Translations under genes and position numbers: made by a program | IMG/VR virus record: IMGVR_UViG_3300012663_000526 | Location: 1-64,000 of that record | Origin: a virus | Direction: 5' to 3' (one strand) | DNA length: 64,000 nucleotides | The notes under the pieces: model-generated | What the model was told of the DNA's origin: nothing | The model's input: only the letters and a program-made list of their open reading frames with translations | Database searches by the model: none | Part shown: piece by piece, positions 1 through 64,000 of the stretch | Numbering within the stretch: the first letter of the stretch is position 1 | Layout: every line of letters begins with the position of its first letter

Positions 1-359
1 TTCCTGCTTCAGGTTCAGTTGTAGTTACAGCATATGCAACAGTAGCAACAGCCGTTACAGGCCTTGCAGCACCAGTAGGTTCTGTAGTTGCAACAATTGC
101 AGTGCGTGATCTTGCAGGAGAACTTGCAGCAAAGAATGCAGAACTTGCAGTAGCTAATGCAGCACTAGCAGCAGAAAAAGCTGGACGTGCAGCAGATAAG
201 GTTGCAGCAGACAAGGCACTTGCAGATGCAATTGCTAAGTCAGTAACAACACAAGCAGCAGCAGATCTTGCAAAGGCAGCTTACAAGGCAGAGTACAACG
301 CTCTTGCTAAGAAGTGGAATGCAAAGAATCCAAAGGCTAAGGTTGCACTAAAGAAGTAA
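1..359 (+). CDS. C-terminal part of an Ala-rich putative surface protein (5' truncated by window edge)
   Basis: Frame is open from position 3 (PASGSVVVTAYATVATAVTGLAAPVGS...) through an Ala/Lys coiled coil to ...YNALAKKWNAKNPKAKVALKK. Confidence 0.75.
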   Translation, partial: PASGSVVVTAYATVATAVTGLAAPVGSVVATIAVRDLAGELAAKNAELAVANAALAAEKAGRAADKVAADKALADAIAKSVTTQAAADLAKAAYKAEYNALAKKWNAKNPKAKVALKK

Positions 360-377
360 TCTTACTTAACCAGAATT

Positions 378-405
378 GGGACTAGAGAAATCTAGTCCCT
401 TTTTT
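378..405 (+). terminator. Intrinsic terminator
   Basis: GGGACTAGA-GAAA-TCTAGTCCC perfect 9-bp stem followed by a T run. Confidence 0.9.
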
Positions 406-486
406 GTTTTCTATTTAATGTTACACAAGATTGCTAAACATACTCCTGATATAATAGTAATGTACGTTTAAATAAGTAGAGAGGGA

Positions 487-2895
487 ATGGCAAAACGACT
501 AGTAATTAGTATGTTTGCAGCAGTGCTACTGGCACTGCTATTTGCCATAATGTCTCCCAACAAGGCACATGCAGAAGAGACTGTAATACAAGTAGTTTCT
601 GATCCAGCACCAGCCTCTGAAACAGCCACAGCAACCACTCCTATTACAGTTGAGATAGTTGCAGATAAAGTAGAAGCGGCAGAAAATACACTACAGGCAG
701 CAGCCCAAGCACAAGGCAATGCGATCATATCTACAATTCAATCAAATGTTCCAAACACAGATACTCAGACTGCTACTCAAATTGCTACAACACAGGAGCC
801 TATAGCCACAGCTGTTGCTGAAGCTACCGTCAAGGTGCAAGAAGCCAATAATGCAATACAGTCTGCTGAAACAGCAGTCACAGTTGCAGCAACTGCCCAA
901 GCAGCAGTTGAATCACAAACTGCAGTAGTTGCCACAGCAACAACAAATCTAAATAATGCTCAAACAAATTTGAATACAGTAACTCAACAGGTGGAATCTC
1001 AGACTGCTGTAGTTGCTACAGATACAACAAACCTTGCTGCAGCTCAGGCTGCTGCTGATTCTTCAACCGTCACAACAACAACCAATGGGGTTAAGGTAAC
1101 AACATACGCATCACCTGGAGGATCAGAGCCAACAATTCCAGCAGAAAATGCTACACCGCTTTCAACAACAACAACTAACTATATAGCTCACCAATTTGGA
1201 AGTGGACAGGTATTTAATTCTGGAAGAGCAGATAATGTAATTGTAAAATTTGAAGGAAAGATAACTGTTCCAGAAGAAGCAGTTTCAGTAAAATATGCAA
1301 TACATTCAGATGATGGAACAAAGATGTATGTTGATGGCCAACTTGCAATAGATGAGTGGATTGATAAGGGGTCATCATGGAGCCAGTATTCTCCAACCTA
1401 TAATACAACTACAGATAAACAACAGGATCTTGTTATTTGGTACTATGAAAATGGTGGAGCAGCTTCAGTAGTCCTTGGCTGGGGAATAACAAGAGCAGAC
1501 GGAACTGGGTATTTTACTACTCCAGTTAATCAGGCATTTGCAACTACAGTAGTAACAAAAGATCCAGTACTAGTTGCTGCAGTTGCTACCGCACAAACAA
1601 CTCTTAATAATGATACTGCAGTTCTTAATACACTTACTACACAAAAGACTGCGGCAGAAGAGGTCGTTGCTGATAAAACAGAGGTAAAGGCAGAAGAAGT
1701 TGCAACATTAAATCAGCTTACAGAAACTGCTACAGTAACAGTTCAAGCAGCAGACACCCTTGCCAACACAGCAACAACAAAAGTAAATGAAGCAGTAACT
1801 GCAATGACAAATGCAGCACAGGTTACAGTTAATTATTATGCAGAGCAACAAGCAGCAGCACAAGCCGCTGCAAATGCAGCAGCGGAAGCTGCAGCACAAC
1901 AAGCCGCACAACAAGCAGCAGCAGCGGAAGCTGCAGCACAACAGGCAGCTGCACAAGCAGCAGCCGCAGAAGCAGCCGCCAAAGCAGCAGCGGAAGCTGC
2001 AGCAAAGGCTGAAGCAGAAGCAAAAGAAGCAGCGGAAGCTGCAGCAAAGGCTGAAGCAGATCGTGTAGCAGCAGAAGAAGCCGCTGCTAAAGCAGAGGCT
2101 GATCGAGTAGCCGCAGAAGAAGCGGCAGCGCAGGCAGAGCAAGAAGCAAAAGAGCAAGCAGAAGCGGATGCAAAAGCAGAAGCGGATAGATTAGAAGCAG
2201 AGGCAGAAGCGGCAGCGCAGGCAGAAGCAGATGCAAAGGCTGAAGAAGAAGCAAAGGCTCAAGAAGAAGCAGACGCTAAGGCGGAAGCGGAAGCTAAAGA
2301 ACAAGAAGAGGCGAATGCAAAGGCCGAAGCAGATAGATTAAAAGCAGAAGCAGAAGCTGAAGAAGCGGAACAAAAAGCCATTGATAAAGCTATAGAAGAT
2401 GCTAAAGAAGGCAAAGAATTAACTGAAGAACAAAAAGAAATTGTTGTAGATAAACTTCTTGAAGATGTTAAGCCTGGAGAAGCAGTATCATCTGCAGATA
2501 TAAAAGCAGCAGGCGTATCATATTCTGATTTGCCACCAGCAACACCAGTAGATGTTCGTACTGATGAAAATGGAAACGCTGTTGTTATCACGGCAGCAGT
2601 TGCTGCACAAGTAGAGTTACTACAAAACCCAGGTGCTTTAGTAGAAGAATTGTTTACAAATCCAGCAGCAGCTTTGGCTGCTTTTGGAAGTATAGGGGCA
2701 GACATGTCAGACGAAGAAAGAGAAGAGGCAACAGATATGGTTGTTGCTACAGTTGTTGCAGCAGGTGCAGCAATTAACGCAGCAGCAGTTGCTACAGGAG
2801 GAGCCACTGGAGGTGGCACAGGCGGAGGCGGAGGAAGTTCTGGTGGAGGCTCAGGGGCCAATTCACCAGGTTCACGAGGAGGAAGAAGATGGTAA
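487..2895 (+). CDS. Secreted/membrane-anchored PA14-domain protein with TolA-like Ala/Glu coiled coil
   Basis: Signal peptide ending AHA-EE; PA14 motifs (VKFEGKITVP, SDDGTKMYVDG, WYYENGG) at about 1090-1490; AEAAAKAEA repeats; hydrophobic C-terminal segment followed by a Gly/Arg tail. Confidence 0.8.
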   Translation: MAKRLVISMFAAVLLALLFAIMSPNKAHAEETVIQVVSDPAPASETATATTPITVEIVADKVEAAENTLQAAAQAQGNAIISTIQSNVPNTDTQTATQIATTQEPIATAVAEATVKVQEANNAIQSAETAVTVAATAQAAVESQTAVVATATTNLNNAQTNLNTVTQQVESQTAVVATDTTNLAAAQAAADSSTVTTTTNGVKVTTYASPGGSEPTIPAENATPLSTTTTNYIAHQFGSGQVFNSGRADNVIVKFEGKITVPEEAVSVKYAIHSDDGTKMYVDGQLAIDEWIDKGSSWSQYSPTYNTTTDKQQDLVIWYYENGGAASVVLGWGITRADGTGYFTTPVNQAFATTVVTKDPVLVAAVATAQTTLNNDTAVLNTLTTQKTAAEEVVADKTEVKAEEVATLNQLTETATVTVQAADTLANTATTKVNEAVTAMTNAAQVTVNYYAEQQAAAQAAANAAAEAAAQQAAQQAAAAEAAAQQAAAQAAAAEAAAKAAAEAAAKAEAEAKEAAEAAAKAEADRVAAEEAAAKAEADRVAAEEAAAQAEQEAKEQAEADAKAEADRLEAEAEAAAQAEADAKAEEEAKAQEEADAKAEAEAKEQEEANAKAEADRLKAEAEAEEAEQKAIDKAIEDAKEGKELTEEQKEIVVDKLLEDVKPGEAVSSADIKAAGVSYSDLPPATPVDVRTDENGNAVVITAAVAAQVELLQNPGALVEELFTNPAAALAAFGSIGADMSDEEREEATDMVVATVVAAGAAINAAAVATGGATGGGTGGGGGSSGGGSGANSPGSRGGRRW

Positions 2896-3068
2896 GAATA
2901 ATAAAGAATATCCTAAAAGATATGGTAGATCAGGCATGGACTCTCCTTGGAATGTTTATTGCCTGGGTTGTACTAGATGGTAGTGCTAAAACAATTGTTG
3001 GCTATGGAATTATGGCCACAACAGCACTATGGATATTAACAAGTCCTATACGCAATAGGGAGGAGTAA
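2889..3068 (+). CDS. Small two-TM membrane protein (59 aa; not in ORF track)
   Basis: MVRIIKNILKDMVDQAWTLLGMFIAWVVLDGSAKTIVGYGIMATTALWILTSPIRNREE; overlaps the upstream stop and fills the gap exactly. Confidence 0.7.
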   Translation: MVRIIKNILKDMVDQAWTLLGMFIAWVVLDGSAKTIVGYGIMATTALWILTSPIRNREE

Positions 3069-3072
3069 AATA

Positions 3073-3381
3073 ATGGCAAGAAAGAAAGATATCGATCTAA
3101 CAGTTATAGACGAGGCAACAGGTGCAGAAGTCCTTGGTGGCGCTGTCACAAATCTTTGGAATATATTCTTAAGAATCGTTGCTGTATTTGCAGCTTCAGG
3201 ACTATCAGTAATTGGTGCAGGAGCAGTAGTAGGAATCAGCACAGTAACAGCTGTAACAATGGCTGGTCTATTGGGTGTAGCAACAGTAGTTGAAAGACTA
3301 GCTCGCTCATTCCTAGATGATGGAAAGCTTAGCTCAGACGAAATTAATGCGGCATTTTCTAAGGTAGATAAGCAAGCGTAG
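3073..3381 (+). CDS. Holin-like membrane protein
   Basis: Two hydrophobic segments, DDGKLSSDE C-terminal motif, GGAG RBS, upstream of the endolysin. Confidence 0.55.
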   Translation: MARKKDIDLTVIDEATGAEVLGGAVTNLWNIFLRIVAVFAASGLSVIGAGAVVGISTVTAVTMAGLLGVATVVERLARSFLDDGKLSSDEINAAFSKVDKQA

Positions 3382-3440
3382 TTTGACCAGAATGAGGGGA
3401 TAGGTTATAATTGATCTATCCCCTTATTTATTGGAGAAAA

Positions 3441-3581
3441 ATGGACATTGACTTAGATATCATCAATGACCGTATCAGAGATAAAATGATTAATGAAATA
3501 AGCGGACTTGAACTTCCAGAATCCTGGACTCCAACTCAGGTAATTGATTACATAATATATATATTAGGAAAGGGCAGGTAA
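3441..3581 (+). CDS. Hypothetical protein (46 aa)
   Basis: GGAG RBS plus ATG; preceded by a TTGACC...TATAAT promoter; fills the gap before the endolysin. Confidence 0.55.
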   Translation: MDIDLDIINDRIRDKMINEISGLELPESWTPTQVIDYIIYILGKGR

Positions 3582-3585
3582 TACT

Positions 3586-4401
3586 ATGGCCGCAAAAGGC
3601 TCATTAGAAGCAATCATTGAGGTTGCAAAGAAAGAAGTTGGGACTATCGAAGGTCCTAAAGACAACGAAACAAAGTATGGAAAGTGGACGGGTGCAAACT
3701 TTCTTCCATGGTGCCAATCATTTGTTTCTTGGTGTGCATTTACATCTGGATTAGATCCAAAGAAGTATCCAAAGAGCGCAGCAACAATTGCAGCTTCTGA
3801 TTGGTTTAAGAAGAATGATCGTTGGGCAGATGCTCGTAATGATGAACCATCAGCAGGAGATTGGATTTATTTTGATTTTCCAGATGATGGTGTCAACAGA
3901 ATTTCACACGTAGGAATATGCATAAAGAATAACGGCAACGGAACTATTCAGGTTATTGAAGGAAACACTTCAGGAACTGCAAAGGGAGACCAAAGAAATG
4001 GCGGAATGTGCGTAGAGAAGACTCGTGCATATGTCAAAGATAATAAGTTAAAGCTTATTAACGCAGTAGTTGGTTGGGGGCGTCCAGTTTATTCTGGAGA
4101 AGAAAATACACCACTGCTATCAAAGGTTGGATCTTCAGATTCGCCTGTAAAGTCTGCAAAGCCAGCACCAGCAAAGGCTGCAACACCAGTTGTTAAAGCT
4201 GCTCCAGCAGAGTTTAAGCCACTTAAGGTTGGATCTAAGGGTCAAGGCGTCAAGAATGTACAGGCGCTCCTTAAAATCAAAGCTGACGGCGATTTTGGTT
4301 CAGGAACTGCAAATGCAGTAAAAGAATTTCAAAAGAAAGCAAAGCTTCCAGTGACTGGTATCGTAGATAAAGCGACATTTACTGCTTTAAAGTCTAAGTA
4401 A
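3586..4401 (+). CDS. Endolysin: CHAP amidase plus C-terminal peptidoglycan-binding domain
   Basis: PWCQSFVSW catalytic Cys, SHVGI His, IEGNT; C-terminal LKVGSKG..VKNVQ..DGDFG..T..AVKEFQ..L.VTGIVD (PG_binding_1). Confidence 0.9.
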   Translation: MAAKGSLEAIIEVAKKEVGTIEGPKDNETKYGKWTGANFLPWCQSFVSWCAFTSGLDPKKYPKSAATIAASDWFKKNDRWADARNDEPSAGDWIYFDFPDDGVNRISHVGICIKNNGNGTIQVIEGNTSGTAKGDQRNGGMCVEKTRAYVKDNKLKLINAVVGWGRPVYSGEENTPLLSKVGSSDSPVKSAKPAPAKAATPVVKAAPAEFKPLKVGSKGQGVKNVQALLKIKADGDFGSGTANAVKEFQKKAKLPVTGIVDKATFTALKSK

Positions 4402-4402
4402 C

Positions 4403-4432
4403 TTGACACACACAGAAAGAGTTTGATATAAT
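4403..4432 (+). promoter_or_regulatory. Consensus sigma70/SigA promoter of hsp20
   Basis: TTGACA (4403-4408), 18 nt, TATAAT (4427-4432). Confidence 0.85.
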
Positions 4433-4488
4433 AGTGTGGTACCTGCCCAATGGGGGGTACCACACTAACTCGCTTAAAAGGAGCAAAA

Positions 4489-4917
4489 ATGGTAACAACA
4501 ACAACGTTTGGCATGGATTTCTTTAGAGATCCTTTTTTTATTGGCTTTAATCGTGAAGTAGAAAGATTTAATAGCCTACACCAATTAAATCGTGGATCAT
4601 TCCCACCATACGACCTATTAAAATTAGATGACGACAAGTATCGTTTGTCTTTGGCCGTGGCAGGATTCACAAAAGATGACATTACAGTAACAGTAGAGGA
4701 TAGTAGCCTTATGATTACTGGAGATATTACAGAGGTAACAGATGCAGAGGTACTACATAAGGGTATCGCTGGTCGCAAGTTCACAAGATCTTTCGAGCTT
4801 GGAGAATATATGGAAGTATCTGAGGTAACATTAAAAGATGGTATGTTAACTATTGATATTGATCGCAATATTCCAAAAGAAAAGCTTCCTAAGATTATTA
4901 AGATAAATAACAAATAG
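4489..4917 (+). CDS. hsp20: Small heat-shock protein (Hsp20/IbpA family)
   Basis: FPPYDL, LAVAGF, LHKGIAGRKFTRSF, DGMLTI; AAGGAG RBS before ATG 4489. Confidence 0.93.
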   Translation: MVTTTTFGMDFFRDPFFIGFNREVERFNSLHQLNRGSFPPYDLLKLDDDKYRLSLAVAGFTKDDITVTVEDSSLMITGDITEVTDAEVLHKGIAGRKFTRSFELGEYMEVSEVTLKDGMLTIDIDRNIPKEKLPKIIKINNK

Positions 4918-4956
4918 AAGTATCAGACATTGTTCTGATCAAAACTGAATATAGAG

Positions 4957-4999
4957 ATGGCAGGGGGGTCTTGACTCCCCTGCCATATTTAGGTATAAT
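4957..4999 (+). terminator. Terminator hairpin overlapping a downstream promoter
   Basis: ATGGCAGGGG...CCCCTGCCAT stem; TTGACT (4971), 17 nt, TATAAT (4994) embedded. Confidence 0.7.
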
Positions 5000-5005
5000 G
5001 GATAT

Positions 5006-5284
5006 ATGATCAATCCAATTTGGACGGAAGAGGCTATAGAAGCCATTCAAACTAAAAAGCTAAGTATCAAATCATTCTATTTAGATGAGTCAGTATTAGC
5101 AAACGCAGTGCTTGAGAAGGTTGTGGAAAATATAGAGCAGAGGCTTTATGAGTGTCCAAACGTAGAAAAGTACGTATGCAGTGTTTGGTGGAAGCATGAT
5201 GAATGTACAGCCTTTATGAGATTGCTAGAAGATTTAACTGGTAACGATAGATATAGAGAAAAGAAGTGGGTAGCAAATGAGTAA
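5006..5284 (+). CDS. Hypothetical protein
   Basis: 92-aa ORF directly after the promoter, overlapping the next gene. Confidence 0.65.
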   Translation: MINPIWTEEAIEAIQTKKLSIKSFYLDESVLANAVLEKVVENIEQRLYECPNVEKYVCSVWWKHDECTAFMRLLEDLTGNDRYREKKWVANE

Positions 5285-5636
5285 GAAACTACTGCATTTT
5301 ACAGCAGAATGGTGCAAGCCATGCAAAGCAATGAAGCCAATCATTGGTCAGTTTATTGAGCAGAATCCAGAAATGGAGTATGTTTTGGTAGATATAGATA
5401 ATGAGCCAGAGGTAGCAAAAGCTCACGGAGTAATGGGTGTTCCAACTTTTATTAGCTATGTTGATGGTAGACAGCATACATCTCATACTGGAGCTATGCC
5501 ACTTGCAAAACTAAAGCAGATGTTTCCTAAAGATAACGAAGAGATTTTTAAAACATCAGATATGGAATCAGCATACTTATCAGAAACAGATGCCATGGGC
5601 AGAGAAATGTTTTGGAAAGATGCTGGTCGTCCATGA
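5277..5636 (+). CDS. trxA: Thioredoxin
   Basis: FTAEWCKPCK active site and GVMGVPTF cis-Pro loop; short C-terminal extension. Confidence 0.9.
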   Translation: MSKKLLHFTAEWCKPCKAMKPIIGQFIEQNPEMEYVLVDIDNEPEVAKAHGVMGVPTFISYVDGRQHTSHTGAMPLAKLKQMFPKDNEEIFKTSDMESAYLSETDAMGREMFWKDAGRP

Positions 5637-6370
5637 TCAATCCATTTAATAGAAATAAAATTAAAGAAGGCGAGATACATTTTCAACCTATAGTTGACAA
5701 TCCATTTTTTTCTGAGAGTAAGCCAACGCCTTCAATAAAACATTTTCCAAAATGGTATAAAGATATTCCTAGAAATTATAAGCCTAACGAAAAATACATA
5801 GCAAAAAATCCTACAAGACTTACAGCAATGCCTGCAGGAACGGTAAAGAAATGTGTTCCAGTTATGGACGGTATGGGCGCTGGATATATGTACACTACAC
5901 CAGTAGAAGTAATCTTTGATGTAAACTCAGCAACATTTGCTTGGGCTCATGACTTTGAGTTTATTCAATGGCATCAGCAAGAACAGATAGATGGATGGCA
6001 AGCAACAGATGAGTATATTCCTATTGCATTTAAGTGGAGAAATTTAAATGTAATTAAGACTCCACCAGGATGGTCTTGTTTATTTACTCATCCACTAAAT
6101 AGAATGGATCTACCATTCCAAACTTTATCAGCTGTAGTAGATACAGATAAACATACAGCTCCTACACATTTTCCATTTTTTATGAAGCAAGGATTTAATG
6201 GAAAGATACCCATGGGAACACCAATCGTACAAATAATTCCATTCAAGCGTCAAGAATGGAAGTCGGTAACTGACAAGTATGATAAATATGGTGCTGCAAT
6301 GTTCAAAGAAACATTATTAGTAGAAGATAACTATAAAAAGAACACTTGGGAGAGCAAGAAGTATGAATGA
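5633..6370 (+). CDS. Conserved phage protein, DUF6065-like (possibly dUTPase-like fold); paralog of the genes at 34.7-37.2 kb
   Basis: PKWYK, KKCVP, KTPPGWSCLFTHPLNR, VVDTD, GTPIVQIIPFKR motifs shared with 34704 and 35643. Confidence 0.7.
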   Translation: MINPFNRNKIKEGEIHFQPIVDNPFFSESKPTPSIKHFPKWYKDIPRNYKPNEKYIAKNPTRLTAMPAGTVKKCVPVMDGMGAGYMYTTPVEVIFDVNSATFAWAHDFEFIQWHQQEQIDGWQATDEYIPIAFKWRNLNVIKTPPGWSCLFTHPLNRMDLPFQTLSAVVDTDKHTAPTHFPFFMKQGFNGKIPMGTPIVQIIPFKRQEWKSVTDKYDKYGAAMFKETLLVEDNYKKNTWESKKYE

Positions 6371-6587
6371 TTGTGGCGGACCAAAACCAATACACTCATT
6401 TAGACGTGCCCTAGAGAATATTAATAATACACCTAACTATCAGTATGAGCTGTTTAGTGTGTTAGAAGAGACTAGATGGATTCCAATGGAAGATAGGGTA
6501 GAGAAGTCTACCTTCTATCATATGTATCCGTATGATTATATTGTTAACTATATTAGTTCTTGGGAGAAGAAGAACGCTTTGGCTTAG
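6363..6587 (+). CDS. Hypothetical protein
   Basis: 74-aa ORF coupled to the upstream gene. Confidence 0.5.
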   Translation: MNDCGGPKPIHSFRRALENINNTPNYQYELFSVLEETRWIPMEDRVEKSTFYHMYPYDYIVNYISSWEKKNALA

Positions 6588-6858
6588 CTACAGCTTCTTC
6601 AATACGATCAATTGCATCACGCAATGATGATCCATGATTATTGAATAGCTCTTCCTTGATTGTCTTAAGTTCGCCTTCAATATAATCAAATCTTTTATTG
6701 CCTTCAGCAAGTCTTTCTATAACTCCAGGAGCATCTTCAGTTCCATACCAATCAGTTATAAAATGAAACCATGTTCTAAAAAGTTTAAATAGTCTAGTAA
6801 GAAAATAGCCAAGTCCTGATGCAGCAGCGGCTAGCAATACTATAAGTTCGAGGGTCAT
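6553..6858 (-). CDS. Single-TM coiled-coil protein of the actinophage lysis-associated type (DUF2746-like)
   Basis: N-terminal TM helix; NNHGSSLRDAIDRIE motif. Confidence 0.6.
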   Translation of the reverse strand: MTLELIVLLAAAASGLGYFLTRLFKLFRTWFHFITDWYGTEDAPGVIERLAEGNKRFDYIEGELKTIKEELFNNHGSSLRDAIDRIEEAVAKPKRSSSPKN

Positions 6859-6976
6859 ATTTATTTGCATAATAGTATAATTATACATTAGTATTTATTT
6901 AAAATGTGGATAAATATGTGTATAACTTTTATAGTTGACAAACTTTTTTTAATCGACTATAATTAATATATAGCAA

Positions 6977-7054
6977 CGCAGAGTAGAGAAGCTCGGTTAT
7001 CTCGTCTGGCTCATAACCAGAAGGCCATGGGTTCGAATCCCATCTCTGCTACCA
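6977..7054 (+). tRNA. tRNA-Met(CAU), initiator-like
   Basis: Cloverleaf; anticodon loop CTCATAA; C1:U72 mismatch; GGTTCGAATCC; encoded CCA; upstream TTGACA...TATAAT promoter at about 6934-6963. Confidence 0.92.
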
Positions 7055-7082
7055 GTCTTGGAACATGACTTAAAACTGTTCT
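7054..7082 (+). ncRNA. H-type pseudoknot motif, copy 1
   Basis: AGTC/GACT stem 1, GGAACA/TGTTCT stem 2, TAAAAC loop. Confidence 0.6.
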
Positions 7083-7113
7083 TATTTCCTAACCAATGGG
7101 TGGTTGGAAAAAC

Positions 7114-7142
7114 GACCTGAGTAAGTCTAAGTAAACTGCTCA
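7114..7142 (+). ncRNA. H-type pseudoknot motif, copy 2
   Basis: GAC/GTC stem 1, TGAGTA/TGCTCA stem 2. Confidence 0.65.
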
Positions 7143-7160
7143 TTTTATTTCCACTAATTA

Positions 7161-7264
7161 GAGTGGTAGTGTGTTAGAGTTGGTGGAAGCCTATATCGTA
7201 AGAATAGGAATACCTGGAGTTACACAGAAGGTGTATCTATAAGCAACAGGGCACACTATCACTT
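7161..7264 (+). ncRNA. Unidentified structured RNA (long closing stem, multibranch interior)
   Basis: AGTGGTAGTGTG pairs with CACACTATCACT; inner helices GTTG/CAAC, CCTAT/ATAGG, TACAC/GTGTA. Confidence 0.5.
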
Positions 7265-7282
7265 GAAAATGAAAGGTTAATT

Positions 7283-7486
7283 ATGTCGACACAAGATATC
7301 TATTTTTATGGCGGTGAAGATGGAAGCTTCATTAAGACATTTAAAGATAAGCAAGACGGGCTATGGTATTCCCTACATTCAGGTCCAAACAAAAGAATGT
7401 TCTTTATGGCACTAGGTATGAAGACAGAAAAAGAAGCATACGATCTGATCGTAAAAACATCTACAGAAAAGAGAGAAAATGATTAA
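7283..7486 (+). CDS. Hypothetical protein
   Basis: GAAAGG RBS; 67 aa. Confidence 0.65.
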   Translation: MSTQDIYFYGGEDGSFIKTFKDKQDGLWYSLHSGPNKRMFFMALGMKTEKEAYDLIVKTSTEKREND

Positions 7487-7772
7487 GCCAGTAGGAGGAC
7501 TACTCCTTGTAAAGCGCAATCAGTCAGCAGATAAAACCACCAAGAGTGGGTTAGTTATTTCGGCTGCGTTATCAGAAAGTGATATGAAGACTGGAACTAT
7601 TATTGATATGGGCGCAGGAGAGCAGAACTACCTTGGCGATATTATTCCAATTATTGATCTAAATATAGGAGATACTGTCTACTATACAGAGCGTAGTGTA
7701 ACGGAAATTGAAGATGAGGACTCATCAAAGTATGACCTTATTAGCTCAAAGAATGTGCTGGCAAAGCGATGA
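7479..7772 (+). CDS. groES: GroES-like co-chaperonin
   Basis: IKPVGGLLLVKR, TKSGLVIS mobile loop, GTIIDMGAG, IGDTVYY, ISSKNVLA. Confidence 0.88.
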   Translation: MIKPVGGLLLVKRNQSADKTTKSGLVISAALSESDMKTGTIIDMGAGEQNYLGDIIPIIDLNIGDTVYYTERSVTEIEDEDSSKYDLISSKNVLAKR

Positions 7773-7918
7773 GTCAAAAGCGGAATCAAAAGCAGTTAAA
7801 GCGACGTAAGAATAAGGCTAAAGACGCAAAGCATTTTCAGATGAGGCAGTTTAATAGATTTGCACAGAATCTACTGGCCCAGATGCAGCAGGAAAATAAA
7901 GAAGATAATGTTAAATAA
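7769..7918 (+). CDS. Small basic hypothetical protein (49 aa)
   Basis: ATGA overlap with the groES stop; MSQKRNQKQLKRRKNK... Confidence 0.55.
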   Translation: MSQKRNQKQLKRRKNKAKDAKHFQMRQFNRFAQNLLAQMQQENKEDNVK

Positions 7919-8054
7919 GTTTATTAGTATTATTATATGTAAGCCTAAAGGACATAATCTAATATCATCGGCATCGTGCCCATTTACTGGTATAACCTAC
8001 AAGTATTGTGGCAGATGTAAGGCAATGATCCCTACACAAAAAGCAGTTGACTAG
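7908..8054 (+). CDS. Small Cys/His (Zn-binding) protein
   Basis: C..KGH...CPFTG...CGRC. Confidence 0.55.
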   Translation: MLNKFISIIICKPKGHNLISSASCPFTGITYKYCGRCKAMIPTQKAVD

Positions 8055-8082
8055 AATCATATTAGTATAGTATACTGAATAT

Positions 8083-8292
8083 ATGATCCATAATATGGAA
8101 ATACCAGACCCATTCGCTACATTTGTGGCGGATAGGGACAAAGACTCAAAGCTACCTAAGTATGACTACTTTGCTAGAGAGTGGAGTATGATTACTGCAT
8201 GTTGTGAAACAGAATTATTTGCAGCCAATAGGAAGATGTTAACTAAGATTAGGTTATATCATACTAGGAATGAGTGTATGGGTGGATACTGA
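8083..8292 (+). CDS. Hypothetical protein
   Basis: Follows a TTGACT...TATACT promoter; 69 aa. Confidence 0.6.
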   Translation: MIHNMEIPDPFATFVADRDKDSKLPKYDYFAREWSMITACCETELFAANRKMLTKIRLYHTRNECMGGY

Positions 8293-8397
8293 GAAAGATT
8301 TTGATGAGGAGTTTGAAATGGGATGCGTTAAGTGCGGAATGAAGCAAGAGCATATTGAGTACTGGGATACTCATCAGACTATGACTGACTATAAGGT

Positions 8398-8877
8398 GTG
8401 GTGTACGAATTGAAGAAAAGAATAAAGATTTTTGTTAGTATTATATTACTGACTATTATAGTGATTCCAGGATCAAGCGCTAGACCACAGGATGCCCAGC
8501 ACTGGGCTGGCCCCTCTAAGCCTTTACCTAAGCCACTTAAGGTAAAGTTTAACGTCTCCTCTTGCGACAGGCTAGATCAGTCAGTGAGCCGCCAGGCAGA
8601 TGCAATGGTATCTTATCTGGGTAATAGAACTAGAACTAATAAGGATGCGGTAATAAAAGCTACGCAGGAGCTTTCAGGTCTATTCCTATATGAGCAGAAA
8701 AGATTCCCAGAATCAATTAGACCATATATGCGAAAAGTGAGTGAGGCGGCGGTAGAAGAGCTCACTCGAATTTCTAGTAAAGGCGTACCTACATGGAGTT
8801 ACTCCATCAATGACGCATATCTAGTATATGTTGATAAAATCCAGGAATTGGGTTATGTAGGGGAGAAGTGTCTATGA
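8398..8877 (+). CDS. Secreted/membrane hypothetical protein
   Basis: Basic N-terminus plus hydrophobic helix; start uncertain. Confidence 0.6.
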   Translation: MVYELKKRIKIFVSIILLTIIVIPGSSARPQDAQHWAGPSKPLPKPLKVKFNVSSCDRLDQSVSRQADAMVSYLGNRTRTNKDAVIKATQELSGLFLYEQKRFPESIRPYMRKVSEAAVEELTRISSKGVPTWSYSINDAYLVYVDKIQELGYVGEKCL

Positions 8878-9101
8878 TTAAGTATTGGTCCTATATATTG
8901 GCAGCAATTGGAGTTACAGGCATATTCTTTGTAGGCCGTAAGACCATATGGGGATGGCTAATCCTATGTGTGAACGAGTGCCTATGGATCGTATATGCTG
9001 TGACGACTCAGCAATATGGATTTATCTTTGCAGCTATAGCCTATGGAATTGTATACATTAAGTCTTATCTGTTGTGGAGAAAAGATCTCACGACGCCCTA
9101 A
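8874..9101 (+). CDS. Small PnuC-like membrane protein
   Basis: Three TM segments with GRKTIWGW and QQYGF patterns. Confidence 0.5.
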   Translation: MIKYWSYILAAIGVTGIFFVGRKTIWGWLILCVNECLWIVYAVTTQQYGFIFAAIAYGIVYIKSYLLWRKDLTTP

Positions 9102-9983
9102 CTAGGGCGGTGTGTGAAATAAATAGCACTATTCCCTATGGTATATATATAACCATATACCCCGATATAAGGCCATTTGAGCCAATTCACGCATATGCAG
9201 CAAGGAGTAGGTTGCTCCTACTCCTAATATCACCTTGTAGAGCCATTTAAAGTGGTTTAAAGTGGTGTATAGTGGAGCAATATGGAGTAATAATACTAAA
9301 AGAATATCATATAATACTAATGATTTATACTATTAATTATATATGTGTATTCGATCATATTAACTAGGCTTCGTAATCATTTGCGGGATAATACCATATA
9401 AAAACATGGATGTCAATAGCATCGATATAACAATATGCTGGGAATTTCCGTGATATTTTGGGCGATTTCGTAATGTTTTTTTTGGATAATTTTGCCCAAT
9501 AATGCACGAAATATAATGAATAATTAATTAATTTGTCATATTCTGGGTATATTTCACCAGATAATTAATCATATTTATTTACTCCTATATATACCTATGC
9601 AAGGAGTGTTAGATGTCTATGTCACCGCCCGCCTGGAGGCGGCGGTGAGGGATCTATCCATTATAGCTATAGTATATATACCTTGTCAATATTTCAGTGA
9701 TATATATCACAATGTCGTAATGTCTATTAGAATAAATTCATATAAAATTTCAGGGAAAATTTGGATCACATCGTAATGTATATTAGTTTATGTTGACATT
9801 ATATCCACATAGATATCCACAGGGTGTGGATAAAGTTGTGGATAACTTATGTCCTATATGTCCGAATTGACAAGCATGATTTTATATGGTAGATTTCAGT
9901 GAAATTTGACAAGCCTTCGTAAATGTGATATAGATACCGATGCGGCATACCCTGGCTTTTGTCAAGCCAGAGCTGCCGTGTGT
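9102..9983. other. AT-rich non-coding convergence region with DnaA-box cluster
   Basis: No ORF of 60 aa or more; ATATCCACA at 9801 and 9813, TGTGGATAA at 9825 and 9837; GC hairpin 9622-9648; minus-strand TTGACA/TATAAT promoter 9660-9689. Confidence 0.7.
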
Positions 9984-10331
9984 TTAGATCAGCACACCCG
10001 AATATGCTGCTATAAACTTGTCCCAAGAAACTGAGACATTATCTGTAACGGTCTTAGTTGTGAAGTCAACAATAATTGTTTGCTCACCTAAATCATACCC
10101 GTCGTTATCAATTGCATAGATTCCAAATCCCGTTTCATCCAGGATTGAATGTTGGATGAGATGACTGATAATCATCCTTGTTCCATATGATGAATCTTGC
10201 CAGCGGGGTTTAGCGTGTTCCATTGCCGCTGCCAGGTCTTGCTGCCAGGAATCCTGTCCCCAGTGTGAATACAGTACTACTAGTGGACCCGTCTCTGAAT
10301 CCTTGAATACGAAATTAATCCGTGCTCCCAT
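9984..10331 (-). CDS. Hypothetical early protein (YxHW motif family)
   Basis: MGAR...LYSHWG; 115 aa. Confidence 0.7.
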   Translation of the reverse strand: MGARINFVFKDSETGPLVVLYSHWGQDSWQQDLAAAMEHAKPRWQDSSYGTRMIISHLIQHSILDETGFGIYAIDNDGYDLGEQTIIVDFTTKTVTDNVSVSWDKFIAAYSGVLI

Positions 10332-10632
10332 TTGTTTCCTCCGCAGGTGGTAGTTGTATGTTTAGTGTTTTTCTGAAGTAGTTCTTCAGATTGTTGTAAG
10401 ACAAGACTATCACATCTTGGCCTTCTTTTTCTACTGTCTTTAGGTGTTGAAGTTGATAGCCGATAGAGTAGGAAATACCCAAATCGTTATCCTGTAAGAA
10501 CTCTAGAACCTCAGCTTTATTCCTATCTAGTTTAGCAACCATTGCAAACACCCTGTAAGTCAATGTGCCAAACGGAATGGTTTCGCCGTCAGCCTTACAC
10601 CATTCTAGGATTTCTTGCTCTACTGTGTCCAT
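10315..10632 (-). CDS. Hypothetical protein
   Basis: Overlapping operon arrangement, GAGGAG RBS. Confidence 0.65.
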   Translation of the reverse strand: MDTVEQEILEWCKADGETIPFGTLTYRVFAMVAKLDRNKAEVLEFLQDNDLGISYSIGYQLQHLKTVEKEGQDVIVLSYNNLKNYFRKTLNIQLPPAEETNGSTD

Positions 10633-10955
10633 TGTTCTCCTCTGTTATTATTCCATTCTACTACAGGTGGTTCATACTTGTCAATGATTGCGATTGCATT
10701 AGGGTCATCTTCGATTATAGTGTTAATCATTCCTGCCGTCTGCACAGTCTGCTCATCTTTTAGATGATAGTTTTCGTGCTTCCAATCTACCGCCCAATAT
10801 CTAATGGCGTGTAAGAATATCCGCATAAACCTGCGCTGAACTTTAGGAGGCTGATTCATCATCATATAAGCAAAGTTGCCGTCCTGAAACCTTATGTCTG
10901 CAATTGAATCAACAAGTTTATCCACCGCTTTCTGTTCTCGTGAGCGATTATCCAT
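10620..10955 (-). CDS. Hypothetical protein
   Basis: Directly downstream of a TTGACG...TGCTAGAAT promoter. Confidence 0.7.
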   Translation of the reverse strand: MDNRSREQKAVDKLVDSIADIRFQDGNFAYMMMNQPPKVQRRFMRIFLHAIRYWAVDWKHENYHLKDEQTVQTAGMINTIIEDDPNAIAIIDKYEPPVVEWNNNRGEQWTQ

Positions 10956-11131
10956 ATGACTTCCATTCTAGCATAGCGGTGAGGTCACCGTCAACTTACT
11001 CCGTGGGTATTTCTCCGCCTAATTCTGTAATCAAACGGGCCAGGCGGTCTAACACAAACTGAAAGTCAATACGATCATTACCAGTATAGGCAAGGACTTG
11101 GTAGGCTTCAGCCAATTCTTCTGCCAGGTAT

Positions 11132-11503
11132 TCACTCGTCAGAATCATCTTCATCCTCAATTTCTTCTAGGTCTTCCTTTAGCAGTGCGTGGTCATGTTC
11201 TACAAGATAGTCAATGATCTCTTCATACAACTGTTCAGGTCCGTACTCTAAAGAGAATACTAGGTCGTGTTTTAGGATGTGCTCCCATACAGCAGAGATG
11301 TCTGATTTAAAAATGTAATCAGAATTCTCAGGGTCCGCATTGCTATCATTAATTAAACAAACAATGGTGTCGAATACGTACATATCAGAAAGGGAAGGTC
11401 TGACATATGTCTCAGTATACTTAGTCATTGTGTTGTTAAGTTTGATCATTTCGTCAACACGCTCTTTTACATTAGTTACGTTCACGGGCCTTAGTCCTCT
11501 CAT
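11132..11503 (-). CDS. Acidic hypothetical protein (start probably further downstream)
   Basis: ORF track; FSLEYG motif, acidic tail. Confidence 0.6.
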   Translation of the reverse strand: MRGLRPVNVTNVKERVDEMIKLNNTMTKYTETYVRPSLSDMYVFDTIVCLINDSNADPENSDYIFKSDISAVWEHILKHDLVFSLEYGPEQLYEEIIDYLVEHDHALLKEDLEEIEDEDDSDE

Positions 11504-11762
11504 TAATAGCGAATGCTAGTTGATATGTTAGTGCATATACCTCACCAAATGCGTCAAGTCGTCCCTCTGCACGTGTGCGGTCCATAGATATCATAGCGTC
11601 TGAGAAGTCACTCTCCTCTTCCTCCTTAGATATCTCTTGATATACTTGCTCTGCCATTAGCATTAGATTCTTTAGTTCTCCGTGAAGAATATCTGTTCCG
11701 CTGACGCCTGCGTCAATCATCTTCTGCAAGTGCGGCGGCAATACTGTTGTATCGGTTTCCAT
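11472..11762 (-). CDS. Hypothetical protein
   Basis: 96 aa; TAATG coupling with the upstream gene. Confidence 0.7.
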   Translation of the reverse strand: METDTTVLPPHLQKMIDAGVSGTDILHGELKNLMLMAEQVYQEISKEEEESDFSDAMISMDRTRAEGRLDAFGEVYALTYQLAFAINERTKARERN

Positions 11763-11962
11763 TAGTATCCCTTTCCTTGGATGTCTTCATTTAGTATATC
11801 AGTTGCCACTGACAAAAGGTGTCGTGTGTTATAAATCTCAGCTTCCTTAACCCTATAGAAATGATGTTCGTTAACATAATCAATCTTCTCAAGGTCCTGC
11901 ATAAGGCTTACCTCATGTATCTTTATATACTCAACCATCTGATTAATTTTATTTCCCATCAA
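11762..11962 (-). CDS. Hypothetical protein
   Basis: 66 aa in a coupled operon. Confidence 0.6.
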   Translation of the reverse strand: MMGNKINQMVEYIKIHEVSLMQDLEKIDYVNEHHFYRVKEAEIYNTRHLLSVATDILNEDIQGKGY

Positions 11963-12128
11963 AGTATCCCTCTGCCCATAGGCCCTGCAAGAAACTCACC
12001 GTATCTTGTAGGTCATTAACTAGTTCAGATTTGTCTAATAAGTCTGACGGGTACTTAAGATAGAATAACTTAGCATCGTGTACAGCATTAGTCATTCTGT
12101 TTAAGTCTGCTTCCGTATAGCCTAACAT
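11949..12128 (-). CDS. Hypothetical protein (59 aa; not in ORF track)
   Basis: MLGYTEADLNRM...FLQGLWAEGYFDGK with GGAGG RBS. Confidence 0.6.
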   Translation of the reverse strand: MLGYTEADLNRMTNAVHDAKLFYLKYPSDLLDKSELVNDLQDTVSFLQGLWAEGYFDGK

Positions 12129-12268
12129 TCAATTGCCTCCATATACTTTACAATAGTAGTAAGTGTTGTGTGAATATAGCAATCACAATCGTCTGATGTA
12201 TCTCTGTCATCAAAATGTGCAAGGTTGTCGTCATAGATATAATCAATTAGTTCTTGAGTAGTAATCAT
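12122..12268 (-). CDS. Hypothetical protein (48 aa; not in ORF track)
   Basis: MITTQELIDYIYDDNL...CDCYIH; fills the operon gap. Confidence 0.55.
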   Translation of the reverse strand: MITTQELIDYIYDDNLAHFDDRDTSDDCDCYIHTTLTTIVKYMEAIEC

Positions 12269-12480
12269 AGTAGGAATTCATCTCCCTCAATATAGCCATA
12301 GTATTCGTTATACTGTTGCTTTAGTCCGTCTGACGCAAATTGCATAAACATATGCTCTGCGTAGTCAGGACCTTCATCTAAATTCTTTGCAGACCATTGG
12401 TCAAATAGGTGCTCAGAGATTTCCTGTTGAATAGCGCCTGTAATGTGCTCTGCAACTGTATCTATGAACTGTTCCGCCAT
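12265..12480 (-). CDS. Acidic hypothetical protein
   Basis: GAAAGG RBS; promoter TTGACA, 18 nt, TAAACT upstream. Confidence 0.7.
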   Translation of the reverse strand: MAEQFIDTVAEHITGAIQQEISEHLFDQWSAKNLDEGPDYAEHMFMQFASDGLKQQYNEYYGYIEGDEFLL

Positions 12481-12744
12481 TGTATTGCCTTTCGTAGTAG
12501 GTATATTAAGTTTAGCAGTTGAACTTTCAGTGTGTCAAGCCATTTGGTCGTAAAGTGATTAAGATCACATTGGGGAAAATTAGTGGGTGAGCCAGGACCC
12601 CGAATTCCCAGCTCACCCGAATGCAGGCTGCGCTGTGCGCTTTATTTAACAACTAGAATAGACAATCATTCTGATAGCTGCACCTACACCATCACCTACC
12701 CGTGACATCTTCTATTTTACTCTACCAGGATAGAGTTTGTCAAA

Positions 12745-12930
12745 TTACTCCCAGCGGAGTGTATACTTATTTACTTTGAGATTGTCTTTACCGCTGCAGT
12801 AATCTGCAACAGCTTTAGATCTCAGTGATTTTGGTTCCTTCTCCGTAACAGAGATAAACTTATCAAGAGCGTCAGCTCCAGTTACCCCCGCAAACATGAT
12901 GAATGAGCCATCTCTAATAATCCAAGCCAT
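12745..12930 (-). CDS. Hypothetical protein
   Basis: 61 aa; coupled to the upstream gene. Confidence 0.55.
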   Translation of the reverse strand: MAWIIRDGSFIMFAGVTGADALDKFISVTEKEPKSLRSKAVADYCSGKDNLKVNKYTLRWE

Positions 12931-13133
12931 TATTCTTCCTCTCTATCTTGAAGCTCCAGGAAGTCCCCAGATTCAATTAAATCTATTAGTCTTGAGTACA
13001 TAAAAATTACATCAGGGTCCGTAGACTTATCTGCTGCTTCCTCTAGTTGCTCTAGTAGGTCTTCTTTGGCCTGCCTGTACCCGTCAGTCCATCCTTCTGT
13101 ATACTGCATATGTTGATTGTCCTCCAATCTCAT
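12930..13133 (-). CDS. Acidic hypothetical protein
   Basis: Y.EGW.DGY motif. Confidence 0.55.
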   Translation of the reverse strand: MRLEDNQHMQYTEGWTDGYRQAKEDLLEQLEEAADKSTDPDVIFMYSRLIDLIESGDFLELQDREEE

Positions 13134-13332
13134 CTCCGTAAGGCGCCATTGGTTTAACGTCCTCTTCTGATAAAATTGTAGCACCAACTTTGTTAACTAC
13201 AGCAGCAACCTTTTCTAAGTAGTTGCTATTAATTTCGATCACAGTCCCACCTAGGTGGTCCGCCTCTATCCCAAACTTAAGGGCTTCGAATAGGGCGGTG
13301 GCCACCTTGGGAGTACTAATTGTTGTAATCAT
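13084..13332 (-). CDS. Hypothetical protein
   Basis: 82 aa; TAATG coupling. Confidence 0.6.
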   Translation of the reverse strand: MITTISTPKVATALFEALKFGIEADHLGGTVIEINSNYLEKVAAVVNKVGATILSEEDVKPMAPYGDEIGGQSTYAVYRRMD

Positions 13333-13994
13333 TAGTTCCAGTCAACATCCGTGTTTTCAACGGTCCAAGAATCAATTGAGACATTGCCATTGTTTGAATC
13401 AATGCACAACTCATCCTGTAGGAAATAATGTGCGTCAAAGTCATTGACCTCATCCAGTGGCAGTTCAACCTCGACATCAACTTGGATTGTTGCTGAGATA
13501 GTTACTGTCTTCGTAAGAGAGATGTCCAGGAATTCTGCAATCTCTGTTAACGCTTCCTGGTCATCTGAGTCAGCAAAGCGTTCCCCAATATAATCACGAA
13601 CGTTATTAATCTTATCTTGGAGCACGGCATTATGCTTTGAGGCCTGGCGTCCATTGTGTAGGTCCCATTCAAGGCTTGTTACCTTTTCTGTAACAATTTC
13701 AGGGTCCGAGTAACCGTGAATCTTCTTATACGTAACTAATTGGTTAGGGTTGTATTCTGAACCAAGGTCAATTGTTGCTTCTAGGTTTTCTAGCATTTGT
13801 TCTCTTTCTTTAGTAGGTGTATTAAGTGTAGCATGCTCGACTGACAATAATGTAGTCTTACGGCCACATGGACATGTTAGCTCTGTCACACCAGATGGGA
13901 ATCCAAATCCATCTGATGATGTTAGTTCAATTAAACAGTCACATTCATCTGGATCACAAATGAAGGTGTACTTGCTTGATACTAAATCTGTCAT
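13332..13994 (-). CDS. Hypothetical protein with N-terminal Zn-ribbon
   Basis: CDPDECDC...CPCG; acidic C-terminal domain. Confidence 0.7.
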   Translation of the reverse strand: MTDLVSSKYTFICDPDECDCLIELTSSDGFGFPSGVTELTCPCGRKTTLLSVEHATLNTPTKEREQMLENLEATIDLGSEYNPNQLVTYKKIHGYSDPEIVTEKVTSLEWDLHNGRQASKHNAVLQDKINNVRDYIGERFADSDDQEALTEIAEFLDISLTKTVTISATIQVDVEVELPLDEVNDFDAHYFLQDELCIDSNNGNVSIDSWTVENTDVDWN

Positions 13995-14161
13995 TGCTCC
14001 TCCAATTCCCAAGATGTGTCAGGCCAACCTAAGTCATATTTGATAATACTCTCAACTTGACCAAGGTCGTCAAGATGTCCGTTTATCTTATCTATTGCTT
14101 CCTGTTCGCTATTAGCGCCAACTGCTCCGTGTAATTTAATCACAAAGTTATAGTACGCCAT
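13991..14161 (-). CDS. Hypothetical protein (56 aa; not in ORF track)
   Basis: MAYYNFVIKLHGAVGA...; fills the gap with overlaps on both sides. Confidence 0.55.
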   Translation of the reverse strand: MAYYNFVIKLHGAVGANSEQEAIDKINGHLDDLGQVESIIKYDLGWPDTSWELEEQ

Positions 14162-14942
14162 TTAGAGCCTCTTCCTGTGTATAGGTTTTGATAGGTGGAG
14201 TGTTCTTATGGTCTTCACATTCCTTCATAGCCTCTTCATCTCTCCAAGAGCCTTCTCCACATTCTGAGCAGAACTCACCGCAGTCATTTTCGCAATATGC
14301 AACACAGTCAAAAGATTGGCAAGCGTAGCAACGAGTTTCATACTCTAATAGTTCTTTTACTTCTCCACGGACAATCTCGTATTCCCCACCCCAACCTGTT
14401 TCTTCCTCAAACTCTAATGTAAGTAGGCAGTTAGGAACTAAGTTAGATAACTTAGTTAAGATTGTAACGGCAGGCGACCAAGCAGTTTCATACTTGTAGA
14501 CAACCCAGTTATCATCACCCTCTGATTTATATTCAAGTAACTCTGTATTTGAATACTCTTCATCATCACGAACGGCTACATCCCACTTAGTTCCCCAATT
14601 AGAATTATTCCAAGAATACCAATCCTTCTGAGTCTTAGCAAACTCAACAGATTTGCGGAACCAATCAGGGTCATTAGTGTCAATACCACCACGAGAAGGT
14701 TGGCAAGCATATTCCTCATCAGTAATTCCGTCATCCTTATATGAGTGGATATTATGGAAAGCAAAGACAGGATTATTATATTCAACTAATTTAATTTTGG
14801 TGGGGAAACCTGAAGAACTAATATCACCCATACCATAAGTCTCTTGTGCAAGAGTAAATGGCTTATTCAATCTATCTTTAATCATATCTACCTCAGACTT
14901 AGGTCCTTGGATAGTTAATGTGTTATATACCCAGTTTGGCAT
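14148..14942 (-). CDS. DUF1281/YubB ferredoxin-like domain protein with Cys-rich tail
   Basis: MPNW.YN.L, W..WN..NWGTKWD, YETAWSP motifs. Confidence 0.8.
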   Translation of the reverse strand: MPNWVYNTLTIQGPKSEVDMIKDRLNKPFTLAQETYGMGDISSSGFPTKIKLVEYNNPVFAFHNIHSYKDDGITDEEYACQPSRGGIDTNDPDWFRKSVEFAKTQKDWYSWNNSNWGTKWDVAVRDDEEYSNTELLEYKSEGDDNWVVYKYETAWSPAVTILTKLSNLVPNCLLTLEFEEETGWGGEYEIVRGEVKELLEYETRCYACQSFDCVAYCENDCGEFCSECGEGSWRDEEAMKECEDHKNTPPIKTYTQEEALNGVL

Positions 14943-15115
14943 ATTGTTCCTTTCGGGTTGGAAATGGTTACATCTAATACTAGCATAGCCGTAATGGGTA
15001 GCGCAACTCTAGATTTCCACAAATTCTGGGATATCTGCGTAATGCCCGTAATGTGATCAAAATCATATGCCGCAGCGCCGAATATTTATGCAGAGCTTTG
15101 CATATTTATTTATTG

Positions 15116-15189
15116 CGATCTGTATCGGACTTGAACCGACGACCTCTACCGTGACAGGGTAGCGCTCTAACCAACTGAGCTAACAGACC
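15116..15189 (-). tRNA. tRNA-Asp(GUC)
   Basis: GGTCTGTTAGCTCAGTTGGTTAGAGCG-CTACC-CTGTCAC-GGTAG...GGTTCAAGTCC; G73; no encoded CCA. Confidence 0.92.
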
Positions 15190-15195
15190 AAATGG

Positions 15196-15223
15196 TGAGC
15201 AGTTTTAAATCTTGCTCAGGATT
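15196..15223 (-). ncRNA. H-type pseudoknot motif, copy 3
   Basis: AATC-C-TGAGCA-A-GATT-TAAAAC-TGCTCA. Confidence 0.65.
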
Positions 15224-15228
15224 TTTAT

Positions 15229-16242
15229 TTATGCGATTGCTAAAACTGTTTTCACAATTTTTGCTAAGCGATTTTTTTCTGCGTTGATTTGTGCATCGAA
15301 TCCACTTGCAGCAGCAAGTAGAGATTCTTGCTTACCACCACGAGCAGTGCGAGCCCAGTCAAGGCGTTCAGTTAGTGCATTTAGTGCGCCCCAACCAGTG
15401 CCAGCAATCATCCCGTTGAATTCACCAGTGTATAAATCGTTGATTGTATCCACTTTTGTTTCCCACTTTTTGATTGCGCCCTTTGTATCCTTCTCAGGCT
15501 TTGGATAAGCCGCAAGAATGATGTCGTTGAATTGCTTAGCATTGACTGACTTCTCATAGAGAGCGTTAGCCAACTTTGAGAATTCGTCCATATAAAAATC
15601 TGCCATTCCTAGTGCTTGACGAGCAATAGCAATTTTTCCTTCGGCGGTTTGCGTGTGGCGAATCTTGAATGATTGCTTTACGCCACCCTTTTTCTTAGCA
15701 CCTAATGCAAGATTAAGAGTGTTAGCACACACAACACGAACAGGTGTAATGCTTGCTTGAATTGCAATAGAACCATCGTGTGATGTGTTGATGAGCAAAT
15801 AAGTTTTTACAACATCATTGACACCAGTAGGGTCTAGAACAACTTCACGCTCTAGAGCAAGGGAGCCGAACACAACACGACCACCCTTGATTGAACCAGC
15901 AGTTTCCCAGCGACCTCCGCCATCTAGGATGTTATCACCAAATGCAAATAAATCTTCATTTTGCAATGGAACATAACGCTGACCCACTACACCAAGAACA
16001 TCGGTTTGTGAATTGTCGGTAGGATTAGTGCGTAGAACATACTGATAGTCTTTATCAGATGTTAGGTGATTTGGAACTTCCAAATCTTCTAAGCGGACAT
16101 TCCATCCATTTAGATTTGCAAGAGATAGCATTTCGGATGTATTTACTTCATCAGTAAATACGGTTCCTAAGCCGTGCCAAGCAGGTTCACGGAATGAGGC
16201 AAAAGATGTTTTGCCATTTTGACTTTCGAGGTCGTGCGCCAT
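15229..16242 (-). CDS. DUF932 family (phage/plasmid-like, TIGR03299-type) protein
   Basis: MAH...REPAWHGLG, Y.PLQN, ETAGS..GGR.VF, SHDGS, TPVRVVCANTL, RHT, TGWGALNA.TE. Confidence 0.9.
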   Translation of the reverse strand: MAHDLESQNGKTSFASFREPAWHGLGTVFTDEVNTSEMLSLANLNGWNVRLEDLEVPNHLTSDKDYQYVLRTNPTDNSQTDVLGVVGQRYVPLQNEDLFAFGDNILDGGGRWETAGSIKGGRVVFGSLALEREVVLDPTGVNDVVKTYLLINTSHDGSIAIQASITPVRVVCANTLNLALGAKKKGGVKQSFKIRHTQTAEGKIAIARQALGMADFYMDEFSKLANALYEKSVNAKQFNDIILAAYPKPEKDTKGAIKKWETKVDTINDLYTGEFNGMIAGTGWGALNALTERLDWARTARGGKQESLLAAASGFDAQINAEKNRLAKIVKTVLAIA

Positions 16243-16411
16243 ATTTTCCTTCTTTCTTTGTTGTTATTTCAAGTATAACAGGATGAACTGACAGATGTCA
16301 ATTCGTATAGGTAAAAATGTCCGATTTTCGATGTGATCAAATTCACACCCGTAAGCCTGTGGATAAGCCTGTGGATAACCGCCTCGCATTTCTGCGGGGC
16401 TTTGTCAAGTC

Positions 16412-16597
16412 CTATTTCATTTTAGTAATTAGTTCCCAGAAGGTGGGCGGGTCAAGATTTGTTTGCGCCTTTACATTATTATAAGTTTTATCATTTAGCA
16501 GTGCAGTAATAATAAAAAACGGCGCAATAAAAAAGAAGATAAGCAAGAGCACAAAACCACTACCAATTAGATAGCCAATAAACTCATACAAATCCAT
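16412..16597 (-). CDS. Small membrane protein
   Basis: Single long hydrophobic helix. Confidence 0.5.
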   Translation of the reverse strand: MDLYEFIGYLIGSGFVLLLIFFFIAPFFIITALLNDKTYNNVKAQTNLDPPTFWELITKMK

Positions 16598-16608
16598 AGT
16601 CTATTGTC

Positions 16609-17079
16609 TCACGCTTCTACTAGGCTTGGCAAATCGTATCTATCTTCAGTTATTTTTGCTTGGTCAATGTCTGACATTTTAGATTGCCATAATGATAGAT
16701 TGGATTCAAGACGGTCACCAAAAACTCTTACAAAATCTGCAAGGTCTACGGTCTCACCAGTCATACAAGATTTAAGTACATCGATACCTAGGTACACTCG
16801 ACTATCACCGCTCCACCCAATTGAAACAGGTACCAGGCACGTACGATACTCATCTTGAATCCAACCCACCCCCTCTCCACAAATCACAGCGTGTTTAGCA
16901 CATCCATATGCATCAGGTTCATTAATCATAACAAGCAATAGATCTTCTACAGAATGGTTCTTCATATATTCAACGGGGTCCATATCATAAGTTGCAACCT
17001 GGATATCCCGTGCACGTTCCAATAGCTTAGCTTGATCAAGCTTGTACCCAATAAAACCTCGTGTGCGTTCTCTTGACAT
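16609..17079 (-). CDS. Hypothetical protein
   Basis: AGGAG RBS; 156 aa. Confidence 0.7.
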   Translation of the reverse strand: MSRERTRGFIGYKLDQAKLLERARDIQVATYDMDPVEYMKNHSVEDLLLVMINEPDAYGCAKHAVICGEGVGWIQDEYRTCLVPVSIGWSGDSRVYLGIDVLKSCMTGETVDLADFVRVFGDRLESNLSLWQSKMSDIDQAKITEDRYDLPSLVEA

Positions 17080-17088
17080 ATATATCTC

Positions 17089-17838
17089 CTATTTCTTAGT
17101 AGCGCTAAATCGAATGTCGGCCTTACCATAAACGCATAGGCCACAAGATACGCAGGCGGACCCATTGCTAGAGATTAAAGGAATAGACTTATTATTCTCA
17201 GGGCACTTGGCCCCTACCTTACCAGTTAATTCTTTCATCTTATCAGCGGTTACGGCAAAAGTTTTTCCAAGGTATGCAAGGCGGACCTCATAATCCTTTT
17301 TTAACTCTTCTCCAATTGTAGCATTTTCGTCATCGGTTGAAAAGTATAGGGAAAGGTTACTAGTATTGTTTAGAATAAGTGCAGCACTCTTCACACGTGT
17401 GTATACCCAAAATTGAATTTCAGGATGATTAGTGATAACAGTCTTCCAGGCATGCGTGTAAGTATCATTAAAGAAATCGCCGTCCCAATGAATGCGGAAT
17501 AACTTAGGCGCCTCTTTTTTATCACAATCAGCAATAAATTCTACAATCATCTCATCTAATAGTCTAACCATAGTTTCGCTATCGGCGTCTTTTAGTAGGG
17601 CCCAGTTATGAAGAAGATTAGTCTTTACTCCCTTGAATAATTTTTCAAGCTTCCCAGCGTAGCAAACAGTCTCACAGATAGACGTTGCACCAGGACAAGA
17701 AAAGTCTTTTCCTGCAGGTAATCCGAACGTGTTGGCAATTGCTGCTTGCTTTCCATTTTTTGTGACAAGGTTAGCAACCTTTCTATCATTTGAGCGTTTT
17801 AGTTTCATAGGAATAATTGTATCGGTTGACACTGACAT
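17089..17838 (-). CDS. Gp88-like Fe-S/Cys protein (radical-SAM-related fold)
   Basis: FGLPAG..SCPGAT..C...CYA, FRIHWDGDF, FWVYTR, CPE...C..CGLC. Confidence 0.8.
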   Translation of the reverse strand: MSVSTDTIIPMKLKRSNDRKVANLVTKNGKQAAIANTFGLPAGKDFSCPGATSICETVCYAGKLEKLFKGVKTNLLHNWALLKDADSETMVRLLDEMIVEFIADCDKKEAPKLFRIHWDGDFFNDTYTHAWKTVITNHPEIQFWVYTRVKSAALILNNTSNLSLYFSTDDENATIGEELKKDYEVRLAYLGKTFAVTADKMKELTGKVGAKCPENNKSIPLISSNGSACVSCGLCVYGKADIRFSATKK

Positions 17839-17981
17839 TATAGGTCCCCCATTTCAGCGTCGGCCATACGTGTTTCCATATAGTCATCACGATACCAAAT
17901 TGGATCGGATGAAGAATAGCCTTTTATACAGATAGTGCAGATAGAGTAGTTGGTGCAGTAACAAGAATTAATATCGTTCAT
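17838..17981 (-). CDS. Small Cys-rich protein
   Basis: CYC....CTIC; GAAAGG RBS. Confidence 0.55.
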   Translation of the reverse strand: MNDINSCYCTNYSICTICIKGYSSSDPIWYRDDYMETRMADAEMGDL

Positions 17982-18125
17982 TAATTCGCCTTTCGTTCGG
18001 GTGTATAACAATTCTAGCAAACATTTCAGGGGATATCAATTCCTACTCGTAAGTAGGGTGTGATGTTGATCACATGCCGCCTCGCATTTTCAGCGATTTT
18101 GTCAAGTAGCTCGTATGTGGTGTGT

Positions 18126-18231
18126 TGAGCAGTTTATACACTTACTCAGGTGATAGAGAGGCAGGATCCTTAGTCTGGAACCCCTCTAATTATTTAATTG
18201 TGTTGAGCAGTTTTTACACTTGCTCAGGTGT
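18126..18231 (-). ncRNA. Two tandem pseudoknot motifs (copies 4 and 5) separated by a hairpin
   Basis: 18204-18231 ACAC/GTGT plus TGAGCA/TGCTCA; 18126-18152 CAC/GTG plus TGAGTA/TGCTCA. Confidence 0.65.
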
Positions 18232-18270
18232 TTCGCAATTTATCGTTATGCGAGAACGATTGCGCTTTTG

Positions 18271-18453
18271 TTATGCGCCAATTTTTACCATAGCCCACCG
18301 CATACCATTTTCGGTTTGCAAAGATAACTTAGTTAGGTTTGGTCGGACAGAAACAATTTCACGAATAGAACCTGTTATACCTGACTTACCTGTTGTGAAA
18401 GTATCTCCAATTCGGTAGAACTTTCCTTTTGTTGTATCCATTACTGGCGACAT
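18271..18453 (-). CDS. Small SH3/KOW-like protein, paralog of 19077-19223
   Basis: IGDTFTTGKSGITGSIREIV...RW. Confidence 0.7.
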   Translation of the reverse strand: MSPVMDTTKGKFYRIGDTFTTGKSGITGSIREIVSVRPNLTKLSLQTENGMRWAMVKIGA

Positions 18454-18483
18454 TTTATTCCTTCTTTCGGGTAGTTGTTGTGT

Positions 18484-18512
18484 TGAGCCTTTTCACAACT
18501 TGCTCAGGTTGT
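18484..18512 (-). ncRNA. H-type pseudoknot motif, copy 6
   Basis: ACAAC-C-TGAGC-AA-GTTGT-GAAAAG-GCTCA. Confidence 0.6.
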
Positions 18513-18562
18513 CCCACTCTAATTATTTATACACGCATTTCTGTGGGGCGTGTTGATTTTAT

Positions 18563-18985
18563 TTAGAGATAACGAGCAATAGCATTGTAAGTGCTTGTGC
18601 TAACCAATTCCTCATCTGTCATTTTCAGAATACGGATTGCGTTTGACATTTCCTCTTTCATCTCACGATACTGATGAGAGTGAATAACCTCAAAATCCTT
18701 TTCAGGTTCAGCAGGGAAGTTGCCTTCCTTTGTGATGATGTCAAAATCAACATTGAGAGTGTTGTTCCATTGACGATAGTTTGTGCGTAGGTTTTCAGCC
18801 TTTGAGAAGTTCTCAATAGCCCACTTAGCAATTTCCTTTTTCCAAGCCTCTTGCTTCTTACCGAACTTTGCTTCCTTTTCGGTTTGTGTAGCGTAGTCTT
18901 GCTCTAGTTCTGCTAACTTTACCTCTAGTGCCTTGATAACTCTAGCAGTAGGGATTTTTACATTTATAGATTTGCCTCTTGACAT
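18563..18985 (-). CDS. Hypothetical coiled-coil protein
   Basis: AAAGGA RBS; own promoter; 140 aa. Confidence 0.75.
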   Translation of the reverse strand: MSRGKSINVKIPTARVIKALEVKLAELEQDYATQTEKEAKFGKKQEAWKKEIAKWAIENFSKAENLRTNYRQWNNTLNVDFDIITKEGNFPAEPEKDFEVIHSHQYREMKEEMSNAIRILKMTDEELVSTSTYNAIARYL

Positions 18986-19076
18986 TTTTTTCCTTTGTTA
19001 GTTGGGTGGTTTGGGTTTCTTACTATCTAATTCTAGCAGGGGCTACTGACATTTTGCCAATAGCCCCCGATTAGGA

Positions 19077-19223
19077 TTACTTCGCTGTTGTCCAGCGAGT
19101 TTGACCTGCGACATCAAGTTTGATACGATAAGAGCCATTATCGTTCTTGACTACTTCTGTGATTGTTCCTTCTACGCCAGACTTTGCTGTTGTAAAAGTT
19201 TCACCGATTTTTGGTGTTGTCAT
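19077..19223 (-). CDS. Small SH3/KOW-like protein (48 aa; not in ORF track)
   Basis: MTTPKIGETFTTAKSGVEGTITEVVKNDNGSYRIKLDVAGQTRWTTAK; GAAAGGA RBS; own promoter. Confidence 0.7.
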   Translation of the reverse strand: MTTPKIGETFTTAKSGVEGTITEVVKNDNGSYRIKLDVAGQTRWTTAK

Positions 19224-19550
19224 TTTGCTTCCTTTCCGTTTGTTGTTATTACAAGTCTAGCAAATCCTACTGACATTATCAAATCGTAAATCGGTCAAAT
19301 CGGACATTTTTTCCACAAATTCTGTGATAAACCTCATAATGTCGTAACTTGACAAAGCTCAGAAAATCCGTGGCGCACTCGGGCGTGTTGCGCCAGCATT
19401 TTTATGCAGTGCGTTGCATATTTATTTATTCAGAATATTTATTTTTATATTTTTGTTTTCGTGAATAAACTTTTTTTGATTGCACATAAGTTGCAGCGTT
19501 TGATCTCCGCAATTCTTGAATGCGTGTAACTTTTTCTTTTAGCATTTTTT

Positions 19551-19823
19551 TTAATCCCATTCTGGTAGCCAAGCGGACAAGTGGTGTTGCTCTGCAATTG
19601 CCCAAGCGGGTGCAGTAGTTTTATTTTTATACAATACGCCTTCAGGCATTTCAATTTCAGTATCGCCATCGCCTGCGTGTATTGCGTCAATTGCTTCAAT
19701 GCAAGGTTGCACCATAGAAAGTGGAACGGGCGGGTAGTGATTACCCTGTAAGTGATAACCAATAGCCTGTTCAAGTGATAGGTCAAAGTTAGTTGCTAAG
19801 TCAATTGCTGTATTGTTTCCCAT
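19551..19823 (-). CDS. Hypothetical protein
   Basis: HLQGNHYPPVP...EQHHL; TAATG coupling. Confidence 0.7.
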   Translation of the reverse strand: MGNNTAIDLATNFDLSLEQAIGYHLQGNHYPPVPLSMVQPCIEAIDAIHAGDGDTEIEMPEGVLYKNKTTAPAWAIAEQHHLSAWLPEWD

Positions 19824-20038
19824 TATCGTGTTACCACTCTTCCATCTCGATAGAATATTTTTGTATAGCATTTACCTGTATTGGTATAAATATTAACTGT
19901 TGAGTATTCGTTAGCCATTCCCCAGTCTGTAAAACTGAAGAAAGACTTCCAAGCGTCAAATTCGCTTTCATAGCGTTGTTTCCAATGAGGGCTTTCCTCA
20001 TAGTCATACTGACAAGATACTAGGTATTCGTAGTCCAT
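19823..20038 (-). CDS. Hypothetical protein
   Basis: AAGGAG RBS; MDYEYLVSCQYD... Confidence 0.65.
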   Translation of the reverse strand: MDYEYLVSCQYDYEESPHWKQRYESEFDAWKSFFSFTDWGMANEYSTVNIYTNTGKCYTKIFYRDGRVVTR

Positions 20039-20040
20039 AG

Positions 20041-20181
20041 TTATGCTCCTTCGGGTGTTGTAAATAATTTTACCTCTTGGCACTGACAAGTTTCGACATC
20101 GTAGTCTAACTCGTTGCCCCAGAAAATAAGTCCTTCTCCGTGGCATTCATCGCAAGCAAATCGCATTACTGAGTTTATCAT
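20041..20181 (-). CDS. Small Zn-finger protein (46 aa; not in ORF track)
   Basis: CDECHGEG...CQC; AAGGTG RBS. Confidence 0.6.
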   Translation of the reverse strand: MINSVMRFACDECHGEGLIFWGNELDYDVETCQCQEVKLFTTPEGA

Positions 20182-20303
20182 TAAATAGCACCTTCCTGAA
20201 ATAATCCAATTTCAATGTCTAGTAATTCTTCGGGTGTTGCCTTAGATAAATCTACCCAAGACACGCCCTCTTCATTTATGCGAGCAAATTCAATGTATCC
20301 CAT
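20181..20303 (-). CDS. Hypothetical protein (40 aa; not in ORF track)
   Basis: MGYIEFARINEEGVSWVDL...; coupled stop/start. Confidence 0.55.
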   Translation of the reverse strand: MGYIEFARINEEGVSWVDLSKATPEELLDIEIGLFQEGAI

Positions 20304-20305
20304 TA

Positions 20306-20515
20306 TTACTCACCAACCTTCACCGCAATAGTTGCGTATTGTGTAGATAATTTACCTTTAGCATTTACGCCAATTAGGTAGGCTTCGGTATTTTCTCCAT
20401 ACCAAATACCTTCACGCTTTTCAGCGGAGATAATCTCACCCGAAAAAAATCGGTTGCGTGAGCGATAGTGTTTTCCTATAAGTAGGCTTTCGATTGTGTA
20501 TAGTTTAGTAGCCAT
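20306..20515 (-). CDS. Hypothetical protein
   Basis: GAAGG RBS; own promoter. Confidence 0.65.
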   Translation of the reverse strand: MATKLYTIESLLIGKHYRSRNRFFSGEIISAEKREGIWYGENTEAYLIGVNAKGKLSTQYATIAVKVGE

Positions 20516-20806
20516 TAGTGGCACCTTCTTTCATTTTGTTGTTGATACAAGTCTATCATTTACTACTGACATTTCAGGGAAGCCACGCCGTAAATCATAA
20601 ACTATTTTGTTTTTCTTACTATGTAAGTCTAGCAGAACGGACTGACATTTTCACATTACTAGCCAGTAAATCCAAATAATGAGACGCTCAAGCCGTGTGA
20701 TAAATCTCACAAAAATTTCCAGCTTATCCACAGACACACCGTAAGTTATCCCCAGACACGCCCGAGTGCGAGGCGCTGTCGGGCGTGTTGCATTTAGTTG
20801 AAAGTT

Positions 20807-20833
20807 TGAGCAGTTTTAGATCGTGCTCAGGAT
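20807..20833 (-). ncRNA. H-type pseudoknot motif, copy 7
   Basis: ATC-C-TGAGCA-C-GAT-CTAAAAC-TGCTCA, just after a stop codon. Confidence 0.65.
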
Positions 20834-20839
20834 TTTATT

Positions 20840-21010
20840 TTATTTGTTGCAAGCAATCCGAAACTTTTCAAAATCAAATCGTGGATTATCTGCAGAAAAG
20901 AAATCTGCAAACTCTTCAATTAAATCTTGAAACACAACTTCATTTGAAATTGAAGATTTGAAATCAGAAAGAATTTCAGCAGTAGAAACATAATCTTTAC
21001 GAGTCATCAT
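20840..21010 (-). CDS. MTRKDY-family small protein (56 aa; not in ORF track)
   Basis: MMTRKDYVSTAEIL...DNPRFDFEKFRIAC; paralog at 22733. Confidence 0.75.
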   Translation of the reverse strand: MMTRKDYVSTAEILSDFKSSISNEVVFQDLIEEFADFFSADNPRFDFEKFRIACNK

Positions 21011-21222
21011 TAGTTGTTACCCCATTTCAAAGTTGCATAAGAATTATTTTTATTTATTTCTTCCATTGCATTTAGAGAGTCAATAGAACCAATAAAACTT
21101 TCAGAAAAAAGTTTTTGAATAAAACTTTCAGGCATTGTTGCAAGAGCAGAAATTACATAGTCGGGAGCCTTGTGCTCGTCAATCTCTGCAATTAGATTTA
21201 CAGTGTGTGAAATTGTTATCAT
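21010..21222 (-). CDS. Hypothetical protein
   Basis: TAATG coupling at both ends. Confidence 0.6.
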   Translation of the reverse strand: MITISHTVNLIAEIDEHKAPDYVISALATMPESFIQKLFSESFIGSIDSLNAMEEINKNNSYATLKWGNN

Positions 21223-21407
21223 TACTTTACCGCCTTTCCCTTTAGAACACCACGAACACCGAGCAAATCGCAATCAAATTTGACCGAGATACCAACAGGG
21301 AGTTGGGCTGGATAAGTGTTGATGAATTGGGCAACCGCACCTTTAGAAGGAAGGTTGATTTTTGATACTGAACCTGAGAAGGTTTCTAGTCTGATAGTGT
21401 AAGTCAT
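21222..21407 (-). CDS. Hypothetical protein
   Basis: GAAAGGA RBS; own promoter. Confidence 0.7.
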   Translation of the reverse strand: MTYTIRLETFSGSVSKINLPSKGAVAQFINTYPAQLPVGISVKFDCDLLGVRGVLKGKAVK

Positions 21408-21504
21408 TTTTGACTTCCTTTCGTTTGTTTGTTTATAGGAATAAGTCTAGCATAGGGGTCTGACATTTTGAGGCATTTAGCCCCAAAAGTCGGTGTGAGA
21501 TACC

Positions 21505-21660
21505 TCACAGGCAGTTGATACAATTACAACCTTTAGAGGAGAACAGATACTTTAGCAATTCCTTGCGAGTATAAGCGTCCAAGCCATAAGAGGATTTTAC
21601 TCCGCCATTATGGTATTCGTGAACGATAGTAGAGAATAGAGTTTCATTTAGTGTAGTCAT
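21505..21660 (-). CDS. Small Cys-tail protein
   Basis: GAAAGGTGG RBS; ends CNCINCL. Confidence 0.65.
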   Translation of the reverse strand: MTTLNETLFSTIVHEYHNGGVKSSYGLDAYTRKELLKYLFSSKGCNCINCL

Positions 21661-22120
21661 TTGAGACCACCTTTCTTTTAAGTAGTTAAAAACCTTTTTT
21701 AACTTTCTATACCTAGAAGTATAGCAGGGGGGTCTGACATTTACTGGCCAGTAATCGGTCAAATCGGACATTTTGAAATGTGTTTAAAATCACATCAGCT
21801 TTTTACGCTCAAAATCTCAGTGTGTTCATAATCACACCTGTAAAGACACGCCCGAGTGCGCCTCGATTTTTTTGATCGTTGTCAAGTGCAACACGCAATT
21901 ATTTTTATTTATTTGTAATCAAAAAACATTTCTGCTAACAATTCTAATTCATCATTTGTTAAGTGATCAATTTGAATTGCATTTGCAAAATCTTCGCCAA
22001 CGCTTGTCATCTCTGTCATTATTACCAACACCTTTCACATAAAGCAGTTATAAATTCTGCATCTTCAATTGACATTTCCATTACGAATTCATCGCAACCT
22101 TTACAAAATAAATCTTTCAT

Positions 22121-22282
22121 TTATTCACACTCACATTCTTGCGTATAATCAAATTCGCAATAGTAGCAACCCATTTGTTCGCCGTGTGCTTTGCACACAT
22201 AAACAAATTGGCTTTCCTCACAACAGAAACGCATTTCATCTTTTATGAAATAGAATTCATTTTCATCAATGTAGTTTTTCAT
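22121..22282 (-). CDS. Small Cys-rich protein
   Basis: CC...C..H....CYYC...CEC. Confidence 0.6.
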   Translation of the reverse strand: MKNYIDENEFYFIKDEMRFCCEESQFVYVCKAHGEQMGCYYCEFDYTQECECE

Positions 22283-22458
22283 TATTTGGAAACCTTCCAA
22301 TCTCTCCACATTGGGAGTCTTTCAGGGTCGGTATCATCATACCAACGCTCAATGTTATTTTCGCAAACCTCACAAAATGTGAATTGCTCATCTCCTACCA
22401 TAGAGATAGCAGGTTTGAATGGAGTGTGCTCTTTGCACATTGTAATTGTTGAATTCAT
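22282..22458 (-). CDS. Small Zn-binding protein (58 aa; not in ORF track)
   Basis: MNSTITMCKEH...FTFCEVCENNIERW; GAAAGGA RBS. Confidence 0.65.
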   Translation of the reverse strand: MNSTITMCKEHTPFKPAISMVGDEQFTFCEVCENNIERWYDDTDPERLPMWRDWKVSK

Positions 22459-22732
22459 TTGAATTCCTTTCTAGTTTGAGAACCTTTCTCAACTTTCTTA
22501 TGACTTTAGTCTAACATAGACCACTGACATTTTGGGGGGTTACTGGCGAGTATTTTCAAAGTATTTTTGTGATTTGCACCACATAGACTTATCCACAGAC
22601 ACGCCCGACGCCGCCTCGAAATTTTTGCGATATGTCAAGTCGACACACCGCAAAAACTTTTTTATTTTAAATTAATAAAAGATAACCAAATAAAGTTACG
22701 AGGATGATCAGAAAAATAAATTCTTTCACGAA

Positions 22733-22891
22733 TTAATTTTCCAAGCAAGCTTCAAAAAACTTTTCTTCGTTAAACCTTTCATTATCTTTTTTAAACATAT
22801 TTGAAAAGTCTAACAACAATGCAGGCGGAACTTCTTCAAAGTGCTTGTTAAGAATTTCGGCGGTTGAGATGTAGTCTTTACGTGTCATCAT
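22733..22891 (-). CDS. MTRKDY-family small protein (52 aa; not in ORF track)
   Basis: MMTRKDYISTAEIL...DNERFNEEKFFEAC. Confidence 0.75.
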   Translation of the reverse strand: MMTRKDYISTAEILNKHFEEVPPALLLDFSNMFKKDNERFNEEKFFEACLEN

Positions 22892-23373
22892 TAGTTTAAT
22901 CCATTCTCTTTAAGGTCTTTGATTACGGCAATTACTAGGGGGATAGTAACGCCAAGCATTACTAATTGGACTAAGGTGGTTAGTAGGCGATTACTTGTCA
23001 TTAGTGTTTTTCCATTTCTTGTAGTATTTATATCCTACACCAAGTAGGACGGCGGTGGCAAGTAGTTGCCAAGATAGGGCGATATAGCACCATTCTGTAT
23101 CTAGCATAAATCCATAGTTATCTAATTCTATTGATAGCATTACTTAGTATCTACCTCTCTAATGTTATAGGTAAACCCTTTACCTAATTTGTTTAGTTCT
23201 GCAATTACTGCAAGAATTTCTTCAGGCTTGCTAGCCTTTTGATTAACGGCTAGTAGTTGAGAGCCTTGCCATAGTGTGTAAGTGATAGTCATTTACTGTT
23301 CTTCTTTCTGTTAGTTTTTATAGTATAAGTTTAATAGTAGGGATAGGGAAAAGTCAAGTTTTGATCGTGTGAG

Positions 23374-23586
23374 TTACGCCACACGATTAGCGAATACCCA
23401 CTTACTTTCGTTAGGGGTAAGGTAACGGTGAGAGATAAGACCCTCAGAGGCTACCATATATACATAAGCCATACGGCTAATGTAGTTACCGTCTTTAGTT
23501 CTAAAGATACGGTTATCCTTAGTGTTAGAGGAAGCCATAGAGTGGAAAGGCTCTACTACTACTGTTAGTGTATTTAGTGAATTCAT
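23374..23586 (-). CDS. Hypothetical protein
   Basis: GAAAGGA RBS; own promoter. Confidence 0.65.
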   Translation of the reverse strand: MNSLNTLTVVVEPFHSMASSNTKDNRIFRTKDGNYISRMAYVYMVASEGLISHRYLTPNESKWVFANRVA

Positions 23587-23761
23587 TTTAGAATTCCTTT
23601 CTTTTTTATTCGGTTAGTATTTCTAACCTTTTTGCTGACCTAGTTTATTTGCTCTTTCGGGAGGCTCACCTAGGATTTTCTTTTATTTAGTTTTTCTTAT
23701 GTAGTAAGACTATCAGACCAAACCCTGAAAGTCAAGGCTATTTGGTGTGATGTCTACCACA

Positions 23762-23920
23762 CTAGGGCTTAGTGTATCCCTTACCCTGTGGGCAGTGGAT
23801 GTCAAACTGACCTCCACACATTACACAGCGTGTCCACGCTGTGAGTCCCCCGCAAGTATCGCAAGCGGTAAGAGGGAAGGCAGAGCCTAGGCTATTTCTA
23901 TTTTCATACAGTGAATTCAT
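23762..23920 (-). CDS. Small double-CxxC Zn-finger protein
   Basis: CDTCGG...CVMCGG; GAAAGGA RBS. Confidence 0.6.
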   Translation of the reverse strand: MNSLYENRNSLGSAFPLTACDTCGGLTAWTRCVMCGGQFDIHCPQGKGYTKP

Positions 23921-24116
23921 TTGGAATTCCTTTCTTTCTTTGTTAATCACCTTGATTAACTTGATACTAGTATCCTATCAGACCCCACTGACATTTTCTA
24001 CTCAAAAAACGCCCAAATCGGACATTCTGAATGTGAGATACACCACATTAGGGCTATGGGCGCACTATTTGTCCGTTTTATCCTACTCCGAGTATGAATC
24101 ATACAAAATAAACTGA

Positions 24117-24430
24117 TATTAACATTTTAGAAAAGCTAATATTGTAGTTGACTAGAAATATGATACACTTAGATCATGAGAAAGTCGGCGGTAAGACGAA
24201 TACGCTAATCCCTTGGGGATATAGCTTAATCAGGTTAAAGCATTTGTCTTATATACAAACGACTCTGGGTTCAAATCCCAGTATCCCTACTATTGGAGTT
24301 TAATATGAATTGGATCCAAGCAACAATTATCTTTGGACCTATAGTGTTCTTGCTAATTGCATTCAGAAAAGACATTTTCTAAAAAATATTTTATTAACAT
24401 TTTATAGAAACTAATATTCTAGTTGACTAG
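24117..24430. repeat. 39-bp imperfect direct repeat flanking tRNA-Ile
   Basis: TATTAACATTTTA...CTAATATT(G/C)TAGTTGACTAG at 24117-24155 and 24392-24430. Confidence 0.75.
24215..24289 (+). tRNA. tRNA-Ile(UAU)
   Basis: GGGGATA/TATCCCT acceptor stem; TTTGT-CTTATAT-ACAAA anticodon arm; CTGGG-TTCAAAT-CCCAG T arm; A73. Confidence 0.85.
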
Positions 24431-24679
24431 GATTTATACTACTATTCAAATGAAATTTGGGTGGAGTAGAAATCTTCATCTACTTCTTTTACGATATGAC
24501 AATATCGACAGGTAACTTCCCCATCATTATCTAAGTGAAAATCGTGATCACAGTTCATTTATGTTCTTTCCTTATATGATTATTGAGTGTGAAATGTGCA
24601 AAACCTGATCGAACTTCGATTTCTTTTTTGCACAGCTCACAGATAACTAATCTCATATATATCCTAGTCGACTAAGATA

Positions 24680-24916
24680 TTATCGTCTTTTACAGGTACA
24701 AACCTTGGTAGATCTCATTTTAAAGAACATCCAAGTGTGATGAATAAGCATTAGACCCATAAGAGCCCACATAAGATTCATCTCAGTAATGCCACTACCT
24801 AAAACCATATCTACAGATCCATGGTCATGTGCAGGAGCTTGAATTAAATCAGGTATTCCATTTTTGTCTTCATCTAAGAAGCTAGTTGTTGTTTCCATAT
24901 CTTCAGTATACATCAT
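24680..24916 (-). CDS. Small membrane protein
   Basis: DEDKNGIPD motif, HDH, TM helix with HH, C-terminal CTC. Confidence 0.6.
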   Translation of the reverse strand: MMYTEDMETTTSFLDEDKNGIPDLIQAPAHDHGSVDMVLGSGITEMNLMWALMGLMLIHHTWMFFKMRSTKVCTCKRR

Positions 24917-25144
24917 TAGGAACGGAACGGCAACTCAAGAGCTTTAGCTCTTCTTGGCTTAAATAGGCGTATAAGGCTTAATATGGGTATAGTGATAAAA
25001 ATGCCACATACGCCAACTGCCAGAATATCCCTAATTCGTCCATAGAGGTCAAAATTAGAGGGTTTTAGCCCTAGAGGGTAGTTGGGTATCGGATCGATAC
25101 ACTTTTACCCCTTAAATTGGCTTCTCGTCGATTTTTTCACTATA

Positions 25145-25221
25145 CAAAGCGAAAATCCCCAGATCTGCGGATATCTGAGGATTCTCTAATATTCAGGAAC
25201 TCTAAAGCTCAACCGAATACT
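25145..25221 (-). ncRNA. Candidate small RNA (promoter, hairpin, terminator)
   Basis: TTGACG, 17 nt, TATACT at 25256-25228; two hairpins whose G-U pairs work only on the minus strand. Confidence 0.45.
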
Positions 25222-25385
25222 TCTATAAGTATACTAGAAAAGGTCGTCTTCGTCAACTTCTTCACTAACATCTAATTCAAAATCATCTAGCATTTGGGAT
25301 ACCGCCCCATATGCATATATAGCAAAAGCCACGGCGCCTGCTCCCATACCTAGAGCAATTGTTCCAAGGAATAAAGTTCGCTTCT

Positions 25386-25598
25386 TCACTCCGCCTCACT
25401 TCCTAGAGCTGGAAGAGGACCAAGCAATTCACCATTTCGATGAGCTTCGATCATTTTTAAAACTTCTTCGCCTTTTCCGACACCATCTGCTATTAAGCAG
25501 AGAACGTCGTATATGCGAGAGAGTGTGATGTATGTGACAATATCGATATTATCATCAATTGTCTCAGATGGCTTTTCTTCTGCGGCGAAATCACTCAT
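25386..25598 (-). CDS. Hypothetical protein
   Basis: YITLSRIYDVL...H..G.L.GP.P. Confidence 0.65.
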   Translation of the reverse strand: MSDFAAEEKPSETIDDNIDIVTYITLSRIYDVLCLIADGVGKGEEVLKMIEAHRNGELLGPLPALGSEAE

Positions 25599-25788
25599 TA
25601 ACGGCTAGCACTCTTTTCATTCTGTCGTAGGAACTATATCCTATTTCAATAGTATCATTGCATTCAAGGCAATATAGATAGATTGTATCATCATGTCTTA
25701 AATTTGGCAATAGTGGACGACTGTCCTTCTCGCAAAAAAGTTCACTAGGGTAACGCTTTATAAATTCACGGACAATTCTGATATCCAT
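25591..25788 (-). CDS. Small Zn-ribbon protein
   Basis: CEKD...LYCLEC. Confidence 0.65.
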   Translation of the reverse strand: MDIRIVREFIKRYPSELFCEKDSRPLLPNLRHDDTIYLYCLECNDTIEIGYSSYDRMKRVLAVNE

Positions 25789-26348
25789 TATTTATTGCTT
25801 TCTGGATTGTCCCATTTACATTGCAAGGGTTTGAAATCATCTGGGAATTTACCCAGCCATTCCTTAGTCCTTGGTGTCATACCCTTCCAGGATGACCAGT
25901 TCTTACCGCCAGCACTCATATGGAATGCTATCGTCGCATTAGTCCAAGGATCAAATAGATCTTTGTCATAAGTCAAATTAAATTTATCTCTTCGATCTGC
26001 TCCCATAGATCCAAGCATATTTATCTGGAAAACTCCATATGAGTTATCTCCAGTTTTTCTGTTACCGTTGTATGCCAGTGGTCGGCCATTAGATTCTTTC
26101 TTTGCGACTGCCCAGGCTTCAGAAAGGTCACTACCCTTGAAACCAGCGCAGAATAGTAACTGAGCTAAATCCTCATCACTCAGTGATTTAACGCTCTTAA
26201 AGTCCTCTATATAGGCGTATTGTGCTTGTGGTACATCATTTGATATACTTGTTTGAGCAGCAGCGTTGTTAAATCCTGGAAAGCTAGCACATATAAGTGC
26301 AATCATTCCCAATTTAAGGGCTGCGTCTCTTATGGTTTTATTTTTCAT
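25788..26348 (-). CDS. Secreted lysozyme-like lytic transglycosylase (SLT-type)
   Basis: Signal peptide; AKKESNG catalytic Glu; GVFQIN; DP.TNA; WSSW. Confidence 0.85.
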   Translation of the reverse strand: MKNKTIRDAALKLGMIALICASFPGFNNAAAQTSISNDVPQAQYAYIEDFKSVKSLSDEDLAQLLFCAGFKGSDLSEAWAVAKKESNGRPLAYNGNRKTGDNSYGVFQINMLGSMGADRRDKFNLTYDKDLFDPWTNATIAFHMSAGGKNWSSWKGMTPRTKEWLGKFPDDFKPLQCKWDNPESNK

Positions 26349-26390
26349 AAGGTATTAATCATAACCTATTACTAGAAAGGCTGTCAAGTC

Positions 26391-27380
26391 GTGATTTTGA
26401 GTTTTAACACAAACCCAGGAAATTTAAATATTTCTACAGGCTATGGATACGCAGGATATCACATTGTAACAAGTCTACAAAAACTAGGATACAAAGTTCC
26501 TTTTAAATACAAGGGTGCTAAAGTTCAATTAAATTTTAGTCAACCACAATTTTTTGAATTAAATAAAGATCAATATCAAATAGGATATCTTCCATGGGAA
26601 TCAACTAAATTACAAGAGGGTTGGTTAGAAACACTAAATGAATGTGATGAAGTATGGGCAACTTCTCCTTGGGTAAAACAAGTTTATGAAAACTGCGGAG
26701 TCACTCCGCCAATACATGTCTACGAACATGGTATTGAAAATATTTGGCAACCATTTAAAAGACAGAGAAAAAATGGACCACTAAGATTTTTACATGTTGG
26801 AGAACCAGCACCTAGAAAATCAGGACAGATGGCTTTTGAAGCTTTTGTTGATGTTTTTGGAAATGATCCAGATTATCGTTTAACTATTAAATCTTATAAA
26901 TATAATACTATAAGAGTATATAATGAATATAATAATATTATAGATAGTAGTATATCTAAAACATATAATAATATTTCAATTATACCTGACGAAGTTTCTA
27001 CAAGTCAAATGGTGGGCATTTTTAACTCCCATCACTGTTTAATCTATCCGTCTTGGGGAGAAGGCTTTGGTTTCATTCCGCTCCAAGCTCTTGCAAGTGG
27101 CATGCCCGTAATTTGTACTGAAGAATGGGCGCCATATAAAAAATTCTTGGGACCACTAGCACTTAAATCTCAATATGTGGAATCACCTTGGCAAAACCCT
27201 CACCCTGGACTAATGGTTCAGCCTTCATACGAAGATCTTTGCAATTTGCTAAGAAAGACTGCTGACGAGTATAATACTATTGCGGACTATTATTATGATC
27301 AGGCTGCGGAAGTTGGTAAAGCATATGATTGGTTACAGTTGACTGATAATGCTTTCTCAAGATTAAAAGAAAAATTTTAA
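26391..27380 (+). CDS. Glycosyltransferase, GT4/GT-B family
   Basis: GYG, WES, HG, PRK, YPSWGEGFGFIPLQALASGMPVI. Confidence 0.9.
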   Translation: MILSFNTNPGNLNISTGYGYAGYHIVTSLQKLGYKVPFKYKGAKVQLNFSQPQFFELNKDQYQIGYLPWESTKLQEGWLETLNECDEVWATSPWVKQVYENCGVTPPIHVYEHGIENIWQPFKRQRKNGPLRFLHVGEPAPRKSGQMAFEAFVDVFGNDPDYRLTIKSYKYNTIRVYNEYNNIIDSSISKTYNNISIIPDEVSTSQMVGIFNSHHCLIYPSWGEGFGFIPLQALASGMPVICTEEWAPYKKFLGPLALKSQYVESPWQNPHPGLMVQPSYEDLCNLLRKTADEYNTIADYYYDQAAEVGKAYDWLQLTDNAFSRLKEKF

Positions 27381-27468
27381 AAATTTCTTTTCTTTAAAAA
27401 AAAGTCACTATACTTAGTATTACCAATAAAATTAAACCCAACATGTGGGACTAGAGGAGTATTCTAAA

Positions 27469-29400
27469 ATGCAAGAAGTAATTCAAAATCCGTACGAGAA
27501 CTTTATCGCTCTGAGCCGTTATGCAAGATGGCTACCAGAAGAAAACCGTCGTGAGACTTGGGGAGAGACAGTAGACAGATTTGTTCTGTATATGACAAAT
27601 CACCTTAAGAGCGATTATAACTATGAACCTTCTGCAAGCCTCACTCTAGAAATTCGTGATGCCATTTTTAATAGAAACATTATGCCGTCAATGAGATCAG
27701 TAATGACAGCTGGTGCCGCTTTGGATAGAGACAATGTTGCAGGTTACAATTGCTCATTTTTACCAGTAGACTCACTTCGCTCATTTGACGAAGCTATGTA
27801 TATTTTGATGTGCGGAACAGGTGTTGGATTCTCTGTGGAGTCAGTTTATGTAGATAAGCTTCCAGTTGTTAATGAACATTTCGAAAAGTCTAATACCGTT
27901 ATTGTTGTTGAGGATTCAAAAGCTGGTTGGGCAAAATCACTTCGTGAACTCCTTGCTCTTTTATGGCAAGGACAAATTCCTACATGGGATGTTTCTCAAG
28001 TAAGGCCTGCAGGTGCACGTCTTAAGACTTTTGGTGGTCGTGCTTCAGGTCCTGAACCACTTGTCAATCTTTTTGAGTTCTGCGTTACAACTGTAAAGCA
28101 TGCATCTGGAAGAAAATTGCGTTCTATTGAAGCGCATGACATTATGTGTAAGATTGGTGAAGTAGTTGTTGTTGGCGGAGTTCGTCGTTCTGCTTTAATT
28201 TCACTTTCAGATCTTCGTGACACAGATATGGCAAAAGCAAAAGCTGGTGCTTGGTGGGAAGCAACTGGTCATCGTGCATTAGCAAATAATTCTGTTGCAT
28301 ACATGGATCGACCATCAATGTCAGACTTTATTGCCGAATGGAAAAATCTTTACGACTCAAAATCAGGAGAGCGTGGAATCTACAATGTTAAGGCTGCACA
28401 AAAGCAGGCTGCAAAGTATGGTCGACGTGATGAAAACATTAGATACGGAACTAACCCATGTTCTGAAATTATTTTGCGTCCTTATCAGTTCTGCAACCTT
28501 TCAGAAATTATTGTTCGTGAAGAAGATAATGAAAAGACACTTGCTCGCAAGGTAGAACTTGCAACCATTCTCGGTACATGGCAATCAACACTTACAAACT
28601 TTAAGTACCTACGCAAAATCTGGAAAGAAAATACAGAAGAAGAAAGACTGTTAGGTGTTTCTATCACTGGGCAATTTGGAAACGAATTAATGTCTGGGAA
28701 AAAGGGTATTGATAAGCTTTCAGATGTTCTTAACTCACTTCGTGAACTTGCTGTTTCTACAAACGTTGAAGAAGCAGGAAAGATTGGTATTAATCCTTCC
28801 GCTGCAGTTACATGCGTTAAGCCTTCTGGAACAGTTTCACAGCTAACTGGCGTTTCTTCTGGAATGCACCCATGGCACAATGAATATTATATCCGCACAG
28901 TACGTGGTGATAAGAAAGATCCACTTACACAATTCTTAATTGAAGCTGGAGTTCCAGCAGAAGACGACTTTATGAATCCAACTCAGACAAAGGTATTTTC
29001 ATTTCCTGTAAAGGCTCCAAAGGGAGCAGTTCTAAGAAATGATCTTACTGCAATTGAACACTTAAACATTTGGCTTGCATATCAAAGAGCTTGGTGTGAG
29101 CACAAGCCTTCAATTACCGTTTCAGTTCGTGATGAAGAGTGGATGGAAGTTGGATCTTGGGTGTGGGAGCACTTTGATGAGGTTTCTGGAATTTCATTCC
29201 TTCCTTATTCAGACCACACATATAAACAAGCTCCGTATCAGGATGCCACAGAAGAAGAGTATCTTGCAGCAGTTGCAAAGATGCCAGAAAATATTATGTG
29301 GTCACTTCTTAGTATGTACGAGACAGAAGACTCTACAACTGGAAGCCAAAACCTAGCTTGTTCTGCAGATGCAGGATGCGAAGTGGTAGACATTAACTAG
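27469..29400 (+). CDS. nrdJ: Class II (adenosylcobalamin-dependent) ribonucleotide reductase
   Basis: YNCSF, GTGVGF, GGVRRSA, TNPCSEI, FCNLSE, TCVKPSGT, C-terminal C....GC; GAGGAG RBS. Confidence 0.93.
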   Translation: MQEVIQNPYENFIALSRYARWLPEENRRETWGETVDRFVLYMTNHLKSDYNYEPSASLTLEIRDAIFNRNIMPSMRSVMTAGAALDRDNVAGYNCSFLPVDSLRSFDEAMYILMCGTGVGFSVESVYVDKLPVVNEHFEKSNTVIVVEDSKAGWAKSLRELLALLWQGQIPTWDVSQVRPAGARLKTFGGRASGPEPLVNLFEFCVTTVKHASGRKLRSIEAHDIMCKIGEVVVVGGVRRSALISLSDLRDTDMAKAKAGAWWEATGHRALANNSVAYMDRPSMSDFIAEWKNLYDSKSGERGIYNVKAAQKQAAKYGRRDENIRYGTNPCSEIILRPYQFCNLSEIIVREEDNEKTLARKVELATILGTWQSTLTNFKYLRKIWKENTEEERLLGVSITGQFGNELMSGKKGIDKLSDVLNSLRELAVSTNVEEAGKIGINPSAAVTCVKPSGTVSQLTGVSSGMHPWHNEYYIRTVRGDKKDPLTQFLIEAGVPAEDDFMNPTQTKVFSFPVKAPKGAVLRNDLTAIEHLNIWLAYQRAWCEHKPSITVSVRDEEWMEVGSWVWEHFDEVSGISFLPYSDHTYKQAPYQDATEEEYLAAVAKMPENIMWSLLSMYETEDSTTGSQNLACSADAGCEVVDIN

Positions 29401-29454
29401 TCTGCCTTTAGCGTTTATATATGCTAAAATTAGATTAATACCACTGGAGCGTAA

Positions 29455-29805
29455 ATGCCATTTTTAACTAAGAATTTTAATGTAGACGAAGGCGCTACAC
29501 TGAATTTCACTATATTTTGGAAAGATCCAAACGATGTTCCAATTAATATAACTGGCTATACAGCAAAAATGCAGGCAAGAGATAAGCAAGGCGGAAAGAT
29601 ACTTTGCTTTACCTTAACCCATACAGATGGGATAGCTATAAATGGCCCACTGGGAAGAATTAGCGTAACAGTATCTGCAGAAAGAACTACTAAGTTAGTT
29701 TATCCAAAGTCATTCTATGATCTAGTTCTAACCGCCCCAGATGGAGTTACCAAGACACGCATTCTTGAAGGAACACTTAGTGTTTCAAAGGCGGTTACAG
29801 TCTAA
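29455..29805 (+). CDS. Virion structural protein (LtfC-like beta-sandwich)
   Basis: P.NITGYTAKMQ.R...YDL.L...RILEG. Confidence 0.7.
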   Translation: MPFLTKNFNVDEGATLNFTIFWKDPNDVPINITGYTAKMQARDKQGGKILCFTLTHTDGIAINGPLGRISVTVSAERTTKLVYPKSFYDLVLTAPDGVTKTRILEGTLSVSKAVTV

Positions 29806-30281
29806 TGGCTGAAATTACAGTTGTAGACAACTCAAACATTATTAATGTCACTCAAGTTGACAATCAGGTAATACTTTCAGACTCTGGAATACAGGGTCCT
29901 TCTGGAAGAACTATTCTTAATGGTTCTGGCGCCCCTCAAGATGGTAATGGAGTTACTGGAGATTTCTACTTCGACGTAGTTCTAAATAAATTTTATGGTC
30001 CAAAGCTCACAGATAACTCTTGGCTTAACGCCAAGGCAATAATCCTTACACAAGAGGTTTCAGAAAAGTTATCATGGAGCCTTTCTCAAGTTAGTTCTAC
30101 CCCTGATGCTGATGGCTACTATTCAGTCACTCTTACTACATCACTACTTTTCCAGCCAAATGTTACCGTAATCGACAGCGGTGGCAATGCATTCGAAACT
30201 GGAGTACAGTATAATGAGAGTAATAAAACTGTGAAGCTTTTCATGACTTCTAGGTTTTCTGGGACAGCCTACCTGTCCTAA
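29805..30281 (+). CDS. Fibre-associated structural protein
   Basis: G.GAP....G..GDFY.D...YGPK motif. Confidence 0.7.
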   Translation: MAEITVVDNSNIINVTQVDNQVILSDSGIQGPSGRTILNGSGAPQDGNGVTGDFYFDVVLNKFYGPKLTDNSWLNAKAIILTQEVSEKLSWSLSQVSSTPDADGYYSVTLTTSLLFQPNVTVIDSGGNAFETGVQYNESNKTVKLFMTSRFSGTAYLS

Positions 30282-30294
30282 AGGGAGATAAAAA

Positions 30295-31590
30295 ATGGCT
30301 AGACAGTTTCTTATAGACATTGATTTAAAGCAAAATGAATTACGCAATGCCGTAATACATAACCTAGGCACAGCCCCACTAAGCGGAAAAGCTGGACAGG
30401 TTTATTACAACACAGCATTAAATCAACTATACTTCCACAATGGAACGGGCTGGCAGTCAGCTGGCCAGATAAGCATTACTCTTGGCGGAGACTTAAGCGG
30501 TACAGCATCAACAAACTCTGCAGGTGAAATTACTCTTAATGCAACAATTAATGCTAATGCGGTAGCTTTAGGTACAGATACTTCTGGTAACTACGTTGCA
30601 ACACTTTCTTCAACAGACTCACACTTAACTATTGCGAACTCTGGAACAGAGACTGCAGCTGTAACAATTGTTACAGATGCTACAGCGCAAAATACAGCTT
30701 CAGCAATAGTAGCTAGAAATTCAAACGGCGATTTTGCTGCTGGAACAATTACAGCTAACTTAACTGGTAATGTAACTGGAAATCTAACTGGAGACGTTAA
30801 GAATACAGATGGCACAACCATCCTGGATTCTGGAAACTCTAATGCTAGAGCAGTATTTACTGGAGATGTTTCTGGAAATGCTTCAACCGCAGATAAAATA
30901 TTAACAGCACGTAAAATTGAACTTGATGGAGACGTCAAGGGTGAAGTTAATTTTGACGGATCTCAAAATGTAGTAATCACAACAGCAATTCAGCCAAACT
31001 CTGTAGCACTTGGCACAGATACAACTGGAAACTATGTTGCTGGAATCTCTGGAACCACAAATCAAATTACAGTAACTGGCTCTGGATCAGAATCAGCAGC
31101 AGTAACAGTTGGATTGCCAGATAACGTAGAAGTTGTTGGTAACTTAAAGGTAGGCGGAAACCTTAATGTTGTTGGAACAGTAAACTCTGTTAATACAACA
31201 CAGGTTAATATCGAAGATAACAAGATTAACTTAAATACTAACTTTACTGGAACTCCTACAACAGATGCTGGAGTACGTGTTGAGCGTGGAGATGCAGCAG
31301 ACGTTGAAGTTCTTTGGAATGAAACTGATGACAAGTGGACACTTACAAATGATGGAACTAATTATCATCATATTACAAGAAAGTATGCACAAACACTTTC
31401 TACATCACTAACAACATATACAGTTACACATAATTTAGGATCAGAAGATGTTGTTGTTCAGGTATTTGAAACAGGCGGATCTAAAGAGCAAGTAGAAGTT
31501 GGAGTAGAGCATTTCTCACCTTCAGCAGTTAAACTACAGTTTGCTACCGCACCAACAGCTGGAGCTTATAGAGTCGTAATCACTGGATAA
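30295..31590 (+). CDS. Tail fibre/appendage protein
   Basis: Repeated VALGTDT.GNYVA modules; C-terminal THNLG domain. Confidence 0.75.
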   Translation: MARQFLIDIDLKQNELRNAVIHNLGTAPLSGKAGQVYYNTALNQLYFHNGTGWQSAGQISITLGGDLSGTASTNSAGEITLNATINANAVALGTDTSGNYVATLSSTDSHLTIANSGTETAAVTIVTDATAQNTASAIVARNSNGDFAAGTITANLTGNVTGNLTGDVKNTDGTTILDSGNSNARAVFTGDVSGNASTADKILTARKIELDGDVKGEVNFDGSQNVVITTAIQPNSVALGTDTTGNYVAGISGTTNQITVTGSGSESAAVTVGLPDNVEVVGNLKVGGNLNVVGTVNSVNTTQVNIEDNKINLNTNFTGTPTTDAGVRVERGDAADVEVLWNETDDKWTLTNDGTNYHHITRKYAQTLSTSLTTYTVTHNLGSEDVVVQVFETGGSKEQVEVGVEHFSPSAVKLQFATAPTAGAYRVVITG

Positions 31591-31601
31591 GGAGTAGGTA
31601 G

Positions 31602-31856
31602 ATGTCATCTGTAAAAAGACTAGTACCACTTCATGCAGTAGAGCTATCTTCAGATCCAGCAAATGGACGAATAGGCGATATTTATTATAATAGCGCAGTT
31701 AAAGAATTAAGATTTTATGATGGAGTTGCTTGGCAGCCTACTGGCGGAGCTCTAAGTGGTATTTTGGACCACGTACATACATATGACGGAGAAATTTACT
31801 CTGTAGAAAACGTTCAGATACCTAATCCAGGATTTATTGATGGCGGTGACGCATAA
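31602..31856 (+). CDS. Small fibre-associated protein
   Basis: GDIYYN...FYDG..W; IDGG. Confidence 0.65.
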   Translation: MSSVKRLVPLHAVELSSDPANGRIGDIYYNSAVKELRFYDGVAWQPTGGALSGILDHVHTYDGEIYSVENVQIPNPGFIDGGDA

Positions 31857-33058
31857 TGTCATCAGTTATTAGATTAAGAAGAGGAACATCTGCTCAATGG
31901 GCAGCTTCTACATTAGTTCTTGCACCAGCAGAACTAGGTTTAGATACTACACTAAATAAGTTAAAGGTTGGAAATGGATTATATACTTGGGTTAATCTTC
32001 CCTTTATAAATGTACTTCCCTCAGAGCTTGCGGAGTTGTCACAAGACGCTATAAATAGTGCTTTAGTTATGGGTCTACATATGACAAAAACATATGATGA
32101 CACTTTAAATACAATAACAGTTTCTTCTACTCTTACAAACGTAGACAATACATCGGATGCAGATAAGCCAATATCAACTGCTACATCAACAGCATTAGCA
32201 CTAAAAGCTCCTTTAGCCAATCCCGCTTTAACTGGAATTCCAACAGCACCAACTGCTGTGTCTACAACCAATACAACTCAAATTGCAACAACAGAATTCG
32301 TAAAGACTGCAATAGCAAATGTTATTGATTTAGCTCCAGGTGCCTTAGACACGTTAAATGAACTCGCCGCCGCAATCAATGATGACGCTTCATACGCATC
32401 TACAGTTACTACTGCATTAGGACTAAAAGCTCCTTTAGCCTCACCAACATTTAGCGGAAACGTATCTCTCCCAGCAACTACATCTATTGGAGATGTGTCT
32501 AGTACAGAAATATCTTATTTAAATAATGCAACCAGCGAAATACAGGCACAAATAGATCTCAAAGCCCCATTGCTAAATCCAACTTTTACTGGAACGGTAA
32601 GCGGAATTACAAAAACAATGGTTGGACTTGGAAATGTTGATAACACTTCAGATTTAGAGAAGCCAATATCTTCTTTAACAGCAACACGTATTGGCTTGTT
32701 AGAAACTCAAGTTGTAGACGGATTAGCTGCAAAGGTTGATAAGGCAACTATACCAACATTAAAGTCAGACACTGCTTACACAATTAGCAATCAAACAGAT
32801 AGATATAATAGAATTGAATTTGACGCTTCAACAGCAATTACAGTAACTATTCCAACAAATATAAATGATCCGTGGCCAATAGGCTCAAGCTGTGAAATTA
32901 TGCAGGCTGGAACTGGAAAAATAACTGTAGTTGGTCAATCTGGAGTAACACTAAGAGCCCCAGACAATCAATTTAAAACTAGAGTTCAATGGAGCACACT
33001 AATTCTTGAAAAAAGAGGCACAAACGATTGGCTAGTATCTGGAGATTCTGATCTATAA
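31856..33058 (+). CDS. Tail fibre with Mtd/hyaluronidase-like N-terminal anchor
   Basis: IRLRRGT..QW...L...ELG.DT...KLKVGNG; NVDNTSD..KP; KAPLASPTF; LDTLNELAAA. Confidence 0.8.
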   Translation: MSSVIRLRRGTSAQWAASTLVLAPAELGLDTTLNKLKVGNGLYTWVNLPFINVLPSELAELSQDAINSALVMGLHMTKTYDDTLNTITVSSTLTNVDNTSDADKPISTATSTALALKAPLANPALTGIPTAPTAVSTTNTTQIATTEFVKTAIANVIDLAPGALDTLNELAAAINDDASYASTVTTALGLKAPLASPTFSGNVSLPATTSIGDVSSTEISYLNNATSEIQAQIDLKAPLLNPTFTGTVSGITKTMVGLGNVDNTSDLEKPISSLTATRIGLLETQVVDGLAAKVDKATIPTLKSDTAYTISNQTDRYNRIEFDASTAITVTIPTNINDPWPIGSSCEIMQAGTGKITVVGQSGVTLRAPDNQFKTRVQWSTLILEKRGTNDWLVSGDSDL

Positions 33059-34458
33059 TGGGACTATCAAGAAAAAAAAGAAATATTGTATCCTCAAGAC
33101 TAAAGGCATTTGTATTTTTCCAAGATAGTTTTAATAATTATTTTAAGGGCGGATGGAAATTTAGAAGAGGTCAATGGACAGCTGGTTCTTCTACTGCATC
33201 AACAGCATATAGCTCATCTCTTTATCCAATGGCTTCAGTTCCAATGAAAGATCCAAATGTAACTATTTCTATTAAAAATCCAGGCATTGGATCAGGTGCC
33301 GCTCTTTGGGTAACAGATGAAGGTAACTGGTACGGATTAGTTTCTTCACAAGTAGCAAGTCCTGGAACAGGAGCATGTCTTTCTGTAAATCCTTATAATC
33401 CTTGTGGAGCAACAAATGGTTGCGAAGGCACTGGAGGAAATTGTTACGGAAGCGGCGGATGCTCAGGCACTGGAGGAAATTGTGTTGCAACTGGCGGAAA
33501 CTATGCTGGCACAAACTATGAGTGCCAAGCTTCAAACCCAAGCTGTAATGTTGAGTATGCAAATTGTGTTGCAACTGGTGGAAACTGTAATCAAGGTGGA
33601 TTTAACTGTAATACATTTGGCGGAAACTGCAGGGCTACAGGAGGAAACTGTAACACTGGTGGTGGAAACTGTAGAGCTGGAACTGGTGGAAACTGTTCTC
33701 AATATGGTTGGTGCGGAATCCCATTTGCAGCAAGCTACTGGTGCTGTAATAGATATAATCCTTACAATCCATGCCCAAGCACTAACCCATACAACCCTTG
33801 TGTTAACATAAACCCATATAACCCATGTGCAAGCTTAAACCCATATAACCCATGTGTAAACATTAACCCATATAACTATTGCATAAATATAAATCCATAC
33901 AATCCATGTGCATCCACAAACCCATACAATCCTTGTGTTAACGTAAACCCTTACAACCCATGTGCATCTACTGTTCCTAGAGATCAGTATAATCCAGTAA
34001 ATCCATGTGGCTCCACAAACCCATATAATCCATGTGGCTCCGTAAACCCTTACAATCCATGTGCTGGAGTCAACCCATACAACCCTTGTGGTGCAGGAGG
34101 AAACTGTGCTGGAACTGGTGGAACATGTAGCTCTTATGCAACTACCTATCCAAGATACTTACAGCTTATTAGGTTTACATCAAATGTTGCAACAGCTATA
34201 TATACTTTCACTTTAGATGCAGTAACAAGCTATGTTCAGATGAAGGGTCTAAAAATTCAAATATCAAATGCCACCAAAGGTGGAACTACAGCCACAATAA
34301 CAGCCAAAGCATACTCTGACACCGCAATGGTGACCCAAATTGGAAGTGATTTGATATATAACGCAACAGGTGTTAATATTGTAGCTAACTACGGAATAGT
34401 TGTTTCTCCAAGCAGCTATAACCAAGAAAGTTCACTTGGAGAAATTACAATATCGTGA
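33058..34458 (+). CDS. Cys-rich repeat protein (GGNC and NPYNPC repeats inserted in a beta-rich domain); putative adhesin
   Basis: 32 Cys, all between 33376 and 34128; Cys-free beta-rich flanks. Confidence 0.8.
   Translation: MGLSRKKRNIVSSRLKAFVFFQDSFNNYFKGGWKFRRGQWTAGSSTASTAYSSSLYPMASVPMKDPNVTISIKNPGIGSGAALWVTDEGNWYGLVSSQVASPGTGACLSVNPYNPCGATNGCEGTGGNCYGSGGCSGTGGNCVATGGNYAGTNYECQASNPSCNVEYANCVATGGNCNQGGFNCNTFGGNCRATGGNCNTGGGNCRAGTGGNCSQYGWCGIPFAASYWCCNRYNPYNPCPSTNPYNPCVNINPYNPCASLNPYNPCVNINPYNYCININPYNPCASTNPYNPCVNVNPYNPCASTVPRDQYNPVNPCGSTNPYNPCGSVNPYNPCAGVNPYNPCGAGGNCAGTGGTCSSYATTYPRYLQLIRFTSNVATAIYTFTLDAVTSYVQMKGLKIQISNATKGGTTATITAKAYSDTAMVTQIGSDLIYNATGVNIVANYGIVVSPSSYNQESSLGEITIS
33376..34128 (+). 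repeat. Coding tandem repeats: about 21-bp (xxxGGNC) then about 27-bp (xxxNPYNPC) units
   Basis: Direct reading; repeats are synonymously diverged. Confidence 0.9.
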
Positions 34459-34468
34459 GGAGTATATT

Positions 34469-34675
34469 ATGACAGAAAACATCCCAACCTGGGAAAGAAT
34501 AGGTTCAGGAGAAGGGCCTGCTCAGATTGCCTTCGCTTTGGTTTTAGATGGCATCGTTCAGCAAGTTATGTCTACAAATGTAGCCACAGCATCTCTTTTA
34601 TTAGAAGGACCACAAATTATAAGATGTAAGGATGACGCTGAAGTTGGAATGACAGTTGAACAAGCTGCGCTCTAA
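34469..34675 (+). CDS. Small protein, paralog of 35378-35686
   Basis: GAGGAG RBS; ALVLDG.VQ......A.LL..P.I. Confidence 0.7.
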   Translation: MTENIPTWERIGSGEGPAQIAFALVLDGIVQQVMSTNVATASLLLEGPQIIRCKDDAEVGMTVEQAAL

Positions 34676-34703
34676 GTAACACCCTAATAGAATAGAGAAG
34701 TAA

Positions 34704-35381
34704 TTGAGAATAATAAAGTTTATTCCGTTTGGCGGAAGGAAAAACCTTATGCCTCCATCTATATCAAAAATACCACAATGGTGGAAAGATGGAGAAACAT
34801 CTACATCTGCTGGAACTCCAGGACTTAAGTCGTGTGTTCCCTTTATGGAAATAATGAAGTCTGGATATACAATAAATTTACCATTTGATATATTTGTTTC
34901 TAGGAATGAAGATGGAACTACAAATTTAAGATGGAACGCTCCAAATGAAGCTGGTTGGCCAAACTTTATTGAAGAAAGACCACCAGATCTTGGGAAAACA
35001 ATTCCAAGACCAGCAGGACATCTTCCAAATGGATTTGTATGGACATCACAATGGTCATGGAAAACTCCAAAAGGATATAGTACGATAGTAACTCATCCAT
35101 TTAATAGATTTGATCTTCCATTTACTACAGTATCTGGCATAGTAGATTCAGATAAATTTCAGGGAAATGGAAATATTCCATTTTTCTTAAAAGAAGATTT
35201 TCAAGGCGTAATTCCAGAAGGAACTCCAGTAGCCCATATATTTCCATTCAAAAGAGATAAGTGGAAGTCTTGGGTAGATGATTCTGTGGTAGAGTCTATA
35301 TATAAGAATCAAATAGCTAATTTAAGAGAGCCTGATGGTTCGTATAAAAAGGCATTCTGGGTAAAAAAGGTGTATGAATGA
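34704..35381 (+). CDS. DUF6065-like conserved phage protein
   Basis: PQWWK, KSCVP, KTPKGYS..VTHPFNR, IVDSD, GTPVAHIFPFKR. Confidence 0.75.
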   Translation: MRIIKFIPFGGRKNLMPPSISKIPQWWKDGETSTSAGTPGLKSCVPFMEIMKSGYTINLPFDIFVSRNEDGTTNLRWNAPNEAGWPNFIEERPPDLGKTIPRPAGHLPNGFVWTSQWSWKTPKGYSTIVTHPFNRFDLPFTTVSGIVDSDKFQGNGNIPFFLKEDFQGVIPEGTPVAHIFPFKRDKWKSWVDDSVVESIYKNQIANLREPDGSYKKAFWVKKVYE

Positions 35382-35686
35382 TATTTAAAAAGAAAAACAG
35401 GATTGAAAAAATAAATCCAAAAACAGATAACTTTAAGGAACCAAAGACTTATCACGAAGAAAAAAAGATATACTCAATTGCACTAGTTCTAGATAATGAA
35501 GTTCAAGATATTCTTAGAACAGAAGAAAGACTCTGGGCAATGTTAATGAGTAATCCAGTAATAGTAGACATTACGGACAATGAGACAAGACCACAATTAA
35601 ACTGGGAATACAACGAGGAAACAGGAGAGTTCACAAATCCAAATGCAATTCAACCCAACAACGAAGAAGATCAAAGCTCTATCTGA
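35378..35686 (+). CDS. Small protein, paralog of 34469-34675
   Basis: ALVLDNEVQ...AMLMSNPVIVDIT...W.Y...F..P. Confidence 0.7.
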   Translation: MIFKKKNRIEKINPKTDNFKEPKTYHEEKKIYSIALVLDNEVQDILRTEERLWAMLMSNPVIVDITDNETRPQLNWEYNEETGEFTNPNAIQPNNEEDQSSI

Positions 35687-36323
35687 AGATATTAGAATAG
35701 ACTGGGAAAAACCTTCCCCAGCTTCAAAAGAAATACCTAAATGGTTTAAAAAAATTGAAGCGGTAAATGATGAAAATCATGATATGACAATAAAGAAGTG
35801 CATCCCTTTCTTGGACACACTTACAACTGGATATATGTTTAAAACATCTGCAGATGTAATATATGACGAAGAGTATCATAGATTCTTAGACAATGGTGTA
35901 TCTGAAACCGTTACACTTCATCCTACATTTCAAATAGAAAATATGGAGATAGATAGCAATCTACACCCACTTCCGTATAAATGGATTAACAAGTTTATGT
36001 GGCAGACTCCTAAAGGATACAGCACCATGTTCTTGCACCCATTAAACAGAACAGACCTTCCATTCCAATCTATATCTGGTATCGTAGATACAGATGACTT
36101 TCCTTTGTCAGTACAGTTCCCGTTTTTTATGAAAAAGGGATTCTCTGGTTTAATACCAGCAGGAACTCCAATTATTCAAGCCATACCTTTTAAAAGAGAT
36201 GACTGGGATCTTAAGTTTCCAGATCAACAAGAATCTTACGAATACGAAGGTTTTTGGAATTGGTTCCAGCCTCCTATGGCAAAGTACAAAAGGCAATTCT
36301 GGAAGAGAAAGCGCTATCAGTGA
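35643..36323 (+). CDS. DUF6065-like conserved phage protein
   Basis: PKWFK, KKCIP, TPKGYS..LHPLNR, IVDTD, GTPIIQAIPFKR. Confidence 0.75.
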   Translation: MQFNPTTKKIKALSEDIRIDWEKPSPASKEIPKWFKKIEAVNDENHDMTIKKCIPFLDTLTTGYMFKTSADVIYDEEYHRFLDNGVSETVTLHPTFQIENMEIDSNLHPLPYKWINKFMWQTPKGYSTMFLHPLNRTDLPFQSISGIVDTDDFPLSVQFPFFMKKGFSGLIPAGTPIIQAIPFKRDDWDLKFPDQQESYEYEGFWNWFQPPMAKYKRQFWKRKRYQ

Positions 36324-37159
36324 AAGACAAGAAAACTCCATGGGATATTTTTAAGTCTAAGGGTCAAGAAAAGGTATCCTTAGAGGATGAAGTAAAAAAA
36401 GACTACATAAATGATGACGACTTCTTGGTGCCAGAAAAAACTCTAGCATTTTACGCTACAAGAGATACTAGACATAATTTGTCAGATGTGATGGAAAGTT
36501 TAATTGGTCACCCGAATAGGGATTGGTTTGCAGTCACAGCATTTTCTTTTTGTCTTCCATTAACAATAGCAAATCAATATGGATTTGTAGTAAAGTCAAA
36601 TTGGGATATGGAAATAACTTGGGATGGTAAAGCAGAGTCTTCGCCTCAGATAAAATCAGATGGTTGGCAAAACCATGATTCAATTCAGCCTATTATAGGA
36701 GATTTTGCAAATGGAATAATTAGCCTAGAAAATGCGTTTATAGTAAGAACCCCAAGAGATACGAATCTAATGATCATGCAGCCTCCAAATTACTTTATAC
36801 CAGGACTTCACACAATGAGTGCCGTAGTTGAAGCGGATAACCTTAGAAGAAATTTTACCTTCAACATAAAGGTTACTGAGCCAAATAAGGTTATAAATAT
36901 TAAAAAGGGTGACTGGCTTGCGGCATTTATTCCAATACCAAGATTTTACGTAGATAGCTTTGAGATGAAAGACGCATTTAAGCTCTTTGGCGATGAAGTA
37001 ATAAAAAACGAGCTAGAGTCCATGCATAAGCTTGGTTGGGAAAGGAATAATCAAGACTATGATAAAATTAATGGTTCAGGAAGAAGATATTTTAAGGGCA
37101 AGCATGTAAATGATACTCCTTATAGAAATCATCAGAAAAGGGCGGGGTTAAATGGATAA
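36320..37159 (+). CDS. DUF6065 family protein
   Basis: RDW, FCLPLTIANQYGF, PPNY, VVEAD, FTFN.K, FIPIPR, RRYFKG; GTGA overlap. Confidence 0.75.
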   Translation: MKDKKTPWDIFKSKGQEKVSLEDEVKKDYINDDDFLVPEKTLAFYATRDTRHNLSDVMESLIGHPNRDWFAVTAFSFCLPLTIANQYGFVVKSNWDMEITWDGKAESSPQIKSDGWQNHDSIQPIIGDFANGIISLENAFIVRTPRDTNLMIMQPPNYFIPGLHTMSAVVEADNLRRNFTFNIKVTEPNKVINIKKGDWLAAFIPIPRFYVDSFEMKDAFKLFGDEVIKNELESMHKLGWERNNQDYDKINGSGRRYFKGKHVNDTPYRNHQKRAGLNG

Positions 37160-37421
37160 TAGCGATATTCCTAAGTGGAAGAATGTCCCAGCTAGACCAT
37201 GGGATTTGTTTAATAAAAAAATAGGAAGAGTTCCTTCTGAGGTTGCGGCTGAAAGATTTGAAATTTGCAAGGCTTGCCCTAGATATGTAAAATCTACACA
37301 TCAATGCTTAGAGTGTGGATGTATTATGAATTTAAAAGTTAAGCTGCCTAATGCCGAATGTCCTTTGGGTCATTGGGGCCAAGTAGACTTAGAAGAGAGT
37401 ACAGACTTAGATAAGGAATAA
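37152..37421 (+). CDS. Six-Cys small protein (DUF6171-like)
   Basis: R..ICKACP....QCLECGC...K......CP..HW. Confidence 0.75.
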   Translation: MDNSDIPKWKNVPARPWDLFNKKIGRVPSEVAAERFEICKACPRYVKSTHQCLECGCIMNLKVKLPNAECPLGHWGQVDLEESTDLDKE

Positions 37422-37454
37422 CGATTTATGCTTAATTTAAGGTATAATTAAAGC

Positions 37455-40415
37455 ATGGCTACGTCATTCCCAACCTCAAAAGATACTCTGATTAATCCAC
37501 AACCTCTGGATTCACCAGAATTAGTATCACATGCCGCCCAGCATGCTAACGCAAATGACGCAATTGAAGCCCTTGAGACAAAGGTTGGAGTTAATAACTC
37601 TGCTGATGCCACATCCCATGACTATAAAATAAGAACCCTAGAATCTTATGCAATTAGCTATGAAACAGCTCAGGATGCCGCAGGAGCCCTTTTAGGACAC
37701 ACTAACCATACAAACCTTATAGCGACCTATGACGATGTTTTAAATGAAGTTAGACTTTCAGTAGCCGCTCCAGATGTTGCTAGAACAATTTATCAAACTG
37801 CCAAAAATGAAACAGGATCTACACTGGCAAAAGGAAAGCCAGTATATGTAACTGGAGCAGTAGGTGCATCAGGAAAAATTAAAGTTGGGCTAGCCTCAAA
37901 TGTATCAGAAGCACAATCAAGCAAGACATTTGGATTTACAGCAGAGTCTATTTCTAATAATAGCGAAGGCCAAATAATTACAGAAGGACTTCTTTCTAAT
38001 ATTAATACAGTTGACGGAGCTGACGGAGATCCTGTATGGCTTGGATCAAATGGTAGTTTAATATTTGGTCTTGTCAATAAGCCAAAAGCACCACAGCATC
38101 TTGTATTCCTTGGAATTGTTGTAAGAGGCGGACATGCCAATAACGGATCAATATTTGTTAAGATACAAAATGGATTTGAGCTTGAAGAATTACACAATGT
38201 TTTAATTAAGTCTCCAGCAAATAGTCAAGCTCTTGTATATGATTCAGCTTCAGGTTTATGGAAGAATATAAGCATAAATGCTGGAACTGGAATAACAAAA
38301 ACATACACTTCGGTTCCCCCCAATTATCGTGGAGACTATGACAACGGTGCATACTATGCAATAAATGATGTTGTCAGCATCCCAGTTGGAAGTCCATACG
38401 GAATAGTAGGTTCATATTTTATAAGGTCTGGAAATCCAGGAAACCCAGGATATCCTCCAGAGCCAGGCGGAGCAACAAATGCTTCTTGGACTTTATTTGA
38501 TTTTTCTTCAAGTATAACTATTGGAGTAGATACTTCAGTAATAGCAACTCAATCTTATGTAACTACAGCAATATCTAATTTGCTAGATGGAGCACCAGCC
38601 GCTCTAGATACTTTAAATGAATTAGCAGCAGCAATAAATGACGATGCTTCTTATGCAGCAACAATAACAACTGCACTAGGAACAAAATTAAACTCAACAA
38701 CTGCAGCCACTACTTATCTTGCCCTTGCAGACACAGACGAAAGAATACAAGATGTAGTTGGGGGAATGGTTTCTTCAAATACTGAAGGCGGAATTGAAGT
38801 AACATACGATGACCCAACAGGAAAGCTTAATTTTAGTGTCACCCCAGCGCTTATAACAGAGTTTGTAGAATCAGCACAAGATGCATCAGCCTCATTATTA
38901 AATCACTCAGATCATAATAAAATAACAGCTACATATAATGACGAAACAAATAAAGTAATATTAAATGTAGATGAGCCAATTAAGGTTAGTGTTTCAGCGC
39001 CAGCAAACCCATTAAATGGAGATAGCTGGTTTGATCATCAGACTGGAGTGCTTTATGTTTACGATGGCTCATACTGGATTGAAGTATCAGGCGGAACTGG
39101 CTTTACAGCTAGCGGTATAAATGACTTGCCAGATAGTATTGCATATTTAGATGGAGTCACAAGTAACGTTCAAACACAATTAAATGCAAAAGCTCCACTG
39201 GCTTCTCCAGCTTTAACTGGTACGCCAACTTCTACAACTGCTTCTGTAGATACAAATACTACACAGATAGCGACTACAGCATATGTAATGGGTCAAGGAT
39301 ATGCTAAGTTAGCAGGTCCAACATTTACTGGAACGGTTACGTTGCCATCTACAACTTCTATAGGAACAATAACATCAGCGGAGCTTGGATATGTTGACGG
39401 AGTAACCTCATCAATTCAAACACAAATAAACACTAAGTCTCCTTCTGTTTCTCCAACTTTTACAGGAAACGTAGTTCTTCCGTCTACAACATCAATTGGA
39501 AATGTTTCAGATATAGAGATTGGGTATTTAGATGGAGTAACATCTTCTATCCAAACTCAAATAAATACAAAATTAGCAACTGCATCTTTTAGCTATGTAA
39601 ATATGGTAAAGGCTACTTATGCAAATGTTGGCTCACTTCCTGCCGCTGCTTCAAATACTGGAAAAGTTATGTATGTAACTGCTGACGGATATATGTACTA
39701 TTCAACAGGAGCAACTTGGGTAAAGATTGCAAAATTTAACGATACAACAGCTTTAACATATAATATTAATGCGCTTACAGATGTTGATACTGGAACCGTT
39801 GCCCCATTAGTAAATCAAGTATTAGCATGGAATGGGTCTCAGTGGGTTCCAGCAAATCAGAATTCAGCAACCCCATCAATAACATTAGATGACATTACAA
39901 ATGTTGATTTTTCTGTTCCTCCTGAAACTGATGATGTTCTTACATATAATGGTTCAGAATGGGTTGCGGCTGCTGGAGGAAATTCAGTTGTAGAAATACC
40001 AGCCTTTGCAGATTTAACAGATATATTCCAAACAGCAGACATGATTGCTTATCCAGCAATAACAAGGCTAACTGTTACTGCTGCAGGATCATCTGGATAT
40101 GTCTTTGGAGATCAATATAATAATACAGTAAATCCAACAGTTTATGCTATATCAGGAACAACAATTGCATTTAATTTAAATGTGCCAGGTCATCCATTCT
40201 TAATTCAAACATCTGGCGGAGCTAACTCTAACGCAGGACTTGTGCATGTATCTACAGATGGAACTGAAAGTGTTGGGGGAAATGCACAGGGTAAAACAGA
40301 AGGAACTCTTTACTGGCGCATACCATTCAATACTACTGGCAACTATAAATATCAATGCTCAATTCACGTTGGGATGAATGGAGTTATTACGATTAAGGAT
40401 ATTGCTACAATATGA
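37455..40415 (+). CDS. Long mosaic fibre protein with C-terminal cupredoxin-like domain
   Basis: HA.QHAN.NDAIEALE anchor; YLDGVTS repeats; C-terminal GHPF...YQCSIHVGM.G. Confidence 0.8.
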   Translation: MATSFPTSKDTLINPQPLDSPELVSHAAQHANANDAIEALETKVGVNNSADATSHDYKIRTLESYAISYETAQDAAGALLGHTNHTNLIATYDDVLNEVRLSVAAPDVARTIYQTAKNETGSTLAKGKPVYVTGAVGASGKIKVGLASNVSEAQSSKTFGFTAESISNNSEGQIITEGLLSNINTVDGADGDPVWLGSNGSLIFGLVNKPKAPQHLVFLGIVVRGGHANNGSIFVKIQNGFELEELHNVLIKSPANSQALVYDSASGLWKNISINAGTGITKTYTSVPPNYRGDYDNGAYYAINDVVSIPVGSPYGIVGSYFIRSGNPGNPGYPPEPGGATNASWTLFDFSSSITIGVDTSVIATQSYVTTAISNLLDGAPAALDTLNELAAAINDDASYAATITTALGTKLNSTTAATTYLALADTDERIQDVVGGMVSSNTEGGIEVTYDDPTGKLNFSVTPALITEFVESAQDASASLLNHSDHNKITATYNDETNKVILNVDEPIKVSVSAPANPLNGDSWFDHQTGVLYVYDGSYWIEVSGGTGFTASGINDLPDSIAYLDGVTSNVQTQLNAKAPLASPALTGTPTSTTASVDTNTTQIATTAYVMGQGYAKLAGPTFTGTVTLPSTTSIGTITSAELGYVDGVTSSIQTQINTKSPSVSPTFTGNVVLPSTTSIGNVSDIEIGYLDGVTSSIQTQINTKLATASFSYVNMVKATYANVGSLPAAASNTGKVMYVTADGYMYYSTGATWVKIAKFNDTTALTYNINALTDVDTGTVAPLVNQVLAWNGSQWVPANQNSATPSITLDDITNVDFSVPPETDDVLTYNGSEWVAAAGGNSVVEIPAFADLTDIFQTADMIAYPAITRLTVTAAGSSGYVFGDQYNNTVNPTVYAISGTTIAFNLNVPGHPFLIQTSGGANSNAGLVHVSTDGTESVGGNAQGKTEGTLYWRIPFNTTGNYKYQCSIHVGMNGVITIKDIATI

Positions 40416-40651
40416 TAATGGAAAAAGTAGGTAACTTTGAATGGAAGATTGAGGATAGTGAAAACATTCCTTTTCTTAATCTAACCATTAAAAATGTATC
40501 CGAAAACAAGACGGTATTAATATCAGATGTAGTCTGGGCTACTGGGCGAGAAGACTTTTTGTCTGGAGTATATAATGCTGCGGTTGAGACTTTAAATGGA
40601 GCAGATCATTGCTGCTATGATGGTAAAGTTTCTTTAGTAGAGGAGGCATAA
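40412..40651 (+). CDS. Hypothetical protein
   Basis: ATGA overlap; HCC motif. Confidence 0.6.
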   Translation: MIMEKVGNFEWKIEDSENIPFLNLTIKNVSENKTVLISDVVWATGREDFLSGVYNAAVETLNGADHCCYDGKVSLVEEA

Positions 40652-40652
40652 A

Positions 40653-41852
40653 ATGGCAACTTTTTTCCCAGCTAATCCAAATGTAAACCAAGAATATAAT
40701 GGTTATAAGTGGAACGGTGAAGCCTGGCGTATTATCAATGTTGAGAGAGAAACAGCTCAAGATGATGTTGCAGCAATGCTTACTCATGCAAATCATCAAA
40801 ACATAACTGTCACATATGATGATGCCAACAATAAGGTAATATTTACTGGATTTCCTCAGCTAACTCAAGAGCAGATACAAGACTTCCTTGCACCAATGTT
40901 TACTCATGGAACAAATTCAAATATAACTGCTACATACGACGACGAAACAAATAAAATGATGCTTGAGGCAGTAATACCTCCTTCAAAGGCATATATGTCT
41001 GTTATGGCTCCAGCCAGCCCAGTTGATGGACAGTTGTGGTACGACACTGATGAAGCAAGATCTGGCGTAACTGGTGCATTAAAAATATGGAATGCACTTA
41101 CAACTCAGTGGGTGTTTTTAAATCCAAATCTATCTCAATCTACTACGAACACTTGGACTTCAAATAATACGTTTAGCAATGGTGTAATTATCGGTCTTGC
41201 CGCCGCACCAACTTCTCCAGTAGAAGGACAGATATACTATAACACTGTTTTAAATAGTCTTAAAATATTTGATGGACAATTATGGCAAGATGTTCAAGGC
41301 GGAGGCGGAGGTGGTGGACTAAGTTTAACTTCTACTGACCTAACCGTTCCTCCTAGCACATTCTTCGTAGGATTAATTGCTCCACCAGGTGGCGCTACAA
41401 ATACTGGTGATTTGTGGATTGATATTGATGATGATGCTGGAGAGACAGAATTTATTTTTGCTGGACCTGAAGCTCCAACAAATTATGGAACAGACACCTT
41501 GTGGATTGATACTGACGAACCAATAACAGAATTAATTTACAGTGCAAATGAACCAGCAAACCCATCTTATACAGGAGAACTTTGGATAGATTTAGATGAT
41601 ACTTCAGGACAATCAATTTTGTCTGCTAATACTCCACCGTCTCCTTCAGAAACAGAATTTTGGTTAGACTTAACATCAGAAGAAGGTTCCGTTCTTTATG
41701 CAAACGTGTCAGACTTGCCACCAGCATTAGATTCTTTAGGAGCCCTAGCTTATGTTAGTTCAAATCAATCTTTATATATTGGAACAGCTCAAGGCTGGAA
41801 GAAATTTTACCCAAACTATGATTCAGAAGCTCTTTCTTGGATGGGCTTTTGA
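40653..41852 (+). CDS. Fibre protein with repeated P....LWID modules
   Basis: At least four LW(I/Y)D repeats; shares TYDD modules with 37455. Confidence 0.75.
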   Translation: MATFFPANPNVNQEYNGYKWNGEAWRIINVERETAQDDVAAMLTHANHQNITVTYDDANNKVIFTGFPQLTQEQIQDFLAPMFTHGTNSNITATYDDETNKMMLEAVIPPSKAYMSVMAPASPVDGQLWYDTDEARSGVTGALKIWNALTTQWVFLNPNLSQSTTNTWTSNNTFSNGVIIGLAAAPTSPVEGQIYYNTVLNSLKIFDGQLWQDVQGGGGGGGLSLTSTDLTVPPSTFFVGLIAPPGGATNTGDLWIDIDDDAGETEFIFAGPEAPTNYGTDTLWIDTDEPITELIYSANEPANPSYTGELWIDLDDTSGQSILSANTPPSPSETEFWLDLTSEEGSVLYANVSDLPPALDSLGALAYVSSNQSLYIGTAQGWKKFYPNYDSEALSWMGF

Positions 41853-41889
41853 TAACTATTCATAGTATAATTAAGGCGAGGTATCAAAC

Positions 41890-42510
41890 ATGTCATTAAA
41901 ACGTTGGAACGGCTCAGCTTGGGTTGTAGTAGCAGGATCACGTCCAGGACCACAAGGTCCTCAAGGACTTCCAGGTGCCGCAGCAACAGTTTCTATTGGA
42001 ACTGTAACAACATTGCCTTCAGGATCTACACCAACTGTTGTAAATAGCGGAACATCAGCAGCAGCAGTTTTAAACTTTAGTCTTCCCTCTGGAACACAGG
42101 GCCCAGCAGGTGCCCCAGGTACCCCAGGAGCCCAGGGAACGGCAGGACAAAGAGGTTCTTACAACTATACTGGAATAGCAAATCCAACAGCCTTAAATCC
42201 AGCAAACAAGTTGGGTCTAGATAATTATTTAAATACTACAACAGGCGACTGGTTTCAATACAATTCAACAACTTCTCAATGGACATTGCAAGGAAATATT
42301 CGTGGCCCACAAGGTCAACAGGGTATTAAGGGTGATACTGGAGCGGTAGGACCTTCTGGTAATGAACTGGCAAATGCTATACTAGAGGAGACTACAGTTG
42401 CTAGAGTAGACGCAATGCTTAATCTTGGCTTGTATTATCCAAAATATACAAGTACACTAACTCAAACACAGCTTAACAGTAGATTTGCAGCATCAAGTTA
42501 TTTATTTTAG
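41890..42510 (+). CDS. Collagen-like fibre protein
   Basis: Three G-X-Y tracts (GPQGPQGLPG etc.). Confidence 0.8.
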   Translation: MSLKRWNGSAWVVVAGSRPGPQGPQGLPGAAATVSIGTVTTLPSGSTPTVVNSGTSAAAVLNFSLPSGTQGPAGAPGTPGAQGTAGQRGSYNYTGIANPTALNPANKLGLDNYLNTTTGDWFQYNSTTSQWTLQGNIRGPQGQQGIKGDTGAVGPSGNELANAILEETTVARVDAMLNLGLYYPKYTSTLTQTQLNSRFAASSYLF

Positions 42511-42519
42511 GGAGAAAAA

Positions 42520-45500
42520 ATGGCAAGAAGACAAATAGAAGAAACATACTATACGTTTAACCCAGCAACAAATACTATTGTTGTCCCTAGAATCATTCTT
42601 CAAGACCGCTTAATGCTTATTACCAACACCACTGCGGGTAAGGTAATTTATAATTTTGCAGATAACACAACAAATGCTTATAGCTTTACAATAGACAATG
42701 AATTAGGATATGATCCAAAAACTACAATTGTATTAAAGTACAACTGTAATGGAATGAATGCTAATGACAAGTTGGCAATCATTGTTGATGAAGTTGCGGA
42801 AACAATGACATTTACAGAGCCTCTTCTAGACGCAGTAAATAAGCTTAGAGTAGCTCCACCACAATCACTTATCGATACAGACTTTGAATACGGTGTACAG
42901 GGTTCTAAATGGGAAGCCCTTGTATTAACAGCAAATTACCCTTCATTCTTCTCAAGAGCAACTGGAGGAAACTCGTTTGACCTAGCTTCAATGGTTGGTG
43001 ACGGAGCTTCTCCTAGATCATTAGTTACAGTTAACGTTATTTCACCAGCTACAGACCTTGCAGCTGGAGATGTTATCTCTATACAGGATTCGCTAAACCC
43101 ACTATCAGAAGGAACATACCCAATCCAATCAGTTTCTACTGACGGATACACATTCACATTTAGAGCATCTGGAGTAGTAAGCGGAAACCTAAGAGATGGA
43201 ACACTAACTGCAGTAACAGGTGGAGGAATTTATGACAATGCTCATATTCCAGGAGGAAACGCAGCCGCAGGTTTAAATGGCTGGTCTGCATACTCTGATG
43301 AAGCAGGAGAGTCTACTATTACAGTTACAACAAGTAATCCACACGGATTGCTTCCAGGAACACCAATTCTTATTGGAAACCAAAATCCTGCATGTCCAAT
43401 TTCTGGTACATGGAGAATATTTAACGTTTCTACTCCAAACCAATTTAAGTTTAAAATGACTTCTGCAGTAACAAACTCTTCAATGGTTACAGCGGGAGTA
43501 GGCTTATATGCAAAGCCAAACGGATACGTACAGCATAGACCATTTGACGGCGGAGTTATCTTATCTACTACAGATAACGTATGTGGAGTTAGAGTAGTTC
43601 GTCAAACACGTAGATACTTTAGATACCAGTCTGGTAAGGCTATGCAGTTCTCAACTGGTGTAAAATTTACACCAACATTTGATATTGATGGAATCACAGT
43701 TGCAGGAGTTCTTCCAGGAAGTCAAACAGTTACAGTTCAAACTATTCAAGACCATGGATTACAACCTGGAGCAAAGATTAAGATTGAAGGTGTCGTAACT
43801 GCTGGATCGTATAACCCATGGAATGGAAAATTCGTAGTCACTAATATTCTTGGTACAAACTCTTTCCAATACAATATGGTTCTTACACAAGGACTTCAAG
43901 CAACAGATCAGTTCCCAGGTGGTATTGATGTAAAGGCAACAGTTTATGAGTGGGATGGAGCAGCAACACGTTGTGGTCTTTATAACGATCAGAACGGATT
44001 CTTCTTTGAGTATGACGGAACGTATCTATATGCGGTAAGAAGATTTACAAAGAAAGAATTATTTGGAAGACTATCAGTAACACAAAATTCAAACATTGTT
44101 ACTGGAATTGGAACAAGATTTAGAAAGCAGTTGTTGGTAGGAGAGCAAATTGTTATTAAGGGTGCTAACTATATAGTAGCTGAAATTTCAAGTGATACAA
44201 GAATTGCAATTACTCCAGCATATAAGGGTGCAACAAATGCAACCTCAAGATATTTGATCACTCAAGAAATTCGTGTTCCTCAAACAGAGTGGAGCATGGA
44301 TAGAATGGACGGAACTGGTCCTAGCGGTTACACACTTGATACAACTCAAATGCAGATGGCGTATATCGACTATACTTGGTATGGAGCAGGATTTATTAGA
44401 TTTGGATTTAGAACTACTGAAGGTAACATTGCTTATTGCCATAAAATGCCTAATAACAATACCAATACAGAAGCATATATGCGTTCAGGTAACCTTCCAG
44501 CTAGATACGAAGCAGTTAACTCACCATTCTTTAATACAAAGCTAAAGGCTGGTGGAAATGGAATTGTAGGATCACCACTGGCATCATCAGAAATTCTTAT
44601 GTATGTAGATAGCATTAAGTTCTGGCCAACAGAAGGCTGGTTGATCATTAAGGATAGCTCAGCCGTAGAACTTTGCTCTTATACAATTACAAATCCAGTA
44701 TACAATCAAACAGCTCAGGGATATGCAGTTAATATTAACCGCAGACAGCCTATGACATCGTTCTTTGGCGGAACCCCTTGGGCCCTAAGCGGAACAAATA
44801 ACTCAATTACATTTACTCCAGATTCAACTATTACAAATGGCTCTGGAACATCTCAAGTATCAATTCAGACAATTACAAATACATGTGCTCCAGTTATTTC
44901 ACACTGGGGATCATCAGTAATTATGGACGGAAGATTTGATGATGATAAGAACTTCATCTTCACAGCTGGTATGCAGCGATTTATGAATATTGCAGGTTCT
45001 GGTACAGTTACAGCAAAGGTAACATCTAAGGCGGCATCAGCAGGAACAGCTACTCTTACAACAGCAGCAAACCATGGACTTCAAGCTGGATATCCAGTAT
45101 CGGTTTCAGATGTTAATACAAGAGCTGTTATCACATCTATAGTAAGAACTTCTGCAACAGAATTAACATTTACTACTTCTGGTGCACACAACTTTATTAC
45201 AGGCTACAACGTAAATATCACCAATACAACTCTATCTAATAGAGGGTCTACTGGATTAGTTGTAACAAATGCAATTTTAACAGTTGCAAATGGAACTAGA
45301 ACAATTGCTACAGTCCCAACAACAAATACATTTACAATTACTTTAGCTGGTGCATATGGATATACAGCGCAGCCACAAACTTCATCAGCACTTGCGATTG
45401 AAAATACAACATTTAACGGAACTTATACAGTATCTGCAGTTACAGCAAATACTATTCAGTATACAATACCAAACTCAACATCAATTCCAGCTTCGATTGT

Positions 45501-46083
45501 TACTCCAAACGGAAGCATTCAGCAGTCATTCGGTTCTGCAGCAGTTCCAAGACCACTGATCTCAATCAGAATTGCACCTTCAGCAGATAACGGAATTGGT
45601 AGAAACTATGGTATCCGTGAAGTTATCAATACAATGCAGCTGCAGCTTTCAGAACTAGGAATCTTGGCTCAAGGAACATTCCTTATTCAGGGTCTGTATA
45701 ACGTAGCTAAGTTCCCAACTGGAGTAAACATTCCATCAGATTGGGAAATTAAGAGAGTTCCAGGTGGATCACTTGCACAGGTAATTTACCATGATGGAAC
45801 TGGTGAAATTGGTTCAACCGTAACAACACCTATTACTACAGTGCAAGGCGGAGATCAGGCGTTTGCTTTCTACGTATCTGGTACTGCTACAGACTACAAT
45901 ACAACAACATTCAACCTTTCAAAGGTTAGAGATCTTGGAACATCTATTCTATCTGGAAATGGTAACGCTACCGCTCCAGGATTCCCAAATGGTCCAGACA
46001 TTCTAACAATCGTTGCAACTAACTTAGGTTTAACATCTTCAGATATTTCAGCTCGTCTTTCATGGACTGAAGCTCAGGCTTAA
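42520..46083 (+). CDS. Large virion structural protein
   Basis: 1187 aa; IDTDFEYG, RQTRRYFRYQSGK, WYGAG motifs; repeated TT..HGL..G beta domains. Confidence 0.75.
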   Translation: MARRQIEETYYTFNPATNTIVVPRIILQDRLMLITNTTAGKVIYNFADNTTNAYSFTIDNELGYDPKTTIVLKYNCNGMNANDKLAIIVDEVAETMTFTEPLLDAVNKLRVAPPQSLIDTDFEYGVQGSKWEALVLTANYPSFFSRATGGNSFDLASMVGDGASPRSLVTVNVISPATDLAAGDVISIQDSLNPLSEGTYPIQSVSTDGYTFTFRASGVVSGNLRDGTLTAVTGGGIYDNAHIPGGNAAAGLNGWSAYSDEAGESTITVTTSNPHGLLPGTPILIGNQNPACPISGTWRIFNVSTPNQFKFKMTSAVTNSSMVTAGVGLYAKPNGYVQHRPFDGGVILSTTDNVCGVRVVRQTRRYFRYQSGKAMQFSTGVKFTPTFDIDGITVAGVLPGSQTVTVQTIQDHGLQPGAKIKIEGVVTAGSYNPWNGKFVVTNILGTNSFQYNMVLTQGLQATDQFPGGIDVKATVYEWDGAATRCGLYNDQNGFFFEYDGTYLYAVRRFTKKELFGRLSVTQNSNIVTGIGTRFRKQLLVGEQIVIKGANYIVAEISSDTRIAITPAYKGATNATSRYLITQEIRVPQTEWSMDRMDGTGPSGYTLDTTQMQMAYIDYTWYGAGFIRFGFRTTEGNIAYCHKMPNNNTNTEAYMRSGNLPARYEAVNSPFFNTKLKAGGNGIVGSPLASSEILMYVDSIKFWPTEGWLIIKDSSAVELCSYTITNPVYNQTAQGYAVNINRRQPMTSFFGGTPWALSGTNNSITFTPDSTITNGSGTSQVSIQTITNTCAPVISHWGSSVIMDGRFDDDKNFIFTAGMQRFMNIAGSGTVTAKVTSKAASAGTATLTTAANHGLQAGYPVSVSDVNTRAVITSIVRTSATELTFTTSGAHNFITGYNVNITNTTLSNRGSTGLVVTNAILTVANGTRTIATVPTTNTFTITLAGAYGYTAQPQTSSALAIENTTFNGTYTVSAVTANTIQYTIPNSTSIPASIVTPNGSIQQSFGSAAVPRPLISIRIAPSADNGIGRNYGIREVINTMQLQLSELGILAQGTFLIQGLYNVAKFPTGVNIPSDWEIKRVPGGSLAQVIYHDGTGEIGSTVTTPITTVQGGDQAFAFYVSGTATDYNTTTFNLSKVRDLGTSILSGNGNATAPGFPNGPDILTIVATNLGLTSSDISARLSWTEAQA

Positions 46084-46095
46084 AAGGGAGAAAAA

Positions 46096-46764
46096 GTGCC
46101 AGACTATAGCACACTCAATGATGAAATCGCAGTCTTAAAATCTAAGATTGATGGATTAACATCTCAGACTCTTACAGCAGAAAGCATCATGTATGTTGCT
46201 GAGTCTCTAACAATTCTCGGAGAGCTTCTAGGGGTAAAAGACATTGTTGGAGCAACAGCTTCTGCTATTTCTGATGTTAATGATGCAGCAGCAGCTGCAA
46301 TAGTAGTTATAAACGGAACCGCAAATGGTGCAGCTGTATCAAGTTTACAAACTCAATATACAAATCTTCAGGCATCTTACAACAACCTTGAGCCTAGAAC
46401 TAATTCTCTAGAAAGTCAAATTAATTCACAGTCTTCAGCTATTGCAACAGCATCAGCTCAAGCAGCCGCAGCATCATTTAGTCCGTGGCAAATAATTACT
46501 GGAACAACGTACCAAGCTTTTGCAAAAGATAGACTGATGGTTGTACCAGTTGCTACACAAGTAATTACATTACCACCTGGCCCAGCCAGAGGTGATGTGG
46601 TTGAAATTATTGATATTGCTGGAACGGCAGCAACAACAAACTTTACAGTAAATAGATCTGGAGAAAGAATAAATGGTCTATTAGAAAACCTTTTGTTTAA
46701 CGTAAACGGAAGAGCAATTAAACTACTATACACAAATACAACATACGGCTGGAGGGTAATCTAA
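46096..46764 (+). CDS. Fibre protein (coiled coil plus LP..P..GD C-terminal domain)
   Basis: N-terminus paralogous to 48112; ends L.Y....GW. Confidence 0.7.
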   Translation: MPDYSTLNDEIAVLKSKIDGLTSQTLTAESIMYVAESLTILGELLGVKDIVGATASAISDVNDAAAAAIVVINGTANGAAVSSLQTQYTNLQASYNNLEPRTNSLESQINSQSSAIATASAQAAAASFSPWQIITGTTYQAFAKDRLMVVPVATQVITLPPGPARGDVVEIIDIAGTAATTNFTVNRSGERINGLLENLLFNVNGRAIKLLYTNTTYGWRVI

Positions 46765-47690
46765 TGCCAGATTTAAATTCGGTTCTAACTTTAGGCTCAG
46801 GACTTAAAGCAGCAGACTTAGCAACAATTGGTGTTACTGGTTCTGCACTAGGAATTACTCCAGCATCATTGGGTGTTGTTGATGCAGAATCTAGATTGTT
46901 TAGAGAAGTAACGGATGGAACTAGAAGGCCATTCTCTATTCCCACGATTAAAAGCCTGCATATGAGAAATAGTGGCTGGTCATATAACTTTTCATCAGGA
47001 GACGCTTGGACTAACTATCATAACTACCTTACTGGAGCAGGATCAAATGCTGACTCAGAAAGAGCTTTTTGGTTCGGCCTTGGAACAAATACAAGACAAA
47101 ATACATTAAACTACTCTGAAACTGGAGATAATCGAGTAATTGAGTATGCTACAAATTCAGTTGTTGGAGGTTTTGAATTAACTTCAGGCCTTGATAACAG
47201 ATCTAACTATTGCCCAATGATTTTTAGAACTATGTTTATTAGAAATTTTCATCCAACATTGTCAAAGACAATTACCATGTGGGGTCATTATTCAAACTAC
47301 TGGTCAGCAGGATATGAGGGGTCAGGGGTAGCAATAGGAACTCCAAATGTTAGTGGCTCATATGCGGCAGTAACAGATATTAACTGGTCAGTTCCAGTAA
47401 ATAGAAGCAGTGGTAACTCTAACTATACATGGTCCTGGAACGTAGCAATACCAGCAAAAACAACAGTTGTTGTAGTACAGGCAAATACAGGATACTACTG
47501 GAGATCTAATCAGTATCTACAAAATAATAAATTTTATGATTTGCATAATACATTTACTGATTTTTGGGTTCAACCAGATCACAAGATGACTCAATCAGCA
47601 GCTTTATATAATGATGTTAATAATGAATTTAACGTAAGAAACTCATATAGAGTGTGGCAATATGCCGCATCACAGTTTGGAGATAGATAA
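46764..47690 (+). CDS. Putative receptor-binding/fibre tip protein
   Basis: Aromatic/Asn-rich beta protein followed by a chaperone gene. Confidence 0.6.
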   Translation: MPDLNSVLTLGSGLKAADLATIGVTGSALGITPASLGVVDAESRLFREVTDGTRRPFSIPTIKSLHMRNSGWSYNFSSGDAWTNYHNYLTGAGSNADSERAFWFGLGTNTRQNTLNYSETGDNRVIEYATNSVVGGFELTSGLDNRSNYCPMIFRTMFIRNFHPTLSKTITMWGHYSNYWSAGYEGSGVAIGTPNVSGSYAAVTDINWSVPVNRSSGNSNYTWSWNVAIPAKTTVVVVQANTGYYWRSNQYLQNNKFYDLHNTFTDFWVQPDHKMTQSAALYNDVNNEFNVRNSYRVWQYAASQFGDR

Positions 47691-48067
47691 TGTATTATGT
47701 TAAATTTGGACCAGATGGATTCCATGAAGAATCAAAATGGGCAGAGGAATTTCCTGGAGAAGGATGGTATGCTGCTGGAACCGATATTACTGGAAAGTAT
47801 TTTAAACTTTCAAGAGAAGTAGCAGTTGCATTAACAAAAAAGCAGTTTGAAGACCACATGTCGTACCTTGGAAATAAAGCTACTTTTGATGTAGCAAGAA
47901 GAAGAAGAAACGAAGCTTTATCTGAATCAGATTGGACTCAGTTACCAAACAGCCCTTTATCTGATGAAAAAAAGGCACAATGGGAAGCCTACAGAGAAGC
48001 ATTAAGAAACTATCCAGCATTACTGGAAAGTGACATTAATGCAGAATTCCCTGCAGAACCGCAATAA
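47690..48067 (+). CDS. Tail fibre assembly chaperone
   Basis: R.RRN..L.ESDWTQLP.SPL.....W..YR.ALR. Confidence 0.85.
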   Translation: MYYVKFGPDGFHEESKWAEEFPGEGWYAAGTDITGKYFKLSREVAVALTKKQFEDHMSYLGNKATFDVARRRRNEALSESDWTQLPNSPLSDEKKAQWEAYREALRNYPALLESDINAEFPAEPQ

Positions 48068-48111
48068 TAGCGGCTATGCTATAATTAATACAAAGAGGTG
48101 GTAGTAAAAAA

Positions 48112-48444
48112 ATGACTGACTATTCAACACTTGGCACCCAAGTAACACTGGCCAAAAATAAGATTGATGCTTTAACAAGCTCAACTCTTGATGCCCAGGA
48201 CCTAGTATTTTTAGCTAAGGCTTTAGAGACACTAGGAAACTTGCTCGGAGTCAATGATATTCTTGGAGTAACAAATAGCTCTATTACAAGCGTTCAAACC
48301 GCTGCCGCAGGTCAAGTCAATCTTGTTACTGCCGCTGGAGCAACACAGATTGCAGCAGTAAACACATCTGGTACAACTCAGATCGCACTCGTCGCAGCAG
48401 CAATTAGCAACTATACTTTATACGCAAACATGGGAGTAATATAA
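48112..48444 (+). CDS. Structural protein, paralog of the 46096 N-terminus
   Basis: M.DYSTL......K.KID.LTS.TL.A....A..L..LG.LLGV.DI. Confidence 0.7.
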   Translation: MTDYSTLGTQVTLAKNKIDALTSSTLDAQDLVFLAKALETLGNLLGVNDILGVTNSSITSVQTAAAGQVNLVTAAGATQIAAVNTSGTTQIALVAAAISNYTLYANMGVI

Positions 48445-48445
48445 A

Positions 48446-48763
48446 ATGGCTACAATTAGCTTACCAGCAAGACTATACAGCGGCGTAGTACCAAACACAT
48501 CAACACAAATTTGGACATGCCCAGCAGGTGAAACAGATGTTATTACATCAGTTACAGTTGCTAACTTAACAAACGTTGCAAATCAGTGCACACTGAGCTT
48601 TGCAGGAACAGAATTCTTCAAGAACCTAGACTTGGCTCCACGTCAAATCACAGTCCTTGATTTCAAGCAGGTTTTAAACGCAGGAGATGCAATTTCAGTA
48701 TCAGCATCAGTACCAAGCGCAGTTAGCTTGTTCATCTCTGGCGTAAAAGTAACAAATATCTAA
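48446..48763 (+). CDS. Small beta-sandwich structural protein
   Basis: VLNAGD.I.......ISGV; paralog of 53615. Confidence 0.7.
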   Translation: MATISLPARLYSGVVPNTSTQIWTCPAGETDVITSVTVANLTNVANQCTLSFAGTEFFKNLDLAPRQITVLDFKQVLNAGDAISVSASVPSAVSLFISGVKVTNI

Positions 48764-48788
48764 TAACAGAAATTTAGGAGAAATTTAA

Positions 48789-50291
48789 ATGGCAGTAGCA
48801 AATAGCACGATACAGCTAATCATTCCAGGTATTGATAAGCTTATTGCAGATAGCTTTACAACAACTCTAGCCTCTAATGCTACTGTTACTGCTATTCAAA
48901 CAAATATTGCTAACGCTGGAAGTATTAGTCAGATCCAGGCTGCATTAGCTGCATTAACTGCAGATATTGGCGCTCTGCCAAATAAAGAGCCTCTCCCATA
49001 CTTTGCAACATGGTCTAACAGAGATAACGATCCAAGAGCAACTATTTACAATAGCGATATGCGTGAGGTTTATAATGGTAAGCCAGATACAAATGCTGAA
49101 ATGTGGTCAGCATGGACTGGAAACAACTATACAAACGGAAACATTGGTTCTAACGGTTGGACATCTAACTGGATGGGATCAACATCATTCTATCAAGCAG
49201 ATACTCACTGGTACTTTAAGGTAAGTGAAGGATATAACAACCCAGGATTTGCTATGAATCCAGATGGACAAGATTCGTGGATGCCTTATTGGGGCGTAAT
49301 TATTGGTAACACTGGTAAGAGACAAAAGATTTCATTGTGGTCAAACGGGTCAGATTTAAGAGTTATGCCAAGAGGAGTTCAAGGTGGAGATCTTGAGAGA
49401 ATTAACTTAAACTCTGCTACCTACGCTACTTGGTTTGGCGGAACCGAGTACGGAATGAACTCTTATAACGAAAGAACGGGAACTCTTATAGTAATTGAAG
49501 CAAAAGACGGATCTAATAACTATCGTTTACACAGATGGATTAACACTGGAACAAACAGATCAATTAATCAATCAAACTTTAAAGCTGGAATGCTACATAG
49601 ATTCGTTTCAGAAGCAAAGGCTGGAACAACTGTTGGTGGAATAGCTTCTTATAACTTCTACGACTTCCAGTGGCAAGCATCTGCTTCTCAAAACTATAAT
49701 GAGTCAAGATATCGTATGCGTATTGTAGCTGGAGATAATGGAATTATTGGTATGCAGAGATTTGTGCCCTCTAACATTACACACTATGCTACGTTTACCC
49801 CAGCATCTTCTACACTAAATACATCATTTAATACAATATCAAATACGACTTCATATGGAATTGAGCAAGGCGGTAAGTACGGAGCTAGACATAATATTAC
49901 CTGGGATAACTACTGGGTAGCAGCATATAACGTATACTACTACTATGGATCTGGAATGAACGTATTCTTTATCGATACCAGAGACCCTAGAAACTACTTT
50001 ATTGGTCAATATGCCTCAACAGACAATGGATGTGCTTTAGTTCCGTTTGATAGAAATAAGTTTATGTGGTCATATCACGTATCTAACTCTGACGGAGATT
50101 CTGGTCAAAGACTAGCAATTGTAGATCTTGAAGGTCCACTAAAGTATGGTAGAACATTATCTGGTACAATTGCTAATGGAGCAAATATTGGTGTTGACAA
50201 GAACGTTATGAACGGTATTTTTGACACAAAGTATACAAGCACAAACTATACATTACTATTGCCAGTACAACGCTGGCCAAGAAATATTTAA
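48789..50291 (+). CDS. Structural/adhesin protein, paralog A
   Basis: Aligns along its length with 51058-52581 (ESRYRMRI.AGDN, NITWDNYW, DTRDPRNY). Confidence 0.75.
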   Translation: MAVANSTIQLIIPGIDKLIADSFTTTLASNATVTAIQTNIANAGSISQIQAALAALTADIGALPNKEPLPYFATWSNRDNDPRATIYNSDMREVYNGKPDTNAEMWSAWTGNNYTNGNIGSNGWTSNWMGSTSFYQADTHWYFKVSEGYNNPGFAMNPDGQDSWMPYWGVIIGNTGKRQKISLWSNGSDLRVMPRGVQGGDLERINLNSATYATWFGGTEYGMNSYNERTGTLIVIEAKDGSNNYRLHRWINTGTNRSINQSNFKAGMLHRFVSEAKAGTTVGGIASYNFYDFQWQASASQNYNESRYRMRIVAGDNGIIGMQRFVPSNITHYATFTPASSTLNTSFNTISNTTSYGIEQGGKYGARHNITWDNYWVAAYNVYYYYGSGMNVFFIDTRDPRNYFIGQYASTDNGCALVPFDRNKFMWSYHVSNSDGDSGQRLAIVDLEGPLKYGRTLSGTIANGANIGVDKNVMNGIFDTKYTSTNYTLLLPVQRWPRNI

Positions 50292-50309
50292 GGAAAGAAG
50301 GAGATTAAT

Positions 50310-50606
50310 ATGAAGATAAGCTTTATGCTAGGTGAAGGTTTTGTAGGTCAATTCCTTGAGAATGGTGAGTATGACTTACCTATTGAGTCTGATCTCCCAC
50401 ACCGCTTTGAGTTAAGAGATGGCGTAGTTGTAGATAAGTACGATGGCGTATCTGATGACGAAGTAAAAAGAATTGATCATGAAAGAGCAATCGCTGAGCG
50501 TGAGGCAGTAATTGCTGCAGTAGAGGCTGGAGATGAAATAGAGTCAAATATTCCACCAGAGATTCCACCACTAAACGCTGTTGCACCAGCAGAGGATAAC
50601 GAGTAA
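50310..50606 (+). CDS. Small acidic protein (chaperone-like)
   Basis: AAGGAG RBS; follows paralog A. Confidence 0.65.
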   Translation: MKISFMLGEGFVGQFLENGEYDLPIESDLPHRFELRDGVVVDKYDGVSDDEVKRIDHERAIAEREAVIAAVEAGDEIESNIPPEIPPLNAVAPAEDNE

Positions 50607-50607
50607 T

Positions 50608-51045
50608 ATGCCAATAACACAAACACCGTCATCTATAGTTCCAGCTTTATGGACATACACATATGTTCAGGCACCTATTGATGGTCAAGGAAACCCATAT
50701 TTTAATATTCCTTCACAGTTTACAGACCTTGGAACAAAGACATCTGGAACACTGACACTTGACCTAAAGACATCAAACGTGTTTAGAGTTGTTGCAGGCG
50801 GAGCATTTACAGTAGCATTTTCAAACATTGCTACAACGGCCAACACAGCACAATTTTGGCAACTAGAAATTAAGTCTGGTGGTAGCTACGTTCAGACATG
50901 GCCAGCATCAGTAATCTGGGACGGTGGTGGAGCTTCAAACATTTCACCAGTTCTTTCTCTTGATACAACAGTATTAAATTTTTACACAAGAAATAACGGT
51001 ACAACCGTTTACGGATCATACGCATATTCTGATTTGAAGATATAA
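50608..51045 (+). CDS. Fibre C-terminal-type domain protein
   Basis: TLDL...N.F...; TWPASV.W.GG..P.LS. Confidence 0.7.
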   Translation: MPITQTPSSIVPALWTYTYVQAPIDGQGNPYFNIPSQFTDLGTKTSGTLTLDLKTSNVFRVVAGGAFTVAFSNIATTANTAQFWQLEIKSGGSYVQTWPASVIWDGGGASNISPVLSLDTTVLNFYTRNNGTTVYGSYAYSDLKI

Positions 51046-51057
51046 GAGGAGCAATAA

Positions 51058-52581
51058 ATGGCAATTTCAACTAGCAGTACATCAATAGACCTTCCTGGAA
51101 TTGGAGCAACTATGGTGTCTAATTTAGACGCCGCTCTAAATGCTAGCCCAGTAATGCTAAATATTCTTTTAAACTCAAATATCTCTTCAGGTCTTAATAC
51201 ACTTACAACAACAGTAAATACCCTTAGAACTGCAGTAACAGATCTTCCAAATAAGTATCCACTACCAACTTTTGCAACATACGCAAACTATAACAATACT
51301 CCAGGATGGACTATCTATGATAGCGAAATGCAACCAATTGGTGGAGCAAACGGATCAACAGACTTTGAAATTCAAGCTTCATATACTGGACAGAACTACA
51401 CTACAAATAACTGGTCTTCAAACGGAGTAACAAATAGCTGGTCTGGAGCAACTCCAATGCACCAACAAGACGGCGACTGGTACTGTAACATTCCAGGAAG
51501 AGGTTTTGGCCCAGAAGGAATTTTTGCACGTAACCGTGGAACCATGAACTCCCACATGCCATACTTTGGATCAGTAATTGGAGATCGTGGTCTTCGTCAA
51601 CAAATCTCAATTAGAAATGACGGCGCTGGCTTACAAATTATGCCAAGAGGCGCATCAAACTATCTTGAAAACTTAAACTTAAACACAGCAACATATGCGA
51701 CATGGGCTGGAGGAACAACATACGGAATGGTTTCTTATAACCAGAGACAACGCAAACTCGTACTTATTGAAGCTAGAGATGCTGCAAACAACTACAGAAT
51801 GCATATCTGGAGAAATACTAACGTTGGAAGAGACTTAAACTCTGAGACACACGATGTAGGAACTCTACATCTATTCTTATCAGAAGCAAAAACAGCTGGA
51901 ACTCCAGCCGCTACAACAACTGGAGTTTACTACTACTATAACGATTTTCAATGGCAGGAAAATAGCTCACAGAGCTACACAGAGTCACGCTACAGAATGC
52001 GTATAACTGCTGGTGATAATGAATTTATTGGTTTATCAAGATTCGTTCCATCAAACATAACCCACTATGCAACATTCCTTCCTAATATTGCAGGAACATC
52101 TGGAACATTAACAACCAGAGGCGGTATTGGAAATACAACGTCTTATGGTTGGGATCAAGGAGTAGAGTACGGAATTAGAAGCAATATAACCTGGGATAAT
52201 TACTGGTTGGCTTCATACTCACCTTATTACTACTATGGCGCAGGAATGTGTGTAGTATTTAGTGACACCAGAGACCCACGCAACTACTACTTTGGAAGAT
52301 ACACTCAAACAGGAAATGGCTGCCAACTAGTTCCATTTAACGAAGATAAGTTCTTATTTAATGACTCAACAGAAAACTCTGACGGTAACGTTGGAATGAG
52401 ACTATCAGTCGTAGACTTGGGCGGAATCTTTGAGTTTGGTAGAGATGCAACCACATCTGGAATTACAAATGGTGCAACTATTAACTTAAGACCAACAACC
52501 ATGCTGTATACATTTGATACCAGATATACATCAACTAACTATCCAGGACTTATGCAGCCAACATCTTGGACGAATGGATAA
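51058..52581 (+). CDS. Structural/adhesin protein, paralog B
   Basis: Aligns along its length with 48789-50291. Confidence 0.75.
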   Translation: MAISTSSTSIDLPGIGATMVSNLDAALNASPVMLNILLNSNISSGLNTLTTTVNTLRTAVTDLPNKYPLPTFATYANYNNTPGWTIYDSEMQPIGGANGSTDFEIQASYTGQNYTTNNWSSNGVTNSWSGATPMHQQDGDWYCNIPGRGFGPEGIFARNRGTMNSHMPYFGSVIGDRGLRQQISIRNDGAGLQIMPRGASNYLENLNLNTATYATWAGGTTYGMVSYNQRQRKLVLIEARDAANNYRMHIWRNTNVGRDLNSETHDVGTLHLFLSEAKTAGTPAATTTGVYYYYNDFQWQENSSQSYTESRYRMRITAGDNEFIGLSRFVPSNITHYATFLPNIAGTSGTLTTRGGIGNTTSYGWDQGVEYGIRSNITWDNYWLASYSPYYYYGAGMCVVFSDTRDPRNYYFGRYTQTGNGCQLVPFNEDKFLFNDSTENSDGNVGMRLSVVDLGGIFEFGRDATTSGITNGATINLRPTTMLYTFDTRYTSTNYPGLMQPTSWTNG

Positions 52582-52584
52582 TAA

Positions 52585-52881
52585 ATGTATTATGCAATTA
52601 TTAAAGCCAATAAGATAGAGAAGTTTGGTACTCTAAAAGACTTATTCCCAACTTCTGGATTTCCACCAACTGGACCAGACGAAGCCTTTATGACAGATAA
52701 TGATATGCACAAGGTGCTTGAAGTTATTGATCATAAATCTACCACTCACAAGCTAGTTTACTGTGACCCATATATACTAGAAGATAAAGTTTACTGCGTA
52801 GTTGCAGAAAAGTTTACTAAGGCGGAGGCCTCAGAAAATAAAGATGCACTAGCTGCATTTGAAGCATTACAGGGGGAGTAA
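52585..52881 (+). CDS. Small chaperone-like protein
   Basis: L..LFP...FP..GP...F; KL..CDPY. Confidence 0.65.
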   Translation: MYYAIIKANKIEKFGTLKDLFPTSGFPPTGPDEAFMTDNDMHKVLEVIDHKSTTHKLVYCDPYILEDKVYCVVAEKFTKAEASENKDALAAFEALQGE

Positions 52882-52884
52882 TAT

Positions 52885-53604
52885 ATGCTAAGCAATCAAA
52901 GATCTATTTATAAGAGAGCTAGATATAGTCAATTTGGACTTAGTATGTGGATTGATGCAACTGCTATTGATAATATTCAAAGAGATGCAAACCAAAAAGT
53001 TTCAGTATTTGAAGATAGAAGCCAATATATAAGACACCTAAGTCAGCCAACTTTGGCAAATAGACCAACATTTATTCCATCTGGAATCAACTCTCTTCCA
53101 TGCGTTAGATTTAATGGAATAGATCAATTTATGCTTTTTTCTGATCAAACACTATCATGGCTTACCGCTTCATCATTTACAGTTTTTTACGTAGCAACAA
53201 AAACATCACAAACCTCTAACTCATTTGTCCTTGGAGGACAATCTGCTGGTACAAGAGCAAACTTAGCTTCTGGATATTTGGCAGCAAATACACACAGAAT
53301 AGTTTTCGGAAATGATGATGCAAGCACAATTGTTCCACTAAAGACACCAGGACAGCCAGAGCTTTACACGATATCTTTTAATGCCCAGACATTGGCAAGA
53401 GTTGTTAGAAGAAATGGAAGCGTAGTTGGAATTGGATCATCAGCAGGCTCACTAGCTGGAATGACAGGACAATCAGTAGGAAGATACCTAACGTCATACG
53501 GACAGTTTGATCTTGGAGAATTAATTATTTACAATAGAACACTTAGTGATTATGAGACAGGCCAAGTAGAGCGTGACTTAATCTCAAAGTGGACAATTAG
53601 CTAG
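52885..53604 (+). CDS. LamG/concanavalin-A-like lectin domain protein
   Basis: W.DA, W/F.D.S, L.Q.T..NRPT, IN.LP.VRFNG, GE.IIYNR.LS..E. Confidence 0.8.
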   Translation: MLSNQRSIYKRARYSQFGLSMWIDATAIDNIQRDANQKVSVFEDRSQYIRHLSQPTLANRPTFIPSGINSLPCVRFNGIDQFMLFSDQTLSWLTASSFTVFYVATKTSQTSNSFVLGGQSAGTRANLASGYLAANTHRIVFGNDDASTIVPLKTPGQPELYTISFNAQTLARVVRRNGSVVGIGSSAGSLAGMTGQSVGRYLTSYGQFDLGELIIYNRTLSDYETGQVERDLISKWTIS

Positions 53605-53614
53605 GAAAGTAAAG

Positions 53615-53950
53615 ATGGCATATATACCAACAAGATTTGCTGGTCCAGTAGCATTAACTACAGTTCCTATGTTGCTATCAACATTTTCAACATCAGGAAT
53701 AGTAAAAGAATTTAATATGACAAACACAAGCAGCGGAGTCCTTTATTTTTCTCTTGCTGTTGTTCCAAGCGGAACAGAGTACGGACTAGATTCTCAAAAG
53801 ATATACACTCTTGTTCCAATTGATGGCAATGAGACAATAACTCTTTCACACTCCCTAGTTGTAAATTCAGGAGATAAAATCTACGGTTTTGGCAGCATAC
53901 CTAATCTGATTAATGCAACAATCAGCGGTGTGTCAATTACTGCCAACTAA
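53615..53950 (+). CDS. Small beta-sandwich structural protein
   Basis: VVNSGDKI......ISGV; paralog of 48446. Confidence 0.7.
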   Translation: MAYIPTRFAGPVALTTVPMLLSTFSTSGIVKEFNMTNTSSGVLYFSLAVVPSGTEYGLDSQKIYTLVPIDGNETITLSHSLVVNSGDKIYGFGSIPNLINATISGVSITAN

Positions 53951-53977
53951 TCAAGATAAACTATGTAGGGGAGAATA

Positions 53978-55621
53978 ATGAAAATAGCACAGGTACTGTT
54001 TGATCAGTCCCAGCAATCATTTTCTGATATCTCTGGAAAAAATTTAGTAGTAGTAAAAACTGGAACATTTAAATCTACACCACCACTTACCTCAAGAACA
54101 AAGAATTCAGTTTTACTCGAACCAACTAATTCTTTAACAATACAAAGCGTTCCAGTAGCTAAAAGGACTCACGAAGAAGAAGATTTCTCTATATCATTTT
54201 ACTTGAAGGTTGGGGACACCTTTGACACCAAAGAAGACATTTTTTATGACTCTTCAAATGGCATAGGAATAAGCATGCTAAAGTCTAATATTATTTTTAC
54301 AATAACAGACTCATCTAATAGCCAAAACTCCGTTTCTTATAAAATTCAGGAAATAGGCAATGCTTATCATATAGCTGCAGTGTACTCTAAAAGAGGCATG
54401 TATCTGTTTGTTGATGGGGTTGCTAGAGCAAGCCTAATGCTAGGTGCAGAGTTTAGCTTTAAGGCAACATCAAATATAAATTTCCTTATAGCAACATCTA
54501 CACATTTCAATTTAATAGATAAAGTAGAGATATTTAATGAGGCAGTTTCTGATAATTATATAAGTTCAGAAATTAATCTAGATTCAGTCTACCAGAACCC
54601 AGGCCAAATAATGAGCCTTGACGATGCATCATATTTTAGTTTTTCTAAAAACTTAAAGCCAATTAAAACTGGATTTTCTTACGGATCCAATAAATCACTA
54701 TCTAGTGCAGCAATGTTCAACGTAGAAGAAATATTTGACAACTATGTAGTTCTGTCTGATGGTGAAGATTCTGGATACTTTACAGATTCAGTTTTCCTAA
54801 CATCAGTTGATAACAATCAGATAGACTGGTATGGTGATTCTGGTGGAATTTCAGTGTCTTACAATACTGATGGCAGTAATACCTATGTTCCCATTGCTAA
54901 CCACTCTAACATTTCAGGTTTTACTGGAGGCATGCTTTATTATAAAGTTTCTTTAACAAGAGATTACTCAGGAGCATCAAGCCCAGCATTTACTGGAATG
55001 GAATTTATATCTTATGACTCTAAAGAGTTTAGATCAGATAACACACTATACTCTTTGGACACTGACTTTAATTATCACGTAGGGAAGTACTCTAACTCTA
55101 TCATAACCCAATCAAAAGAAAACGGAATTAAAACATTATCTGGTGGCATTAAGTCTGCTGGAATAACAGCTAGATCTGTGGAGTTTATGTTCAACCCCTA
55201 TGCGCTTGGACAGACATGTCTATTAGATTTGGGCGGAGCAAGATACTCATGGTCAGGAGCTGGTAGCATAACAAAGACTGGGATATCTTCTATATACGTA
55301 AATGGAGTTAACTTATATAGCCAGACATCCATATCAAATGTATTTAATTCTGGTATATGGCATCACGTTGTCATAACTCTTTCTGAAGATCAAACAGATA
55401 CCCTATATCTAAATCAGTCAAAGACAGGAACACTTATTGGTCCAGACAACAGCTTTGCCCATTTAGGGATATATGATTATGATATGTCTGCAAAGGCTAT
55501 TTCACATTATAGATACCTTACATCCAGAGTTTCAGAGGCAACATTGTCAGATTCCATATCTATAGGCTCAGATTCATATTCTGGCTACAATGTGGACAAA
55601 GTAGTTCTTTCAACACAGTAA
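53978..55621 (+). CDS. LamG-domain virion protein
   Basis: YHIAAVY...LFVDG and WHHVVIT motifs. Confidence 0.75.
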   Translation: MKIAQVLFDQSQQSFSDISGKNLVVVKTGTFKSTPPLTSRTKNSVLLEPTNSLTIQSVPVAKRTHEEEDFSISFYLKVGDTFDTKEDIFYDSSNGIGISMLKSNIIFTITDSSNSQNSVSYKIQEIGNAYHIAAVYSKRGMYLFVDGVARASLMLGAEFSFKATSNINFLIATSTHFNLIDKVEIFNEAVSDNYISSEINLDSVYQNPGQIMSLDDASYFSFSKNLKPIKTGFSYGSNKSLSSAAMFNVEEIFDNYVVLSDGEDSGYFTDSVFLTSVDNNQIDWYGDSGGISVSYNTDGSNTYVPIANHSNISGFTGGMLYYKVSLTRDYSGASSPAFTGMEFISYDSKEFRSDNTLYSLDTDFNYHVGKYSNSIITQSKENGIKTLSGGIKSAGITARSVEFMFNPYALGQTCLLDLGGARYSWSGAGSITKTGISSIYVNGVNLYSQTSISNVFNSGIWHHVVITLSEDQTDTLYLNQSKTGTLIGPDNSFAHLGIYDYDMSAKAISHYRYLTSRVSEATLSDSISIGSDSYSGYNVDKVVLSTQ

Positions 55622-55679
55622 TCTAGCCATAGCCAATACAGTTATGGACTTATACAACAGAAAATGGTAGAATAGAGAT

Positions 55680-56024
55680 ATGCTAAATAAATTAGGTAAA
55701 GCCAAGGTAATTGCAGACAAGACAAAGTACGGGGTCTATGTTTGGGAAATGCCAGATGGTAAATGGGTTGGAGATGACGAAGGTCACTACATGCTTATCC
55801 CAGCAGTATTTGGGGATGCGGAAAAGATTAAGATTTTAACAGAAGCAGCAGAAGGATATGGAGTTACTGAGGGTGGGCCAAAGTTTCTTCCAGGTCGTAG
55901 AAAAGTTTCTGATGAAGAGTATGCTGCACAAGAAGCAAGACTGCATGCTGGTTTGACACCAGATCCTTGGGATCTTGGAGAAGGTTTAGATGCCGCAAAG
56001 AGGATGGTACAAAATGGCCGCTGA
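55680..56024 (+). CDS. Conserved protein upstream of portal
   Basis: GVYVW.MPDGKWVGDD.G; GL.PDP.D. Confidence 0.7.
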   Translation: MLNKLGKAKVIADKTKYGVYVWEMPDGKWVGDDEGHYMLIPAVFGDAEKIKILTEAAEGYGVTEGGPKFLPGRRKVSDEEYAAQEARLHAGLTPDPWDLGEGLDAAKRMVQNGR

Positions 56025-57582
56025 GTTTGTTGAAGATACAGAGACAATTGAGATAAGTGGATCTGGCGACATGTTCGCTGGAGTTCGTGGAAATGAATAC
56101 GGTGACCCGTTTAGTCGTGGTCTAGATGACGTAAAGAAGATGAGTGGGTTTAGTACCAACTTTAAAAAGAAGGTTGCTAGAACTGATTTTACAAAGTTCT
56201 TGCGTGGAGATGGCTCACAGAGTACAGCAATCGTAGAGCCATTTATGATTACAGGATACAGCATCTTGGATGTTGTTATGCCACCTTACAACCTGGACTA
56301 TCTTGCAAAGATATATGAAATTTCCTCACCACACTATGCTGCTGTCAACGCAAAGATTGCAAACATTGTTGGACTTGGCTACGACTTTATTGAGAGTGAA
56401 GCAACAAAAGAAAGACTTGCCGACATAGGCGGAGAGAAAGAACTTGAGAGAGCACGTAGAAAGCTTGAAAGATTAAAGCTTCAGATGCATACATGGTTAG
56501 AGAATACTAACGAAGAAGAAACATTTACTGAGACTCTAGCTAGAGTATGGAAAGACTACGAGACAACTGGAAACGGTTATCTTGAAGTTGGTAGAAAAAA
56601 TACTGGAGAGATTGGCTATATTGGTCATGTCCCTTCAGCATCAATGCGTGTCCGTAGATTAAGAGATGGTTTTGTTCAGATCATTGGAAACCAGACTGTA
56701 TTCTTTAGAAACTATGGAGATACAGATACTCCAAACCCAATTACATCAGATGTCGTTCCCAATGAAATTATCCATTTTAAGAACTACACACCAACAAACG
56801 GTTTCTATGGAGTTCCAGATATTATTTCTTCAAAGAACGCTATGGCAGGAAACGAATTTGCTGCTAGATTTAATCTAGATTACTTTGAGAACAAAGCGGT
56901 CCCTAGATACATTATTACAGTCAAGGGTGCAAAGTTGTCCAACGATGCCGAAAGAAAGCTCCTAGAGTTCTTCCAGACAGGTTTAAAGGGCAAGAATCAC
57001 CGCTCCTTATACATCCCACTTCCTTCAGATAACTCTGACTCAAAGGTAGAGTTTAAGATGGAGGCGGTTGAGGCAGGAGTCCAAGACTCATCATTCGATA
57101 AATATAAGAGTGCCAATAGAGATGAAATCCTAATGTCTCACAGAGTGCCAATCAGCAAGATCGGAACACCTCAAGGAGTCTCCCTTGCAAATGCAAAAGA
57201 TGCAGATAAAACATTTAAAGAGCAGGTATGTAGACCATCTCAAAGAACTCTTGAAAAGAGACTTGGTAAGATTATTGGTGAAAAGACAGACATGTTCTTG
57301 ATCAAATTCAACGAATTAACATTGACAGATGAAGATACACAATCAAAGATTGATGAAAGATATCTAAGAATGAAGGTCATTGTTCCTAATGAAATTCGTG
57401 CTAGAATGGGACTACAAGGTTTATCGGGTGGAGATGTACCTGTTGAATTGAACGCAAAAGCAGCCGCTGAGGTAACTACTCAAGCCACAGGCAATAGACA
57501 GCGAGATCAAGAAAGACAGGCGAATCAGGCAGACAACGGTGGAAGCAGAAATGCTCAAGGCGAAGGCCGTCAAACCCAATAG
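56014..57582 (+). CDS. Portal protein (HK97/PBSX-type)
   Basis: TGNGYLEV.R, EIIHFK, YGVP, YFEN.A.P, H.VP, NEIR...GL. Confidence 0.92.
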   Translation: MAAEFVEDTETIEISGSGDMFAGVRGNEYGDPFSRGLDDVKKMSGFSTNFKKKVARTDFTKFLRGDGSQSTAIVEPFMITGYSILDVVMPPYNLDYLAKIYEISSPHYAAVNAKIANIVGLGYDFIESEATKERLADIGGEKELERARRKLERLKLQMHTWLENTNEEETFTETLARVWKDYETTGNGYLEVGRKNTGEIGYIGHVPSASMRVRRLRDGFVQIIGNQTVFFRNYGDTDTPNPITSDVVPNEIIHFKNYTPTNGFYGVPDIISSKNAMAGNEFAARFNLDYFENKAVPRYIITVKGAKLSNDAERKLLEFFQTGLKGKNHRSLYIPLPSDNSDSKVEFKMEAVEAGVQDSSFDKYKSANRDEILMSHRVPISKIGTPQGVSLANAKDADKTFKEQVCRPSQRTLEKRLGKIIGEKTDMFLIKFNELTLTDEDTQSKIDERYLRMKVIVPNEIRARMGLQGLSGGDVPVELNAKAAAEVTTQATGNRQRDQERQANQADNGGSRNAQGEGRQTQ

Positions 57583-57628
57583 ACTAGTATTTGCGTTTTA
57601 ATCTACTAAGAGATATTATAATAACACC

Positions 57629-58972
57629 ATGGAAATAACTAAGTCTAATTGGACCACAAGCGGGAACAACATTAAGTTGAGCATTCCGTTTTCAAAGGTC
57701 GATCAAAACAAGCGAACAGTGTCTGGGTATGCAACACTAGACAATGTAGATTCACACGGAGATATTGTTTCTTCTGAAGCCTCACTAGGAGCCTTTATGA
57801 GATTCCGTGGGAATGTTAGAGAGATGCACCAACCTATGGCGGTAGGAAAGGTTGTAGCATTTGAACCTAAGAGTTATTACGATCCAAAAGAAGGTAAAGT
57901 TTATAACGGTGTTTATGTAACATCGTATGTTTCAAAGGGTGCACAAGATACTTGGGAAAAAGTTCTTGATGGCACTCTTTCTGGTTTCTCAATTGGCGGA
58001 TCAATTAAGAAGTCAGATAACGAATTTATTGAAGGTCAGGAAGAGCCAGTAAGAATAATTAAAGATTATGATCTGGTAGAGTTGTCCCTTGTAGATAATC
58101 CAGCTAATCAGTTAGCAAATATTTTTTCTATTGAAAAAGTTAATGGAGCAATGGTTATGAAGGGAATTGCAACAGGAGTTACACCAGAGAATATCTTTTG
58201 GTGTGGACAAGATTCTATTGCAATAACATCAGAAAATGATACAGCAACCTGCGATAACTGTTCATGCAATATGGAACAAATCGGATGGGTTGAATCAACT
58301 GATGTTTCTAAGTCAGAATCAATTAAGCAAATTGTTGATTCATATATTAAAAAGAATTCTGAGATTGAAAACATCGCAGAAGAACGTCGTGAAGCTAACG
58401 ACGGCGTTGATTTAAATAAAAACACAGCCAATGTAGGAGGTACAGAAGTGGCAGAAAATACAGAACTTCAGTCTGAAGTTGTAGACGCACCAGCAGCTGA
58501 AGCAGTTGTTGAAGCACCAGCAGCTGAGGAAGTAGTTGAGGCAGCAGAAGTTGCCGCAGAAGCTCCAAAGGGCGATGAAGAAGTTGTCGAAAAGGCAGCA
58601 GATATTCAAGAGGTCGCCGTAGAAGAGTTAGATTTCGCAAAGAAGCTTGATGAACTCAAGTCGTTCTTCGCTGATAACTTTGCAAAGAATGCATCTGAGA
58701 ATGCAACAGGTCTAGAGTCAGTACGTAACAATGTTGAGGAACTAGTTAAGGGTACAGAGTCAAAGATCGAAGATCTTTCAAAGAAGTACGATGAACTTTC
58801 TGGCATCGTAAAGAGCATGACAGATGCTCTTACAACAACAGAAAAAAGAATTGATTCAGTTGAAACATCAACTGCTATCAAAAAGTCAGCAGACCTTGGC
58901 GGGTCCAATGATGAACCAATTAAGAAAAGCAAGTGGAACGGCACTTTCCTCGGTGTTCGTGAAATTCTCTAA
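57629..58972 (+). CDS. Prohead protease with C-terminal scaffold-like region
   Basis: VSGYA, D.HGD, REMH, GFSIGG, ELSLVDNPAN; acidic coiled-coil tail. Confidence 0.9.
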   Translation: MEITKSNWTTSGNNIKLSIPFSKVDQNKRTVSGYATLDNVDSHGDIVSSEASLGAFMRFRGNVREMHQPMAVGKVVAFEPKSYYDPKEGKVYNGVYVTSYVSKGAQDTWEKVLDGTLSGFSIGGSIKKSDNEFIEGQEEPVRIIKDYDLVELSLVDNPANQLANIFSIEKVNGAMVMKGIATGVTPENIFWCGQDSIAITSENDTATCDNCSCNMEQIGWVESTDVSKSESIKQIVDSYIKKNSEIENIAEERREANDGVDLNKNTANVGGTEVAENTELQSEVVDAPAAEAVVEAPAAEEVVEAAEVAAEAPKGDEEVVEKAADIQEVAVEELDFAKKLDELKSFFADNFAKNASENATGLESVRNNVEELVKGTESKIEDLSKKYDELSGIVKSMTDALTTTEKRIDSVETSTAIKKSADLGGSNDEPIKKSKWNGTFLGVREIL

Positions 58973-58995
58973 AGATAAGGCAGGTGAAAAAACAA

Positions 58996-60081
58996 ATGAG
59001 TAATGAACTATTAGAAAAAGCAGTAGTTACAGCGCAGACAGGAGCTAACGCTCTTGGCGTATCAGGCGATGATTCAGCTCGTGGTGGTTTATTAAAGCCA
59101 GATCAAGCTAATCGTTTCATCGACTATATGTTTGATGCAACAGTTGTAACAAAGTTTGCTAGAACCATTCGTATGCGTTCTGACATTCAAGAAATTGACA
59201 AGATCGGTGTAGGCGAAAGAATCCTTAAGGTTGCTACAGAAGCATCTGATACAGGAGCAGCACAATCAGTTGTGTTCGCTAAGATCTCTCTTGCAACAAA
59301 GAAGCTCCGTTTGGATTGGGAGCTTTCAACTGAATCTTTGGAAGACGGCATTGAGGGCCAAGACCTAGAAGACCACATCGCAAGAATGATGGCAACTCAG
59401 GTTGGTAACGACGTTGAGGATCTTATCCTTAACGGAACTGGAACAGGCTCAGATACACTTCTCAAAGCATTCAAGGGTGTTACAAACATCGCAAAGACAG
59501 AAGCACATGTTGTTGACGCAGCAGGTGCAACAATTTCTAAGGCCATCTTTAATGATGCTCTTAAGAAGATGCCACGTCGCTACAAGCAACGTCGCAACCA
59601 ACTTCGTTTCCTTACAGGAAGCAACTTGGTACAGGACTACTTATACAGCCTAACATCACTTCCAGGATCACCAGAAGATATCGCATCTTCTATCGTTCGT
59701 GGAGATGTTGCAGCTAACAATGGTGCTCCAGGAGGAGTAATTCCTTTCGCATACGGTATCCCAGTACTAGAAGTTCCACTTCTAGACGAGAACCAGACTG
59801 GAACATACTCAAGTCCATCAGGTGCACACGGAGACGTACACCTCACATTCCCAGACAACGTAATCGTTGGTGTGAAGCGTGACATTACAGTTCACCGTGA
59901 GTTCAAGCCAAAGAAGGATACAACAGAATATACACTGTTCCTTCGTGTTGGTACAGCAATCGAAAATCCTGACGCATTCGTTGTCGTCAAGAACGTTAAG
60001 GTTGCAGCAGGATACGATACACGTGACTTCGCAGCCCACACAGGCGGAAGCTACACAAATCTTCCAGCATCACGTCCGTAA
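58996..60081 (+). CDS. Major capsid protein (HK97 fold)
   Basis: GGLL.P.QA.RFID, LED.IEG, D.E.L..NG; position after the protease; strong terminator follows. Confidence 0.92.
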   Translation: MSNELLEKAVVTAQTGANALGVSGDDSARGGLLKPDQANRFIDYMFDATVVTKFARTIRMRSDIQEIDKIGVGERILKVATEASDTGAAQSVVFAKISLATKKLRLDWELSTESLEDGIEGQDLEDHIARMMATQVGNDVEDLILNGTGTGSDTLLKAFKGVTNIAKTEAHVVDAAGATISKAIFNDALKKMPRRYKQRRNQLRFLTGSNLVQDYLYSLTSLPGSPEDIASSIVRGDVAANNGAPGGVIPFAYGIPVLEVPLLDENQTGTYSSPSGAHGDVHLTFPDNVIVGVKRDITVHREFKPKKDTTEYTLFLRVGTAIENPDAFVVVKNVKVAAGYDTRDFAAHTGGSYTNLPASRP

Positions 60082-60108
60082 TTATAAATTAGGACAACAA
60101 AGTGTGAG

Positions 60109-60143
60109 AAGGGCCCCTTTCTTTAAGGGGGCCCTTTTCCTTT
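60109..60143 (+). terminator. Intrinsic terminator after the capsid gene
   Basis: AAGGGCCCC...GGGGCCCTT stem plus T-rich tail. Confidence 0.85.
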
Positions 60144-60189
60144 ATAGTCTGTAAAATGCTATAATTAAAACAAAGAAATGGAGAAATAA

Positions 60190-60582
60190 ATGTCATTAGA
60201 GTCAATGAAATTGGCCGAACTAAAAAAGGTAGCAGAAGAATTTGCGGTAGATCTAGAATCTGCAAAGACTAAGGCTGAAGTTCTCGCAGCTCTAGCGGAA
60301 GAGGGAGTAACCTCAGAGCTTATTAATAATTTAAAAGCGGTAGAAAGAGAAGAGATTCCACCAGCACCAGTATTTGCTAATGCTGAGGAATTCAATCAGG
60401 ACCCAAGCTCTGCTCTTGTAAAGATGGAAAGATTGAACAAAAGTTATGAAGTTTTTGGATATAGTTTTAGCCAGGAGCACCCATTTGTAGCAATGCCAAT
60501 GGAAGCTGCCATGGAGCTTTTTGACACGCAAGAAGGTTTTCGTTTAGCTACACCTAGAGAAGTTAACGAATACTACTCATAA
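60190..60582 (+). CDS. Rho-N/HeH-like domain protein
   Basis: L..MKLAELK..A......K.E....L; FRLATP.EV.EYY. Confidence 0.7.
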   Translation: MSLESMKLAELKKVAEEFAVDLESAKTKAEVLAALAEEGVTSELINNLKAVEREEIPPAPVFANAEEFNQDPSSALVKMERLNKSYEVFGYSFSQEHPFVAMPMEAAMELFDTQEGFRLATPREVNEYYS

Positions 60583-60593
60583 GGAGATAATAA

Positions 60594-61523
60594 ATGGCAG
60601 AGATTCACAGTGGCACCAATGGTCCAATCAACTTTAAGACCTATTATAACGGTATAGCTAAAGACCCAGATTCAGGCCCAACCGTAACAATCTACTATGA
60701 AGATGCCACTACTGGAACAACACTAACTGCAAACAATACTGATGTTGACGCAGGAAGCTATTTTGTATACGTCCCAATTGTAGCAACAACTTCATACAAG
60801 TATTTTTACTTAAAGATTGACTATACAATTTCTGGAACAGTATTCTCTGACCGCAAGCACTATCTTGTTACAAGACCATATGCTACAGTTTCAGACATTG
60901 TTGATTACTCTGGGTATGGCGTAGATACAGTAGACACGAACTATAAGACTTATGATGAGATCATGTCTGCTGAAAGATATGCAAGATTTAAGATTAATGC
61001 ATTCACTGGACAAAAGTTTGACTATGGGCAAAAGTCCATATCAGTACTTGGAGACGGAGTAGACGTATTATTATTGCCAGAAAGAATAGAGTCTATATCT
61101 AAAGTATACGAGAACGATGTACTAGTCTATGATTCAGCATCTACAAACAATCAAGTATCATTAAAGGTTACAGACACTAACTATGCAATTGCAATAGATA
61201 AGGGGCCAGGCCTTGAGGTATTTGAGTCTTATCCATATCAAGCAGATAGGCCAAATGCTGGTTACTTTAACAATGGATCAAAGTATACAGTTCAAGGAAT
61301 GTTTGGATACAAGAATGTTCCAATTGAAATTTATGACTGCACAATTAGATTAGCAAATGACTTTTTCCACCAAGACACCACATGGAAGGAGAAGTACGTT
61401 AAGTCTATGCAGACTGGTGACTGGAGCGTTGATATTTCTCCAGCGGCATTTACTGGAACGGGCAACTCTGCAGTAGACAGAATGCTTGAGCCATTTGTCG
61501 CTAACCGTATGGTGGTTATTTAA
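60594..61523 (+). CDS. Head-to-tail adaptor
   Basis: PYA, AE..AR..I..FTGQ.F, G.FGY..VP, TGN..VD.ML. Confidence 0.75.
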   Translation: MAEIHSGTNGPINFKTYYNGIAKDPDSGPTVTIYYEDATTGTTLTANNTDVDAGSYFVYVPIVATTSYKYFYLKIDYTISGTVFSDRKHYLVTRPYATVSDIVDYSGYGVDTVDTNYKTYDEIMSAERYARFKINAFTGQKFDYGQKSISVLGDGVDVLLLPERIESISKVYENDVLVYDSASTNNQVSLKVTDTNYAIAIDKGPGLEVFESYPYQADRPNAGYFNNGSKYTVQGMFGYKNVPIEIYDCTIRLANDFFHQDTTWKEKYVKSMQTGDWSVDISPAAFTGTGNSAVDRMLEPFVANRMVVI

Positions 61524-61954
61524 TGTCAAGAGGCCTTATAGAATCTACCCTAAACATGAAGATGGATGTTTATGAGGTCATTGTTTCACAAGACGAAAAT
61601 ACTGGAGCCCTAGTAAAGAAGTGGGGCTATAAGAGTACTGAGCCATGCTTAGCCAGAGGATATATTTCTGAAACTGGAAGAACTGGCGGAAGCTCAGAAA
61701 AGACTGGTGAAAGATACGAAAATACTGAAAGAATAATTATTGAGACAAAGTATAAGACAACAAAGACACAGAGACTTACTAACATTAGAAATGATAGAGA
61801 CGAAGTAATCTGGTTTGAATTAATTAGTAATAACTACGATACCCCAACTATATTTGATGTAATGGGAGTAACCCCAGTACTTGATCCATTTGGACAGATA
61901 TTATCATTCAACGTAAGCGCTAAGCGCTCAGAGGTACAGAAGCTTGAAGTCTAA
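61523..61954 (+). CDS. Head-closure (stopper) protein
   Basis: Size and synteny; Q...TGA..K.W. Confidence 0.65.
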   Translation: MSRGLIESTLNMKMDVYEVIVSQDENTGALVKKWGYKSTEPCLARGYISETGRTGGSSEKTGERYENTERIIIETKYKTTKTQRLTNIRNDRDEVIWFELISNNYDTPTIFDVMGVTPVLDPFGQILSFNVSAKRSEVQKLEV

Positions 61955-62735
61955 CATAATCTCACAAATTAAATCCGCAGAGCAGGTTATGTCTATGGGC
62001 GGAAGTAGAGGTATGATCAAAGACAATGGATCAATAGCTAAGATAGCTTCAGCACTATATTATAAAGCAGCAGCATTAGACTACTTAGTTAATTCTTCAT
62101 TAACACAGAAAGCAGTAAAAACAAGAATCTTTAATCAGATAAACAAAGACTTTTCATTTTATACAGATGCACAGGCTAGGAGCTACACATCTAGGTTACA
62201 CCATGTATATGAGTGGAGAAGGGCTGGAGACCCGTCAGCGAGGCTCTGGAGCCTTGATATGACCCCTTCTACAGGATACAACATGTCTCTATCATATTCT
62301 TTTAAGCAGTCTAGATCAAATGTTCCAAACACCAGATCATTAAAAAAATATGTATTCAAGGAAAAGGCAAGAATTATGGAATATAGAATTCCAGTAACTA
62401 TTAGACCCAAGGCTGCATCTATAAGATTGGCCTTTGAGGGAAGAGACGGAAAGCTAGTTGTTCTTCCAAAAGGACAAAGCGTTAGAGTTAAAAATCCAGG
62501 CGGAAACAATGTGTATAACGGATTCGGAAGAACCTATGAAAGATTCTTTAAAGGCAATATGGTTAAGACTAGCCTTGAAGATTCTGGAGTTAAGAGCGCA
62601 GTTACTAGAGCTACAAAAACCTCTACTAAAGTTCCAGCTATGATTTCAAGTAAATTGTCTATTGGAAGAATATCTCCAGAGGCTGTAAGATCACTTGCTA
62701 AGGCAAGCGCATTGAGGGAGGCTAACAAAATATAA
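61944..62735 (+). CDS. Basic neck/tail-completion-type protein
   Basis: LHHVYEW, F..KA.IME; synteny. Confidence 0.6.
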   Translation: MKSNIISQIKSAEQVMSMGGSRGMIKDNGSIAKIASALYYKAAALDYLVNSSLTQKAVKTRIFNQINKDFSFYTDAQARSYTSRLHHVYEWRRAGDPSARLWSLDMTPSTGYNMSLSYSFKQSRSNVPNTRSLKKYVFKEKARIMEYRIPVTIRPKAASIRLAFEGRDGKLVVLPKGQSVRVKNPGGNNVYNGFGRTYERFFKGNMVKTSLEDSGVKSAVTRATKTSTKVPAMISSKLSIGRISPEAVRSLAKASALREANKI

Positions 62736-63280
62736 TGGCAGACTATTCATTAAATGCAGCAGGAGCCGTAAGAGACTTCTTGTGGAGTAAGTTAAGCACA
62801 ACAAATTCAAATGTAAAGTCTGGTCAGAAGATGTTTGAGCCATCAGACTATCAGATTGATCTATTGAGCGGAACCGAATTTACAATGATACCTATTATCC
62901 CTTCTCAGCAGGATGCCTTGTTGGACGGAGCCCTAGCAGATAAAAATCATATTATCTATGATTATGTGGCGGACGGATATGAAGACAACTGGATGATATG
63001 TAGAGACTCAATGATGTTTACAATATACTCTAAGTCATATGCAGAGATTGCAGAGATTCAGAACCTTATGCTAGATCTATTCAGAAGAATGGACGATACA
63101 GCTAGAGACATAAACAACCATATAGGCTCAAATTCACCATTTATCTTCTTTTCGGTCTCACTGATAGATCTCCTTTCTCCAGAGCCAGAACGTGAAAAGG
63201 TTGGCTGGCAAGCAGGTCAGGTAGTAATCAGATATAAGTATGGAAGACAGATCTCATCAACTACAGGTAGATTCTCCTAG
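62735..63280 (+). CDS. Tail terminator (putative)
   Basis: Synteny immediately before the major tail gene. Confidence 0.6.
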   Translation: MADYSLNAAGAVRDFLWSKLSTTNSNVKSGQKMFEPSDYQIDLLSGTEFTMIPIIPSQQDALLDGALADKNHIIYDYVADGYEDNWMICRDSMMFTIYSKSYAEIAEIQNLMLDLFRRMDDTARDINNHIGSNSPFIFFSVSLIDLLSPEPEREKVGWQAGQVVIRYKYGRQISSTTGRFS

Positions 63281-63413
63281 CCTTTGCTTTTTAATATGTT
63301 AGGCTGTATTATTTAACTATCGAGGATTTGTCAGCCTAGCCAGCTGTTCGTTTTAATTGGTAAGATTTTAAGCAATAACTATATCCACAAAAAAGATGGA
63401 GGTGGAAACAAAA

Positions 63414-64000
63414 ATGGCAAATGTAAATAATATTATCGTTGGTGCCGCTAACGTTTGGGTTTCAAAGAAAGATTCAACAGAGGTAGCAGCTTGGCCAACA
63501 TATGCACTACCAACATTTACAGCTAACACAACAGCAGCGACAGCAATGGACGCAGCAACAGGTGCTACAGGCTGGAGAAACGTTGGTTTTACATCAGAAG
63601 GAATTGAAGTACAGTACTCACCAGATTACGGTGACATTCAGGTAGATCAGCTACTTGATACAGCTAAACTTTTCAAGCAAGCAATGACAGTTTCAGTAAA
63701 CACAACACTTGCAGAAGCAACTCTTGAGAATCTTCTATTCTCATTCGCACAAGCAGGATCAACAAAAGATGCTACAACAGGTGCAGGAGCAGATACAGCT
63801 TACGCAAAAGGAACTGGAGGAGAGTCACTAGGACTTGAGGCAGGAGCACTTGGAGCAGAACCAGTAGAAAGAGCACTTGTGTTCATTGGTAACGCACCAC
63901 GTTCAACAGCAGGTGTTAAGAGAGAGCGTCTATACCATGCACGTCGTGTATTGAACGTAGAAGCTTCTTCACACTCATACCGTCGTAATGAAGCAACAGT
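63414..64000 (+). CDS. Major tail protein (3' truncated by window edge; not in ORF track)
   Basis: GGAGG RBS; MANVNNIIVGAA...WRNVGFTSEG.E..Y.PDYG...VDQLLD..KLFKQ...T.LAEATLENL; open to the window end. Confidence 0.85.
   Translation, partial: MANVNNIIVGAANVWVSKKDSTEVAAWPTYALPTFTANTTAATAMDAATGATGWRNVGFTSEGIEVQYSPDYGDIQVDQLLDTAKLFKQAMTVSVNTTLAEATLENLLFSFAQAGSTKDATTGAGADTAYAKGTGGESLGLEAGALGAEPVERALVFIGNAPRSTAGVKRERLYHARRVLNVEASSHSYRRNEAT

Follow-up and report, generated by a model that had tools for sequence, protein, structure and literature searches.

Repeated control-region motifs in the leftward small-gene block of a lake phage

Core promoters of the small-gene block

The window analysed here, a stretch of 64,000 nucleotides, belongs to a lake phage genome of 107,950 bp over which all motif counts were taken, with expectations obtained from shuffles. 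Its leftward block consists of small ORFs of unknown function that lie downstream of 13 PafBC-type promoters in 12 kb, and the motifs repeated between the ORFs are the control regions of this block. The commonest element, overlooked in the original prediction, is a TGTCAG box (appearing as CTGACAT on the plus strand) in the pattern TGTCAG-N10-TAnnnT, present on the minus strand in 11 copies within 16.2-24.0 kb and in 13 within 11.8-24 kb. Genome-wide there are 15 copies against 2.0 +/- 1.4 in shuffles, a comparison in which clustered promoters cannot be treated as fully independent, and the 13 that point the same way as the genes all lie within 11.8-24 kb. The core promoter comprises TGTC(A/G)G at -28 to -23, a spacer of exactly 10 nt and an extended -10 of the form TGnTAnnnT; a conserved -35 is absent.

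Minus-strand promoters are found at 11793..11814 and 13825..13846 (both outside the range of the original prediction, the latter with a CRP-like site at -64.5, 13875-13890), at 17816..17837 where genes of 60 aa and 249 aa meet, at 19030..19051 inside a hairpin (GGGGCTA..TAGCCCC) behind ORF 19077-19223, at 20067..20088 within a run of small ORFs, and at 21444-21465 together with a perfect CRP palindrome (21494-21509, centre -64.5). Lake metatranscriptome contigs cover the block's genes. At three predicted starts, RNA contigs from two or three studies break off 15-28 nt downstream, ending at 23937-23949 in three lake runs (promoter 23972..23993), at 19226-19232 in three runs (promoter 19254..19282) and at 16249 in two (promoter 16272..16301).

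In sequence and spacing the pattern agrees with actinobacterial PafBC ('sigma adaptation', RecA-NDp) promoters. The published motif, tGTCgg(N10)tA(N3)T, has an invariant GTC, its 5' part at -23 to -28 and no -35; actinobacteria use such promoters for recA and other DNA-damage genes, and they are transcribed only with activated PafB-PafC, an ssDNA-activated heterodimer that lodges between the DNA and region 4 of sigma-A (PMC8635444, PMC11804915). TGTCRG at -28 to -23, the distance of exactly 10 nt to TAnnnT and the lack of a -35 are common to both, and the candidate hosts, which have PafB-PafC themselves, show the phage form at recA. Unlike known PafBC promoters, however, those described here are phage-borne, number 13 in 12 kb, precede small ORFs, carry AAA rather than T upstream and occur together with further operator words, among them phased CRP-type sites. 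A search of the phage for a WYL domain found none, hence the promoters most likely rely on host PafBC. Our literature search found no paper describing phage promoters of the PafBC type.

Operator words and boundary units

The intergenic blocks had been described as enhancer-like cassettes built from a shuffled vocabulary. They are indeed composite regulatory regions drawing on a small set of words, but 'enhancer-like' and 'shuffled' go too far, since the sites lie close to the promoter (between -36 and about -170) and keep to slots at preferred distances from the -10. A 14-bp palindrome, PAL, abuts the box with its centre at -36 to -45; the four copies of word M (AATGTCCGATT) in the window all have their centre at -56.0; palindrome E occupies -66.5; and CRP/GlxR-type palindromes take slots at -64.5, -74.5 or -84.5, a helical phasing like that of class I sites. 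Farther upstream than the CRP slots stand DnaA boxes and the word GGYGTGTCG. Class I CRP promoters (E. coli lac type) and Crp/GlxR sites share with the phage the 16-bp TGTGA-N6-TCACA palindrome with its A/T-rich middle, centred whole helical turns upstream of the promoter; the phage centres (in our own numbering) are about 3 bp off those of E. coli, and their partner is a PafBC-type rather than a -35/-10 promoter.

The coordinates originally given for four motifs proved exact in every instance, and the motifs go far beyond what chance would yield. W1 (RACACGCCCGA) occurs five times, at 19379(-), 20755, 20779(-), 21845 and 22598, and nowhere else in the genome (shuffles 0.02). CTTGACA-N14-16-CGWGGCG also has five copies (16380-16409, 18078-18106, 19348-19375, 21859-21886 and 22612-22639; shuffles 0.00), and M, sought as AATCGGACATT, has four, with a 22-mer containing it present twice (shuffles 0.09). 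PAL (YTACT-N4-AGTAD) forms palindromes at 18043, 20656, 21741 and 22540, and seven of its eight strand-hits fall in these 9 kb; its genome-wide excess is modest (8 against 2.4 in shuffles), and there is one non-palindromic match at 47787. All four perfect CRP palindromes also lie in the region of the original prediction (8 strand-hits against 0.24 in shuffles), and the DnaA box TTATCCACA has 7 copies against 1.35. CGTAA, supposedly frequent, is not enriched: the genome has 139 occurrences where shuffles give 227 +/- 16, and its density is 2.0/kb here against 1.3/kb genome-wide.

W1 and the CTTGACA motif are not independent. They form one repeated unit of 42-44 nt (76-86% identity, once inverted) that stands at the far upstream edge of the cassette; a reading of the CTTGACA motif as a promoter with a -35 and no -10 was rejected, as it belongs to this boundary unit. 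Three of the six boundary-unit copies that were folded gave a significant hairpin.

The rightmost promoter (23972..23993, minus strand as are all features below unless stated; TGTCAG box 23988-23993, -10 TAGGAT 23972-23977) precedes ORF 23762-23920 and is followed upstream by M at 24016-24026 (centre -56) and a CRP-like palindrome at 24032-24047 (centre -74.5). At 22508..22529 (TGTCAGTGGTCTATGTTAGACT) the promoter is joined by PAL (22540..22553, centre -45.5), which has a host counterpart, a CRP-like palindrome (22568-22583, centre -74.5), a reversed DnaA box (22589-22597) and a boundary unit (22598..22660) with W1 at 22598-22608, CGAGGCG at 22612-22618, CTTGACA at 22633-22639 and a W1 variant, GGTGTGTCG, at 22641-22649; an 18-bp hairpin spans 22621-22660 (-30.9 kcal/mol, z -5.5). 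The promoter at 21718..21739 (TGTCAGACCCCCCTGCTATACT) has PAL (TTACTGGCCAGTAA, 21741-21754, centre -36.5), the 22-mer (21753-21774, M centre -56), CRP-like palindromes at 21779-21794 (-75.5) and 21821-21836 (-117.5), and a boundary unit at 21844..21887 (W1 21845-21855, CGAGGCG 21859-21865, CTTGACA 21880-21886) in which folding gave no significant structure.

A gap farther to the left holds two promoters, at 20626..20647 (TGTCAGTCCGTTCTGCTAGACT) and, 76 bp downstream, at 20550..20571. Upstream lie PAL (20656-20669, -43.5), E (TTGAGCGTCTCA, 20680-20691, -66.5) and a perfect CRP palindrome (20696-20711, -84.5), a 'C-E-P' arrangement found family-wide, then DnaA boxes at 20724-20732 and 20746-20754 and a W1 pair (20755-20765 and 20779-20789) which, with the CGAGGCG between them, forms a hairpin (-23 kcal/mol, z -3.9). 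The promoter at 19254..19282 includes an additional -35-like TTGATA (19277-19282) and is preceded by the 22-mer from 19289 (M 19298-19308, centre -56), a weak DnaA box (19309-19317), a CRP-like site (19323-19338, -83.5) and the inverted boundary unit on the plus strand (19347..19394; CTTGACA 19348-19354, CGTGGCG 19369-19375, W1 19379-19389). This copy is 86% complementary to 21846-21887, and on the plus strand it has a 7-bp GC stem (19371-19394) followed by TTTTT.

The cassette at 18011..18106 has no GTC box: a TTGATA-17-TAGAAT promoter (18011-18039) is followed by a PAL-like sequence (18043-18056), a perfect CRP palindrome (18059-18074, about -62.5), CGAGGCG (18078-18084) and CTTGACA (18100-18106), and relatives have a PafBC box at the equivalent position. 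Before the 337-aa gene, a PafBC-type box (16288-16293) is combined with a TTGACA -35 (16296-16301) and a TATACT -10 (whole promoter 16272..16301); the block upstream (16316..16409) contains M in reverse (16316-16326, centre -56), a perfect CRP palindrome (16332-16347, -74.5), two DnaA boxes (16358-16378), a hairpin with CGAGGCG (16380-16399; -15.5 kcal/mol, z -3.4) and CTTGACA (16403-16409).

Related phages and candidate hosts

The analysis establishes the sequences of the words, their spacing and phasing, their conservation family-wide and their presence in the genomes of candidate hosts. At least 80 related lake-virus loci (80 fetched, 578 matched) share the architecture, and 702 distinct TGTCRG-N10-TAnnnT sequences were found on the coding strand of these 80; among the hexamers preceding N10-TAnnnT there, TGTCAG and TGTCGG clearly predominate, and the spacer is exactly 10 nt in 304 of 306. 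A CRP-type site stands at -64.5, -74.5 or -84.5 in 188 of 343 promoter clusters, with a Rayleigh p of about 1e-42 at a period of 10-10.5 bp.

The putative hosts are small-genome freshwater actinobacteria of the order of genome G001, with genomes of 1.2-1.5 Mb. Their recA carries TGTCAGTGG-N7-TAnnnT adjoining an SOS box, and PafBC-type sites are found ahead of carD and an OGG-like glycosylase gene as well; the strict pattern gave 46 matches against 6 in controls and none with an 11-nt spacer. Tandem pafB-pafC was present in 13 of 13 genomes searched, and each host genome has a single CRP-size cNMP-binding gene. The earlier proposal of host-factor words stood in outline, in that the perfect boxes clustered at host oriC have the very sequence of the phage DnaA box, the CRP-type sites are phased, and PAL and M are conserved intergenic host words; in its detail it missed the PafBC promoters. 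PAL lies before etfB, thiolase, acpP and an acyl-CoA carboxylase beta gene in the hosts, and M (AATGTCCGATTTG) is about 5-fold enriched there, at conserved intergenic places. W1 / GGYGTGTCG is found at host recA promoters, and W1 showed no enrichment in the hosts genome-wide. GACAC, the core of WhiA sites, is likewise contained in the phage word, on the other strand of GGYGTGTCG; that word, however, is conserved over 9-12 nt and marks recA promoters of the candidate hosts rather than known division genes. WhiA, as originally proposed, is neither favoured nor rejected by the data.

Competing explanations and proposed role

We consider it reasonably probable that the small-gene promoters are gated combinatorially by several host factors, whose binding is predicted, and that the core promoter copies a host DNA-damage promoter (PafBC-type, recA-like) and would depend on PafBC. 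From sequence we infer that proteins bind the words, which sign each effect has, when it occurs and which organism is the host. Several observations count against this reading. AAA stands 5' of 55-73% of the phage boxes, a place where T or C is seen in the host recA boxes shown, so another reader is possible; an ordinary -35 is also present at some promoters (16296, 19277), and the cassette at 18011-18106 has a promoter without the GTC box. An ssDNA-activated promoter would be an odd choice for driving the very first genes of an infection, the M regulon in hosts is heterogeneous, and candidate host genomes contain hardly any perfect CRP palindromes, so that use of the phage site by host CRP is putative.

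Phage proteins might instead bind the TGTCAG box, E, W1 and the W1-TTGACA composite, by MotA/AsiA-like appropriation or as stoperator-like dispersed operators, the likeness to PafBC promoters being convergence or partial mimicry. T4 middle promoters carry a MotA box at -30 and use AsiA (sigma appropriation), the adaptor being phage-encoded. As proposed here, the -35 is replaced by a box near -30, with an adaptor between sigma region 4 and DNA, and the PafBC work itself likens sigma adaptation to MotA/AsiA. E and the W1-TTGACA composite are moreover not host words in the candidate genomes, and the AAA extension is family-specific. We nevertheless regard this explanation as unlikely: no phage adaptor candidate was found, the WYL domain is lacking, a sigma-region-4-like match was only sub-threshold, none of 20 block ORFs has a recognisable DNA-binding domain, and the box, spacing and TGn extension are identical to those of candidate-host recA promoters. 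If the block's genes are expressed first, no phage protein would yet be present.

It is quite improbable, in our estimation, that the block is chiefly a decoy, the sponge of the original prediction, which would titrate host PafBC-RNAP, CRP, DnaA and further regulators during phage replication and disarm the host's damage response and its control of replication, with expression of the small genes secondary. The numbers are suggestive, with 9 strict-pattern promoters in the 12-kb block against 0-5 per 1.2-2.2-Mb host genome searched, and with 332 perfect DnaA boxes and 400 perfect CRP palindromes in 1.23 Mb of related loci against 4-10 (per 1.4 Mb) and 0-1 per host genome, respectively. A pure sponge, however, could do without co-orientation with genes, a spacer held at 10 nt, helically phased CRP sites and fixed slots, and the strict orientation and phasing weaken it, as does the transcription of the block's genes in lakes; the sponge and promoter roles are not mutually exclusive. 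Equally doubtful is that the words were kept by copying in PeSL-like promoter-terminator repeats and have no regulatory meaning of their own. PeSL cassettes of T4-like phages are likewise small terminator-plus-promoter composites that separate variable small genes (PMC2839356, PMC4122927), and breakpoints of replacement or deletion adjoin the units in both; here, sequence replaced with respect to close relatives has its breakpoint at 22484/22439, immediately behind a promoter, and an RNA-library contig joins 19240 to 21448, each beside one. The boundary unit, the promoter-leader stretch (a 7-copy repeat) and the identical 22-mers do in part look like duplication remnants. Overall, though, words persist while spacers diverge (90-99% identity among relatives at motif bases against 82% at other intergenic bases), their distances are fixed over hundreds of promoters with unrelated downstream genes, orthologous cassettes exchange words yet keep the CRP slot, and several words are conserved in hosts that otherwise share no sequence with the phage. 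Compared with PeSL, the cassettes also have another promoter class, are longer (up to about 170 bp), hold extra protein-site words in fixed slots and fold well in only some boundary units.

Under combinatorial gating by host factors, the intergenic blocks would be the regulatory heads of transcription units in the leftward block. PAL, which stands ahead of lipid-metabolism genes in candidate hosts, is a likely repressor operator, and the 42-nt boundary unit probably ends or insulates the preceding unit. The host-operator identities proposed for words other than the PafBC promoter are new here; no publication on such promoter heads was found in the literature search. As the filling of slots differs between promoters, each unit may answer its own combination of host states, i.e., ssDNA or DNA damage, cAMP, lipid status and replication status, and through these promoter heads the phage probably senses several host signals simultaneously.

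Repeated words and a PafBC-type core promoter

The phage record is 107,950 bp in length with direct terminal repeats and a GC content of about 39%, and its first 64 kb make up the window. A leftward block of small ORFs occupies 10-26 kb and is broken by tRNA-Asp and tRNA-Ile genes; an Rfam search returned two tRNAs and nothing else. The tRNA-Ile gene (anticodon TAT; 24148-24290, plus strand) seems to be served by a promoter-like site of its own, TTGACT-18-GATCAT, which points rightward and diverges from the promoter at 23972-23993.

The original prediction described five short words reused in the gaps of this block between 15000 and 24070. The coordinates of four of these proved exact, and the words are practically absent elsewhere in the 108-kb genome: motif (a), which belongs to the GGYGTGTCG family (5 observed vs 0.02 in shuffles), motif (b), which ends in CGWGGCG (5 vs 0.00), motif (c), hereafter M (4 vs 0.09), and the palindrome (d), hereafter PAL (8 strand-hits vs 2.4, with 7 of the 8 within the 9 kb). 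Perfect CRP palindromes (8 strand-hits vs 0.24) and perfect DnaA boxes (7 vs 1.35) also exceeded the shuffles, whereas the fifth word, CGTAA, said to be frequent, is not enriched (139 observed, 227 expected from shuffles). Motifs (a) and (b) together constitute one 42-44-nt repeat, ACTTGACA-N14-16-CGWGGCG-N3-TCGGGCGTGT, present in five copies of 76-86% identity, of which the copy at 19347-19388 is inverted. Motif (b) was rejected as a promoter because no -10 was found at any sensible spacing.

The promoter element itself had been missed by the original prediction. On the minus (coding) strand, nearly every gap ends with AAATGTCAG, 10 nt, TGnTAnnnT, a leader of approximately 30 nt and GAAAGG-ATG. 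The pattern TGTC[AG]G-N10-TAnnnT occurs 15 times in the genome compared to 2.0 +/- 1.4 times in shuffles, and 13 of the 15 lie between 11.8 and 24 kb and point the same way as the genes there. A search with a 249-aa protein as query identified 578 related viral loci, 80 of which were fetched (1.23 Mb in total). These contain 918 distinct GTC-N12-TAnnnT matches on the coding strand, including 702 with TGTCAG or TGTCGG, and the same two hexamers (623 and 79, respectively) dominate before N10-TAnnnT. The spacer is exactly 10 nt in 304 of 306 promoters. Upstream of the box the sequence logo shows only an A-rich triplet and hence no conserved -35 hexamer; a few promoters in the window have an additional TTGAYA.

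The transcription factor PafBC recognizes the consensus tGTCgg(N10)tA(N3)T, the 5' part of which lies at -23 to -28 (the '-26 element') without a -35 and has a GTC that is invariant across actinobacteria, and the protein slots in between sigma-A region 4 and the DNA (PMC8635444). It associates with RNAP only at PafBC-type promoters and only once it is bound to ssDNA (PMC11804915). The phage promoters match this PafBC-dependent (RecA-NDp) class in sequence and spacing, and a requirement for PafBC and ssDNA is predicted. The fifth position of the box is A in 89% of the phage boxes, and A is likewise preferred in the candidate hosts. No WYL-domain protein was found in the phage, a sigma-region-4-like protein was represented by a sub-threshold match only, and Pfam detected no DNA-binding domain in the 20 ORFs of the block. 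Our literature search found no paper describing phage promoters of the PafBC type.

Candidate hosts and the words upstream of the promoter

In a protein search, the ribonucleotide reductase and a 337-aa protein were 54-67% identical to their counterparts in Streptomyces BE-cluster phages. This similarity, a WhiB-like protein encoded by the genome and the occurrence of the stretch in 15 lake or freshwater metagenome studies point to a phage of freshwater actinobacteria. A Megablast search of the 9-kb stretch against deposited phages gave no match. PafBC-type promoters were not found in Jay2Jay, a Streptomyces BE-cluster phage (2 vs 5 in control), and the feature is therefore not general to that lineage.

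MAG binning gave no host signal, with phage contigs mis-binned into MAGs of many phyla, and a host search via the WhiB-like protein returned only distant Streptomyces matches. Two actinobacterial MAGs were used as entry points only; a mis-binned phage contig led to one of 1.3 Mb (G001), to which 30 further genomes of the same order were added (1.2-2.2 Mb, nearly all 1.2-1.5 Mb, mostly single contigs). From their sizes and habitat we infer that these candidate hosts fit the acI-type freshwater actinobacteria. Adjacent pafB and pafC genes are present in all 13 host-order genomes searched, encoding proteins of 327 aa (WYL and WCX domains) and 303 aa (HTH_PafC, WYL and WCX). The strict pattern TGTCRGT-N6-TGnTAnnnT yielded 46 matches in the 31 host-order genomes against 6 in the reversed control, and with an 11-nt spacer it yielded none. 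Apart from recA itself, the genes found behind host sites include carD and those for a VWA protein and for an OGG-like DNA glycosylase with a C5 methylase. The region upstream of host recA reads GCGACAC(A/G)CC, 5-9 nt, TGTCAGTGG-N7-TAnnnT and then the SOS box TCGAACAGATGTTCG. At host recA (L140-L168), conservation extends to this GCGACAC(A/G)CC, with 5-9 nt separating it from the PafBC box downstream, or else to GGCGTGTCG in forward orientation ahead of the SOS box, apparently a cis element that has not been described for the recA promoter in these bacteria.

Upstream of the phage core promoter, the candidate protein-binding words include GGYGTGTCG, AATGTCCGATTTG and TTGAGCGTCTCAA. All positions below refer to the centre of a word, counted such that the -10 begins at -12. 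For CRP, 1,067 promoters were clustered on their downstream sequence into 343 groups, and 188 of these have a CRP-type palindrome (consensus TGTGA(t)n(t)(a)n(a)TCACA) at -64.5, -74.5 or -84.5, with a minor peak at -69.5. The sites are phased with a period of 10-10.5 bp (Rayleigh p ~1e-42), as in Class I CRP promoters, where the centre of the consensus palindrome lies a whole number of helical turns upstream of the core promoter. Each host genome encodes one cNMP-binding protein of 230-250 aa; perfect CRP palindromes are nearly absent in the host genomes.

PAL, TTACTGGCNAGTAA, abuts the box with its centre at -36 to -45. It is 3-4-fold over control in the hosts, where conserved intergenic sites (L203-L213) lie directly before etfB, thiolase, acpP and acyl-CoA carboxylase beta genes, and on account of these positions it is likely to be the operator of a regulator governing a small lipid-metabolism regulon in the candidate hosts. 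Its placement against the phage box suggests repression.

M reads AATGTCCGATT on the coding strand. Four window promoters contain it, in one orientation or the other, and its centre is at -56.0 in each of them. Allowing up to one mismatch, ATGTCCGATTTG is approximately 5-fold over control in the hosts (roughly 208 vs 40), and conserved host sites of the form ATGTCCG(A/T)TTTG (L214-L219, L225, L226) occur before an ECF-type sigma gene, between whiB and a gene for a MerR+B12-binding (LitR/CarH-like) regulator, and near glycosyltransferase genes. The neighbouring regulator gene raised the possibility of a CarH/LitR operator. The consensus of that operator is a direct repeat, which M does not fit, and with the further sites beside the ECF sigma and glycosyltransferase genes this assignment is doubtful.

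A further palindrome, E (TTGAGCGTCTCA(A)), sits at -66.5 in a family-wide CRP-E-PAL arrangement. It is not enriched in the candidate hosts, and a match to the HAIR/HspR site was dismissed since the right half is mismatched.

The DnaA boxes of the cassettes, as we term the control regions in the gene gaps, lie at about -92 to -131. The genome has seven perfect boxes, TTATCCACA. In three complete candidate host genomes, identical boxes form clusters at the start or end of the chromosome, i.e. oriC; as the 9-mer in use at the host origin, the phage boxes are candidate DnaA sites. Outside the cassettes, four DnaA boxes spaced in 12-bp steps (9801, 9813, 9825, 9837) form two inverted pairs in an AT-rich gap between the rightward and leftward gene blocks (9690-9970). 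The gap, which also contains repeats of TCGTAATGT and, at 9696-9711, a CRP-like palindrome, looks like a DnaA-dependent replication origin. At 6905-7054, boxes at 6905 and 6917 are found just upstream of a canonical TTGACA-N17-TATAAT promoter driving tRNA-Met; the phage thus also has ordinary -35/-10 promoters, likewise accompanied by DnaA boxes.

Motif (a) falls within W1 (GGYGTGTCG). No 8-mer family is more common than W1 in the sequence upstream of the promoters, and TCGGGCGTGT is present in 76 of the 80 related loci. In the hosts, W1 marks recA promoters in both orientations; neither W1 genome-wide nor its composite with TTGACA is enriched there. A second PafBC site was considered and rejected, because W1 has no TAnnnT at N10 and PafBC without RNAP does not bind DNA. 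The GACAC core of WhiA sites lies within W1, and WhiA is a possible reader of this word. The WhiB-like protein has 114 aa and a basic C-terminal tail and is encoded near the right genome end, outside the window (104942-105115 of the genome, L085); it could be a partner of sigma-A or WhiA at some of these promoters.

Cassette boundaries, conservation and transcription

The upstream edge of a cassette is marked by the boundary unit, i.e. motifs (a) and (b) together. In the wider family the cassette starts with CGGCGTGTCGGCTTGACA, a GC hairpin (GCCCGCA-N4-TGCGGGG, with co-varying variants) and TCGGGCGTGTCGTTA, and the hairpin is found family-wide directly 5' of TCGGGCGTGTCG. CGWGGCG represents a decayed 3' arm of this hairpin, as seen in the window phage and in the three relatives closest to it. 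Three of the six units folded gave significant structures (16380, z -3.4; 20755, z -3.9; 22621-22660, z -5.5) and the other three did not. The unit comes after the stop of the gene before it and, read in the sense of transcription, lacks a U tract. We rejected motif (b) as an intrinsic terminator, the consensus scan being unconvincing and the folds uneven. We read the boundary unit as a terminator, an insulator or an RNA-end hairpin, and this is the weakest part of our account.

Two other hairpin elements were observed. TGAGCAG..TGCTCAGG, which is outside the cassette vocabulary, occurs behind genes of the block in five copies that are 65-94% alike (15196-15232, 18121-18152, 18199-18240, 18479-18520, 20807-20843). 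A 33-nt AT-rich element, ATGCAG(A/T)GC(T/G)TTGCATATTTATTTATT, has two copies that are 91% alike, one adjoining tRNA-Asp (15082-15114) and the other at the edge of the cassette 19224-19440 (19398-19430); in related phages it precedes the GC hairpin.

The words might be remnants of recent block duplication. Duplication accounts for the 22-mer shared by two copies of M, the boundary unit and the promoter-leader repeats, but not for the vocabulary as a whole. Among alignable relatives, identity is 98.8% for the -26 box, 98.9% for M, 99.4% for DnaA, 98.2% for E, 95.9% for PAL and 90.1% for CRP including its N6, against 81.6% for other intergenic bases; W1, loosely defined, is no better than the latter (78%). 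In orthologous cassettes the words turn over and the slots stay. Most relatives, for example, have a PafBC box together with W1 in the gap before a 60-aa gene; the window phage has a TTGATA-17-TAGAAT promoter there and keeps the CRP site. The terms 'enhancer-like' and 'shuffled' were overstated, as the words sit in fixed slots upstream of promoters.

Four lake metatranscriptomes yielded contigs over the genes of the block, and our reading of them is confined to the covered parts of the region. Contigs of two or three studies stop at 16249, 19226-19232 and 23937-23949. Judged by the -10 boxes, transcription would start at 16265, 19247 and 23965; the contig ends fall 15-28 nt downstream, a weak hint that transcripts start there with no run-in from upstream. 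The deepest contigs in all four metatranscriptomes cover a 140-aa ORF (18563-18985) and the 337-aa phrog_1221 gene (15229-16242); contig depth says little about expression, and this is a pointer only.

In one contig, position 19240 is linked to 21448, and each of these positions adjoins a promoter. Replacements relative to the close relatives L006 and L007 break immediately behind a promoter (22439 and 22484). With these joints beside promoters, the cassettes may also behave like PeSL promoter-terminator units. In T4-like phages, a PeSL combines a terminator stem-loop with an early promoter between small variable ORFs, and breakpoints between close relatives fall at such cassettes, whereas here only half of the six units fold significantly, without a U tract, and the breakpoint cases are few.

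A tentative multi-input reading of the small-gene block

As the most likely mechanism, judged from sequence, we propose that factors occupying fixed upstream slots gate a core promoter of the PafBC type, with both binding and regulation predicted. The original prediction was therefore right in spirit in proposing combinatorial use of host regulators, and wrong in its identification of the promoters. A broader reading, which we put forward tentatively and consider rather doubtful, is that this virulent and abundant family of lake phages takes a multi-input decision at each promoter of the small-gene block through host proteins only, on an enhanceosome-like integrator assembled from copied host operators. 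PafBC, responding to ssDNA or UV damage, would be the obligatory switch and CRP, responding to cAMP, a phased co-activator; further inputs would come from the lipid-regulon repressor, DnaA and at least two other factors reading AATGTCCGATT and GGYGTGTCG, all of them in fixed slots. Descriptions of phage gene control usually feature strong host-type promoters followed by phage-made factors.

If the reading is true, the gene block of a whole phage family would be wired simultaneously to the host ssDNA alarm and to several metabolic regulators, providing a direct and testable case of sigma adaptation beyond the host chromosome. The natural promoter variants would be ready-made material for dissecting PafBC, CRP and neighbouring repressors. 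The reading would also give access to regulons of uncultured freshwater actinobacteria that are otherwise unstudied, with recA/carD/OGG under PafBC and etfB/fadA/acpP/accD linked to the palindrome, and it suggests that infection by very abundant lake phages may depend on light or UV damage and on the nutrient state of the host.

What the first reader, a model, noticed from the sequence alone, without database searches (positions are those of the whole stretch)
33058..34458. Mirror-symmetric 32-cysteine 'disulfide ladder' hairpin in a fibre-cluster protein
Seen: the insert has exactly 32 Cys, 16 on each side of a hydrophobic apex (GWC-GIPFAASYW-CC). Folded back on itself (C16-C17, C15-C18, ... 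C1-C32), every irregularity is mirrored. The one missing Cys in the outgoing arm (GGNY; 14-residue gap between C6 and C7) faces the one missing Cys in the returning arm (VPRDQY; 15-residue gap between C26 and C27). Short 6-8-residue, mostly Gly-rich units face 9-residue NPYNP units. At the base the pattern swaps: the outgoing NPYNP unit (C1-C2) faces the returning GTGGT unit (C31-C32), and two 6-residue units (C2-C3, C30-C31) face each other. Inference: a roughly 250-residue antiparallel stalk with 16 Cys-Cys (or metal-bridged) rungs, projecting an aromatic tip from a Cys-free beta domain. This would be an extensible antenna/adhesin whose length can change only by paired repeat gain or loss.
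Basis: partly seen in the sequence, partly recalled or inferred. Interest (0 to 1): 0.85.

Follow-up and report, generated by a model that had tools for sequence, protein, structure and literature searches.

The report
Cysteine-laddered hairpin on phage lectin protein
A tail-fibre-cluster protein of an uncultured freshwater phage is a sugar-binding-type domain carrying a 250-residue loop that runs out and back; its two arms match cysteine for cysteine in about 200 relatives, which points to a disulfide-runged stalk of adjustable length that I could not find described.

Summary

The out-and-back pairing is strongly supported by comparison. The evidence:
- About 200 distinct homologs carry very different repeats (unit lengths 4/5, 6/8, 7/9, 9/11, 10/12, 8/8), yet their Cys spacings stay mirror-symmetric.
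- Irregular units move together in both arms.
- NPYNP units always face GGN units.
- 187 of 196 inserts have an even number of Cys.
- Residues flanking the same predicted rung co-vary at only one register.

AlphaFold models the two Cys-free ends confidently as a single ConA-like lectin/CBM sandwich, like actinophage receptor-binding domains. The repeats themselves are modelled poorly. No coordinates were available, so S-S distances were not measured.

Disulfide chemistry, the shape of the stalk and an adhesin role remain inferences. Nine inserts depart from the rule: five by arm counts or odd parity (P0010, P0016, P0026, P0030, P0062), and six of the later cluster representatives by odd parity alone.

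The 9-residue tip loop comes in two conserved forms that have been exchanged at least four times.

This scan has already found the same family on other DNA (e1-6027164, e1-5355019, e1-6016029, e1-6005532, e1-5996739). I found no publication describing it.

The parts
33058..34458 (+). Whole gene, 466 aa: a lectin-like domain split by a 251-residue Cys-ladder insert
   Evidence: ORF. 74 + 141 homologs and 68 viral loci. The start codon overlaps the stop of the upstream fibre gene (TAATG).
33058..33375 (+). N-terminal half of the ConA-like beta-sandwich (aa 1-106, no Cys)
   Evidence: AF2 pLDDT 91-97 over aa 20-110. VIA-align: CBM66 4b1m Z 15.6, rmsd 2.7, 149 aligned; 8zdo Z 14.2; 9n6a Z 13.2.
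33376..33714 (+). Outgoing arm, C1-C16 (aa 107-219): one NPYNP unit, then 6-8-residue x-x-G-G-N-C units
   Evidence: 21-nt tandem array.
33484..33525 (+). Irregular 14-residue outgoing unit that lacks one Cys (aa 143-156)
   Evidence: AF2 predicts a strand at 149-157 with pLDDT about 64, amid repeats below 50.
33712..33747 (+). Apex: C16, a 9-residue aromatic loop (GIPFAASYW), then the vicinal C17-C18 (aa 219-230)
   Evidence: One of two conserved alternative tip forms in the family, with at least 4 switches on the core-domain tree. AF2 predicts strands 213-218 and 228-233.
33742..34128 (+). Returning arm, C17-C32 (aa 229-357): 9-residue x-x-x-N-P-Y-N-P-C units, then two Gly-rich units at the base
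   Evidence: 27-nt and 81-nt tandem arrays.
33964..34008 (+). Irregular 15-residue returning unit that lacks one Cys (aa 303-317), facing 33484-33525
   Evidence: AF2 predicts a strand at 304-311 with pLDDT about 67. In relatives, such irregular units shift together in both arms.
34129..34455 (+). C-terminal half of the ConA-like beta-sandwich (aa 358-466, no Cys); the most conserved part of the family
   Evidence: AF2 pLDDT 87-97. Invariant residues T415, D421, G429, G446, I447 and S452.
31856..33058 (+). Upstream fibre protein (400 aa; Mtd_N plus tail-fibre PHROGs); always precedes the lectin/ladder gene
   Evidence: Synteny across the viral loci.
34704..36323 (+). Conserved downstream neighbours: two phrog_7084 proteins (225 and 226 aa, dUTPase fold), each preceded by a small protein
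   Evidence: PHROG hits. AF2 pLDDT 83; dUTPases Z 9.4-8.1 and Foldseek E 1.9e-5. Homologs of both phrog_7084 genes were found downstream in most loci long enough to show them, including the Cys-free clade.
36254..37421 (+). DUF6065 protein (301 aa) and a DUF6171-like protein with six Cys (89 aa)
   Evidence: Pfam hits. The six Cys are invariant. A copy lies next to most Cys-bearing family members and next to none of the Cys-free clade, which amounts to a single phylogenetic event.

Best explanation
The protein is an accessory receptor-binding (adhesin-type) component of the tail-fibre module of an uncultured freshwater phage, probably one that infects actinobacteria.

Its two Cys-free ends fold together into one ConA-like lectin/CBM beta-sandwich. 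The 251 residues between them leave and re-enter that domain as a single long antiparallel hairpin.

Each outgoing 'x-x-G-G-N-C' unit lies against one returning 'x-x-x-N-P-Y-N-P-C' unit, and the two Cys at their ends form a rung: C1-C32, C2-C31, and so on to C16-C17. The most likely chemistry is 16 disulfides, formed once the protein meets oxidising conditions.

The ladder holds a 9-residue aromatic loop, closed by C16-C17 and backed by a vicinal CC, at the far end of a thin cross-linked stalk. That loop is the likely contact point with the host surface.

Evolution tunes the stalk length by adding or removing one unit in each arm, and swaps the tip between two conserved forms.

Shown: the matched two-arm architecture, the lectin-like base, the conserved gene neighbourhood and the exchangeable tip.
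Inferred: disulfide chemistry, an extended rod shape (anywhere from about 8 to 35 nm), presence in the virion, and the tip as the binding site.
For: 1. The family keeps the mirror rule while everything else changes.
- Gap strings of Q and 74 homologs and of 68 IMG/VR loci are near-palindromic, with unit pairs of 7/9, 10/12, 9/11, 6/8, 8/8, 10/10, 4/5 and (CxC-x6)/(CxxC-x4).
- Unit numbers match between arms: P0015 7/7, P0028 4/4, P0017 3/3, P0021 2/2, P0038 5/5, P0041 4/4, P0042 3/3, P0018 5/5, L007 19+19 Cys, P0204 46 Cys.

2. Close relatives show paired changes. Q has 5 proximal and 9 distal rungs in both arms, P0002 has 5+8 in both, and P0004 has 6+8 in both, with the 14/15 irregular pair shifted together. 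In P0009 versus P0011 the 10,10/12,12 pair moves together. L007 has two mirrored irregular pairs (12/14 and 10/12).

3. Parity. 103 of 106 distinct inserts have an even Cys count, as do 84 of 90 further cluster representatives. Many have an odd number of Cys in each arm (15/15, 19/19, 13/13), so pairing confined to one arm cannot account for all Cys. Steps of a single rung argue against four-Cys metal sites.

4. Heterotypic rule. NPYNP units always face GGN units, including where the arms swap type at the base (Q 1/1, L007 3/3, P0011 2/2 with hybrid 10/10 units at the switch point). In P0060 the whole arms are swapped.

5. Residue-level register. 'Asn after outgoing Cys i' goes with an 'x-N-x-N' unit after the partner Cys at only one offset, the one where both residues flank the same rung. 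Concordance there is 99 of 122, against 0.43-0.62 at eight other offsets, and 0 of 5000 shuffles reach it. In Q the pattern 1011010 is identical in both arms.

6. AF2. The base sandwich has pLDDT above 90. In the insert, the only strands with pLDDT around 60-90 are the mirrored segments 107-125/342-360, 149-157/304-311 and 213-218/228-233.

7. Base fold. CBM66 Z 15.6, mycobacteriophage Douge baseplate protein Z 14.2, and TM4 gp23 receptor-binding domain Z 13.2.

8. Context. Fibre genes lie on both sides, the gene is translationally coupled to the upstream fibre gene, and the synteny holds across the viral loci.

9. Tip. Two conserved loop forms have switched at least 4 times on the core tree.

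10. Precedent. Disulfides occur in virions of freshwater phages: Pam3 fibres are disulfide-linked to the baseplate (PMC9942802). This sequence occurs in freshwater and lake metagenomes from 9 studies.
Against: - AF2 gives pLDDT below 50 for most repeats, and no coordinates were available. No S-S distance was measured.
- Nothing tests disulfide chemistry directly. Phage proteins fold in a reducing cytoplasm, and no known thiol oxidase is encoded nearby.
- Five variants break the balance: P0010 (17/13), P0016 (27 Cys), P0026 (25 Cys), P0030 (31 Cys) and P0062 (4 versus 2 units).
- Some subfamilies carry extra CC or CxC clusters in one arm, so not every Cys can be a simple rung.
- A Cys-free clade has repeat inserts at the same site, so Cys are not needed for an insert to exist there.
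- The protein has no recognisable virion-anchoring domain, and its presence in the virion is only inferred from context.
- The homologs are related to each other, so the counts overstate the number of independent events.
Confidence: 0.5

Rival explanations
1. The same disulfide-laddered hairpin, but with the opposite polarity of use. The conserved tip loop plugs into a virion partner (the fibre, or the dUTPase-fold trimer encoded next door). The lectin domain is then the distal, sugar-binding head held on a long stalk.
For: The protein has no other anchoring domain. The tip loop is far more conserved than the arms and comes in only two forms, as a docking peg would. ConA-like domains are the receptor-binding heads of actinophage proteins such as TM4 gp23. 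The dUTPase-fold neighbours are conserved in synteny.
Against: The lectin domain, including its N-terminal 20 residues, is the most conserved part of the family. That pattern is more typical of the virion-attached end. The tip forms switch between near-identical core domains, as expected for a host-range element. No partner was tested.
Confidence: 0.2
2. The arms pair unit for unit and are disulfide-linked, but they do not form a long rod. Each 7- or 9-residue unit is a short polyglycine-II/polyproline-II strand, and the two arms form a compact two-layer sheet about 8 nm long. This would resemble the glycine-rich lattices of the phage adhesins S16 gp38 and Pam3 gp24, or snow-flea antifreeze protein.
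For: The insert is 19.5% Asn, 15.5% Gly and 11.6% Pro. Glycine-rich PGII lattices are known in phage fibre tips (PMC9942802; gp38 papers listed). This layout would satisfy the mirror rule, the parity and the rung-flank covariation equally well.
Against: Units of 7 residues leave only about 4 residues per strand once the turn is taken out. Relatives with 4- and 5-residue units (L059: YQTC x4 facing NPYNC x4; P0064 and P0204 with 5-residue units) cannot form a strand plus a turn. AF2 predicts beta pairing for the irregular units and the apex.
Confidence: 0.15
3. The arms pair as a hairpin, but the Cys are not disulfide-bonded in the working protein. They either bind metal between the arms or stay reduced, and the arms are held together by Tyr-Gly packing and Asn hydrogen bonds.
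For: The protein is made in a reducing cytoplasm. A Cys-free clade and P0071 (two 92-residue Cys-free arms of equal length) show that arms can exist without Cys. A small six-Cys DUF6171-like protein and a neighbouring fibre with a cupredoxin-like motif (first-reader notes) hint at metal or redox chemistry nearby.
Against: The insert contains no His and almost no Asp or Glu. Rungs change one at a time, and many variants have an odd number of rungs, which does not fit four-Cys sites. Spacings of Cx6C and Cx8C are not typical metal knuckles. Near-universal even parity is what obligatory pairing predicts. The phage lives in oxic lake water.
Confidence: 0.12
4. There is no long-range pairing. The two arrays are independent low-complexity repeats with local disulfides between neighbouring Cys, and the mirror symmetry is coincidence.
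For: AF2 does not model the repeats confidently. Unrelated proteins with single Cys-periodic arrays exist (P0129, P0176, P0209).
Against: Matched arm counts and co-moving irregular units recur across many subfamilies. Arm counts are often odd/odd. The NPYNP-faces-GGN rule holds, including matched swaps at the base. The covariation is specific to one register.
Confidence: 0.03

Closest known systems
ConA-like lectin/CBM receptor-binding domains of actinophage tail proteins (TM4 gp23 C-terminal domain, PDB 9n6a; mycobacteriophage Douge baseplate protein, 8zdo; CBM66, 4b1m)
   Same: The two Cys-free halves model as the same beta-sandwich fold (Z 13-15.6 over 149-167 aligned residues). The gene also sits in a tail-fibre module.
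   Different: There is no sequence-family hit in Pfam, PHROGs or PDB. None of those domains carries a 250-residue Cys-repeat hairpin inserted in a loop. Sugar binding was not tested.
Cystine-ladder beta-hairpins: theta-defensins (cyclic, 18 aa, 3 parallel disulfides), protegrins and tachyplesins (own knowledge; 'disulfide ladder' is used for theta-defensins in PMC13408038)
   Same: Two antiparallel strands cross-braced by a series of parallel Cys-Cys rungs.
   Different: Those peptides have 2-3 rungs spaced 2-4 residues apart in free peptides of about 18 aa. Here there are 16 rungs (0-23 across the family) spaced 6-12 residues apart. The arms are built from two different repeat types, the hairpin is embedded in a folded domain, and its length varies.
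Stalk-and-knob of bovine ultralong CDR H3 (PMC5994613, PMC8602281)
   Same: A long two-stranded projection from a loop of a beta-sandwich domain presents a small disulfide-closed binding element far from the body. Both length and tip are diversified.
   Different: CDR H3 reaches at most about 70 aa. Its stalk has no disulfide rungs and its Cys sit in the knob. The two are not related by sequence, and the diversification mechanism differs (somatic there, germline repeat changes and recombination here).
gp38-type tail-fibre tip adhesins (S16/T2 gp38) and the glycine-rich domain of cyanophage Pam3 gp24 (PMC9942802; PMC3157838)
   Same: A small protein encoded just after a fibre gene, with Gly-rich repeat motifs interspersed with variable segments and presumed to determine host range. 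Pam3 shows functional disulfides in a freshwater phage tail.
   Different: gp38 and gp24 form polyglycine-II lattices without Cys rungs and have no lectin-like base. No sequence similarity was detected. The mirror-paired heterotypic repeats are not a gp38 feature.

Membership tests
ConA-like lectin/glucanase fold (CBM-type phage receptor-binding domain) | Two-sheet jelly-roll beta-sandwich of about 200 residues | tested here: met
   AF2 pLDDT above 90 for aa 20-120 and 351-466. VIA-align: 4b1m Z 15.6 (rmsd 2.7, 149 aligned), 8zdo Z 14.2, 9n6a Z 13.2, plus many legume lectins and GH43 CBMs at Z 10-13. Foldseek alone was weak (best E 0.05).
ConA-like lectin/glucanase fold (CBM-type phage receptor-binding domain) | Membership of a curated sequence family (Pfam, PHROG, or PDB homolog) | tested here: not met
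   No Pfam or PHROG family at E<=0.01. No PDB sequence match with the family profile at E<=0.1.
ConA-like lectin/glucanase fold (CBM-type phage receptor-binding domain) | Carbohydrate or metal binding site | not testable with these tools
   No coordinates or ligand modelling were available. The invariant residues (W84, W91, D421 and others) were not mapped to a site.
Cystine-ladder beta-hairpin (theta-defensin / protegrin type) | Antiparallel two-strand hairpin with Cys facing Cys in register | tested here: met
   Mirror-symmetric Cys spacing, matched arm counts, co-moving irregular units and register-specific covariation. This is comparative evidence, not structural.
Cystine-ladder beta-hairpin (theta-defensin / protegrin type) | Rungs are disulfide bonds | not testable with these tools
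   Only indirect evidence: an even Cys count in 187 of 196 inserts and odd/odd arms. Mass spectrometry is needed.
Cystine-ladder beta-hairpin (theta-defensin / protegrin type) | Short peptide (about 18 aa), cyclic backbone in theta-defensins | tested here: not met
   The insert is 251 residues long and sits inside a 466-aa protein.
gp38 / Pam3 gp24 glycine-rich (PGII) adhesin domain | Glycine-rich motifs forming a polyglycine-II lattice; sequence relationship to gp38 | tested here: inconclusive
   There are no family hits. The repeats are modelled at pLDDT below 50, so PGII versus beta conformation cannot be told apart. Relatives with 4-5-residue units argue against a lattice.
Metal-binding Cys-repeat protein (metallothionein / zinc-knuckle type) | Cys in clusters of 3-4 (CxxC / CxC) with counts in multiples set by the site | tested here: not met
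   In this protein Cys are spaced 6-9 residues apart, singly. Rung numbers change by one and are often odd. The insert has no His. Some distant relatives do carry CxC/CxxC nodes (L046).

The most novel reading that the evidence does not exclude
A natural protein rod of programmable length. It would be a single-chain hairpin made of two different repeat types (GGN-Cys and NPYNP-Cys) that recognise each other unit for unit, with one disulfide locking each pair. The family would span 0 to at least 23 rungs, displaying an exchangeable 9-residue binding loop up to tens of nanometres from a phage lectin domain. That would be a protein architecture and pairing code with no described counterpart, and a ready-made scaffold for display or molecular rulers.
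Probability: 0.45. Interest if true: 0.8.

Novelty: new variant of a known kind. Interest (0 to 1): 0.7.

Why it matters
If the ladder is real, it shows a way to build a long, thin, protease- and shear-resistant projection from one polypeptide: two complementary repeat types zipped by one disulfide per repeat pair. Length would be set simply by repeat number, and specificity by a small swappable tip.

For phage biology, it would define a widespread but unannotated class of receptor-binding accessory proteins in abundant freshwater phages. At least 235 clusters at 50% identity matched at E<=0.001, though a few of those are unrelated repeat-only hits; homologs lie on 68 viral contigs. It would also give a readable sequence marker of host-range evolution (rung number and tip type).

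For protein science, the family is a natural covariation data set for a heterotypic strand-pairing rule. It also raises the question of how 16 or more ordered disulfides form in a protein made in a reducing cytoplasm.

Tried and rejected
- **Arm-arm complex prediction.** Complex prediction on the two arms as separate chains (aa 100-224 versus 225-366, with alignments) gave no verdict (score 0.02). This is not evidence either way.
- **S-S distances.** They could not be measured because structure prediction returns no coordinates.
- **First symmetry test.** My first test (mirror alignment with a tolerance of 3) was too permissive and partly circular, because the split point was chosen to maximise symmetry. 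I do not rely on its z-scores.
- **DNA-level palindrome.** Rejected as the source of the symmetry.
- **tblastn against 50,697 deposited phage genomes.** No match.
- **ESM Atlas.** Only unnamed clusters.
- **Read laying on four freshwater runs.** Contigs fragment inside the gene. Two contigs span both arms with unchanged repeat numbers (X1 record 3; X3 record 18, 94% identity, no gaps). The listed 'joints' are not multiples of 21 or 27 nt and cannot be interpreted, so they say nothing about paired indels in populations.
- **DUF6171-like CxxC protein as a dedicated thiol oxidase.** Not supported. Its association with Cys-bearing members rests on one phylogenetic event. In 16-17 distant loci the domain is fused to, or follows, a PF11397 GlcNAc transferase. 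This phage has no such transferase.
- **Repeat-only hits.** Large proteins that hit only the repeats (P0084, P0129, P0176, P0209) are unrelated low-complexity proteins.
- **Literature searches.** 'cysteine ladder' + phage, 'disulfide ladder', DUF6065, and freshwater actinophage + cysteine found no description of this protein.
Full report
**Observation**

Window 33058-34458 (+) is one ORF of 466 aa. A script finds exactly 32 Cys, all between residues 107 and 357. The Cys-to-Cys gaps are 9 6 7 6 7 14 7 7 7 7 7 7 7 8 6 | 10 | 1 9 9 9 9 9 9 9 9 15 9 9 9 6 7.

- There are 16 + 16 Cys around the loop C-GIPFAASYW-CC.
- The only long outgoing unit (14 residues, C6-C7) is mirrored by the only long returning unit (15 residues, C26-C27).
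- GGN-type units of 6-8 residues face 9-residue NPYNP units.
- The unit types swap at the base, and the two 6-residue units face each other.

The insert is 19.5% Asn, 15.5% Gly, 12.7% Cys, 11.6% Pro and 8.4% Tyr, with no His. The symmetry is not a DNA palindrome. The arms are separate, diverged 21-nt and 27-nt tandem arrays.

**The genome**

The window lies in a 107,950-bp IMG/VR virus record with direct terminal repeats. It encodes a portal, a protease and a major capsid protein. The capsid protein is about 58% identical to those of large Streptomyces phages. GC content is about 39%.

The stretch occurs in freshwater and lake metagenomes from nine studies. The likely source is therefore an uncultured freshwater phage, probably of low-GC actinobacteria. 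The host assignment is an inference.

**The flanks are one lectin-like domain**

AlphaFold2, run with a 72-sequence alignment, gives pLDDT above 90 for aa 20-120 and 351-466 and below 50 for most repeats.

The confident part is a ConA-like beta-sandwich:
- CBM66 4b1m: Z 15.6, rmsd 2.7, 149 residues aligned.
- Mycobacteriophage Douge baseplate protein 8zdo: Z 14.2.
- TM4 gp23 receptor-binding domain 9n6a: Z 13.2.
- Many lectins and CBMs follow.

Foldseek alone was weak. No Pfam, PHROG or PDB sequence family matches.

Within the insert, the only segments predicted as strands with pLDDT around 60-90 are the mirrored pairs:
- 107-125 with 342-360 (the base).
- 149-157 with 304-311 (the two irregular units).
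- 213-218 with 228-233 (the apex).

This agrees with the hairpin. However, no coordinates were returned, so no S-S distances could be measured.

The homolog sets were:
- 74 proteins from a word-indexed search.
- 68 IMG/VR loci.
- A full HMMER scan giving 235 clusters at 50% identity.

The repeats are hypervariable in length and sequence, yet the Cys spacing stays mirror-symmetric. Examples:

| Member | Pattern |
|---|---|
| P0015 | 7 x 10-mers facing 7 x 12-mers |
| P0028, P0017, P0021 | 4/4, 3/3, 2/2 |
| P0038, P0041, P0042 | 5/5, 4/4, 3/3 units of 9/11 |
| P0036 | 5/5 units of 6/8 |
| P0064, P0066 | 8/8 and 10/10 palindromes |
| L059 | YQTC x4 facing NPYNC x4 |
| L046 | (CxC-x6) x5 facing (CxxC-x4) x5 |
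| P0071 | two Cys-free arms of 92 residues each |
| P0204 | 46 Cys |

Among close relatives of the query the changes are paired:
- Q has 5 proximal + 9 distal rungs, P0002 has 5+8 and P0004 has 6+8, always in both arms. The 14/15 irregular pair moves together.
- In P0009 versus P0011 the 10,10/12,12 pair moves together.
- L007 has 19+19 Cys with two mirrored irregular pairs.

I then defined the apex by its sequence motif (C-x9-CC) rather than by symmetry. Of 44 such members, 25 have equal arms. Most of the rest differ by two, through extra CC, CxC or CxxCxxC clusters.

The total Cys count is even in 103 of 106 distinct inserts and in 84 of 90 further representatives. Many members have an odd number of Cys in each arm (15/15, 19/19, 13/13). 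Pairing confined to one arm cannot explain those.

**Two further regularities**

First, NPYNP units always face GGN units. Where the arm types swap near the base, the number of swapped units matches: Q 1/1, L007 3/3, P0011 2/2 with hybrid NP..GGN 10-mers on both sides at the switch. In P0060 the whole arms are exchanged.

Second, residues co-vary across the arms at one register only. In 16 distinct patterns of the 7/9 subfamily, an Asn right after outgoing Cys i goes with an x-N-x-N unit right after the partner Cys. Concordance is 99 of 122 at that offset, which is the one where both residues flank the same rung. It is 0.43-0.62 at eight other offsets, and 0 of 5000 within-protein shuffles reach it. 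In the query the non-periodic pattern 1011010 is identical in both arms.

Two caveats apply. The sequences are related, and the shuffles destroy a base-to-tip composition gradient. The comparison between offsets is therefore the fairer control.

**Exceptions**

- P0010 has 17/13 Cys. Its core domain is almost identical to that of the balanced P0012, but its arm sequences differ.
- P0016 has 27 Cys and P0026 has 25. Each is off by one unit.
- P0030 has one extra Cys in the first unit.
- P0062 has 4 units versus 2 and is N-terminally truncated.
- Six of the 90 further cluster representatives also have an odd Cys count; I did not inspect their arms individually.

All of the named five come from short-read assemblies. 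None of the complete genes in the 68 IMG/VR loci departs clearly from the mirror pattern by eye; arm balance was not computed separately for this set, and several carry extra CC, CxC or CxxCxxC clusters. Public contigs fragment heavily inside this gene, so chimeric assembly is plausible. Alternatively, the variants that are off by one could be true evolutionary intermediates.

**The tip**

The apex loop occurs in two conserved forms: C-GIPxxxxY[WK]-CC and C-L[VI]YGSYY[IV][SA]-CC. Both are found across subfamilies whose arms are entirely different. On a tree of the Cys-free core domain the tip form switches at least four times, sometimes between near-identical cores. The tip is therefore an exchangeable, functionally constrained module, and the arms behave as a spacer.

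**A Cys-free clade**

Fourteen loci form a single clade (SH-aLRT 100) that has no Cys. At the same site they carry Tyr/Thr/Ser/Asn-rich short repeats, again arranged as two similar halves. The two-arm insert is therefore older than, or independent of, the Cys. The Cys staple it rather than create it.

**Neighbourhood**

The order fibre gene, lectin/ladder gene, two phrog_7084 genes recurs across the viral loci, including most of those long enough to show all of it and the Cys-free clade. The ladder gene's start codon overlaps the stop codon of the fibre gene.

The phrog_7084 protein models well (pLDDT 83). It has a dUTPase fold: Z 9.4-8.1 for the top eight hits, all dUTPases, and Foldseek E 1.9e-5. 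Its role is unknown.

The DUF6171-like protein has six invariant Cys. It lies next to most Cys-bearing members and next to none of the Cys-free ones, but that is a single phylogenetic event. In 16-17 distant loci the domain is fused to, or follows, a PF11397 polypeptide GlcNAc-transferase, alongside sugar-nucleotide enzymes. This phage has no such transferase. A dedicated 'ladder oxidase' is therefore not supported.

**Mechanism**

Shown: a matched two-arm hairpin, a lectin-like base, an exchangeable tip, and a place in a fibre module.

Inferred: one disulfide per unit pair, for these reasons:
- The Cys count is almost always even.
- Many arms have odd counts.
- Rung number changes in steps of one.
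- The insert has no His, Asp or Glu that could serve as metal ligands.
- The habitat is oxic.
- Pam3 virions give a precedent for disulfides in a freshwater phage tail (PMC9942802).

The shape is open. A fully extended ribbon of 112 and 128 residues could reach about 35 nm. A zig-zag PGII/PPII two-layer sheet would be about 8 nm. Relatives with 4-5-residue units favour the ribbon.

The direction of use is also open: tip outward as an antenna, or tip plugged into the virion with the lectin domain as the head. I favour tip-outward because the lectin domain is the conserved part and the tip switches between near-identical cores.

**Comparison with known systems, and novelty**

- The base belongs by fold, but not by sequence family, with the ConA-like receptor-binding domains of actinophages.
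- The ladder works like the cystine ladder of theta-defensins or protegrins, but with 16 rungs instead of 2-3. It is built from two complementary repeat types and embedded in a domain.
- As a display device it resembles the bovine ultralong CDR H3 stalk-and-knob (PMC5994613).
- In gene position and Gly-rich repeats it recalls gp38 and Pam3 gp24.

I found no publication describing it. This scan has already met the same family on other DNA, with concordant follow-up readings. The find is therefore not new to the scan, but it appears to be new to the literature.

Noticed in passing
window 34704-35381 and 35643-36323 (also 36254-37159): Two paralogous phrog_7084 proteins and a DUF6065 protein follow the ladder gene. 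The 225-aa one models with a dUTPase fold (Z 9.4, Foldseek E 1.9e-5). The dUTPase catalytic motifs were not checked. Homologs of the two phrog_7084 genes recur downstream of the lectin gene across the related viral loci, including the Cys-free ones. Their function is unknown; a trimeric structural adaptor is possible.
   Followed up: partly
window 37152-37421; L028:10742-12184; L024:5762-7067: The small DUF6171-like protein (phrog_13558) has six invariant Cys (C-x2-C...C-x2-C-G-C...C-P). In 16-17 distant relatives it is fused to, or directly follows, a PF11397 (Skp1-type) polypeptide GlcNAc-transferase, next to a GT2, a methyltransferase and a Polysacc_synt_2 dehydratase. This suggests that virion proteins are glycosylated in those phages. 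The window's own genome lacks these transferases.
   Followed up: partly
L037, L039, L047, L049-L058, L063, L064 (IMG/VR loci); P0074: One clade of the family has no Cys at all. At the same site it carries Tyr/Thr/Ser/Asn-rich 6-7-residue repeats (for example PYTSN, TTYTxG, GSNYG) in two similar halves, in proteins of up to 524 aa.
   Followed up: partly
window 41890-42510: A 206-aa protein with collagen triple-helix repeats (Pfam PF01391, E 4.4e-7) lies in the same structural cluster, followed by a 1187-aa virion structural protein (phrog_5838).
   Followed up: no
window 37455-40415: A 986-aa fibre protein whose C-terminal 180 residues hit phrog_677 (baseplate wedge tail fibre connector). Other first-reader notes propose a cupredoxin-like copper site there (HPF...C-x2-H-x2-M). 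I did not test this.
   Followed up: no
window 33058-34458 in public runs X1, X2, X3, X8: Logan contigs of four freshwater metagenomes break into 9-21 pieces within this one gene and show many strain variants (82-99% identity). The gene is a hotspot of microdiversity and hard to assemble from short reads.
   Followed up: partly
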